Origin: a virus
Taxonomy: Duplodnaviria > Heunggongvirae > Uroviricota > Caudoviricetes
Direction: 5' to 3' (one strand)
IMG/VR virus record: IMGVR_UViG_2711768048_000001
Length of the DNA: 24,179 nucleotides
In this document: in pieces, positions 1 to 24,179 of the stretch
Layout: every line of letters starts with the position of its first letter
Numbering within the stretch: position 1 is the first letter of the stretch
Notes under the pieces: generated by a model
The model's input: the letters and a program-made list of their open reading frames with translations, nothing else
The model's database searches: none
Told to the model about the DNA's origin: nothing
Made by a program: the position numbers and the translations under genes

Positions 1-9345: not shown

Positions 9346-9520
9346 GTGTGCGTTTCTCCTGCTCTATCCTGTTTGCCTGACTGACCAGCAAGGGAATTTC
9401 ACTGATCGGCATATTCAGCAATTCGAAGGGATTAATGCGCCAGTAGCTGGCGCAGTCAAAGAAGCGATCAGTGAGGTATTCAGCCGTCAGGCCTGGAGGA
9501 AAAAACCAGCCACAAGCCAC
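9338..9520 (-). CDS. -1 frame extension of the tail assembly chaperone (GT-like frameshift product, C-terminal part)
   Basis: This ORF overlaps the 3' end of the chaperone ORF in the -1 frame and ends 4 nt inside the tape-measure start. The slippery heptamer lies in the overlap. Confidence 0.6.
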   Translation of the reverse strand: MACGWFFPPGLTAEYLTDRFFDCASYWRINPFELLNMPISEIPLLVSQANRIEQEKRTHG

Positions 9521-9756
9521 GCCGCTGCATTCAGGTCTGCCGGAGACATCTGGTCGACAGAGCTTTGCGGCACTTTCGCCAGCCGCACAATGTATTTCGA
9601 CACCACATGCGCCAGAAGTCTGACGGACTCATCCTGATTCATCTGGTAGGGATACCCCAGCTCGCGGACATCTTTCCCGGTGGGCTCATCAAACTCCAGT
9701 ACGGAGAGTGTCTCGCCATGAGCGGTAATCGGTTTCTTTAACTCAAGCTCTTTCAT
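9487..9756 (-). CDS. Tail assembly chaperone (Mu gp41 / lambda G analogue)
   Basis: 89 aa between the tail tube and tape-measure genes; carries the slippery site near its 3' end. Confidence 0.65.
   Translation of the reverse strand: MKELELKKPITAHGETLSVLEFDEPTGKDVRELGYPYQMNQDESVRLLAHVVSKYIVRLAKVPQSSVDQMSPADLNAAAWLVAGFFLQA
9499..9505 (-). other. Putative -1 programmed frameshift slippery heptamer T_TTT_TTC
   Basis: Minus strand reads …GCT GGT TTT TTC CTC CAG GCC TGA in frame 0; after a -1 slip it continues …FFPPGLTAEYL… into ORF 9338..9520. Confidence 0.55.
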
Positions 9757-10112
9757 TACTGGTAATCCCCTTCTTCACCGTGGAACTCAAGATCGACCGT
9801 GCCTTCTTCGGCATTATGGTTCGCTTCGCCGTGCAGCCAGGCAGACGACAGTACATAGACCTGACCGTTCGCCAGCTCGGCAGTGATGGTCATCTCATCA
9901 GACGAGGTGATTTTGCTCACCGGAAAATTCTTCGGCACCTTGAAGGTCCCTTTGACATAAGGCGCACGGTGAGTTTCCTTGCGGTCCACTGAACCGTCCA
10001 GGCCGATGATGTCATCATTGACCGTCCTGTTCATGGGCACCTCAATGCCGCCGGTCAGCGATAGCTGCTGACCGTCAATTTTGAAATAACAGGTTCCCCC
10101 GATACGGGCCAT
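9756..10112 (-). CDS. Tail tube protein (Mu gpM-like)
   Basis: 118 aa immediately downstream of the sheath gene, with overlapping start/stop. Confidence 0.7.
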   Translation of the reverse strand: MARIGGTCYFKIDGQQLSLTGGIEVPMNRTVNDDIIGLDGSVDRKETHRAPYVKGTFKVPKNFPVSKITSSDEMTITAELANGQVYVLSSAWLHGEANHNAEEGTVDLEFHGEEGDYQ

Positions 10113-11608
10113 TATGCGGACTCCTCTGAATACTGAAGACGGAACTGGTTAACCACGGCAAAGACACGCAACTGGTTAACATAGTCAGGCGGGAACAGCG
10201 TGTTCAGGCGGTTCGGATCGCTGGCATCACGCTCCACAACCAGGTACTTCTTAAACAGTTCGTAGTTTTCCACGATCCCCGCACGCTCAAGCTGACGGTA
10301 GGTTGCCAGCAGTTCCCCTTTGATCACCGCCGGGGTGACAATCGCCTGACCGGGACCAAAGCGGGTACCGTCACTGGCAAGCTTGTGACGCCCGTACTTA
10401 CTGGTAATGACAGATTTCAATTTGCGCAGTACATACGCGCTGGTATGCAGAGTCTCACTGTCTAGGTAGCTGTTATCCGCAACCCCGTAAGCGTTTTTCC
10501 TGTACGTGGTGACATCACGCTGAATGCGCAGTACCCCGCTTTCGACATACGCCGTTGCCACGCCATGAGACAGCAGGGTCTGTTGTTCGGTCATCGTGAA
10601 CCGTTTCCCCTTCGGCGCAGGCAGCATACCCACCAGCTCACCGGTCTGCGTGGGACGTGCCGGATCGTTGCGAATAAACACCGCTGCGCGGGCGGTACGG
10701 CTTGCCGCCAGTTCGTCGGCAGGCGTCTGGGTCTCTTTTTCGTACCCCGCCAGGGTAATGTGCTGCTGATTAAACTGGTCACCTGCGGTCACCAGTTCTG
10801 ACAGCGTGCCGATCTTTGCCGTATACACATGACCATACAGCTGACGCGCATAGCTCCAGCGACCACTGGTATCGTTCATCTCGGTCACCAGCGTGTTAAC
10901 GGAGGCCGTGTCGTTGAACGGCAGGCCGATATAATCAAACGGCTCATCCGCCATTGCAGCCACCGCGCCGGTGAGAACCGGAGCACCCGTACCGGCGGTA
11001 CCCGTCGCCACGGCAATCTGTACGCCCGCTGGCAGCACTTCGCCCCCACCAAAGCCGTAGTAATTGAGGCTGACAGGAATTTCATTCCCGCAAAGCCCCT
11101 TATGACGCGCGGTCAGTGTGACCACGCCTGCCGAAGATGAAGCCGTAAACGGCAGGGCCGGAACGGCATTGATGGCATCTTTGATACTGCTGGCAATCGT
11201 CGTGACGTTATCGCCGTTGGTCACCGGAGCCTGCACGCGGGTACGTCCCACATAGACATTCACCGTGCCGGTTTCGGTTGCCTCCCCGGTCACCGTCAGC
11301 GTAACCGTTGCCGCCGCGCCTGTGGATTCAGGAACGGCAATCACATACAGCTCGCCAAACGGGTCGGTCTGGCGATAAGCCTCGACCATACGCGCCAGCT
11401 GACTTCCCGCACCACAAATCTGGCGTGCATAGTCTGCCGACGGCATCAGTACCAGACTGTTGGCAACAATCTCTGCACCGTTATTGGCATGACCAATCAG
11501 CAGCGATGCTCCGCTGTCCTGTGCAGTATTCGCCGCCTGGTTATCCATTTCCGCATAAAACAGCGGAACCAGCGTATTCGACGGAATGGTGTTAAAGCTT
11601 ATCGTCAT
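10112..11608 (-). CDS. Contractile tail sheath protein (Mu gpL-like)
   Basis: 498 aa; size and position upstream of tube, chaperone and tape-measure genes. Confidence 0.8.
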   Translation of the reverse strand: MTISFNTIPSNTLVPLFYAEMDNQAANTAQDSGASLLIGHANNGAEIVANSLVLMPSADYARQICGAGSQLARMVEAYRQTDPFGELYVIAVPESTGAAATVTLTVTGEATETGTVNVYVGRTRVQAPVTNGDNVTTIASSIKDAINAVPALPFTASSSAGVVTLTARHKGLCGNEIPVSLNYYGFGGGEVLPAGVQIAVATGTAGTGAPVLTGAVAAMADEPFDYIGLPFNDTASVNTLVTEMNDTSGRWSYARQLYGHVYTAKIGTLSELVTAGDQFNQQHITLAGYEKETQTPADELAASRTARAAVFIRNDPARPTQTGELVGMLPAPKGKRFTMTEQQTLLSHGVATAYVESGVLRIQRDVTTYRKNAYGVADNSYLDSETLHTSAYVLRKLKSVITSKYGRHKLASDGTRFGPGQAIVTPAVIKGELLATYRQLERAGIVENYELFKKYLVVERDASDPNRLNTLFPPDYVNQLRVFAVVNQFRLQYSEESA

Positions 11609-11762
11609 CGGTGTTCACCTTTTTATTCACGCGCCGGATATCACCCGCTGCTTCACGGCGCAGCCAGTAGTTGTTCTCGTCAACATTTCGCCCTTCGGCG
11701 GGCAAAAGGTCGCCGCGGGCAGGATCAGGAACTGACCGCCCTTTAACAGGTTTGACAAACAT
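11592..11762 (-). CDS. Small basic protein (56 aa) upstream of the sheath gene, unknown function
   Basis: Not in the supplied track (below its size cut-off). ATG at 11762 preceded by GAGGA with a 5-nt spacer; stop overlaps the sheath start by 17 nt. Translation MFVKPVKGRSVPDPARGDLLPAEGRNVDENNYWLRREAAGDIRRVNKKVNTDDKL. Confidence 0.4.
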   Translation of the reverse strand: MFVKPVKGRSVPDPARGDLLPAEGRNVDENNYWLRREAAGDIRRVNKKVNTDDDKL

Positions 11763-11770
11763 GAGGATCC

Positions 11771-12331
11771 TCAGGAAGGAAGGGTTATTTCGGTGTGATG
11801 TTCGATATCGCCGTCAGGCCCGTTACCGGGCTCGAGATAATCAACATCAATCGCCAGCGTTTGCAGTTCATCCAGACTGTTCAGATCATCCTGCTGGCGG
11901 GTATCGTCTTCAGTCAGCTCGCTGATGACCGAAAAATCGAACTGATAAATCAGCTCATGACGATTCAGATCCAGCAGCGTGCCGCCGTCATAGGTAATCG
12001 GGTTACCGCACGCCTCCGGGTTCCAGCCCAGCAGGGCCTTAAAGAGCATCTGCCGGACATCGTCCACCACATCATACGAAGCAAACTGACCGCGCTCATC
12101 ACGCCCGTTACTCAGTATGACAACCACGGAGAAGCCCTCTTTCAGCTCCTGCCAGTAGTCGGTCTGGCTTTTGTTTTCTCCCGGAGAGTCATCACCCGGT
12201 ACCACATACGCCGCCGGGAGTCTCAGCTTTCCGACCTCCGGCAGATTTTTGAACTGTGCCGCGCCTGCCACCCGGTTTTCAAAATACGGGCAGCGGGCAC
12301 GCAGCGCAGCAATAACAGGCGTCAGTTTCAT
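11771..12331 (-). CDS. Tail completion / neck protein (exact family uncertain)
   Basis: 186 aa between the head-tail connector genes and the sheath. Confidence 0.45.
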   Translation of the reverse strand: MKLTPVIAALRARCPYFENRVAGAAQFKNLPEVGKLRLPAAYVVPGDDSPGENKSQTDYWQELKEGFSVVVILSNGRDERGQFASYDVVDDVRQMLFKALLGWNPEACGNPITYDGGTLLDLNRHELIYQFDFSVISELTEDDTRQQDDLNSLDELQTLAIDVDYLEPGNGPDGDIEHHTEITLPS

Positions 12332-12834
12332 CTGTGTCGTCGCTCCGGCTTCAGTGATTTACGCAATTCCCGCGCCAGAAAATAGCGTGTCCAGCTGCGG
12401 TTCTTTTCAAGCGTTTCCACCATGAAGTTATTACGTGGAGCCAGTCGCCAGCCGCTGCCACCGGATGCACCACGATGATGACTGCGACGACGTTTTGCCC
12501 CTCGCCTCACGCCATAGAACAAAAAAGCCGGATAAAAATCACCGGTGATACGGCGGTTTCCCTCTCCATTACGCTGGTTAGGGGCTATACGTGCCATAAA
12601 ACCAGGGCGATGTTTACTGGCTCTGGGTACCATGTAACCAATCGAACGAGCCAGGCGTCCGGTCTGATAACCGGGGTTTTCACCCGGTGCCGACCGCGCA
12701 CGGCGCATCACCAGCCGACGGGCATCACGCATATGACGCTGACCAATCGTGACAAACGCCCGCCGGACACGGGCGCGGTTAAAGCGCATCTCCGCGGGCT
12801 GCTGAAAATCAACGTGCAAAAAGGAAGTCGTCAT
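12328..12834 (-). CDS. Head-tail joining / tail component protein (HK97 gp10-like, tentative)
   Basis: 168 aa, very basic, within the connector block; start overlaps the upstream gene. Confidence 0.4.
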   Translation of the reverse strand: MTTSFLHVDFQQPAEMRFNRARVRRAFVTIGQRHMRDARRLVMRRARSAPGENPGYQTGRLARSIGYMVPRASKHRPGFMARIAPNQRNGEGNRRITGDFYPAFLFYGVRRGAKRRRSHHRGASGGSGWRLAPRNNFMVETLEKNRSWTRYFLARELRKSLKPERRHR

Positions 12835-13219
12835 TGTTGCCTCCGTGACTCTGCCTACATTCGCCCAGCTCCGTACACTCCAGCAGCAGAAAGCGCCGCG
12901 CCCCGTTCAGATCGCGCTGACGTTTCACCCGGTACACACTGTCACCGCAGACCACCTCATAATCAGCGGTGATCCCCCGGCGGTAACGAATGGTGATGTA
13001 ATGGGTGATGGCGTCCCCGGTCTGCGCGGTTTCCTGCCAGGTGGTGGCACTGGTCTGGATAACCTTCGCCCATGTCCGGAACGTAACCGGGTATTGAGGC
13101 TCCACGCCAAAGTTATCCGCGGGCATATCCACCCGCAGGCGGATCAGGACGCGTTTATTCAGTTCACCGGGGTCCGGCAGAATGTAGGTTGCGCTGGTCT
13201 GCGCCTGACGAATTTTCAT
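12809..13219 (-). CDS. Head closure / head-tail adaptor protein
   Basis: 136 aa in the conserved connector position downstream of the gp6-like gene. Confidence 0.5.
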   Translation of the reverse strand: MKIRQAQTSATYILPDPGELNKRVLIRLRVDMPADNFGVEPQYPVTFRTWAKVIQTSATTWQETAQTGDAITHYITIRYRRGITADYEVVCGDSVYRVKRQRDLNGARRFLLLECTELGECRQSHGGNNDDFLFAR

Positions 13220-13539
13220 TGCGGAAAGTACCTGTACGGGCCGACAAGCCAGCCAAAACTCTGCGGCATGTCGAGTTTCTCCACTTCCGTAACCGACGAG
13301 CGGTTTTCGTAAAAATGGCTGATAAGCATCAGCATCCCCAGACGAATATCATCCGGCAGGTGCAGCCCGTCCGGATCGCTGTCCGGAATGGTTTCATCCG
13401 GTGCATAGAGCTTCCGGTTCAGATACGTTTCCGTCCGCTTTTGTGCCGCACATGCCAGCAGTTGCAGATGGCGGTCATCAGTATCGAAATCCTCATCCAG
13501 CCGGAGTTGGGCTTTAATCTCTTCCATTGTCAGAAGCAT
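13216..13539 (-). CDS. Head-tail connector protein (HK97 gp6-like)
   Basis: 107 aa, acidic, typical size and position after the capsid gene. Confidence 0.5.
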   Translation of the reverse strand: MLLTMEEIKAQLRLDEDFDTDDRHLQLLACAAQKRTETYLNRKLYAPDETIPDSDPDGLHLPDDIRLGMLMLISHFYENRSSVTEVEKLDMPQSFGWLVGPYRYFPQ

Positions 13540-13541
13540 AC

Positions 13542-13742
13542 TCAGCCCTCTTTACTGGTCGTGGCTTTTTTCTCTTTTGCCGCTTTACTGCTTTTTGCAC
13601 TGATTCCGCGCTCTGCTAACCCGGCCTGAAGTGCAATCTCCTGCACCCGGGCAGGAAGCGCCCCGTCGTCATACTCACCGGCCTGAATGACCTCAACACG
13701 CATACCGTCCGGTGACCATTTCAGATCTTGTTTCAGGATCAT
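13542..13742 (-). CDS. Small hypothetical head-associated protein (66 aa)
   Basis: ORF between the capsid and connector genes with a Lys-rich C-terminus. Confidence 0.4.
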   Translation of the reverse strand: MILKQDLKWSPDGMRVEVIQAGEYDDGALPARVQEIALQAGLAERGISAKSSKAAKEKKATTSKEG

Positions 13743-13791
13743 GATTCTTCACCCGTCAGAACAGGGGGCGCGGTTCCGCGCCCCTGAGTGA

Positions 13792-14997
13792 TCACGCCGC
13801 TGCAATCTTCAGCAGTTTGATGGCCTGCGAATCGACCAGCATCCCGCCGGTGCGCTTGGTGGTATAAAAACCGACAAACGGTTTATTGGTGTACGGGTCA
13901 CGCAGAATGCGGGTGCCGATACGGTCAACGATGGTGTAACCCCGTTTGAAGTTACCAAATGCAATGGCTTTCGCATCAGCGGCGATATCCGGCATCTGTT
14001 CGTTTTCAGCGATACCGTAACCCGCCAGAGAGGACGGCTGCCCCAGTTCCAGCCCCGGACGCCACAGATAGTTACCCTCGCTGTCTTTCAGCAGACGGAT
14101 GGCAAACAGGCTGTTGTTGTTCATCATGAACTTCGCGCCAGTGCGGTGTGCCTTACGCAGCGTGTAAATCAGTTTGATAATGGCGTCTGCGGTCACCGCG
14201 GTCGCTTCGCCGGATACAATATGCTGAAGTTTGCCGAACGCCCGGACCTTGTCGGTTTCATCAGTGGATTCATACGCCAGGAACCCTTTCGGCTTCTTGG
14301 TGCCATCGCCTGAGGTAAAGGCAATTTCTTCCTGTTCGGCAAATTCGGTTGCCAGCTCGCTGTTGATCCAGGCCTCCACGTTGAAGAAGGCATCGTCCAG
14401 CATTTTCTGGGTAGCCTGCGGGTTGCCGTAGATTTCCCCCATGAGAGGTTCAATCAGCTCCAGTCTGGAGGTGGCAGTCTGGGATCGCGTATCCGTTTCC
14501 CCCACCCATCCGGAAGCCGTACCGCCCAGATTCACCAGTTTTTTGTAGTCGGAACCGCCAACGGTGATCACCGTGGCTTCCTGACGCATCACCACTTCAT
14601 CTTTCAGCAGGTTAAGAATGTTGCGATCCAGTTCTTCCGGCACGGCGTAGCCACCGTCTTCATCGGTACCCACCTGCAATGCCTTACGCTCCAGATCGCG
14701 CAGACCGTCTTCACGGCCTTTACGCAGGAAGCCCACAAACGCCTCTTTATGCTCGGTGGCCAGTTTATTTTGCGCTCCACCTGCCGGACGTTTCAGCTCA
14801 AGCAGCTCTTTTTCAAGGTCGCTTTTGAGATTTTCCAGCTCGCTGAGTTTCCCGTTCAGGGTTTCCACCTGCCCGGCAAGCTTGCCTTTTTCCTGCTCAA
14901 TCGCATCCACGCGCTTGTCGTTCTTTGCTTTGAAGTCGTCAAACTTCTGCTGCAGCTCCTGCGCGACCTGTTCGACATCTTTAATATCAACCGCCAT
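13792..14997 (-). CDS. Major capsid protein, HK97 family (with N-terminal coiled-coil delta/scaffold domain)
   Basis: 401 aa; the first ~100 residues are strongly coiled-coil (…KLSELENLKSDLEKELLELKR…), followed by an HK97-fold-like body; directly downstream of the prohead protease. Confidence 0.8.
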   Translation of the reverse strand: MAVDIKDVEQVAQELQQKFDDFKAKNDKRVDAIEQEKGKLAGQVETLNGKLSELENLKSDLEKELLELKRPAGGAQNKLATEHKEAFVGFLRKGREDGLRDLERKALQVGTDEDGGYAVPEELDRNILNLLKDEVVMRQEATVITVGGSDYKKLVNLGGTASGWVGETDTRSQTATSRLELIEPLMGEIYGNPQATQKMLDDAFFNVEAWINSELATEFAEQEEIAFTSGDGTKKPKGFLAYESTDETDKVRAFGKLQHIVSGEATAVTADAIIKLIYTLRKAHRTGAKFMMNNNSLFAIRLLKDSEGNYLWRPGLELGQPSSLAGYGIAENEQMPDIAADAKAIAFGNFKRGYTIVDRIGTRILRDPYTNKPFVGFYTTKRTGGMLVDSQAIKLLKIAAA

Positions 14998-15011
14998 CGT
15001 ATTTCTCCTGA

Positions 15012-15659
15012 TTAGAAGTTCAGATTTTTCAGTGCATTCAGTGCAGAGCCCACATCCTCAGCGTCGCGCAGGGACAGTGCGCCATAGCCCCCGGCCATGA
15101 ATGCTTTGGCCTGGGTACGGGAGAGTCCGACATCACGCAGGACTCTTTCGATTTTTTTCTGTTCGGGGATTTCCCCGCGGGCCAGTGCGTTCTTGACGTC
15201 GCTGATCCGCGCCTCGTCGTTAGACGGGAACGTCACCAGGCTGACTTCCCAGAGGTCGATTTCTTTCAGCAGAAAGGCTTCTTTGCTCCGGTCGTATTCC
15301 CAGTCTTTCAGGACGTACCCAATAGAAAGGCCGGTTAACGAACCGGCCTTCATGTGTGCATGTGCGCGTTTTGCCAGGGGATCATCATCAATAAGCAACC
15401 GTCCCCTGACGTAAAGCCCGACATCGTCTTCCTTCATTTCGGTGTAAACACCGATGGGTTCATCCATGCGGTGCTGCCAGAGCAGTGCAGGTAACGCTTT
15501 TCGGTCACTCCACGCCCGCAGGGAAGCAGCAAATGCCCCGGACATCACCACATCATCGTGGCTGTCCTTTACACCAAAGACGGAGCCATACCCTTCAAAC
15601 TCACCGGAGTCACTGACAGATTTCAGACTCAGCGGTACATCAAGACGTTGTTTCGTCTG
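15012..15659 (-). CDS. Prohead maturation protease (HK97 gp4 family)
   Basis: The track ORF runs 15012..15698, but the ATG at 15659 (MQTKQRL…) has an AAGGA ribosome-binding site and the ATG at 15698 has none. Sits between portal and capsid genes. Confidence 0.7.
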   Translation of the reverse strand, partial: QTKQRLDVPLSLKSVSDSGEFEGYGSVFGVKDSHDDVVMSGAFAASLRAWSDRKALPALLWQHRMDEPIGVYTEMKEDDVGLYVRGRLLIDDDPLAKRAHAHMKAGSLTGLSIGYVLKDWEYDRSKEAFLLKEIDLWEVSLVTFPSNDEARISDVKNALARGEIPEQKKIERVLRDVGLSRTQAKAFMAGGYGALSLRDAEDVGSALNALKNLNF

Positions 15660-16881
15660 CATTGGCGTTATCCTTCTGCTTACCGGCCTTACTGCCATCG
15701 GAGGGTTTCGTGGTCATGTTCATCGGTGTGAGATAGACATCACCACCGGGACGCGGATTCATATCTTCCAGGTCGCGGCAGTCATTGGGAGAGTAAATTC
15801 CCCAGTTGATCCCGGTGGCGTAGGCTTCAAAACGGGACTTCATATCCCCGCGCAGTAACGCCCCGGCGTTAAATTTGGCGTAATAAACGCCCTGCTTACT
15901 TTTTCGTACCAGTCCGGTGTTGATCCGCTGTTCGATGCGGGTCAGATACGGCACCAGTGAATAGTTGATAAATCCCAGCCCCAGCTCTTCGATATTGTTG
16001 AAGGTGGCGCGATCGGTGTTCTGCACCATGTGCAACGGCACCCGGAACAGACGACAGATTTCTTCAAGCTGAAACTTGCGGGTTTCCAGGAACTGGCTGT
16101 CCTCGGCGTTCAGCGCCATCGACTTCCAGTCCAGCCCCATCTCAAGGATCATCGGGCGGTGAGCATTGCCAAGCCCGGTGTGACGCTCCTCAAAATCTTT
16201 CTTCAGGCGCTCATAAGCCTGATCTGACAGCGTCTGCTCTGTACGCAACACACCCGACGTCACCGCGCCATTGCTGAACAGTCTGGCCCCGTGCTCTTCG
16301 GTCGCTGCCGCCAGCGATATTGCCTCGCGGGCATAGGCGATGGGATTCAGCCCCACCAGTCCGTCCAGCGTCAGCGTGCGCACATGCCAGATATCCTCCT
16401 GGCTCAGTACATCCGTGGAGCCATCCGGGAATGTGACCTGATAGATCGGCTCCCAGCTACTGTTAAGCTTCGGTACCACACAGCCGGGATCGACGGGCAG
16501 CAGTTCAGCCACTTCGCCAAATGCTTTCACTTTGTAGGCGTAAAAGTTTCCCCGCAGGCACAGACAGGTGACCACCAGCTCCCAGAACTCCTGCGGCGTC
16601 ATATAGCCATTGGGATGCGTGGAGATCAGCTTATGCAGACGTTCGCCAGTGGCTCTCTGCTTCAGGCTGCCGTTCAGGTGATACAGGTTGCAGGGCAACA
16701 TCCCGACCGACTCCGCCAGCACCCTGACACAGGAAAAAACCGCCGTCAGTCGCATGGCCCGCTGGCTGCTGATCTGTTTTCCGGTATAGGTGTCGTAGGA
16801 CAACCCGATAGCATCCGCCAGCTCTGCTGGCGTGGTCACCGGTGCGTCACTTTTTCGTTGAAATAATCCCGAAAAGAACAC
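15640..16881 (-). CDS. Portal protein (HK97 family)
   Basis: 413 aa downstream of the large terminase; GTG start preceded by GGAGGT. Confidence 0.8.
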   Translation of the reverse strand: MFFSGLFQRKSDAPVTTPAELADAIGLSYDTYTGKQISSQRAMRLTAVFSCVRVLAESVGMLPCNLYHLNGSLKQRATGERLHKLISTHPNGYMTPQEFWELVVTCLCLRGNFYAYKVKAFGEVAELLPVDPGCVVPKLNSSWEPIYQVTFPDGSTDVLSQEDIWHVRTLTLDGLVGLNPIAYAREAISLAAATEEHGARLFSNGAVTSGVLRTEQTLSDQAYERLKKDFEERHTGLGNAHRPMILEMGLDWKSMALNAEDSQFLETRKFQLEEICRLFRVPLHMVQNTDRATFNNIEELGLGFINYSLVPYLTRIEQRINTGLVRKSKQGVYYAKFNAGALLRGDMKSRFEAYATGINWGIYSPNDCRDLEDMNPRPGGDVYLTPMNMTTKPSDGSKAGKQKDNANADETTS

Positions 16882-17063
16882 TATTTACCTCCGCCGACAG
16901 ACGACTGTGTACGGTCGAGATATCGCGCCACCAGCCACGACCAGAACAGACACAACGCCCCGACAACAACAAACCCCGCCGGGGGATAAATCAGCCAGGC
17001 ACCATACGCCAGCAAAAGCGCCCCCAGCACGCCCACCAGAGGCGCGAGAATCAGCATGATCAT
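16881..17063 (-). CDS. Small hydrophobic protein (60 aa, two predicted transmembrane helices) between terminase and portal
   Basis: [49 protein letters not shown]…; ATG with GAGGT upstream; its stop overlaps the portal start codon by 1 nt. Confidence 0.45.
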
Positions 17064-17074
17064 AATTACCTCAG

Positions 17075-18808
17075 TTAAAGCGAGCGGATCCCATAGGACT
17101 CAATGTGGTCAGACAGCGTGTCTTCTTTCTCGTACAGCATGGCTCTGCCAACCGCCATAATCAGCGCAACTGCACCATCGATTTTGTTTTCCGCCTGCTC
17201 TTTGACGGGCTTCACCACATCATCGTTACCTGGCATGTTTTTGCCGACCACATTGCCGATACACCAGGTCATGATGGGATTGCCGTCATGATGAAAGCGT
17301 CCCGATTCAATCGCTGCCTCCAGCTCTTTCATCGGGTCGGACATATTGGCGAAGTTCTGGACGATAGTAACGGGATTCAGGTCTTCATCAGCAAGGTCAT
17401 GTGACAGCCCGGTCGCTCCGAAAGGGTCGATGGGTGACTCACTGACCGGGCTGATTTTGTTCGCCGCTTTGGCCTCTTCGAGGATGTAGCGATAATCCAC
17501 CTCTGCACCATCGGTAACGGTCAGAACGCCCATTTCCACCCATTTCTGAAAGCGTTCGGCTGTCCGTCGATCTTCATTTTTCTCGACGCTGTACACCGTG
17601 TCATACGGTACCCAGAAACGCGGGGCCACACTGTAGTAATGCGTTTTACCGTCAATCTCGCGGGTATAAAGTCGCGCCATGCTGTTCATATCCAGCTTAC
17701 GCGCCAGGTCAAAGGCCAGAATGCACGGCTGCCCCTCGAACTGCTCAAGGGTCAGTGATTTATCCTCGCAGCTCTGCCAGCTCACCAGGTTGAAATACGC
17801 CGAACGTGCCGACACCCAGATATTGAGGTGTTTTGTTTTAAAGACGTTTGCCAGACGGGCGTTATTTTTCGCACGCTGCTGCTGACTTAACAAAAATTCG
17901 CGATAAACCGACACGCCAATATTTGGATTGGCTTTTTCCAGCACCTGCGGGTCGGTCCAGTCGTCACCTTCATCAACGGTATAGATGATCCCGAACAGTT
18001 CATCGTTGGGCACCGAGCCGTTGAGCATCTCGATGACTTCCCGCCGCTTGTCGTAGCACGGCCCCTCAATGTTGTACCCGGCGGTAGTGATAGCCCACAT
18101 CAGTGGCTGACGTCGCGCCCCCATCCCGGTAAGCATCGTGGTGTAAAGCGCATCTGTGGCGTGCTCGTGATATTCATCCACCACCGCACAGTGGGGTGAT
18201 GAACCATCACCGGGGTTACCGATCAGCGGTTCAAAACGCGCACCATCCTCCGGACGGTTCATGTTTGAGGCGTTAACCTCAATCCCGAACGCTTCCGTCA
18301 GCATGGGTGTGCGTTTACACATCAGTCTTGCCGGACGAAAGACTTCCCATGCCTGTTTCTCCGTCGTGGCACCGGAATACACTTCCGCGCCGAACTCGTT
18401 ATCACAGGCAAAACAATACAGGGCGACACCGGCAGAGATTGCCGATTTGCCGTTCTTACGGGGGATTTCGGTATACACCTCACGGAAGCGGCGCAGCCGG
18501 GAGCCTTTATTGACCCAGCCAAACGCGCAGCAGATCACAAAGAGCTGCCACGGCTCCAGCGTGATGGGCATCCTCTTAAATGCCCACTCACCCTTGGTGT
18601 GCGGCAACAGCTGAATAAATTTGGCGGCCCGTTCAGCCAGGTCCTTGTCGAAGCGGTAACGAAACGACTTACTTTTTTCCGCCATCAGGTCATCAAGATG
18701 GCGCTGGCAGGCCTGAATCACAAACTGGCAGGCCACAATCTTTCCGCGCACGACATCCCGGGCATACTGATTGGCAGCATTTACGTTGGGGTAAGATTTC
18801 CGGCTCAT
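17075..18808 (-). CDS. Terminase large subunit
   Basis: 577 aa directly after the small terminase, with ATPase and nuclease domain organisation typical of TerL. Confidence 0.85.
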
Positions 18809-18821
18809 GATTCGATGATTT

Positions 18822-19316
18822 TCAGATTGTCAGAAACGGGTTAGTGGCTTTCTTCTTCCCCGCCAGGCCAATCAGACGCTGGCGGCTGCTGGGGTCGAGT
18901 CCGAGCATTGCCCCCGTGCTGCTCATCTCGGACTCCTGTTCTTTTTTGGCGGTCAGCTCCGGATTTTTGACCATGCCACCCATTGCACCGGTGATGGTGT
19001 TACCCTGTCTGGCAATATTTTTCACGGCACGTCGCCAGAACTCATAGGCCACACACCACCGCTCAAGTACCGCCAGGTCAGTCACGCACAGCAGGCCCTG
19101 ACCGCAGAGTTCTTTGGTTGTCAGTTGCCACATGATCGTGGCGAGAGGGAGATCTTCTTCAGCGAACCACTCCGGTGGCTCAACACCTTTGATGGGCGTA
19201 AAAACAGGTTCATCTTTATTCAGGGCTCGCTTGCCGGGGTTTCCGGCCAGCGCCTTGCGCGCCGTTGGCTTGGGGCGACGCCCGGAACGCCCCGCCGTTC
19301 CAGCCATATGCGGCAC
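18822..19316 (-). CDS. Terminase small subunit (P27 family)
   Basis: Start is probably the ATG at 19307 ([14 protein letters not shown]…); the track ORF begins at a GTG at 19316. Basic N-terminus, immediately upstream of TerL. Confidence 0.75.
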
Positions 19317-19357
19317 TCCAGGTTAAATTTCATTTTTCGCGGGTATAAAAAAACGAT

Positions 19358-19406
19358 GGGGCGGGCAGTCCGGAAGACGTCAGGTCACAGAGATTTGACC
19401 CGCCCC
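19358..19406. other. Candidate cos region: inverted GGGGCGGG repeats flanking a 33-bp spacer that contains GACGTC
   Basis: ggggcggg at 19358..19365 and its reverse complement cccgcccc at 19399..19406, in the HNH-terS intergenic region where HK97-type phages place cos; an A-tract lies to the left. Confidence 0.35.
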
Positions 19407-19432
19407 TCCCCTCAGGCAGTTGAGAATCATTA

Positions 19433-19783
19433 TCACTTCAACCGTTCACGGGCCGTCTTCGCCTTATGACACGGCCAGCACAGACTCTGCAGATTACAGT
19501 CGGCATCAGTGCCGCCATGCGCTTTAGGGATGATGTGGTCAACGGTTTTCGCCTCACGTACCACACCACCACGCAGACATAACTGACACAGGCCTTTGTC
19601 ACGCTTCAGTACACGTTCACGGATAGCATCCCATTTCGAACCGTAGCCGCGCTGATGACGGGACTGGCCTGGCTTGTATTGCCTCCAGCCTTCGCTTTTG
19701 TGGCTTTCGCAGTAGCCTGACGGGTCTGTGGTGGTATGGCGGCAGCCACGAACACGGCAGGCTTTTGGGATTCGTGATGGCAT
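19433..19783 (-). CDS. HNH endonuclease (packaging-associated)
   Basis: C-terminal HNH motif (…TVDHIIPKAHGGTDADCNLQSLCWPCHKAK…) plus an upstream Cys/His cluster. Likely start is the ATG at 19783 with a GGAG ribosome-binding site; the track ORF extends to 19882. Confidence 0.8.
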   Translation of the reverse strand: MPSRIPKACRVRGCRHTTTDPSGYCESHKSEGWRQYKPGQSRHQRGYGSKWDAIRERVLKRDKGLCQLCLRGGVVREAKTVDHIIPKAHGGTDADCNLQSLCWPCHKAKTARERLK

Positions 19784-19870
19784 ATGTACTCCAATGAAGA
19801 AGCCACCGACATAGCCTCCTCCATTCATCGTGAAACTATTTTCATCTACCCAGTAATGAATTCTTTGTAG

Positions 19871-19925
19871 AGTTGTGATCAATACAACTCACTAATGGAG
19901 AGGCTTGTCCAACACGTTGGACAAG
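19871..19925. repeat. Two adjacent perfect inverted repeats (gagttgt-N7-acaactc and cttgtccaac-ac-gttggacaag)
   Basis: Read directly at 19871..19891 and 19904..19925; no convincing U-tract on either strand. Confidence 0.6.
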
Positions 19926-20005
19926 TTTCCTGTTTGATTTACTGGACACTATAGAAGGACAGAATGCCTTCATCACTCGAATAACATCAATTAAGGAGGT
20001 TCAAC

Positions 20006-20128
20006 ATGTTTCATTCCACAAATCATCAGGCTGTAATTATGGCTGCATCAGCTTGTGCCACAGACCTTTTCCGCTTCACTTTGAGCCTGATTCATTTCTA
20101 CCTGACCGGCTCGCCTCTATCTTTTTAA
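20006..20128 (+). CDS. Small hydrophobic ORF (40 aa) with a consensus Shine-Dalgarno sequence, unknown function
   Basis: AAGGAGG at 19993..19999, 6-nt spacer, ATG at 20006. Translation MFHSTNHQAVIMAASACATDLFRFTLSLIHFYLTGSPLSF. Same strand as bor and upstream of it. Confidence 0.4.
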   Translation: MFHSTNHQAVIMAASACATDLFRFTLSLIHFYLTGSPLSF

Positions 20129-20308
20129 TCCCCGCTTTATCCAAATTGCATTGCCAGAATGCCGACAACAGACTGACATTCAAATCCTGACTACCTCCAA
20201 TAGTCTGACCGTACACCTATATAGTTTTAATTTTCATCAATCCATTTAACTATCGTTTAATTGTTGTCACATAGGATTCTGCCGTTTTTAACAATGCAGG
20301 ATAATAAG

Positions 20309-20602
20309 ATGAAAAAAATGTTGTTTTCTGCCGCTCTGGCAATGCTTATTACAGGATGTGCTCAACAGACGTTTACTGTTGGAAACAAACCGACAGCAGT
20401 AACACCAAAGGAAACCATCACCCATCATTTCTTCGTTTCGGGAATTGGACAGGAGAAAACTGTTGATGCAGCCAAAATTTGTGGCGGCGCAGAAAATGTG
20501 GTTAAAACAGAAACCCAGCAAACATTCGTAAATGGATTGCTCGGTTTTATTACTTTAGGCATTTATACTCCGCTGGAAGCGCGGGTGTATTGCTCACAAT
20601 AA
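20309..20602 (+). CDS. bor: Bor lipoprotein (lambda Bor / Iss family, serum-resistance moron)
   Basis: 97 aa MKKMLFSAALAMLITGCAQQTFTV… with lipobox LITGC; close to lambda Bor as I remember it; convergent with Rz, as in lambda. Confidence 0.9.
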   Translation: MKKMLFSAALAMLITGCAQQTFTVGNKPTAVTPKETITHHFFVSGIGQEKTVDAAKICGGAENVVKTETQQTFVNGLLGFITLGIYTPLEARVYCSQ

Positions 20603-20613
20603 TTGCATGAGTT

Positions 20614-20631
20614 GCCCATCGATATGGGCAG
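20614..20631. terminator. Hairpin between the convergent bor and Rz genes (possible bidirectional terminator)
   Basis: tgcccat-cgat-atgggca; overlaps the last Rz codons; no strong U-tract. Confidence 0.25.
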
Positions 20632-20633
20632 CG

Positions 20634-21095
20634 CTATCTGCACTGCTCATTAATATACTTCTGGGTTCCTTCCAGTTGTTTTTGCATAGTGATCAGCCTC
20701 TCTCTGAGGGTGAAATAATCCCGTTCAGCGGTGTCTGCCAGTCGGGGGGAGGCTGCATTATCCACGCCGGAGGCGGTGGTGGCTTCACGCACTGACTGAC
20801 AGACTGCTTTGATGTGCAACCGACGACGACCAGCGGCAACATCATCACGCAGAGCATCATTTTCAGCTTTCGCATCAGCTAACTCCTTCGTGTATTTTGC
20901 ATCGAGCGCAGCAACATCACGCTGACGCATCTGCATGTCAGTAATTGTCGAGTTCGCCAGCTTCAGTTCTCTGGCATTTTTGTCGCGCTGGGCTTTGTAG
21001 GTAATGGCGTTATCGCGGTAATGATTAACAGCCCATGACAAGCAAACGATGATGCAGATAACCAGAGCGGAAATAATCGCGGTTACTCTGCTCAT
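20634..21095 (-). CDS. Rz: Rz i-spanin
   Basis: 153 aa, essentially the lambda Rz sequence ([48 protein letters not shown]…). Confidence 0.9.
20693..20875 (-). CDS. Rz1: Rz1 o-spanin lipoprotein, embedded in the +1 frame of Rz
   Basis: 60 aa [47 protein letters not shown]… with a lipobox and proline-rich region, as in lambda Rz1. Confidence 0.85.
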
Positions 21096-21568
21096 ACCTC
21101 AATCTCTCTGACCGTTCCGCCTGCTTCTTTGAATTTTGCAATCAGGCTGTCAGCCTTATGCTCGAACTGACCATAACCAGCGCCCGGCAGTGAAGCCCAG
21201 ATATTGCTGCAACGGTCAATTGCCTGACGAATATCACCGCGATCAATCATCGGTAAAGCGCCACGCTCTTTAATCTGCTGCAATGCCACAGCGTCTTGGC
21301 TTTTCGGAGAGAAGTCTTTCAGGCCAAGCTGCTTACGATAGGAATCCCACCAACGGGAAAGAAGCTGGTAGCGCCCGGCTGCTGTTGATTTGAGTTTTGG
21401 GTTTAGCGTGACAAGTTTGCGAGGGTGATCGGAGTAATCAGTAAATAGCTCTCCGCCTACAATGACGTCATAACCATGATTTCTGGTTTTCTGCCGTCCG
21501 TTATCCGTTCCTTCTGACCATGCCACCATATCGAGGAAAGCCTTACGCTGAGGATTAAGATTTTGCAT
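21092..21568 (-). CDS. R: Endolysin R (lambda-type lytic transglycosylase)
   Basis: 158 aa; …[64 protein letters not shown]… matches lambda R except for the first ~7 residues. Confidence 0.9.
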
Positions 21569-21872
21569 TTTTCACCCCTGTCAGTCGTTCCCAGAAGTAC
21601 GTCAGTGCAACCGAACCCATCGCACCACTAATCCCCGCTGTCGCGAGAATCATGTAAATACTGAATCCACTTTCGATGCTGATCAGGCCACCAATAACAC
21701 CGGTGAATCCTGATACCACTATCTGAGCCAGAGCATTTATCCAACTCCACGTTGCTTTACTCTGCTTCACATCTATCAGGTAGCGGACCAGACCGCCCCA
21801 ACCTGCGATGATCAGCAAAACGAGCCAGAACGCTCCGGCAAGGCTCTCTTTTTCGTGCATATGAATAGCCAA
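21555..21872 (-). CDS. Holin (not the lambda S sequence; 2-3 predicted transmembrane segments)
   Basis: Sits at the holin position immediately upstream of and overlapping R; hydrophobic segments with a charged C-terminus. The track start is TTG at 21872; an in-frame ATG at 21860 (MHEKESL…) is an alternative. Confidence 0.6.
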   Translation of the reverse strand: MAIHMHEKESLAGAFWLVLLIIAGWGGLVRYLIDVKQSKATWSWINALAQIVVSGFTGVIGGLISIESGFSIYMILATAGISGAMGSVALTYFWERLTGVKNAKS

Positions 21873-21974
21873 TATTTCGCCGCCGACAAAAGGCCGGGAC
21901 GTTAAATGTCAGAAATCAGGCTCACGGGGTAATTTAACGACAAAGCACGGAGTTGATGCTCCCCGCAAGCCTGG

Positions 21975-22000
21975 AATAAAAAAGCCAGCATGTAGCTGGC
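21975..22000 (-). terminator. Rho-independent terminator, candidate tR' (end of a 6S-like short late transcript)
   Basis: Minus strand GCCAGC-tacat-GCTGGC followed by TTTTTTATT, about 140 nt downstream of the candidate pR'. Confidence 0.5.
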
Positions 22001-22122
22001 AACAGAGGGTTAAGCAATATCAACTCAACAGCTGAAGACACCCTGTCTGGGGTAGGTTGGAAGGCTACTCACCGTCCAGAAACAGAAAAGCCCAAAGTTT
22101 TAAACCTCGGGCTTGAATTTGG

Positions 22123-22151
22123 ATTACTGCCAGTGCGTACAACATTGGCAA
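22123..22151 (-). promoter_or_regulatory. Candidate late promoter pR' (-35 TTGCCA, 17 bp, -10 AGTAAT) with adjacent qut-region hairpin
   Basis: Minus strand TTGCCA (plus 22146..22151), 17-bp spacer, AGTAAT (plus 22123..22128), about 30 bp downstream of the Q-like stop; a hairpin follows at about 22089..22113. Confidence 0.35.
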
Positions 22152-22181
22152 AATATCAGATTTACACGAAATATATGCTTT

Positions 22182-22871
22182 TTAATCCAGTTTTGCAATA
22201 CTTTGCTGTGAAAATGTCGTCTTTTGTTTTGAACGTGTTTTCGTTAAAAGCAATAAAGCTTGGCTATCAAGCTGTAGAAAAATGTGCTTCATTGCAACCC
22301 AGCGTTCAGTAAATGTCTCAGACCAGTTTTTTGATGTCACTCCCACCAGTGATGCCAGCTCCTGGTATTCATAGGTCTTACGCCCTGCCAGCTCGTTCTT
22401 CACATCCTGTGCCGCCAGCCAGATCAACTTCTTCAAACGTTCCAGTGTCTTACCTGCAATTTTTCTGGTACCCAACAGAGTCTTAAACTCGCTCCATGCC
22501 CACTGCGTTATGGCAACCTGATGCTCCCAGCGAACACTTTCGCTGTAACTCCACAGCAACCACGCTTTCTGATGTTCATCAAGAGACAGAACCGCGCGGC
22601 GCCATGAAGAGGTTGAGAACTCAACCTGGCTGACCAGTGCAATGGATGAACCTTTTGCGTACGACTGCTTACCGGAAATCGGCGGATTATCCAGCGTAAT
22701 CATCCTGCCAGTTACCTCATCCAGAATGCGCGGCTTCTTTCGTTTGTATGTACCAGTATCAAATTGAGCATGCTCCAGCCAGGCTTCAAGCTGGCCTTTC
22801 GTTACTCCGCTCAAATCAGCGGTAGCCACCATGAGTTGCTCGCGAACATACTGTAAATATTGGATATTCAT
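22182..22871 (-). CDS. Putative late-gene antiterminator Q (non-lambda type; assigned by synteny)
   Basis: 229 aa in the slot between ylcG/rusA and the lysis cassette. It contains no cysteine, so it cannot be a lambda-Q-type zinc-finger protein. Confidence 0.45.
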   Translation of the reverse strand: MNIQYLQYVREQLMVATADLSGVTKGQLEAWLEHAQFDTGTYKRKKPRILDEVTGRMITLDNPPISGKQSYAKGSSIALVSQVEFSTSSWRRAVLSLDEHQKAWLLWSYSESVRWEHQVAITQWAWSEFKTLLGTRKIAGKTLERLKKLIWLAAQDVKNELAGRKTYEYQELASLVGVTSKNWSETFTERWVAMKHIFLQLDSQALLLLTKTRSKQKTTFSQQSIAKLD

Positions 22872-23008
22872 GCGGCAGCTCCTTTCAGTGTTTTGGCGTA
22901 ATTCTTCAGTATTCGGTAATCGGTCAAAACAGAACCGGGAAAACGATATAAGCGCAGGCGCACCCAGCGGCGGCGAAGACGTTCTGCCATATAAGACTCA
23001 AACATCAT
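22868..23008 (-). CDS. ylcG: YlcG-like small protein (46 aa)
   Basis: Not in the track. ATG overlaps the rusA stop; its stop overlaps the Q ATG. Translation [46 protein letters not shown]. Same position as DLP12 ylcG. Confidence 0.6.
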
Positions 23009-23367
23009 TCATCTCCCAGTTCGGTGATGGTCAGCTCCAGCTTCCCACCTTTGGTAACGGGCATCTTCACAACGCGATAATCAACGACCTGAGCATCATC
23101 CAACCAGAAACCTGCTTTGGTGAGTGCGTCAAAAGCGGCCTTTTGTAGATTATCCAGGTCACGGCGACGGCGATCCGGCATGTGACACTCAATGCGGATT
23201 TTCACTGGCATAGCCAGGCCGATATCCAGCATTGCGTTTTTAATGATTTGAGCGACGTTATCGCGGTATGCCTGCCCCTCTGCGCTGACGTGCGTGCGCC
23301 CGCGATTATGGCGGTAATAGCGATTATTGCTCGGAGGCCAGGGTAATGTGATGCTGTAGGTATTCAC
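23005..23367 (-). CDS. rusA: Holliday junction resolvase RusA
   Basis: 120 aa [39 protein letters not shown]…, near-identical to my recollection of E. coli DLP12 RusA. Confidence 0.9.
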
Positions 23368-23654
23368 GCCTTAATAACCCCCTCTTTCAGCCAGATAACC
23401 TGTGTTCTCGCCATACCTTCCAGCGCGCATTCTTTTGCATATGCAGCATCGACAAAATGTGTGCGGCGGTCGATTTCGTCGTGGCAGGCAGAACATGCAA
23501 TGGTGGCAATCAGGTCTGGCGGTTTCGTACCGGTGCCGCACAATCCAGTCAGCCGGATATGTGCCAGTACAGACGTTTCAGGGTTGCCATTACATACGCC
23601 AGGGATTCTTACCTGGCATTCCCGACCACGCGCTGCTTTTCTCAAATCAGCCAT
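23364..23654 (-). CDS. ybcO: YbcO-like protein (DUF1364; Cys-rich putative nuclease)
   Basis: Start taken at the ATG at 23654 ([14 protein letters not shown]…) with AAGGAGG upstream, giving 96 aa; the track ORF extends further. Sits immediately upstream of rusA, as in DLP12. Confidence 0.7.
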
Positions 23655-23817
23655 GACTCCTCCTTGCTGCCAGTCGCAACCATTTTTTATCAACCAGGCT
23701 GGCGGTATATCCGAGCAGTGTTGGTATTTCGGAAGGCTTCAGCTCCGGTTTACGCTTACGACGATTTGGTACTCTGTAGATGTGTCCGTTCATGACACGA
23801 ATAAGCGGTGTAGCCAT
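23647..23817 (-). CDS. ninE: NinE-like protein (56 aa)
   Basis: Not in the track. Translation [56 protein letters not shown]; its start overlaps the upstream gene's stop and its stop overlaps the ybcO ATG. Confidence 0.6.
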   Translation of the reverse strand: MATPLIRVMNGHIYRVPNRRKRKPELKPSEIPTLLGYTASLVDKKWLRLAARRSHG

Positions 23818-24179
23818 TACGCCTCCTGTTTGTCGCGGAGCTGCTGGAACTCGCTGCTCTGCGGAATAGTCAGGTGGCAGCCAATATTCATCGCCCAGGC
23901 TTCAACCTTACACAGGAAGACATACATCTCTCCGGTATCAAGATCGGAGGTATGGCGTAACGACTGGATAGTGGTGATATCACCGGTTACGACATCAACC
24001 AGGTCTTTGGTTTCATAACCGAGATATGTGTGTTTGAGAGCATCTTTTACCCAAGCTGGAGTGGCGAACGTTTTACCCCTGCTGATGAGGTATTCACTGA
24101 TTTCGCTGTACCACATGTGGCTGAGTGCATTCTGGGAAAGACTGCGTTTCTCACGCCACGGTTTAAGCACCATGCGAAA
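23817..24179 (-). CDS. NinB/YbcN-family protein (N-terminus probably beyond the window edge)
   Basis: …KRSLSQNALSHMWYSEISEYL… resembles the RSLDQNRKLW motif region of lambda NinB; the frame stays open to the window end. Confidence 0.55.
   Translation of the reverse strand, partial: FRMVLKPWREKRSLSQNALSHMWYSEISEYLISRGKTFATPAWVKDALKHTYLGYETKDLVDVVTGDITTIQSLRHTSDLDTGEMYVFLCKVEAWAMNIGCHLTIPQSSEFQQLRDKQEA

Follow-up and report, generated by a model that had tools for sequence, protein, structure and literature searches.

Why would a phage keep a gene for a 6-kDa membrane hairpin between its terminase and portal genes: because the hairpin takes part in portal or prohead assembly, or because a late membrane effector has been frozen there by translational coupling? 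The question is raised by a small ORF in the window, a 24,179-nt stretch of a Caudoviricetes genome (IMG/VR record IMGVR_UViG_2711768048_000001). A sequence-only reading had described this ORF as a translationally coupled gene for a two-helix membrane protein and had suggested an exclusion or anti-defence role. We compared the locus with related phages and prophages, and describe below the gene, its family and its protein before weighing what it might do.

The small ORF is real at exactly the coordinates of the sequence-only reading and lies on the minus strand (ATG at 17063-17061, 60 codons, TAG at 16883-16881; Table 1). The expression signals named in that reading were also borne out by the sequence. 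The terL TAA ends at 17075, leaving an 11-nt spacer that puts the ATG 12 nt past the last stop base; the ORF has its own ribosome-binding site, GAGG at 17072-17069; and its stop overlaps the portal start by one shared base, as expected for translational coupling. The spacer, ctgaggtaatt, is identical across all SfII-like and phiP27 loci, and GGAGG, GGGGG or GGAGA is present at the portal Shine-Dalgarno site in all lineages. Because the portal Shine-Dalgarno sequence is encoded in the last codons of the small gene, the C-terminal GG[EKD] of the protein is conserved; together with the stop/start overlap, this arrangement would leave ribosomes that finish YmfR placed for the portal start. Upstream on the same strand, the late operon runs from a Q-like antiterminator through a holin-endolysin-spanin (Rz) cassette and an HNH gene to terS-terL, with the lysis genes (holin of phrog_785, endolysin and Rz) at 20634..21872, ~3.5 kb upstream of the small ORF. 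No promoter-like site was found within 500 nt upstream of the small gene on the minus strand, and the scan for a terminator after it found none. Its GC3 is 0.689 against 0.688 for the portal, and its GC content is 0.605 compared with the 0.621 expected from the codon usage of its neighbors.

Table 1. Features of the terL-portal junction and of the small gene (positions in the window).
Feature	Position	Strand	Basis
ymfR-like gene, 60 aa, two-helix inner-membrane protein (predicted N-in/C-in)	16881..17063	minus	ORF list and sequence, homology
TerL gene, usual but exchangeable upstream neighbor	17075..18808	minus	Pfam TerL_ATPase and TerL_nuclease
Small-gene Shine-Dalgarno GAGG, 5 nt before ATG, within the post-terL spacer	17069..17072	minus	read from sequence
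Terminator-like hairpin, 12 pairs (5 G-U), then UUUUGCUGG, within codons 7-16	17018..17045	minus	scan; SfII annotation
TM1, first hydrophobic helix, codons 2-24, conserved G11, G14, G21	16992..17060	minus	hydropathy, AlphaFold2, invariant columns
YPPAG turn, codons 26-30, most conserved part of the family, predicted periplasm-facing	16974..16988	minus	alignment
TM2, second hydrophobic helix, codons 30-47, ends in conserved A-R	16923..16976	minus	hydropathy, AlphaFold2, alignments
Portal Shine-Dalgarno GGAGG inside last codons of small gene (G-G-G-K), 6 nt before GTG	16888..16892	minus	sequence
TAGTG: small-gene TAG and portal GTG (16881-16879) share one base; translational coupling	16879..16883	minus	sequence
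Portal gene, HK97 type, constant downstream partner	15640..16881	minus	PF04860, Pfam E 6e-108

The small-ORF frame is the only one of the six that is open in all 10 diverged lineages examined, and the length of the protein is held at 58-64 aa down to 47% identity. The dN/dS of the gene is ~0.2-0.35 where dS is ~1 (~0.08 for the portal), which places it under purifying selection and makes it more than a chance ORF. The sequence-only reading had proposed following the frame through relatives; it is conserved in relatives ranging over Escherichia, Serratia, Azospirillum and many metagenomic phages, and with the signs of selection this makes the ORF a genuine gene that is very probably expressed. 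The terminator-like hairpin within its codons is labeled as a putative rho-independent terminator in the SfII record. This hairpin is broken in phiP27 and absent from other lineages; being lineage-specific, it was rejected as a conserved intrinsic terminator and is probably incidental. The late operon in which it sits lies downstream of the Q-like antiterminator.

The gene is ymfR of the SfII/e14-type myovirus prophages, and was already named and annotated. RefSeq uses this name in 1372 of 5426 complete E. coli genomes, including the K-12 prophage e14, and the records of SfII (SfII_03), phiP27 (L37) and ST64B (Sb3) carry the label "putative integral membrane protein". Most of the 166 homologues are exactly 60 aa long, with many 60-aa E. 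coli proteins at 90-98% identity. In the PHROG search, residues 1-55 matched phrog_502 "membrane protein" at E 1.5e-27, and only membrane or unknown families were matched; PHROGs assigns the family to the category "moron, auxiliary metabolic gene and host takeover". Pfam (E <= 0.1), NCBIfam and PADLOC scans of the small protein gave nothing usable, the distant members are likewise without a Pfam family, and the searchable literature holds gene lists and annotations with no functional study of YmfR or its family. A "holin" lead in Neisseria came to nothing, as the gene is unrelated and sits at another place in its prophage. E. coli K-12 YmfR (b1150, e14) is the same gene: the nucleotide identity to the K-12 locus is 97.8%, and the 60 codons, the 11-nt post-terL spacer and the 1-nt portal overlap are all the same, whereas the flanking terL and portal genes are truncated remnants in e14 and intact here. 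An SOS-inducing drug raised e14 ymfR mRNA (tabulated value 4.52) along with the mRNA of the other e14 genes (PMC10012262). Many family copies in bacterial genomes are frameshifted, and thus show no sign of domestication.

The comparison also exposed annotation gaps and errors for the small gene across phage records. The gene is missing from the SfV and Klebsiella phage 48ST307 records, and in others it is mislabeled "head-tail joining protein W" or "portal protein". Lambda gpW, a soluble head-completion protein, is encoded between terminase gene A and portal gene B and has a similar length, and some of the automatic W labels follow from this resemblance in position and length; they are positional errors. 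A gpW-type identity was rejected, as the protein has no Pfam match at E <= 0.1, a GRAVY of 1.26 and matches to membrane or unknown PHROGs only.

The constant partner of the small gene is the portal gene rather than terL. The downstream ORF is a PF04860 portal in 64 of 66 diverse IMG/VR loci; upstream in the same loci, TerL accounts for 39 of 41 long ORFs, and only those 39 loci have TerL directly upstream. The stop of the small gene overlaps the portal start in 59 of 67 distinct family members from IMG/VR loci, by 1 nt (TGATG/TAATG/TAGTG) in 51 and by 4 nt (ATGA/GTGA/TTGA) in 8. Where the junction holds extra genes, these precede the small ORF; none separates it from the portal gene. Across loci retaining the small gene and the portal, terL identity ranges from 36% to 99%. 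In the Serratia loci, terL is 36% and the portal 73% identical and the small gene is present; in SfV, terL is 98.6% and the portal 27.6% identical and a close homologue is absent. As judged from these comparisons, the small gene stays with the portal through terL swaps. The portal N-terminal "GLF" was considered as a signature of the partnership and discarded as uninformative, since portals that lack the small gene have it as well.

By sequence comparison, the gene belongs to a large phage and prophage family with a shared core motif, which is new here. The family comprises 371 clusters at 50% identity, nearly all of 45-90 aa, and its distant branch alone comprises at least 1267 clusters at 90% identity; gp30 of Azospirillum phage Cd lies in the same HNH-terS-terL-X-portal module. 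In a small and non-random sample of annotated phages searched by tblastn (15 lineages), a two-TM ORF of 53-68 aa occupied the terL-portal junction in 8 of 12 proteobacterial lineages, counting SfV and Azospirillum Cd. The sequence-only reading took membrane proteins to be rare in packaging modules, a premise that is wrong for this clade. No such gene was found in HK97, Caulobacter phage Kronos, a Pseudomonas phage or three Gram-positive phages with related portals; hence the gene is not required for HK97-type portal function in general. Within the sampled lineages, the family has so far been seen only in phages of diderm hosts. Remote homologues are the SfV-type proteins (53 aa, phrog_7105), left unannotated in the SfV record and called hypothetical in that of Edwardsiella phage EPP-1; hhalign relates them to the family with a probability of 96% (E 4.5e-9), and they match phrog_502 at E 5.7e-6. 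They share the position, the two-TM hairpin and a 3' end that overlaps the portal start and carries the portal Shine-Dalgarno sequence, and their start overlaps the terL stop (ATGA); they differ in being shorter, in pairing with another portal lineage (27.6% identity) and in having the turn LQFGxxPAL instead of LIYPPAGF. Present in one of every four complete E. coli genomes, and represented by hundreds of clusters in Alpha- and Gammaproteobacterial phages, the ymfR-like gene is among the most widespread uncharacterized phage genes locked to a core structural gene.

The protein is, as the sequence-only reading had it, a two-helix membrane protein by hydropathy and by the AlphaFold2 hairpin. The Kyte-Doolittle maxima in 19-residue windows are 2.67 (residues 1-19) and 1.93 (residues 28-46), the AlphaFold2 model has helices at 2-25 and 27-57 (mean pLDDT 72), and the only charged residues are R47, D50, R51 and K60. 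From the positive-inside rule, we infer that both termini face the cytoplasm (N-in/C-in) and that few residues protrude from the cytoplasmic membrane on either face. W23, Y26, P27 and G30 around the turn are invariant in the alignment, the same motif is found in distant representatives, and a 12-letter core motif that includes the turn spans the family. The Gly-rich helices and the occasional tandem duplications suggest an oligomer. No significant PDB relative was found by sequence with both family profiles or by Foldseek with the AlphaFold2 model; the best Foldseek match, which was non-significant, is a type III secretion export-gate hairpin, and a two-helix hairpin is too simple for informative fold matching.

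What such a protein might do next to the portal can be approached from the linkage. Our tentative preference is for a late-expressed membrane factor tied to portal or prohead assembly, that is, a fixed accessory of the head module comparable in function to T4 gp40. YmfR would be made late and in amounts tied to the portal, and would act in the inner membrane when and where the portal is made, tethering or chaperoning portal-initiated prohead assembly or packaging from within the membrane; the factor would be dispensable in some lineages, such as HK97. The pattern of conservation argues against an assembly role: it falls on residues within the membrane and in the turn predicted to face the periplasm, and the cytoplasmic tails, to which a soluble portal would have to bind, are short and show little of it. 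The portal linkage could also be mere entrenchment, because the small ORF incorporates the ribosome-binding site and the start codon of the portal gene.

This last point is the core of the first alternative, a membrane-active accessory unrelated to the portal and held beside it only by the embedded portal ribosome-binding site and start codon, which we regard as possible but somewhat doubtful. The candidates would be superinfection exclusion at DNA entry (as for HK97 gp15, P22 SieA and T4 Imm), an anti-defence factor, a modulator of lysis timing or membrane potential with class II holin/pinholin architecture, or a modulator of a host membrane protein. The location of the most conserved residues in the bilayer and in a periplasm-facing turn would fit a host membrane partner or an oligomer or pore; the Gly-rich helices, the tandem duplications and the PHROGs category point the same way, HK97 and other phages with related portals do without the gene, so that it is dispensable for assembly as such, and the K-12 e14 gene is intact between truncated terL and portal genes. 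HK97 gp15 is also a precedent for a small inner-membrane exclusion protein encoded in a structural operon (PMC3594210). However, with neither promoter nor terminator of its own, the gene is unlikely to be expressed in the prophage state, and in e14 its mRNA increases only when that of the whole prophage does (PMC10012262). Its base composition is normal, PADLOC gave no match, the frameshifted bacterial copies give no sign of domestication, and a dedicated holin-endolysin-spanin cassette is already there; moreover, the gene has been inherited vertically and over great depth with a single structural gene in phages of Alpha- and Gammaproteobacteria, which is unlike the patchy occurrence of morons. 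The exclusion or anti-defence role proposed in the sequence-only reading thus found no positive support, and YmfR may still serve in exclusion or in another membrane-active accessory function.

We consider it improbable that the hairpin is a virion component, sitting at the portal vertex or in the head and inserting into the recipient inner membrane for DNA passage after ejection. A stoichiometric coupling to the portal and the restriction of the family so far to phages of diderm hosts would suit such a protein, and some predicted-TM hairpins end in supramembrane assemblies; the best, non-significant fold match is the export-gate hairpin. However, there is no relative in solved phage structures, and a hydrophobic 6-kDa protein (GRAVY 1.26) would need a chaperoning site in the particle; we know of no such site in a phage particle. 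Myoviruses and siphoviruses are thought to cross the membrane by means of tape-measure or tail proteins. The chance is slimmer still that the gene is a leader cistron acting in cis, whose translation would set the portal level or a membrane-proximal site of portal synthesis by termination-reinitiation with a largely incidental peptide. The prevalent stop/start overlap and the portal Shine-Dalgarno sequence within the ORF in all lineages, which explains the C-terminal GG[EKD], would be expected of such a leader, but a specific amino-acid motif (invariant G, W, Y and P) is kept despite saturated synonymous sites, dN/dS is well below 1, and HK97 couples terL to its portal gene without any leader. 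Finally, the reading that the junction holds no gene on the minus strand, but a terL-portal spacer with a terminator or attenuator (the hairpin annotated in SfII) or a real plus-strand ORF (a 78-aa frame is open there), is already refuted by the comparative data, as the hairpin is lineage-specific, all the other lineages have 2-4 stops in the plus-strand frames (ORFs at 16842..17078 and 16907..17059), the minus-strand frame stays open throughout and evolves under purifying selection, and the Rfam scan found no family at threshold and only a spurious sub-threshold miRNA match.

Returning to the assembly-linked membrane factor, its broadest form would make YmfR-like hairpins an unrecognized and widespread head-morphogenesis component of proteobacterial HK97-type phages, membrane partners made in a fixed ratio with the portal that would tie assembly or packaging to the membrane. 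We regard this extension as unlikely; if it held, membrane-nucleated assembly, so far a peculiarity of T4, would be common, and a named y-gene of E. coli K-12 would gain a function.

Comparison with known systems bears on these readings as follows. First, the ymfR-like gene is not a moron, and its wide occurrence with a near-constant overlap with the portal is hard to square with the database label. A moron is an independent, horizontally spread transcription unit (PMC3594210); the ymfR-like gene lacks a promoter and a terminator for itself and matches its neighbors in base composition, and instead of occurring sporadically among variable neighbors it precedes the portal in 64 of 66 loci and is co-inherited with the portal lineage. 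Such vertical inheritance over very long distances is the opposite of moron behavior (PMC3594210). HK97 gp15, the archetypal moron for superinfection exclusion, resembles YmfR in its small size, its inner-membrane location and a gene that stands amid the late structural genes, but has its own promoter and terminator, mostly non-phage homologues (YebO) and expression from the prophage (PMC3594210). The ymfR-like gene is unlike it in promoter, terminator and homologues by our comparison, and its expression from the repressed prophage is unlikely. No defence or exclusion family of PADLOC-DB was matched at E <= 1. Second, class II holins and pinholins (S21) share with YmfR a length of ~60-70 aa, two TM segments in N-in/C-in orientation, Gly-rich helices, a basic C-terminus and late expression, and the protein shows the general holin traits of at least one TM segment, small size and a charged C-terminus, which are not specific to holins. 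The ymfR gene, in contrast, lies outside the lysis cassette, which is separate, and always next to the portal, and the protein matches no holin PHROG or Pfam family. Third, T4 gene 40 is not known to be adjacent to gene 20, no homology of gp40 to YmfR was detected in the Pfam, PHROG and PDB searches, and the YmfR family is almost without a cytoplasmic domain; the analogy with gp40 would be functional only. In T4, the membrane-bound portal initiator gp20 needs the viral chaperone gp40 for its assembly, with YidC also involved (PMC9958956). The likeness that we propose is that YmfR, as gp40, would be a phage-encoded factor at the inner-membrane step where the portal starts prohead assembly.

The window is 97-99% identical to the Shigella phages SfII, SfI and SfIV and to related E. 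coli myovirus prophages, and its architecture is a lambdoid late-control region fused to a Mu-like/SfII-like myovirus structural module. The small ORF between the large terminase (terL) and portal genes belongs to a late operon under Q-type antitermination (see table). Its geometry, on inspection of the sequence, is as the sequence-only reading had described it in terL spacing, ribosome-binding site and portal overlap: an 11-nt spacer separates the terL TAA, whose last base is 17075, from the small-ORF ATG at 17063, and a GAGG 5 nt 5' of the ATG serves as its own ribosome-binding site. The TAG (16883-16881) has its G in common with the portal GTG, and the portal GGAGG (16892-16888) is embedded in the final codons of the small ORF. 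The upstream late region (19433..24173, minus strand) encodes NinB, a second HNH-like ORF, RusA, the Q-like antiterminator, holin, endolysin, Rz and the packaging-associated HNH, and a 60-aa ORF inside Rz (20693..20875) is probably Rz1.

Gene order around the small ORF in the window
Feature	Position	Strand	Basis
Q-like antiterminator	22182..22871	minus	Pfam/PHROG matches
Holin, endolysin, Rz spanin	20634..21872	minus	Pfam/PHROG matches
HNH endonuclease	19433..19882	minus	Pfam/PHROG matches
Small terminase, P27 family	18822..19316	minus	Pfam/PHROG matches
Large terminase (terL)	17075..18808	minus	Pfam/PHROG matches
60-codon small ORF	16881..17063	minus	
HK97-type portal	15640..16881	minus	Pfam/PHROG matches
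Prohead protease, then major capsid protein	3' of portal	minus	Pfam/PHROG matches

By sequence comparison, the small ORF is a genuine gene on four grounds, and the reading that it is not a gene is effectively excluded. First, a search of 5.8 billion proteins returned 166 relatives, mostly exactly 60 aa long and with identity as low as 58%, from hosts that include Escherichia, Shigella, Salmonella, Citrobacter, Hafnia, Yersinia, Klebsiella, Enterobacter and Buttiauxella. Second, genome loci widen this range to Mangrovibacter, Scandinavium and Serratia (47-69% identity). Third, the frame is the sole one of six that is open throughout ten diverged lineages. Fourth, dN/dS is ~0.2-0.35 where dS is ~1 (Nei-Gojobori), which is clearly purifying, with less constraint than on the portal (~0.08) or terL (~0.05). 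The plus-strand ORFs at 16842..17078 (78 aa) and 16907..17059 (50 aa) are spurious, because the antisense frame, free of stops in the window and phiP27, contains 2-4 stops in all other lineages compared. Bacterial genomes commonly carry frameshifted or truncated copies of the small ORF, in keeping with prophage decay (e.g. Shigella flexneri CP182557.1, locus L013, 5001-5179; proteins P0012, P0024, P0026 and P0086-P0099), and these copies show no sign of preservation by the host.

The gene is not new and already has a name (YmfR, phrog_502). It matches the phrog_502 'membrane protein' family (E 1.5e-27), is entered in SfII as SfII_03, 'putative integral membrane protein', and in identical wording in phiP27 as L37, is called sb3 in ST64B, and is present in 1372 of 5426 complete E. 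coli genomes by megablast, where RefSeq labels it 'ymfR: protein YmfR'. In the K-12 cryptic prophage e14, ymfR lies intact and with identical spacing between remnants of terL and the portal gene, in the order oweE-aaaE-ymfR-beeE (PMC11541549); in one e14 copy (L195, NZ_CP178206.1, 4880-6617) terL is without its N-terminal part and the portal without its C-terminal part, and ymfR is whole. With an SOS-inducing drug, the ymfR transcript (tabulated value 4.52) rises together with those of the other e14 genes (PMC10012262), and a screen of uncharacterised membrane proteins picked up ymfR in its first round and lost it in later ones. We found no functional study of YmfR in the searchable literature, in which the other mentions are gene lists. 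It is an ordinary annotated gene, yet it lends itself well to a simple experiment on a phage gene that is widespread and has no assigned function.

Across genomes, the small ORF travels with the portal rather than the terminase. Serratia prophages carry the gene with a portal 73% identical to that of the window and a terL just 36% identical, whereas SfV, whose terL is 98.6% identical but whose portal is only 27.6% identical, has no close homologue; in phi467 and 606R7, similarity to the window is confined to the stretch from ~17093 downward. A ~420-nt island (16716..17135), which reaches from the final 60 nt of terL across the small ORF to ~165 nt into the portal gene, is 90-100% identical to phiP27, with flanks only 65-80% identical; its junction behaves as a module-exchange point, since the SfV (~17156) and phi467 (~17093) breakpoints fall there. 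A contig attributed to the alphaproteobacterium Martelella alba (L014) carries an enterobacterial-like module with a 78% identical portal. Sequences 93-99% identical to this enterobacterial prophage are filed under Gram-positives ('Bacillota bacterium' MAG JAEWTL010000102.1, L005; 'Enterococcus phage Efm 3-10' OR844959.1, H18), a placement that points to contamination or misassignment.

The family extends far beyond its enterobacterial branch. Searched against 1.84 billion cluster representatives, a profile matched 371 at E <= 1e-3, nearly all 45-90 aa, with the common core [SA]YGAWL[IV]YPPAG[FY]IVGG. A profile of distant members reached at least 1267 clusters (90% identity), every one 'hypothetical' and covered by no Pfam family; named sources are few, namely Azospirillum, Reyranellaceae and uncultured phages. 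Among 80 loci retrieved from IMG/VR with the distant alignment, the PF04860 portal accounts for 64 of 66 distinct downstream ORFs, although these portals are mutually only ~25-35% identical, and TerL for 39 of 41 long upstream ORFs. Inserted extra genes, where present, lie 5' of the small ORF, and the overlap of its stop with the start of the portal gene is 1 nt long in 51 of 67 distinct members and 4 nt in 8. The module of Azospirillum phage Cd, HNH-terS(P27)-terL-gp30-portal-protease-capsid, is ordered as in the window.

An equivalent gene accompanies other portal lineages as well. In SfV, a 53-aa two-TM ORF (U82619.2, 2289-2450), left unannotated, lies between terL and portal and overlaps the terL stop (ATGA) and also the likely true portal start. 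The annotated portal GTG (2392) probably lies too far 5'; the GTG at 2440, with GGGGGA before it, agrees with the N-termini of related portals. This ORF is phrog_7105, matches phrog_502 (E 5.7e-6), and by profile alignment is a remote YmfR-family homologue (hhalign probability 96%, E 4.5e-9). In annotated phages with portals 25-39% identical to that of the window, Klebsiella phage 48ST307 has a clear unannotated 59-aa member (KY271402.1, L183, 2244-2423; hmmsearch E 6e-17) in its 172-nt terL-portal 'gap', Ralstonia YO075_1 and Edwardsiella EPP-1 have SfV-like proteins, and Vibrio K334, Vibrio Va_178/90_p41 and Pseudomonas D14C have analogous two-TM ORFs of 54-68 aa. No such ORF was found at the junctions examined in HK97, Caulobacter Kronos, Klebsiella Kp4866-6 and one Pseudomonas phage, or in three Gram-positive phages (Acutalibacteraceae, Streptococcus, Bacillus). 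Small and non-random as it is, this sample shows that proteobacterial HK97-type phages commonly, though not universally, carry a tiny membrane hairpin at this junction. Relative to the searched literature, the very large portal-locked family with its remote branch in SfV-type phages is new. In D14C (L188, 2227-2391) the 54-aa ORF is labelled 'Phage portal protein' and the true portal 'preconnector protease C', both positional mislabels.

The protein is strongly hydrophobic (GRAVY 1.26), with two hydrophobic segments (residues ~1-24 and ~29-47) and all charged residues C-terminal (R47, D50, R51, K60). AlphaFold2 with the family alignment predicted helices at 2-25 and 27-57 with moderate confidence (pLDDT 72). 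The protein would insert into the inner membrane, and the positive-inside rule suggests an N-in/C-in topology with the IYPPAG turn periplasmic. It probably oligomerises, given the conserved G11, G14, G21, G30 and G35 and the existence of tandem-duplicated four-helix versions. Such duplicated hairpins, 102-122 aa long, occur among distant members (P0152, P0162, P0175, P0228) and hint at a dimer or larger assembly as the working unit. The observation made in the sequence-only reading is confirmed and its interpretation holds in part: this is a real, portal-coupled membrane protein that is very probably expressed. The premise that membrane proteins are rare in packaging modules does not hold for this clade.

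Several identities were rejected. A moron is an independent transcription unit that spreads horizontally (PMC3594210); the small ORF has no room for a promoter, none is predicted nearby and no terminator lies 3' of it, its GC3 equals that of the portal, and its distribution is vertical with the portal. It is not the phage's holin, as a complete lysis cassette is present upstream, nor lambda gpW, a label that is positional in some records; ON470603, ON470584 and PQ793804 carry the automatic mislabel 'head-tail joining protein W'. Nor is it a conserved terminator: the terminator-like hairpin annotated in SfII (17018..17045, minus strand; codons 7-16) is confined to the SfII lineage, with a broken version in phiP27 and none in the other lineages, and the operon is moreover under Q-type antitermination. 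A shorter hairpin ([A/G]CNCC, 7 nt, GGN'GTG; codons 6-13) occurs in three other enterobacterial lineages (L009, L012, L020) with covarying third-codon positions (ACG/GGC, ACT/GGA, ACC/GGG), too few sequences for a conserved-RNA call.

With its own ribosome-binding site, late-operon position, stop/start overlap with the portal Shine-Dalgarno inside the ORF, and conserved hairpin sequence, YmfR would be made late and in proportion to the portal, and might act in portal or prohead assembly at the membrane. We favor this role, tentatively, because the gene has been inherited with the portal gene over very long distances and is coupled to it, which is the strongest fact. Two findings speak against it and keep our confidence low: the conserved residues lie in the bilayer and periplasmic turn, not on the cytoplasmic face, and HK97 and others do without the gene. 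The main rival, only slightly less likely, would be a late effector in the membrane (acting in exclusion, on membrane-potential or lysis timing, or by modulating a host protein), frozen beside the portal because the portal translation signals are embedded in it; the exclusion or anti-defence role proposed from the sequence is unsupported but conceivable, and PADLOC defence models did not match the small ORF. Less probable than these two readings are a virion or ejection component and, by a small further margin, a purely cis-acting leader, with which the amino-acid conservation conflicts. For a role in portal or prohead assembly, T4 offers a precedent for membrane portal initiation: its portal initiator gp20 is membrane-bound and gp40-dependent, with YidC implicated (PMC9958956).

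Follow-up and report, generated by a model that had tools for sequence, protein, structure and literature searches.

The region analysed here occupies 116 bp (positions 19317-19432) of a 24,179-nucleotide viral sequence, IMG/VR record IMGVR_UViG_2711768048_000001, which in its full length we refer to as the window. It is intergenic, with the stop codon of an HNH endonuclease gene on one side and the start of a small-terminase gene (terS) on the other. The flanking HNH, terS and large-terminase (terL) genes share the minus strand, which is the sense strand of the phage, and follow one another as HNH, predicted cos site, terS, terL:

19433-19786, minus strand: HNH endonuclease gene, a gp74-like packaging accessory nuclease (Pfam HNH, 5.4e-15)
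18822-19307, minus strand: small-terminase gene terS, P27 family (Pfam PF05119 Terminase_4, 2.4e-21)
17075-18808, minus strand: large-terminase gene terL, HK97 type (Pfam TerL_ATPase and TerL_nuclease, PF03354 and PF20441)

The HNH protein is similar to HK97 gp74 (BLASTP E=3e-10) and to the solved HNH endonuclease PDB 5H0M (E=4e-12), and a phmmer comparison of TerL with the PDB identified the HK97 large terminase (6Z6D_A, E=6.2e-26 over residues 112-556). Beyond terL lie genes for a portal, an S78 prohead protease, an HK97-fold capsid and a tail sheath; on the other side lie lysis genes and bor. The mechanical list of open reading frames starts terS at a GTG at 19316, while relatives are annotated from an ATG equivalent to that at 19307, which gives a protein of 161 amino acids; a GGAG stands 8 nt before this ATG. 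Opposed in orientation to the late genes, the bor lipoprotein gene (20261-20602, plus strand; Pfam Lambda_Bor, 1e-30) is a moron-like insertion near cos, flanked by the Rz/lysis cassette and the HNH gene. In the interval that separates bor from the HNH start, positions 19900-19929 of the plus strand carry a hairpin with a 13-bp stem, GAGGCTTGTCCAACACGTTGGACAAGTTTC, that leads into a T-rich tail; on this strand it has a terminator-like score, with nothing obvious upstream of it.

The initial annotation had proposed a cos site in this region on the basis of a pair of inverted elements, a central GACGTC and an A-tract to the left. The inverted elements were found as described, GGGGCGGG at 19358-19365 and CCCGCCCC at 19399-19406, complementary at 8 of 8 positions with 33 nt between the arms. 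The A-tract corresponds to A7 at 19347-19353 and, the genes being on the minus strand, its leftward position is downstream for the phage. GACGTC is likewise present, at 19375-19380, but is not central: its midpoint (19377.5) lies about 4.5 nt away from that of the repeat (19382).

We then assigned the virion ends of the window's element by homology to the ends of its relatives. A regional megablast led to SfV-like phages, several of whose linear records end within this intergenic region, and their end-to-start junctions were rebuilt. The virion DNA termini of SfI have been sequenced directly and, set against the prophage sequence, they leave a gap of 10 nt, 5'-TGCCCGCCCC-3' (PMC3636060). This 10-mer is the reverse complement of window positions 19358-19367, so that the left GGGGCGGG arm is the cohesive end itself. 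In the text below, a slash within a sequence marks a cut or a record boundary. The linear SfI record ends ...GGACTGCCCGCCCC/GTCG; its end reads ...CCGGACTGCCCGCCCC and its restart GTCGTTTTTTTATACCCGCG, where the minus strand of the window reads ...CCGGACTGCCCGCCCC ATCGTTTTTTTATACCCGCG. In phiP27, a GenBank misc_feature labelled 'cos-site' (10 nt, CGCCCGCCCC) occupies, column for column, the same columns as the window 10-mer, and a cohesive end of the form YGCCCGCCCC is present in the window's own HNH-terS intergenic region. In the PhageTerm-corrected record of Edwardsiella phage EPP-1 the last bases are ...CTGCCCGCCTC and the first are CCCCAATTTTTATGACCGCG, which puts its ends at the same column as the window cut. 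Finally, the HK97 genome ends (...GACCGCCGCCAAA / GTTTGAATTT...) align to this cut without gaps, with the GAC-YGCC core at the same offsets and with the same distance from the cut to the conserved upstream box described below (the G-box).

On this basis, the predicted nicks lie at 19358/19357 on the phage sense strand and at 19367/19368 on the other strand, which would leave a 10-nt 3' overhang. We infer the 3' polarity because recessed 5' ends produce such a gap in run-off sequencing, and because HK97 carries 10-nt 3' overhangs (PMC11331095, PMC9410871). The left end of the virion genome is accordingly predicted to start at 19357, toward terS, and the right end to finish at 19358. A scan of IMG/VR for contigs ending at the cut, made by means of the downstream box described below, returned mostly prophage-derived contigs and no informative ends.

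Two database records are placed differently. SfV (U82619.2) and SfIV (KC814930.1) are linearised at GACGTCT/TCCGGAC, 17 nt upstream of the mapped SfI end; this boundary corresponds to window 19374/19375, within a non-conserved spacer. It would conflict with our assignment of the cut if it were experimental, but the boundaries of these records are probably not physical termini. The SfV cos mechanism is called 'postulated' in the SfI paper (PMC3636060), and the SfIV paper, which reports no terminus mapping, recognised the cos site from its sequence, as the same one that SfI, SfII and SfV carry.

Taken together, the region 19317-19432 is very probably the cos site of an SfV/SfI/phiP27-like prophage whose head and packaging module are of the HK97 type and whose tail is contractile. 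The proposal of an HK97-type cos between the HNH gene and terS that defines the virion genome ends is thus upheld, the ends being those assigned by homology to SfI, phiP27, EPP-1 and HK97. This cos may nevertheless be intact in a prophage that is itself defective, in which case there would be no ends of an active phage to define and the site could still be used by a helper phage with the same terminase specificity. Many prophages are cryptic, such prophages are very common in E. coli, and the window is a 24-kb fragment with the remainder of the element outside view. Against this, the terS, terL, HNH, portal, protease, capsid, sheath and lysis reading frames are all full length, and the corresponding region of the deposited phage vB_EcoM-720R4 shows 99.4% identity. 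The window's prophage is thus probably active, and we regard a defective one as a minority possibility.

The elements that we distinguish within and beside the intergenic region are the following, with offsets counted from the sense-strand cut:

19421-19435, no strand assigned: 7-1-7 palindrome TGAGAAT-C-ATTATCA, -78 to -64, overlapping the HNH stop codon, upstream of the G-box and separated from it by 9 nt
19389-19411, minus strand: upstream G-box, GGGGAGGGGCGGG plus TCAAATCTCT, -54 to -32, a conserved block that includes the right arm of the inverted repeat (19399-19406)
19368-19388, no strand assigned: variable 21-nt spacer holding GACGTC (19375-19380), its length kept and its sequence mostly not
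19361-19371, minus strand: nick-site core GGAC/YGCC(S)(S)C, -14 to -4, defined by conservation over 37 loci
19358-19367, minus strand: cohesive end (cosN overhang) 5'-TGCCCGCCCC-3', by identity to the SfI 10-nt end and by alignment with the phiP27, EPP-1 and HK97 ends
19325-19353, minus strand: downstream block, +5 to +33, consisting of a T7 tract, A, TACCCGCG, A5 and TGAAATTT, conserved from +6 to +33 and including the A-tract mentioned above

The SfI, SfV, SfII, SfIV and phiP27 cos regions lie in the same place, between the HNH stop codon and the terS start, and carry the same G-box and downstream block as the window. The intergenic DNA of the window is 90-99% identical to that of SfI, SfII, SfV, SfIV and vB_EcoM-720R4 and 77% identical to that of phiP27, and its terS is 98% identical to that of SfI. 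The SfI cohesive end is identical to the window's TGCCCGCCCC, whereas that of phiP27 differs in its first base. The window departs from the SfI group by only a few substitutions in the stretch from the HNH stop codon to the G-box, and it has an A at +1 where SfI has a G.

These elements were compared over a wider set, made up of the regions downstream of HNH homologues at 45 genome loci (L019-L063) together with phage records. A match to GGGGAGGGGCGGGTCAAATCTCT with at most 5 errors was found downstream of the HNH homologue at 37 of the 45 genome loci; these 37, the window and the phage records comprised 45 distinct sequences, reduced to 37 by redundancy filtering. Across the filtered set about 95 nt aligned almost without gaps, with strong conservation of the G-box, the GGAC/YGCC core and the downstream block; that of the G-box is partly circular, the loci having been located by a fuzzy match to it, and the other blocks and the fixed spacing are independent of this choice. 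The alignment covers Escherichia, Shigella, Edwardsiella, Citrobacter, Klebsiella, Photorhabdus, Xenorhabdus, Providencia, Serratia, Pantoea, Haemophilus, Halomonas, Burkholderia and Pseudomonas, in addition to HK97. Among 80 IMG/VR occurrences of the downstream box, 63 are accompanied by the exact TGCCCGCCCC and 77 by the G-box at fixed spacing, and one single spacing is common to 74 of the 80.

Within the 37 non-redundant loci, conservation is high in the nick-site core (A-12, 0.97; C-11, 1.00; G-9, 1.00; C-8, 0.95; C-7, 0.95). The complementary-strand nick (-11/-10) falls inside the most conserved AC/YG, and the surroundings of the sense-strand nick, from -2 to +5, are poorly conserved. The spacer has low information content at most positions between -31 and -15, with C-27 (0.95) and C-21 (0.78) conserved; in phiP27, EPP-1, the Klebsiella phages and HK97 it differs in sequence and has the same length. 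The G-box 23-mer GGGGAGGGGCGGGTCAAATCTCT occurs once in the window, where none is expected even if 3 mismatches are allowed. HK97 has GGGCAGGGGGGGGGATCAAATCT in its place, and the distance from the end of TCAAATCT to the cut is 33 nt, as in the window. The G-box is a candidate cosQ-like element or a candidate recognition element for TerL/HNH.

The same alignment bears on the reading in which the inverted repeat is itself the functional unit, either bound by a symmetric protein on both GGGGCGGG arms or extruded as a cruciform, with cleavage at or near the central GACGTC. The arms do form a perfect 8/8 repeat, members of this cos family generally have a G-rich element upstream and a C-rich cut site, and the SfV and SfIV GenBank records begin and end at GACGTCT/TCCGGAC, inside the spacer. 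However, the ends of SfI, phiP27, EPP-1 and HK97 all lie at the left arm, and the arms do not covary: over 23 diverse loci and eight pairs, 68.3% of cells were paired, compared with 68.7% in column shuffles and 52-66% in slid controls, and double changes were not in excess. A perfect inverted repeat of at least 8 bp also arose in 5.7% of 3000 dinucleotide-preserving shuffles of the 116-bp region. Nor are GACGTC and most of the spacer conserved: the hexamer, which had been taken as part of the site, falls where conservation is lowest, and phiP27, EPP-1, the Klebsiella phages and HK97 all lack it. The inverted repeat does not hold up as a functional element, one arm being the overhang and the other belonging to a separate conserved upstream box, with pairing between them that shows no covariation; this reading is by now largely refuted, and we give it very little credence. 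What exceeds chance is the conservation of the block around each arm rather than the bare repeat, and the repeat is perfect in the window's subgroup because a G-rich box lies upstream of a C-rich nick site.

Least credible of all is a role for the region in transcription or as RNA (for example as a terminator, attenuator or structured RNA) in place of DNA packaging: the minus-strand RNA can fold into a GGGGCGGG/CCCGCCCC helix with a U7/A5 hairpin (minimum free energy -31.8 kcal/mol), but such an energy is unexceptional (z = -0.87; equalled or bettered by 45 of 200 shuffles), the pairing lacks covariation, an Rfam search of the region with E up to 1 gave no match, and no promoter-like or terminator-like sites were found within the intergenic region.

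Returning to the cos site, the downstream block follows a common pattern in the alignment (T tract, A, YACCCGCG, an A-rich sequence and AAATTT), and its type varies with the terS clade while the G-box and nick core stay constant throughout. Blocks of the type ACCCGCGAAAAATGAAATTTAA accompany terS proteins at least 78% identical to that of the window, ACCCGCGAAATTAAAAATTT accompanies relatives at 43-49% identity (phiP27, Pseudomonas, Haemophilus, Halomonas), and CGCCGCAGGTTAGAAAAC accompanies the phi467-type terS. Because block type follows terS clade in this manner, we assign the downstream block to terS, as a likely binding site analogous to cosB; the G-box and core would then belong to the conserved TerL/HNH pair. 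We also observed one and the same G-box and nick core combined with at least 4 downstream blocks, each with its own terS lineage (L018, which is phi467, and L031, L036, L039 and L042). This pattern suggests recombination between the specificity determinants on the HNH/terL side and those on the terS side, exactly at the cut region.

In HK97, the minimal terS site extends from +15 to +29 and includes an essential A/T tract (PMC11331095); furthermore, stalling and termination at cos require terS, and cleavage is stimulated by gp74 (PMC11331095, PMC9410871). Read from the HK97 genome ends, positions +15 to +29 are CTAACCCGATTTTTT, and the window counterpart is TATACCCGCGAAAAA at +11 to +25. The window terS has no detectable similarity to HK97 gp1 (BLASTP E=6.4; probability 0.15% in an hhalign comparison of a 26-sequence P27-family alignment with one of HK97 gp1, in which the profile on the HK97 side was shallow, the IMG/VR relatives of gp1 all being at least 91% identical), and the mechanism of terS-DNA recognition in HK97 is therefore transferred here by analogy only. 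Sequence searches found no solved relative of the window terS, and a single-sequence AlphaFold2 model was poor (pLDDT 40.6, pTM 0.21).

The likeness to HK97 extends over the rest of the module. The TerL proteins belong to the same family, and a gp74-related HNH gene is adjacent to cos in the window. The two sites align gaplessly, with a G-run and TCAAATCT ending 33 nt before the cut, the GAC-YGCC core, and a downstream A/T tract with ACCCG; the terS ATG lies at +50 in HK97 and at +51 (19307) in the window. In contrast, the aligned HK97 overhang is CGCCGCCAAA rather than TGCCCGCCCC, the ACCCG/T-tract is offset by 4 nt, the window terS (PF05119) is of a sequence family other than that of gp1, and the HK97 HNH gene ends about 320 nt before the cut, compared with about 76 nt in the window (66 nt upstream of the overhang start). 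By the tested features except terS family, and with its overhang polarity predicted from relatives, the window cos falls in the HK97-type 3'-cos class.

With the cos of lambda (cosQ-cosN-cosB) the window shares a three-part logic, in which an upstream termination element, a nicking site and a downstream small-terminase site follow one another beside terS, and the nicking site is G+C-rich in both. The lambda overhang is a 12-nt 5' overhang, GGGCGGCGACCT, and lambda uses other terminase families with no HNH partner, whereas the window has a PF05119 terS and a PF03354 plus PF20441 TerL that are not of the Nu1/gpA type. No match to GGGCGGCGACCT with up to 2 mismatches was found in 19317-19432, and the two that occur elsewhere in the window are no more than chance would give. 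The resemblance of the GC-rich motif to the lambda cohesive end, to which the initial annotation had drawn attention, is thus one of composition: the sequence does not match, the terminase is of the HK97 type, and overhang length and polarity differ. Separately, the HK97 nick core GGCGGCGGTC, on the strand opposite to terS, matches the lambda cohesive end GGCGGCGACC at 8 of 10 positions, with inverted orientation to the small-terminase gene; this may be a coincidence of G+C-rich sequence.

A further feature is the palindrome at the HNH stop codon. The 7-1-7 consensus of the Fur box is TGATAATnATTATCA, and the palindrome TGAGAATCATTATCA (other strand TGATAATGATTCTCA) fits this motif at 13 of 14 specified positions. 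It is single in the window, where 0.01 occurrences are expected, and a copy with at most 2 mismatches is present within 60 nt upstream of the G-box in 16 of the 37 non-redundant loci, compared with 0.1% of shuffled controls. Many enterobacterial loci, and HK97 as well, have similar palindromes 3-14 nt upstream of the G-box, sometimes in duplicate (for example L031 and L033). No promoter-like site was found near the palindrome, and we call it putatively Fur-box-like by the form of its motif. A limited search of the literature, with key older papers outside it, found no description of the G-box or the palindrome, and a string search gave only unrelated matches, all of them without the G-box string.

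These elements can be arranged in a provisional scheme for packaging. By analogy with HK97, the P27-family small terminase would bind the T-tract/ACCCGCG/A-tract block 5-33 bp downstream of the cut, and thereby position or stall the HK97-type large terminase. The large terminase and the HNH protein would then nick both strands, at the GGAC/YGCC core and 10 nt further, and these staggered nicks would leave the 10-nt 3' overhang 5'-TGCCCGCCCC-3' (19367-19358). The G-box at -54 to -32 would be met first by a motor reaching the genome end, and probably serves, as lambda cosQ does, to bring about termination or to position the nuclease. As a tentative generalisation, which we think somewhat doubtful as a whole, Proteobacteria may have in common a modular, HNH-associated HK97-type cos of about 115 bp, in which TerL/HNH read an invariant G-box (GGGGAGGGGCGGG-TCAAATCTCT) and the GGAC/YGCC core as a cosQ-like signal for termination and nick positioning, the part read by an interchangeable terS is confined to the downstream block, and the Fur-box-like palindrome of Enterobacterales may recruit a dimeric factor of host or phage origin.

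The region is carried by 1118 of 5426 complete E. coli genomes (~21%). The cos site of the SfV/SfI/phiP27 group had already been published, and the call made from the window alone was correct but ordinary. The virion ends are now fixed for a prophage type found in about one-fifth of complete E. coli genomes, which leaves current understanding unchanged and should aid annotation, the delimitation of prophages and the prediction of packageable or mobilisable DNA. There were two minor gains: the point at which the database records of SfV and SfIV are opened turned out to lie 17 nt from the SfI end as mapped, and HK97 was found to share the conserved upstream box with a large and diverse family, so that a cosQ-like function could be tested in the HK97 in vitro packaging system. 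The shared cos architecture, including the Fur-box-like palindrome, offers a modest lead. Finally, we note that a further IMG/VR record, IMGVR_UViG_2711768073_000020 (L239), carries two complete junctions of HNH end, cos and terS start, at 3440-3600 and 6310-6470, which lie 2.87 kb apart and differ in few bases; these paired junctions may reflect a duplication, adjacent prophage remnants or a misassembly.

Follow-up and report, generated by a model that had tools for sequence, protein, structure and literature searches.

Two closely spaced inverted repeats lie around positions 19870 to 19925 of the DNA analysed here, a stretch of 24,179 nucleotides from a tailed phage (hereafter the window, by which the whole stretch is meant), between an HNH endonuclease gene and a bor gene. 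They raise the question of what such structures do in the late region of a prophage. In the preliminary description, they were regarded as protein-binding sites, serving as an operator or in packaging or recombination, rather than as simple terminators. This view held in part: the repeats belong to conserved regulatory features and the right arm of the first one lies within a predicted phage RNA polymerase promoter, whereas the operator, packaging and recombination roles did not stand. The comparisons described below indicate that the palindromes are parts of a prophage cassette of Autographiviridae-type elements, which would probably be read by the RNA polymerase of an invading podophage.

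The inverted repeats and their surroundings

The minus strand of the window carries the late region of a lambdoid, SfIV-like prophage in the order Q, holin, endolysin, Rz/Rz1 (20634-21095), HNH, P27-family small terminase, large terminase, portal, head genes and Mu-like tail genes. On one side of the repeats is the HNH endonuclease gene of the packaging module (19433-19783, minus strand; phrog_144, E = 2e-44). On the other side are a relic of the 3' end of an SfIV-type o-spanin (Rz1/LysC) gene (20076-20216, minus strand; phrog_3001 Rz-like spanin, E = 9.6e-9) and the bor/iss lipoprotein gene (20309-20602, plus strand). The o-spanin gene is full length, with 113 aa, in SfIV and in the locus L120, in contrast to the relic in the window. 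The spacer between the spanin gene and HNH, untranslated on the minus strand, is about 290 nt long. The region is a mosaic junction and an insertion site for morons such as bor, and late-strand terminators are found directly before HNH in many related prophages. The prophage does not encode any single-subunit RNA polymerase. A scan of 19300-20700 detected no sigma-70-like promoter; this result weighs little since the same scan also missed the bor promoter region. An Rfam search of the whole window gave no match at the gathering score, and that of 19300-20700 at E values up to 10 gave chance-level matches only. Two coding interpretations were also discarded. The frame of an N-terminal extension of HNH through the first repeat (from TTG at 19882) was broken in one clade by a 1-nt indel upstream of the HNH ATG, and a 44-aa minus-strand ORF across both palindromes had no family match and its protein would be altered by the changes in the stems.

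The 541-bp block from HNH to bor was present in 566 of 5426 complete E. coli genomes (about 10%), and the same region was found at 85% identity in Shigella phage SfIV, where bor is absent. The 250 loci that were fetched contained 20 different versions of the hairpin region, and the block at 19784-20080 was represented by 31-33 variants. Loss of the palindromes in related phages had been named beforehand as an observation that would refute the binding-site view, and the two repeats differed in this respect: pairing was kept in the second one, whereas the first one was perfect in only 9 of the 20 variants.

Both inverted repeats were confirmed. The first one, hp1 (GAGTTGT-GATCAAT-ACAACTC, with 7-bp arms), occupies 19870-19890 and thus begins one base further to the left than first reported. 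The second one, hp2, is adjacent to it as described, at a distance of 13 nt instead of about 10 bp. Hairpins with 7-bp arms are common in this DNA (23 observed, against 9.4 +/- 3.4 in dinucleotide-shuffled windows), and hp1 alone was not significant. Among the variants, pair 5 of hp1 changed from TA through CA to CG, and the left arm was variable and poorly conserved among relatives. The right arm corresponds to positions -13 to -7 of the promoter described below; the left arm may be incidental, or may form an upstream insulator hairpin. The one-sided changes in hp1 give C.A on the plus strand and G.U on the minus strand. In another hairpin, at 19793-19826, the minus strand likewise has G.U pairs after single-sided changes. 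Both of these hairpins fit a minus-strand RNA better and are compatible with structure in the late mRNA.

The roles proposed for the palindromes as DNA sites were then considered against their position. Searches with the half-sites and the hairpins revealed no second copy of either palindrome in the 24-kb window. The single copy is flanked by the lysis genes on one side and the packaging genes on the other, within the late region and not beside an early promoter or a repressor gene, and outside any immunity or attachment region, which disagrees with an operator. As for packaging, the deposited SfIV genome ends 58 bp past the HNH stop codon, which places cos near position 19375 of the window, inside an inverted repeat (19358-19365/19399-19406). 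The palindromes are about 500-550 bp from this presumed cut, on the far side of HNH. In HK97, the small terminase binds at +15 to +29 of the cut and recognition takes place within -80 to +472 (PMC11331095); the palindromes are outside the region corresponding to it. Furthermore, the same hairpin and cassette accompany both lambda-type packaging modules and those composed of TerL, DUF2280 and metallopeptidase genes. A packaging site was rejected on the basis of this distance from cos and of the independence from the packaging type.

Podophage-type elements on the plus strand

When positions 19790-20010 were compared with 50,697 phage records using sensitive blastn, short and near-perfect matches to virulent podophages were obtained. 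The segment 19877-19897 (ATCAATACAACTCACTAATGG) was identical at 21 of 21 positions to sites in FE44, 285P, PP74 and BSP161, which are T7-like phages of the Berlinvirus group. The counterpart in FE44 is annotated as a phage-specific promoter (CAATACAACTCACTAATGGGACA) and is identical to the window site from -17 to +2. The phi9 promoter of Yepe2 (TAATACAACTCACTAATGGGAGA) was near-identical as well, with 24 of 26 positions shared. In the window, the element reads CAATACAACTCACTAAT followed by GGAGAG (19880-19902, plus strand, -17 to +6, with +1 at G19897). The string CAATACAACTCACTAATGG fits the 23-bp consensus of T7-group (Studiervirinae) promoters from -17 to +6, including the core CTCACTA and the G at +1, but the site starts with GGAGAG, not GGGAGA. 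The promoter string had a single match in the window, where 0.01 was expected. Positions 19880-19902 are hence predicted to be a promoter for a T7-group (Berlinvirus-type) phage RNA polymerase, and this identity of the element is well supported.

The second repeat follows immediately. The core palindrome of hp2, CTTGTCCAAC-AC-GTTGGACAAG, is located at 19904-19925 and is extended by G.U pairs to 19900-19929 (13 pairs, five of them G-C); this extension pairs only on the plus strand. Repeats with perfect arms of at least 10 bp and loops of 0-8 nt occurred 0.28 times per dinucleotide-shuffled window, at least one being present in 20% of the shuffles; hp2 alone was only mildly unusual compared with chance. 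Neither palindrome had been thought to have a convincing U-tract. This was true of hp1, which lacks one on either strand; hp2, on the other hand, is followed on the plus strand by CTGTTTGATTT, and a consensus scan flagged it as terminator-like. The U-rich spacer between hp2 and the second promoter (TTTCCTGTTTG, 19926-19936) makes the whole resemble a weak intrinsic terminator. The tail CTGTTTGATT passed a lax scan, but it is interrupted and varies among the copies. Moreover, no plus-strand gene lies upstream of hp2, where only the antisense HNH gene is found, and the minus strand has no U-tract there.

A counterpart of hp2 was found in podophages. Together with its flanks (GGCTTGTCCAACACGTTGGACAAG), it was identical at 24 of 24 positions to an intergenic hairpin that occurs in 5-8 copies per genome in Klebsiella SP6-like podophages, and the hairpin was also found in Pectobacterium POP72 and in K1-5. 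The copies in S16c lie just after genes; the first one follows the RNA polymerase gene directly and is separated by 9 nt from the promoter-like AATTGTGGCGAGTATAGAAC downstream. The hairpin of KpnP_VR702 and Salmonella Kenya-K30 comes after a stop codon, with ATTTAGGGGACACTATAGAAG some 15 nt further on. In K1-5, the hairpin at 14557 is 11 nt ahead of the promoter at 14590, the same layout as that of hp2 and the promoter following it in the window. In all three phages (K1-5, KpnP_VR702 and Kenya-K30), the hairpin is immediately preceded by a stop codon and followed by a promoter at a distance of 11-15 nt, and the spacing in the window is comparable to that in K1-5 (14557-14610) and KpnP_VR702.

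Among the 20 variants, the pairing of hp2 was kept through double changes at three pairs (TA to TG to CG, CG to or from TA, and AT to or from CG). One prophage stem variant, TTGTCTCAC..GTGAGACAA (TCTCAC/GTGAGA), is the hairpin type of E. coli Vectrevirus, which has 5-8 copies in each genome. Since the prophage stem variants match different podophage hairpin types, the seemingly compensatory changes correspond to alternative podophage types. When the RNA was folded from the T7-type start (G19897), every variant formed a hairpin of 15 bp, interrupted by one bulge and beginning at +1 or +2, with energies of -15 to -24 kcal/mol. This predicted leader stem-loop, which is hp2 itself (+1 to +35, plus strand), resembles the leader of Yepe2 phi9, and its folding from +1 would explain why the extension of hp2 pairs on the plus strand only. 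Hence, hp2 is best read as a plus-strand RNA element.

The next element is a second promoter of another type. The segment 19937-19957 (ATTTACTGGACACTATAGAAG) was identical at 21 of 21 positions to four sites of K1-5 (12580, 14590, 22852 and 39265), all of which are intergenic, on the coding strand and 67-100 nt upstream of a gene. The SP6 promoter consensus is ATTTAGGTGACACTATAGAAG. The window element, ATTTACTGGACACTATA followed by GAAG (19937-19957, plus strand), fits this consensus as well as the SP6/K1-5-group (Molineuxvirinae) pattern ATTTA-NNN-GACACTATAGAAG, in which positions -12 to -10 are phage-specific. Its start site was placed at G19954 by inference. One match to the K1-5-type pattern was found in the window, where 0.02 was expected. 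The copy in SfIV reads ATTTAGGTGACACTTTAGAAG. Accordingly, the segment is predicted to be an SP6/K1-5-type promoter with the exact K1-5 consensus, and its identity as an element is likewise well supported. A third stem-loop, hp3 (GAAGG-ACAGAATG-CCTTC, 19954-19971, plus strand), possibly forms the 5' end of the SP6-type transcript. It is a weak candidate: changes of A to G in its left arm give G.U on the plus strand, and its fold was no better than those of shuffled sequences (z = -0.75).

Further downstream, a Shine-Dalgarno sequence AAGGAGG (19993-19999), conserved in the variants, lies 6 nt before the ATG of a 40-codon ORF (MFHSTNHQAVIMAASACATDLFRFTLSLIHFYLTGSPLSF, 20006-20128, plus strand), the 3' end of which overlaps the spanin relic in antisense. 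The N-terminal half of the peptide is variable and the C-terminal LSLIHFYLTGSPLSF is almost invariant; relatives of 38-40 aa in E. coli and Klebsiella have this C-terminal sequence in common. Of the 13 variable sites within the last 15 codons, 10 were synonymous in the plus frame and three were non-synonymous; when read in the antisense Rz1 spanin frame, the synonymous ones fall on second codon positions. This pattern showed that the ORF is under purifying selection. The changes in the N-terminal half are mostly non-synonymous, and for this reason the ORF had been suspected to be spurious; this suspicion was dropped after the codon-position analysis and the discovery of the Klebsiella relatives. 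A captured podophage gene was also ruled out, because tblastn found the ORF only in temperate phages and not in podophages.

Searches of Pfam, PHROG and PADLOC gave no family match for the window peptide, which is only moderately hydrophobic (GRAVY 0.67). The Klebsiella form has a hydrophobic stretch of about 19 residues, and its gene is indexed in 563 blocks of an assembly collection. The length of 37-40 aa, GRAVY values of 0.45-1.5 and the selection on the last 15 codons agree with what would be expected of a small membrane toxin or abortive-infection effector in terms of sequence. The small hydrophobic protein is plausibly a candidate effector of abortive infection or interference, although this is the least certain step of our interpretation.

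Carriers of the cassette and competing explanations

As a whole, the cassette extends over about 19870-20128 on the plus strand, antisense to the late operon and pointing away from HNH, and comprises the T7-type promoter overlapping hp1, hp2, the K1-5-type promoter, a leader with the ribosome-binding site, and the ORF. A like architecture was found in Lambdavirus PDP110P1, E. coli L258 and L259, Klebsiella L261 and phage ST13-OXA48phi12.5. The carriers include two E. coli prophages with TerL/DUF2280/metallopeptidase packaging genes, K. pneumoniae prophages and Klebsiella temperate phages. In these carriers, the order is a hairpin, a T7-like promoter ATTAAGACTCACTAT(T)(G)GGAAGG, hp2, an S16c-type promoter, a KP34-type element, AAGGAGG, and a hydrophobic ORF of 37-40 aa that overlaps the end of the Rz1/LysC gene or its relic. 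The KP34-type element is found just after the RNA polymerase gene in more than 100 KP34-like Klebsiella phages. In type, the promoters tend to match those of podophages that infect the same host genus. Plus-strand genes were seen 3' of the cassette in L260, L262 and L258, and a 125-aa ORF in Klebsiella prophages. In loci anchored on HNH, the cassette was present in 21 of 126, always in the orientation opposite to the late genes, so it is linked neither to HNH nor to a packaging type.

The promoters themselves vary. In 31 prophage copies, the specificity positions -12 to -10 of the SP6-type promoter read CTG, GGT, ATG or CTT. Core positions were changed in some copies (-6 A to G in 6/31, -3 A to G in 4/31, SP6-type -2 T to C in 3/31 and -5 C to G in 3/31), so promoter function is not uniformly preserved. 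A variant reading AATGG had no exact podophage match in the collection. The arrays of promoters and the variation at -12 to -10 would fit a sensor that tracks the local podophages.

From these observations, we propose the following as the most probable explanation. In the lysogen, the cassette would be silent, because the prophage encodes no single-subunit RNA polymerase. A superinfecting podophage would supply such a polymerase, active after the shut-off of host transcription, and the cassette would then be transcribed. In T7 biology, the phage polymerase stays active once host transcription has been shut off. In transcripts from the T7-type promoter, hp2 would act as the 5' leader stem-loop of a plus-strand RNA; with its U-rich tail, it would in addition precede the second promoter in the manner of the podophage hairpins, and may stop stray read-through by the host polymerase. 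Most simply, the output would be the small hydrophobic protein, by which the infection could be aborted or impaired. The identities of the elements to their podophage counterparts, their shared orientation, their recurrence in unrelated prophages and the purifying selection on the ORF were all demonstrated by sequence comparison. The complete form of the proposal goes further and is put forward tentatively, as a possibility that we hold at less than even chances: a "polymerase trap", in which each promoter of the array would answer the polymerase of a different T7-, SP6- or KP34-like lineage and the small membrane-protein gene behind it would abort or blunt the infection. On this view, the differences in hairpin type, like those at the promoter specificity positions, would mirror the podophages present locally. 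The transcripts would also run in antisense into the lysis genes, or into bor, and the true output could be an RNA or a downstream gene.

Among the alternatives, the one that survives best is that the cassette is a fossil of recombination, namely, podophage intergenic DNA that was captured in a co-infection and has been hitch-hiking since, with palindromes and promoter strings that have no function in the prophage. The mutated core positions in a fraction of the copies agree with this idea, and so do the imperfect hp1 in 11 of the 20 variants, the variants lacking an exact podophage match, and the location at a mosaic boundary that also receives morons such as bor. However, a fossil would not readily account for elements of Studiervirinae and Molineuxvirinae joined in one orientation before a prophage-specific ORF that is absent from podophages, or for the recurrence of this architecture with different promoter sets across unrelated prophage families and genera. 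The selection on the ORF and the presence of the cassette in about one-tenth of the complete E. coli genomes also argue against it, and we consider such a fossil unlikely.

Another explanation accepts that the polymerase of the invader reads the cassette and differs in the product, which would be an RNA antisense to the lysis genes, a downstream cargo (bor/iss or the Klebsiella 125-aa ORF) or a decoy hairpin RNA. Single-subunit polymerases read through most host terminators. Consequently, the transcripts would continue into Rz1/Rz/R/S in antisense in SfIV, or into bor in the window; in L260, L262 and L258, plus-strand genes lie downstream. In addition, the podophage repeat with which hp2 is identical in sequence may be a binding target for a factor of the phage or the host. 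Against this, the downstream cargo differs between carriers or is absent. The small ORF, by contrast, is found in every carrier behind its strong Shine-Dalgarno sequence and is under selection; a product other than the small protein is, in our view, rather improbable.

The palindromes could also be structures of the late mRNA, in which minus-strand hairpins in the spacer of about 290 nt would serve stabilisation, processing or translational control of HNH, the podophage similarity being secondary. The G.U pairs that one-sided hp1 changes leave on the minus strand, where the plus strand would have C.A, are in line with this explanation. In an alignment-based fold, hp1, hp2 and the 19793-19826 hairpin were retained, the minus strand having four G.U pairs, and the HNH Shine-Dalgarno sequence was predicted to be paired as well; the late-strand terminators right before HNH in many related prophages are in keeping with it. 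Nevertheless, it leaves unexplained the exact podophage identities of 21-24 nt and the plus orientation that the elements share with the Shine-Dalgarno sequence and the ORF. The same cassette is moreover found upstream of unrelated packaging genes where HNH is absent, and the extension of hp2 pairs on the plus strand only. The podophage identities led us to demote late-mRNA structure, as well as a put-like antitermination RNA on the minus strand, to a minor rival of low probability.

Finally, the earlier view of double-stranded DNA sites for a repressor, terminase, IHF or recombinase is scarcely credible: although hp2 is a perfect palindrome with 10-bp arms that is conserved in sequence in podophages, where a dimeric binding protein is possible, the single-sided changes are all transitions that keep wobble pairing, and the single copies, the distance of about 500 bp from the HK97-type cos recognition region, the indifference to the packaging module and the position outside any immunity or attachment region all speak against such sites.

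Relation to known systems

The individual elements are of known kinds. Their combination within a prophage, ahead of a conserved small gene, appears to be undescribed; full-text searches of the literature that included the exact sequence strings found no account of such cassettes. If our preferred reading, a cassette read by the polymerase of an invading podophage, is true, prophages would detect a whole family of virulent phages through a trait that these could hardly change without rewriting all of their own promoters. A trigger based on transcription would thereby join the mechanisms by which infection is known to be sensed. In the form of the polymerase trap, the cassette would represent a sensing principle new to anti-phage defence, in which the invader is recognised by its promoter specificity rather than by a protein or nucleic-acid ligand. 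The preferred reading would also account for the conservation of a non-coding block that about one-tenth of complete E. coli genomes and many Klebsiella prophages carry, and would identify an unannotated, conserved protein of 38-40 aa. In phage therapy with K1-5-, SP6-, T7- or KP34-like phages, lysogens with matching promoters might be resistant.

The closest structural parallels are in the podophages themselves. Late units of the T7 group consist of a 23-bp promoter, a leader stem-loop that begins with GGGAGA at +1, and a strong Shine-Dalgarno sequence. The cassette resembles such units (T7 phi10, Yepe2 phi9 and FE44 phi4.3) in its promoter, its leader hairpin from +1 or +2 and its strong AAGGAGG, and the bulged A is as in Yepe2 phi9. 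Unlike these units, it resides in a temperate lambdoid, SfIV-like prophage that has no single-subunit polymerase, precedes a prophage-specific ORF of 40 codons and is fused to elements of another podophage subfamily. Likewise, it shares with the hairpin-promoter junctions of SP6/K1-5-like phages (K1-5 14557-14610, KpnP_VR702, Kenya-K30 and S16c) the sequence of the hairpin, the spacing of 11-15 nt and the exact K1-5 promoter. In those junctions, however, the hairpin, which may be a terminator, a 3' stabiliser or a processing site in the podophages, follows a gene on the same strand, whereas the cassette has no plus-strand gene upstream.

As for its place in the prophage, the cassette is similar to a moron. 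Juhala and co-workers are said to have described, in 2000, morons such as bor and lom as autonomous units of promoter, gene and terminator between the late genes of lambdoid and HK97-like phages. The cassette is also a small autonomous expression unit in a hot spot between lysis and packaging genes, and it is oriented like bor. Morons have host sigma-70 promoters and are expressed from the lysogen. In contrast, the cassette has foreign phage-polymerase promoters and no sigma-70 promoter was detected by the scan. The ORF resembles type I toxins and small membrane-active peptides (Hok, TisB and Ldr) in its 37-40 aa, its hydrophobic stretch, its strong Shine-Dalgarno sequence and its structured leader. 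It differs from them in that no antisense antitoxin was identified, no sequence similarity was found and the window variant is only moderately hydrophobic.

With respect to the proposed trigger, the satellites P4 and PICIs have promoters that respond to transcription factors of the helper phage, which they exploit for their own spread. As in P4 and PICIs, a resident mobile element is proposed here to read the transcription machinery of another phage. Unlike them, the cassette lies inside a complete prophage, would target unrelated virulent phages and has no link to packaging. In lactococcal suicide systems, a phage-inducible promoter drives a lethal gene and a phage activator of the host polymerase serves as the trigger. 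These engineered phage-triggered systems, listed in PMC5745470, are the nearest concept to the cassette, which would follow the same logic of a lethal or interfering gene behind a promoter fired by a factor of the infecting phage; unlike the man-made systems, the cassette is natural and its proposed trigger is the polymerase of the invader itself.

The probable cos region and the terminator ahead of the HNH gene

A perfect G+C-rich inverted repeat of 8 bp, GGGGCGGG/CCCGCCCC, was found at window positions 19358-19365 and 19399-19406, between the HNH endonuclease gene and the small terminase gene, and this site is likely to be the cos region. The genome record of SfIV ends at a point whose equivalent in the window lies between the two arms. 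In many related prophages, a canonical intrinsic terminator of the late strand (...GGTGGCTTTTTTATTGGAG...) lies directly 5' of the Shine-Dalgarno sequence of the HNH gene, as at 1455-1490 of the comparison locus L120 and in many further loci. The window carries a degenerate form of this terminator on the minus strand (19793-19826), GGCTATGTCGGTGGCTTCTTCATTGGAG, which pairs on that strand with four G.U pairs. Two more strong palindromes were observed in the window, at 13765-13784 and 15327-15350; one is a G+C-rich hairpin with 9-bp arms just 3' of the minus-strand major capsid gene, and the other is a palindrome with 10-bp arms within the prohead protease gene.

Genes and relics around the cassette

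The 3'-end relic of an SfIV-type o-spanin gene (Rz1/LysC) was located on the minus strand at 20076-20216, adjoining a complete lambda-type Rz/Rz1. The conservation of this relic was very high, apparently because the small plus-strand ORF of the cassette overlaps it. Some Klebsiella prophages carry an ORF of 125 aa (L262:3010-3387 and L260:3010-3387) downstream of the cassette and on its strand. This ORF takes the place that bor has in the window, and its comparison with Pfam and PADLOC gave no match.

Between the cassette and the HNH gene, a moron of approximately 325 bp is inserted in L120 (1150-1476) and also in L116 and L109. The moron is made up of the stem-loop/AATAAT motif described below, a cysteine-rich late-strand ORF of 64 aa, and a canonical terminator. 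In other HK97-like prophages (L010:1440-1500, L011, L009, L062:1340-1400, L116/L120:1150-1200, and L012:1390-1440), a recurrent stem-loop was observed 5' of the HNH gene or of small morons encoded on the late strand. Its stem covaries and its loop is kept, as in GCAGGCATTCATTGAGTGTCTGC, and GATAAT, AATAAT, or GACAAT stands directly 3' of it. The stem-loop may be a promoter/operator of the morons or an RNA element.

Tandem T7-promoter repeats in another locus

Locus L275 (540-1240; IMGVR_UViG_2869936548_000004) contains three tandem repeat units of approximately 120 bp, each of which is closed by the exact T7 consensus promoter TAATACGACTCACTATAGGGAGA; related sites were found at L285:5520-5860 and L306:3600-3700. 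This arrangement looks like a further integrated element exploiting T7 RNA polymerase, and this element is possibly satellite-like. An integrase-like ORF directly precedes the repeat units. Downstream of the units come an A/T-rich block made of short ACTTAAAG/ATTAAAG repeats and, beyond it, IS elements. These short repeats resemble those adjoining the terminal repeat of T7.

Follow-up and report, generated by a model that had tools for sequence, protein, structure and literature searches.

Upstream of bor/iss in a temperate HK97/lambda-like prophage, we found a compact unit in which a 40-codon ORF stands behind apparent copies of two promoters of lytic phages. The window analyzed here is the whole stretch of 24,179 nucleotides of the IMG/VR record IMGVR_UViG_2711768048_000001, and the unit is located on its plus strand. 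Judged from the sequence, the layout of the unit is a T7-type promoter (P1), a palindrome of SP6 phages, a K1-5/SP6-type promoter (P2), a brief leader that is unstructured apart from a 5′ hairpin, AAGGAGG-N6-ATG and a 40-aa peptide. Recognition of P1 and P2 by phage polymerases is strongly implied by these matches, and we infer that the promoters would fire in vivo, that the peptide would be synthesized and that it would have an anti-phage effect. The reading that we prefer, and hold for slightly more probable than not, is that when a T7-like or SP6/K1-5-like phage infects, its polymerase transcribes the cassette, which yields a small, possibly membrane-active peptide and would work as a tripwire for abortive infection.

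The ORF occupies 20006–20128 on the plus strand (ATG at 20006, TAA at 20126–20128) and encodes 40 aa, MFHSTNHQAVIMAASACATDLFRFTLSLIHFYLTGSPLSF. An earlier note on this DNA had drawn attention to a 40-aa ORF preceded by AAGGAGG and a 6-nt spacer, and this is confirmed in the sequence: the Shine-Dalgarno (SD) motif AAGGAGG is at 19993–19999 and the spacer TTCAAC at 20000–20005 places it 6 nt before the ATG. That note overlooked the T7-type and K1-5/SP6-type promoter matches upstream of the ORF on the same strand. The unit was detected in 632 of 5426 complete E. coli genomes (about 12%), nearly always as a single chromosomal copy, and its carriers include ST131 and O157:H7 strains. RefSeq annotates nothing at the ORF in these 632 genomes, and one phage record in GenBank labels it as a hypothetical protein. 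The locus tags between HNH and iss in NZ_CP038857 (L001) jump from RS12640 to RS12650, which suggests that a gene call was once made there and later withdrawn. A protein search with the peptide returned 20 close relatives, and a scan of species-representative genomes returned one irrelevant 1.1-kb contig. Frameshifted versions of the ORF account for a few protein-database entries, mostly from single contigs.

P1 (CAATACAACTCACTAATGGAGAG, covering −17 to +6 at 19880–19902 on the plus strand, predicted +1 at G19897) is a predicted promoter for the single-subunit RNA polymerases of the T7 family (Studiervirinae). It has two mismatches to the T7-family consensus TAATACGACTCACTAATGGAGAG, and no match was obtained in 100 shuffles. 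The promoter matrices used for scoring were built from 6 to 17 sites each, and P1 reached 30.2 bits on the matrix from eight promoters of the T7-like lytic contig IMGVR_UViG_3300034358_000001, whose own promoters score at least 26.9 bits. This contig uses promoters of the form ACTCACTAATGG(A/G)GA at least eight times, and the 16-mer ACTCACTAATGGAGAG of P1 is identical to one of them. The next-best T7-type site in the window scored 8.7 bits. When the matrix was instead made from the 17 annotated promoters of T7, P1 scored 22.4 bits, just below the range of T7's own promoters (at least 26.0 bits), so T7 proper may use the P1 of the window poorly.

Between the two promoters, 11 nt upstream of P2, lies a perfect 10+2+10 palindrome of 22 bp, CTTGTCCAAC-AC-GTTGGACAAG (19904–19925, plus strand), which is predicted to form a hairpin near the 5′ end of any P1 transcript and was marked as terminator-like by a scan. 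Its core is present in at least 9 copies in SP6 and in 4–9 copies in other SP6-like lytic genomes, often 6–15 nt upstream of promoters or as hairpins before ribosome-binding sites. Some prophage variants of the palindrome have both arms altered jointly (CCAAC/GTTGG to CTCAC/GTGAG), which gives the K1-5 form; this second form in the E. coli units, GTCTCAC..GTGAGAC, is the one that K1-5 has beside its own promoters. Throughout SP6-like genomes, an 18-bp palindrome (A/T)GTC(C/T)AAC-RY-GTTGGACA, with GTCTCAC-RY-GTGAGAC as its K1-5 version, is repeated beside promoters, before ribosome-binding sites and once within the primase/helicase gene. Its sites are at 492, 6092, 6263, 7070, 8546, 9382, 14254, 17751 and 30568 in SP6 (L129) and at 6000, 9569 and 14560 in K1-5 (L376).

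P2 (ATTTACTGGACACTATAGAAGGA, 19937–19959 on the plus strand, predicted +1 at G19954) is a predicted promoter of the SP6/K1-5 type (Molineuxvirinae), and in all of its 23 bases it agrees with a promoter that K1-5 has at position 12580 (NC_008152). Its score of 37.1 bits on the K1-5 matrix is at the level of the best promoters of K1-5, whose own sites range from 28.3 to 37.4 bits, and the next site in the window scored 7.7 bits. The 18-mer TACTGGACACTATAGAAG of P2 has 137 occurrences in IMG/VR, 67 of them in intact prophage units and about 68 at promoters of K1-5-like lytic phages; the remaining two are in a truncated unit (L092) and at one unclassified site (L355). Several K1-5-like contigs of 43–45 kb contain this 18-mer 3 to 5 or more times each. 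According to fold prediction, the P2 transcript would start with a 5′-terminal hairpin of 5 bp, GAAGG-N8-CCUUC (19954–19971, plus strand), after which the leader (52 nt in the window unit, 60% A+T) would be unstructured up to an exposed SD. At the equivalent position, Klebsiella units have GAACG...CGUUC, in which both sides of the stem are altered. A scan of 19700–20700 for sigma-70-like promoters found none for the ORF, under settings so strict that the bor/iss promoter was missed as well; on this ground the unit is probably silent in the uninfected lysogen. An Rfam search of the region gave only a chance match to a miRNA. On the minus strand, a 44-codon frame at 19842–19976, also open in SfIV (43 codons) and with no SD, overlaps P1, the palindrome and P2; it is probably a by-product of the conservation of the plus-strand elements.

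The unit is found where the lysis module of the prophage meets the packaging module, and it is not on the strand of the late operon but on the other one. This lambdoid operon runs on the minus strand through holin, lysozyme and Rz/Rz1 (20634–21568, with Rz/Rz1 itself at 20634–21095), then the HNH endonuclease (19433–19783), and then the small terminase of P27 type (18822–19316) and the large terminase; bor/iss is on the plus strand at 20310–20602. The stretch around the ORF had been described as otherwise non-coding, which is only partly right, for the 3′ end of a LysC-type (Rz1-like o-spanin) gene lies on the minus strand at 20076–20216. This segment matched positions 35–68 of 69 of Pfam PF23793 (LysC; E=0.001, 19.4 bits against a cut-off of 27 bits) and is homologous to the intact gene of Shigella phage SfIV. 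We regard it as a relic because the N-terminal part, which bears the lipobox in SfIV, is missing, and as non-functional because a separate Rz/Rz1 is present in the window. The final 53 nt of the ORF, which make up its 3′ third, are antisense to the lysC relic. The position of the relic beside a lambda-type Rz/Rz1 cassette reflects an old exchange of the lysis module with a crossover within lysC, and an equivalent relic is present in Klebsiella prophages (L005 2556–2756). The segment 19783–20195 shares 85% identity with SfIV, where it is flanked by HNH and the intact LysC-type o-spanin gene and bor is absent. The idea that the intergenic region is cos was rejected; in SfIV the genome has its end, at cos, past the HNH gene, which places cos between HNH and terS and not at the unit. 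On the other side, the 120 nt upstream of bor/iss (20190–20309) travel with that gene in lambda, 434, phage 21 and several hundred E. coli plasmids, which are ColV-type as judged by iss, and the true left edge of the bor/iss moron is at about 20190.

All versions of the unit that we found keep the order of promoter, palindrome, promoter, leader, SD and short ORF; they are placed where the lysis genes meet the packaging genes and run against the direction of late transcription. Their promoters are exchanged. The window version combines a P1 of the T7-like contig group (30.2 bits) with a K1-5 P2 (37.1 bits), SfIV a T7 P1 (26.2 bits) with an SP6 P2 (32.3 bits), L042 a T7 P1 (29.8 bits) with a K1-5 P2 (35.5 bits), the Klebsiella version L021/L082 a T7 P1 (31.7 bits) with a P2 of the ZK1 group (31.4 bits), and L069 a P1 of K11/KP32 type (27.0 bits) with a ZK1-like, partly decayed P2 (22.4 bits). 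The P1 alleles of SfIV, L042 and L021 thus reach the range of T7's own promoters. The ZK1-type promoter TAATAGTGGCGAGTATAGAAG is multi-copy in SP6-like phages of Klebsiella such as vB_KpnP_ZK1. The Klebsiella P1 allele scored only 22 bits on the K11/KP32 matrices, and its exact 18-mer was absent from the lytic contigs searched. Among the E. coli-type units, P2 varies chiefly at −12 to −10, the positions that set promoter specificity in this family of single-subunit polymerases. Moreover, P1 and P2 belong to different polymerase families and no single lytic phage has both, so one captured fragment does not account for the pair.

Downstream of the promoters, every prophage variant has a strong SD and a hydrophobic ORF of 36–40 aa with the same end relative to lysC, except L067, in which the frame runs on past about 40 codons, and L187, which is a decayed copy. 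L067/L397 (10414–11029) carries a near-consensus T7 promoter, AACTCACTATAGGGAG, together with a different SP6-type promoter, and its plus-strand frame, with no stop after about 40 codons, continues antisense through an Rz1-like gene. The leader of the Klebsiella units is about 50 nt longer and contains the conserved blocks TTTAATGTTACACGAGTAGGAACAG and AAGTTACACAATAGAA (L005 2400–2500; equivalents in L021, L025, L069 and L088), which have a promoter-like look. Two motifs in this leader, GTTACMSGAGTAGGARC and GTTACACAATAGAA, were considered as a third and a fourth promoter and found unsupported, as neither is multi-copy in any lytic contig searched.

We scored 96 copies of the unit in IMG/VR. 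The ORF is intact with exactly 40 codons in all 91 primary copies, which carry 20 peptide variants, so the conservation of the frame in relatives, a check named in the earlier note, came out in favor of the ORF. The SD region ATTAAGGAGGTTCAAC is identical in 82 of the 96 copies. Five copies are decayed tandem duplicates, each of them 286 nt upstream of an intact copy, and they serve as a natural control: the hairpin, the P2 core, the SD and the ATG are all lost together in the upstream copies and all kept in the downstream ones. This tandem duplication includes the 5′ end of HNH (L335 10377–10835; also L328, L334, L357 and L364). Along the unit, variant alleles per nt are fewest from SD to ATG (0.11), followed by P1 (0.17), the leader (0.17), the C-terminal half of the ORF (0.19), P2 (0.35) and the N-terminal half of the ORF (0.49), and they amount to 0.66 and 0.79 in the flanks. 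The pattern of a conserved core between variable flanks may in part come from mosaic joints rather than from selection.

Within the ORF, the C-terminal half (LFRFTLSLIHFYLTGSPLSF) is conserved and the N-terminal half is variable. The substitution counts are small and come from related sequences with evident recombination among the alleles: the C-terminal half has 12 variant alleles, of which 8 are synonymous and 4 nonsynonymous (p=0.004 against the neutral expectation), and in the N-terminal half, 26 nonsynonymous alleles stand against 3 synonymous ones, with dN/dS of about 2.3 between the two main alleles. No purifying selection is evident in the N-terminal half; diversifying selection fits this pattern, and absence of constraint fits it too. 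At 20009–20065 there are two or three sharply distinct N-terminal alleles (such as the window type and the SfIV type), nearly all of whose differences change amino acids, and these alleles recombine independently of the promoter type. In the C-terminal half, 7 of the 12 alleles are at third positions of the ORF, which are second positions of lysC codons, so the constraint is on the frame of the ORF and not on lysC. The Klebsiella units encode other peptides of 36–38 aa (families A′, B and C) with pairwise dN/dS of 0.1–0.44. In the non-overlapping N-terminal half of family C, pS is 0.75 and pN 0.32 (p=0.009), and family B shows 3 synonymous against 1 nonsynonymous change. Conserved start signals, an intact frame, synonymous bias and analogous ORFs in diverged relatives make up the sequence evidence on which we conclude that the ORF has the behavior of a real small gene.

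The product is most plausibly a toxin-like or membrane peptide. Over 19 residues, the highest Kyte-Doolittle score is 1.40 in the window allele, 0.90 in SfIV and 1.83–2.31 in the Klebsiella families A′ and B. The earlier suggestion of one likely membrane helix is thus weak for the window allele itself, while the Klebsiella relatives are of transmembrane grade. Searches of Pfam, PHROG and PADLOC with the peptides gave no match to any family, toxin and defence families included. When families B and C were compared by tblastn with 50,697 phage records, the hits were in temperate Klebsiella phages only, apart from a chance match to nrdA, so these families were found in temperate and not in lytic phages.

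Since the ORF lies behind copies of promoters of T7-like and SP6/K1-5-like lytic phages, the peptide is probably made only upon infection by such phages. In the proposed sequence of events, the unit would be silent in the uninfected lysogen. A T7-like or SP6/K1-5-like lytic phage would produce its own single-subunit RNA polymerase early in infection, this polymerase would recognize P1 or P2 on the prophage, and an abundant and well-translated mRNA would result. The target of the small hydrophobic peptide would then be the infected cell, most plausibly its membrane or the timing of its lysis, to the harm of the invader. We count in support of this reading the identity of P2, the score of P1, the presence of two polymerase families, the swapping of promoters, both forms of the palindrome, the small ORF in nearly every variant, the coding signal, the decayed duplicates, the negative result of the strict sigma-70 scan and the wide spread in E. 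coli. We count against it the score of P1 below the range of T7 itself, the pattern in the N-terminal half of the peptide, the modest hydrophobicity of the window and SfIV alleles, the frameshifted entries and the negative family searches. A wider proposal, which we offer tentatively and hold for somewhat less probable than its absence, is that the units are modular DNA-sensor tripwires in temperate phages of E. coli, Shigella and Klebsiella. They would carry promoter copies of the locally circulating lytic phages in front of a small toxic or lysis-perturbing peptide and would swap modules to track those phages, and the rapid change in the N-terminal half of the ORF may be the mark of an arms race.

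Among the other explanations, the one that survives best, though we consider it unlikely, accepts the small gene as real and takes the promoter matches as inert leftovers of recombination with lytic podoviruses, so that the host polymerase would express a lysogenic moron or a modulator of lysis or spanins. The coding signal agrees with it, and the unit always adjoins the 3′ end of lysC at the lysis-packaging junction, which is a classic site of morons. A possible donor is also at hand, because T7, SP6 and K1-5 each have a segment of tandem promoters with a small ORF. However, the scan described above found no sigma-70-like promoter, and P1 and P2 come from different polymerase families. Variation is lower in both promoters than in the flanks and the N-terminal half of the ORF, the promoters of relatives differ mainly at the specificity positions or by replacement of the whole promoter, and in the duplicated copies the promoters decay along with the SD and the ATG. 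Moreover, the peptides are absent from lytic phages.

A further explanation, less probable again, leaves the ORF untranslated. The product would be an RNA, made by the invading polymerase and antisense to lysC or the late operon, or the DNA itself would trap the polymerase, and the frame would be kept open by the antisense lysC segment. It is true that the 3′ 53 nt overlap lysC, that the N-terminal half evolves in an unconstrained manner and that a transcript would run antisense into the lysis genes. On the other hand, changes in the overlap at third positions of the ORF and second positions of lysC are the opposite of what constraint by lysC would produce, and lysC in the window is only a relic. 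The 19 nt from the SD to the ATG are the most conserved in the unit, and three or four unrelated peptide families share the same SD, length and stop position. As for a trap, a site present in a single copy cannot titrate an abundant polymerase.

T7, SP6 and K1-5 have a common layout in which the polymerase gene is followed by a terminator, a promoter, a spacer, a second promoter and a conserved gene for a basic 42-aa protein (MRNFEKM...). It is found at 5820–6135 in T7 (L379), 6020–6468 in L129 and 5930–6380 in L376; in SP6 and K1-5 a palindrome stands before each promoter, and the order resembles that of the prophage unit. In T7 this region (phi1.1A/phi1.1B-gene 1.1) is the primary replication origin. 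One could therefore suppose that the unit mimics such an origin, with tandem promoters, A+T-rich DNA and a gene of about 40 codons, and that the prophage is copied by the invader's replication or disturbs it. We judge this improbable to a considerable degree, despite the tandem promoters and the 42-aa gene just past the polymerase gene in all three phages: P1 and P2 are for different polymerases, so that a given infection would activate one of them and not both, the leader has little length and is only moderately rich in A+T, and the ORF is unrelated to gp1.1 and gp8 and has its own coding constraint. Finally, the earlier suggestions that the ORF is a moron carried with bor or a leader peptide controlling bor/iss have next to nothing left in their favor beyond the shared strand and a gap of 181 nt between the ORF and bor, since bor and iss are both missing from SfIV and from many Klebsiella prophages in which the unit is present, lambda-type phages and plasmids have bor/iss without the unit and mostly share only 20190–20309, the bor/iss insertion begins near 20190, and RNA folding gave no attenuator structure connecting the ORF with bor/iss.

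A literature search, which included exact sequence strings and the genome paper of SfIV, found no prior description of the unit. The payload of only 40 codons explains how it escaped gene-based searches, common as it is (about one in nine complete E. coli genomes). If the reading as a payload for the invader's polymerase is true, the unit would represent a new mode of infection sensing, in which promoter specificity for a foreign polymerase takes the place of a protein receptor for a phage product. This would be relevant to phage therapy, in which podoviruses like K1-5/K1E, SP6 and T7 are among the foremost candidates for use on E. coli and Klebsiella. In addition, laboratory strains with the unit might suffer unexpected toxicity when T7 or SP6 polymerase is expressed in them. 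The ORF is also a clear case for studies of gene origin, as the conserved half of a small gene is overprinted antisense on the tail of another gene.

With respect to known systems, the unit is like the bor and lom morons of lambda in its site between the lysis and packaging genes and its orientation opposite to late transcription, but it occurs independently of bor, and the host polymerase probably does not express it. Its signals are like those of late genes in Autographiviridae (T7 phi10-type; K1-5/SP6), with a 23-bp promoter, a 5′ hairpin, an open leader and an optimally spaced AAGGAGG. In contrast to these phages, it is located in a temperate prophage that encodes no single-subunit polymerase, it pairs promoters of two polymerase families, and the gene that it would drive does not occur in lytic phages. 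A likeness to type I toxin peptides (Hok, TisB, Ibs, Ldr and ShoB) is seen in the peptide of 36–40 residues, which is hydrophobic in most of the families and whose synthesis would have to be off in healthy cells. Unlike them, the unit shows no sequence similarity to these toxins, no antisense RNA (Rfam) or host promoter (sigma-70 scan) was found, and the window allele is moderately hydrophobic; its control would be exerted by promoter specificity for a foreign polymerase.

Resident DNA that is transcribed only when an incoming phage supplies the machinery is known from P2 Ogr and P4 delta and from the promoter-restriction cassettes of phage phi31 in Lactococcus. The former is a relationship of satellite and helper that works with the host polymerase and an activator, whereas the latter triggered-suicide cassettes are engineered and man-made; in the literature that we searched, we found no natural prophage unit that uses promoters of single-subunit polymerases. 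Similarly, in exclusion by Rex, in Lit/Gol and in the exclusion of T7 by F through PifA, a resident element answers a specific product of the infecting lytic phage. There, a protein senses a phage protein or peptide, whereas the sensor that we propose for the unit would be DNA, a copy of the invader's own promoter.

Follow-up and report, generated by a model that had tools for sequence, protein, structure and literature searches.

A probable phage 82-type late-gene antiterminator Q and its predicted late promoter region in a mosaic lambdoid prophage

The window, by which we mean the entire 24,179-nt stretch of DNA analysed here, carries a late control and lysis region whose minus-strand order is ninB, a Cys-rich ORF, rusA, ylcG, Q, a 310-bp non-coding leader, holin S, lysozyme R and Rz/Rz1 (Table 1). 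The Cys-rich ORF between ninB and rusA occupies the position of orf96/ybcO in phage 82 and is likened to that gene by position alone. The overall layout agrees with those of phage 82, Escherichia phage PhiR47_2 and the DLP12 prophage. Furthermore, the ATGA overlap between the stop codon of ylcG and the start codon of Q implies translational coupling of the two genes. The same arrangement is annotated in phage 82 (orf45 at 1496-1636, Q at 1633-2322), in PhiR47_2 and in E. coli genomes, where the upstream product is named 'YlcG family protein'. HK97-like packaging modules typically have an HNH endonuclease ORF just before the small terminase gene, as is present here.

The packaging, head and contractile-tail genes (window positions ~1500-21500) are 97-98% identical to those of the Shigella phages SfII, SfI, SfIV and SfV, and they show the same level of identity to Escherichia phage vB_EcoM-689R6. 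The stretch from Q to the lysis genes matches PhiR47_2. With a nin/Q region that resembles phage 82 and structural genes of the SfII/SfV kind, the element is a mosaic that joins 82-type late control to an SfV-like myovirus virion module.

Table 1. Features of the late control, lysis and adjoining region of the window, with the basis for each call
Feature	Position	Strand	Basis
ylcG/orf45-like ORF, 46 aa, stop overlaps Q start (ATGA)	22868..23008	-	ORF list
Q gene, phage 82-type late-gene antiterminator (by sequence), 229 aa, no Cys	22182..22871	-	ORF, PF06323, PHROG 304, phage 82 identity
pR' -35 hexamer TTGCAA, inside last Q codons	22193..22198	-	promoter scan; invariant in window, PhiR47_2, 434, Gifsy-1
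17-nt pR' spacer AACTGGATTAAAAAGCA, predicted location of the Q-binding element (QBE)	22176..22192	-	literature and conservation
pR' -10 hexamer TATATT	22170..22175	-	promoter scan
Predicted +1; transcript begins AAA	22163	-	spacing from -10 hexamer
Sigma70-dependent pause element, TG-extended -10-like TGaTATTTT (TGATATTTT) at +6..+14, then GCC at +15..+17	22147..22158	-	published descriptors
Predicted pause/Q-loading site, +25 (U)/+26	22138..22139	-	U at +25
First intrinsic terminator, 12-bp hairpin 22114-22088 (+50..+76), U-rich tail TTCTGTTTCT to +86	22078..22114	-	terminator scan, MFE fold
Second intrinsic terminator GCCAGC-TACAT-GCTGGC + TTTTTTATT (RNA GCCAGC/GCUGGC + UUUUUUAUU), +164..+189	21975..22000	-	terminator scan
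Holin S, start at +292 from pR'	21555-21872	-	ORF, PhiR47_2 annotation
Lysozyme R	21092-21568	-	ORF, PhiR47_2 annotation
Rz	20634-21095	-	ORF, PhiR47_2 annotation
Rz1, embedded in Rz	20693-20875	-	ORF, PhiR47_2 annotation
bor-like lipoprotein gene, just after Rz on opposite strand	20261-20602	+	
HNH endonuclease ORF, directly upstream of small terminase gene	19433-19882	-	

An earlier note on this DNA had placed a 229-aa protein without Cys in the antiterminator (Q) slot, and both parts of that description hold. The ninB-rusA-ylcG-Q-leader-S-R-Rz/Rz1 order bears out the slot, a Python count over the protein returns zero Cys residues, and the ORF spans exactly 22182..22871 on the minus strand. 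It is the sole ORF at these coordinates in the ORF listing, opening with ATG, running for 229 codons and closing with TAA, and an AAAGGAG ribosome-binding site lies 7 nt 5' of its start codon. When translated on the plus strand, the same interval is full of stops. Several plus-strand ORFs of 41-59 aa overlap Q, and these were discarded as nothing supports them.

The protein matches the Pfam family PF06323 (Phage_antiter_Q) with an E-value of 1.2e-94 and a score of 316.5 bits, relative to a curated cut-off of 25, and residues 4-220 align to positions 1-217 of the 220-position profile. A match to PHROG 304, 'anti-termination protein Q-like', was likewise obtained (E = 2e-107), and a search of NCBIfam with the Q protein gave no match. 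PF06323 denotes the Q82 family, PF03589 the lambda-Q family and PF06530 the Q21 family (PMC9388147, PMC7171158). The founder of PF06323 is the Q protein of phage 82 (REGQ_BP82; GenBank X92588, CAA63332), which has the same length of 229 aa and is identical to the window protein at 220 of 229 residues (96%) without a gap; the two genes share 97.2% DNA identity. The nine substitutions that separate the proteins (I3T, M14I, V23A, D98E, A120T, Q204E, K211R, T218A and S224N) leave untouched every nearly invariant column of PF06323 (R10, A16, W104, Y109, W126, L152, Q155, W183, W191, D202 and L206). By these sequence comparisons, the product of 22182-22871 is a phage 82-type Q antiterminator, which is already known and ordinary.

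The protein is also rich in Trp (10 of 229 residues), and W104, W126, W183 and W191 are nearly invariant across PF06323, where they are accompanied by an invariant Y109 and by the nearly invariant R10 and D202. The conserved Trp residues may form a hydrophobic core or a surface that contacts RNA polymerase or DNA.

A promoter scan yields one minus-strand sigma70-type promoter, consisting of TTGCAA, 17 nt and TATATT, which overlaps the 3' end of Q. The transcript predicted to start at 22163 would have the 5' end AAAUCUGAUAUUUUGCCAAUGUUGUA, and the wild-type pR' transcript of phage 82 is reported to begin with AAA (PMC5001585). In phage 82, the QBE sits between the -35 and -10 elements of pR' (PMC4914094). 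The pause element of 82 pR' carries an extended -10 TG, is nearer to consensus than its lambda counterpart and is followed by GCC at +15-17, and RNA polymerase pauses at +25/+26, where position +25 is naturally a U (PMC5001585). Judged by its sequence, the window promoter agrees with every published descriptor of 82 pR' that we found, a comparison made with verbal descriptors and not with the published sequence. The phage 82 record X92588 ends at the Q stop codon.

Other phages with Q82-type proteins retain much of this region. The block TTGCAA-AACTGGATTAAAA...TATA(T/C)T...AAAT(C/T)TG(A/G)TAT is kept in PhiR47_2, phage 434 and Gifsy-1. Coding constraint cannot account for this conservation because the block is non-coding in Gifsy-1. 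Within the spacer, no base of AACTGGATTAAAA varies among four phages, Gifsy-1 included, that encode Q proteins with 70-96% identity to the window Q, and conservation would therefore place the exact bases of the QBE at this motif. One of these relatives is PhiR47_2, whose Q is 96% identical and whose leader is nearly identical, with both terminators included. Indeed, the second terminator is the same in the two elements base for base. Phage 434 carries a Q described as 'Q82-like' that shares 87% protein identity with the window Q, and its -35, spacer, -10 and pause block is conserved. However, its leader diverges after about +25, and both its first terminator and its downstream genes differ.

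Terminator-like sites are enriched in the 500-bp region that was scanned, with 5 found versus 0.8 expected. From its predicted hairpin and U-rich tail, the first terminator is the element that defines a leader RNA of ~80 nt.

Phage 82 itself shares with the window the upstream rusA gene, the orf45/ylcG gene with its ATGA overlap and the published pR' descriptors, whereas its phage backbone differs from the SfII/SfV-like myovirus structural genes found here. Antitermination by phage 82 Q has been reconstituted in vitro (PMC4914094, PMC5001585), and its activity depends on the QBE and on the sigma70 pause and is stimulated by NusA (PMC4914094). What the window shows directly is a gene of the Q82 family, nearly identical to Q82 itself, together with promoter, pause and terminator sequences at their respective positions. 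The 96% identity and the matching cis-elements suggest by analogy that Q binding, loading and antitermination would occur at this locus as well. We are nearly certain that the window gene is the late-gene transcription antiterminator Q of an 82-type module in a lambdoid prophage with SfII/SfV-like structural genes.

On the phage 82 model, RNA polymerase holoenzyme would initiate at pR', whose -35 element sits in the last codons of Q. At +6..+14, retained sigma70 would then rebind the TG-extended -10-like element, after which the complex would scrunch and pause at +25/+26, as has been described for sigma70 at the -10-like element of 82 pR' (PMC5001585). A QBE-bound Q, likely dimeric, would engage the paused complex and replace sigma region 4 at the beta-flap tip. 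NusA would aid this engagement, stabilizing it if the nascent transcript is still short. Both proteins would subsequently stay with the elongation complex, suppress pausing and shield about 10 additional nucleotides of the emerging RNA. The takeover of the beta-flap by a probable Q82 dimer, the role of NusA and the ~10-nt extension of RNA shielding all come from work on phage 82 (PMC4914094). Polymerase modified in this manner would be expected to read through the terminators at +50..+86 and +164..+189 into the S-R-Rz/Rz1, packaging and morphogenesis genes. Without Q, transcription would stop in the leader and produce an RNA of about 80 nt.

Genes of the Q82 type abound in E. coli chromosomes, and many of the prophages that carry them are cryptic, with DLP12 as an example. 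Perhaps the window gene could likewise be an inert relic of a defective prophage that serves no current function, but we regard this as improbable. The ORF is full length and free of frameshifts, its nearly invariant residues and its cis-elements are intact, and downstream of it the genes for lysis, packaging, head and tail appear as long, uninterrupted ORFs with 97-98% identity to SfII, SfI, SfIV and SfV.

It could also be imagined that the protein in the Q slot is a helix-turn-helix DNA-binding activator or repressor that acts otherwise than by antitermination. Its C-terminal part resembles a helix-turn-helix, a few Q82-family members weakly match helix-turn-helix Pfam models and a TetR chain, and the phage 434 homologue is labelled 'transcriptional activator/anti-terminator'. 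We nevertheless find this explanation scarcely credible, because the protein is 96% identical to a phage 82 Q whose antitermination activity has been reconstituted (PMC4914094, PMC5001585) and because a full set of pause and terminator elements adjoins the gene.

The absence of Cys bears on a different question, namely which Q family the protein belongs to. At an assumed Cys frequency of about 1.15%, taken as typical of E. coli proteins, ~7% of 229-aa proteins are expected to be devoid of this residue. Thus, the absence of Cys is by itself only mildly unusual and is not statistically remarkable. Regardless, phage 82 Q also has no Cys, and among the 120 closest clusters the count is zero in 64 and one in 46. 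Because phage 82 Q and most close relatives have either no Cys or one, the Cys-free state is a real inherited trait and not an accident. Distant members of PF06323 carry 2-8 Cys residues, which are concentrated in three alignment columns that elsewhere hold A, V, L, T or F, and no CxxC pattern was found among these Cys residues in the alignment columns. A lost zinc site in the distant members was therefore considered and rejected. The absence of Cys marks the 82 clade only and does not define the Q82 family as a whole.

Lambda Q carries two CxxC pairs (C118/C121 and C144/C147), and a protein that has no Cys cannot form a Cys4 zinc site of the lambda Q type. This argument rules out lambda Q, yet it leaves the family unnamed because distant PF06323 members carry 2-8 Cys. 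Profile searches supply the name. Neither PF03589 nor PF06530 matched the Q protein at E<=1, and both were absent among the 25 families listed, of 52 matched, when 64 Q82-family members were searched at E<=10. The positive controls performed as they should, with lambda Q matching PF03589 (E = 6e-58) and E. coli QuuD matching PF06530 (E = 3.5e-53). Insignificant hhalign probabilities were obtained when the Q82-family alignment was compared to the single lambda Q sequence (0.6%) and to the single QuuD sequence (0.05%). A search for relatives of lambda Q and Q21 on viral contigs listed 160 loci, essentially all of them ~100% identical to the queries, and these provided no diverse alignments.

The exclusion of a lambda-type zinc-finger Q by the earlier note is thus upheld, both by the absence of a PF03589 match and by the lack of any counterpart to the four lambda Q cysteines. 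Of the two remaining families it had put forward, the 82-like option stands, given the PF06323 match and the 96% identity to phage 82 Q, and the 21-like option falls with the absence of a PF06530 match. Its further alternative, a different late regulator, gives way to an 82-like Q, as the PF06323 match is full length. The Pfam search it had suggested as a check found this Q family, and no confident match to a non-regulatory family occurred. Descent from a lambda-type or phage 21-type Q that diverged past recognition and lost its zinc site is accordingly already refuted at the family level and is hardly conceivable in light of the absent PF03589 and PF06530 matches, the hhalign probabilities of 0.6% or lower, the missing cysteines and the 96% identity to the founder of a third family, given that a shared ancient fold is not the same as family membership.

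Such a fold does appear to be shared. The best PDB matches to an AlphaFold model of the Q protein are the lambda Q crystal structure, which ranks first, and AlpA (PDB entries 4MO1 and 7UBN for lambda Q and 7XYB for AlpA). As modelled, the protein has a helical core and a C-terminal helix-turn-helix that resemble the solved Q and AlpA structures, consistent with a Q-like antiterminator fold. A common Q fold has been proposed for lambda Q, Q21, AlpA and Q82 on the basis of published AlphaFold models, in which the zinc finger of lambda Q is an insertion (PMC9371919). Kinship at the level of predicted fold between a Q82-type protein and lambda Q is therefore already published. Searching PDB sequences, either with the Q protein alone or with a profile of 64 sequences, brought up nothing related to Q, and the link is made by fold comparison only. 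A Foldseek search of BFVD returned one named Q82-family member, and the remaining matches were unnamed or irrelevant.

At the sequence level, the lambda Q family (PF03589) has no detectable similarity to the window Q, and only lambda Q has the Cys4 zinc finger. The lambda pause also lies at +16/17, compared to +25 for the 82 type (PMC5001585). Q21 (PF06530) and AlpA likewise show no sequence similarity to the window Q, and Q21 acts without NusA (PMC12360218).

The sequence searches found no experimental Q82 structure in the PDB. Among the three Q families, this lack is peculiar to Q82, and any Q82 orthologue, including the protein encoded in the window, could serve to provide a structure. The literature leaves open whether Q82 acts as a closed nozzle, in the way of Q21 and lambda Q, or as an open, NusA-dependent shield (PMC9388147). 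A closed nozzle is argued against because Q82 loads onto complexes that have long RNA (PMC9388147).

The leader downstream of pR' has a possible relative of its own. The full Rfam model of isrJ (RF01393, positions 1-75) aligns to minus-strand positions 22166-22087, which reach from the start of the pR' transcript to the first terminator. The score of the window leader is 28.5 bits (E = 0.0016 on 301 nt), which lies below the gathering score of 37, and the true isrJ of Gifsy-1 scores 100 bits. The block common to the leader and isrJ is UGUAAAUCUGAUAU, which comprises the start region and the sigma70 pause element. isrJ is an Hfq-binding Salmonella sRNA, and it is encoded in Gifsy-1; its RNA is described with a Rho-independent terminator at the end (PMC4825925).

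In Gifsy-1, the same -35/spacer/-10 block is located just upstream of isrJ, and isrJ is downstream of a Q82-family gene. This gene encodes AntQ (STM2617, at the Salmonella IsrK/IsrJ locus), which is 70% identical to the window Q. The TTGCAA, AACTGGATTAAAA, TATATT and AAATCTGATA elements are kept along with a terminator hairpin, and there they constitute the promoter and the body of IsrJ. The two loci differ in that Q and the TTGCAA-AACTGGATTAAAA-TATATT promoter of Gifsy-1 (NC_010392, 2501-4121) are parted by a module comprising isrK (the c4-a1b1 target), C4 antisense RNA, orf45 and an antirepressor, and the window has no such insertion. We presume that this isrK/C4/orf45/antirepressor module resembles the P1 immI region.

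Homology between the leader and isrJ is supported despite the score of 28.5 bits because the same promoter block precedes the bona fide isrJ of Gifsy-1. Going by these sequence features, IsrJ appears to be a leader RNA that starts at a Q82-type late promoter and is terminated. It is an evenly balanced proposition that the ~80-nt RNA predicted to form without Q (+1 at 22163, end near 22080) is the E. coli counterpart of IsrJ, and that 'island-encoded sRNAs' of the IsrJ class are terminated leaders of Q82-type pR' promoters, in the manner of lambda 6S RNA. Such RNAs might even have dual functions, acting in cis as Q-loading leaders and in trans as regulators in lysogens. In the literature searched, IsrJ is described only as an sRNA, and its link to the pR' leader is not stated. 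If correct, this link suggests that certain 'sRNAs' of prophages arise as by-products of late promoters under Q control.

The Q gene and its leader are widespread. They were detected in 1450 of 5426 complete E. coli genomes, in 793 of these over at least 80% of their length, and the best match is 99.1% identical. Matched features in E. coli are annotated as 'bacteriophage antitermination protein Q' and 'YlcG family protein'. Members of the Q82 family also occur in 74 phage records, including 434, Gifsy-1, N15, PY54 and phiKO2. The window Q opens no new question because it represents textbook lambdoid biology present in roughly one in four complete E. coli genomes. For annotation purposes, Q82-type late-gene antiterminator is a safe name for the gene, and its neighbouring promoter, pause site and terminators can be entered alongside it.

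Two further sequence elements near pR' deserve mention. A -35-like hexamer, TTGCCA, is present at 22146-22151 on the minus strand (+13..+18), within the transcribed region, where it overlaps the end of the pause element. Together with AGTAAT located 17 nt downstream, it mimics a promoter. The name of a Roberts-lab plasmid, insofar as a name conveys this, cites a '-35-like' mutant of 82 pR'. TTGCCA-N17-AGTAAT (about 22151-22123) was dropped as a candidate for the late promoter, as only TTGCAA-N17-TATATT yields the AAA start, GCC at +15-17 and U at +25.

The second element, TTGCAATACTTTGC at 22193-22206 on the plus strand, fits the CII-box pattern TTGYN6TTGY. It lies on the strand opposite Q and overlaps the -35 hexamer of pR'. 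This pattern occurs 4 times in the window versus about 3 times expected, which is not significant by itself. In phage 434, the equivalent of the 22193-22206 site is annotated as a CII site with the -35 element of paQ.
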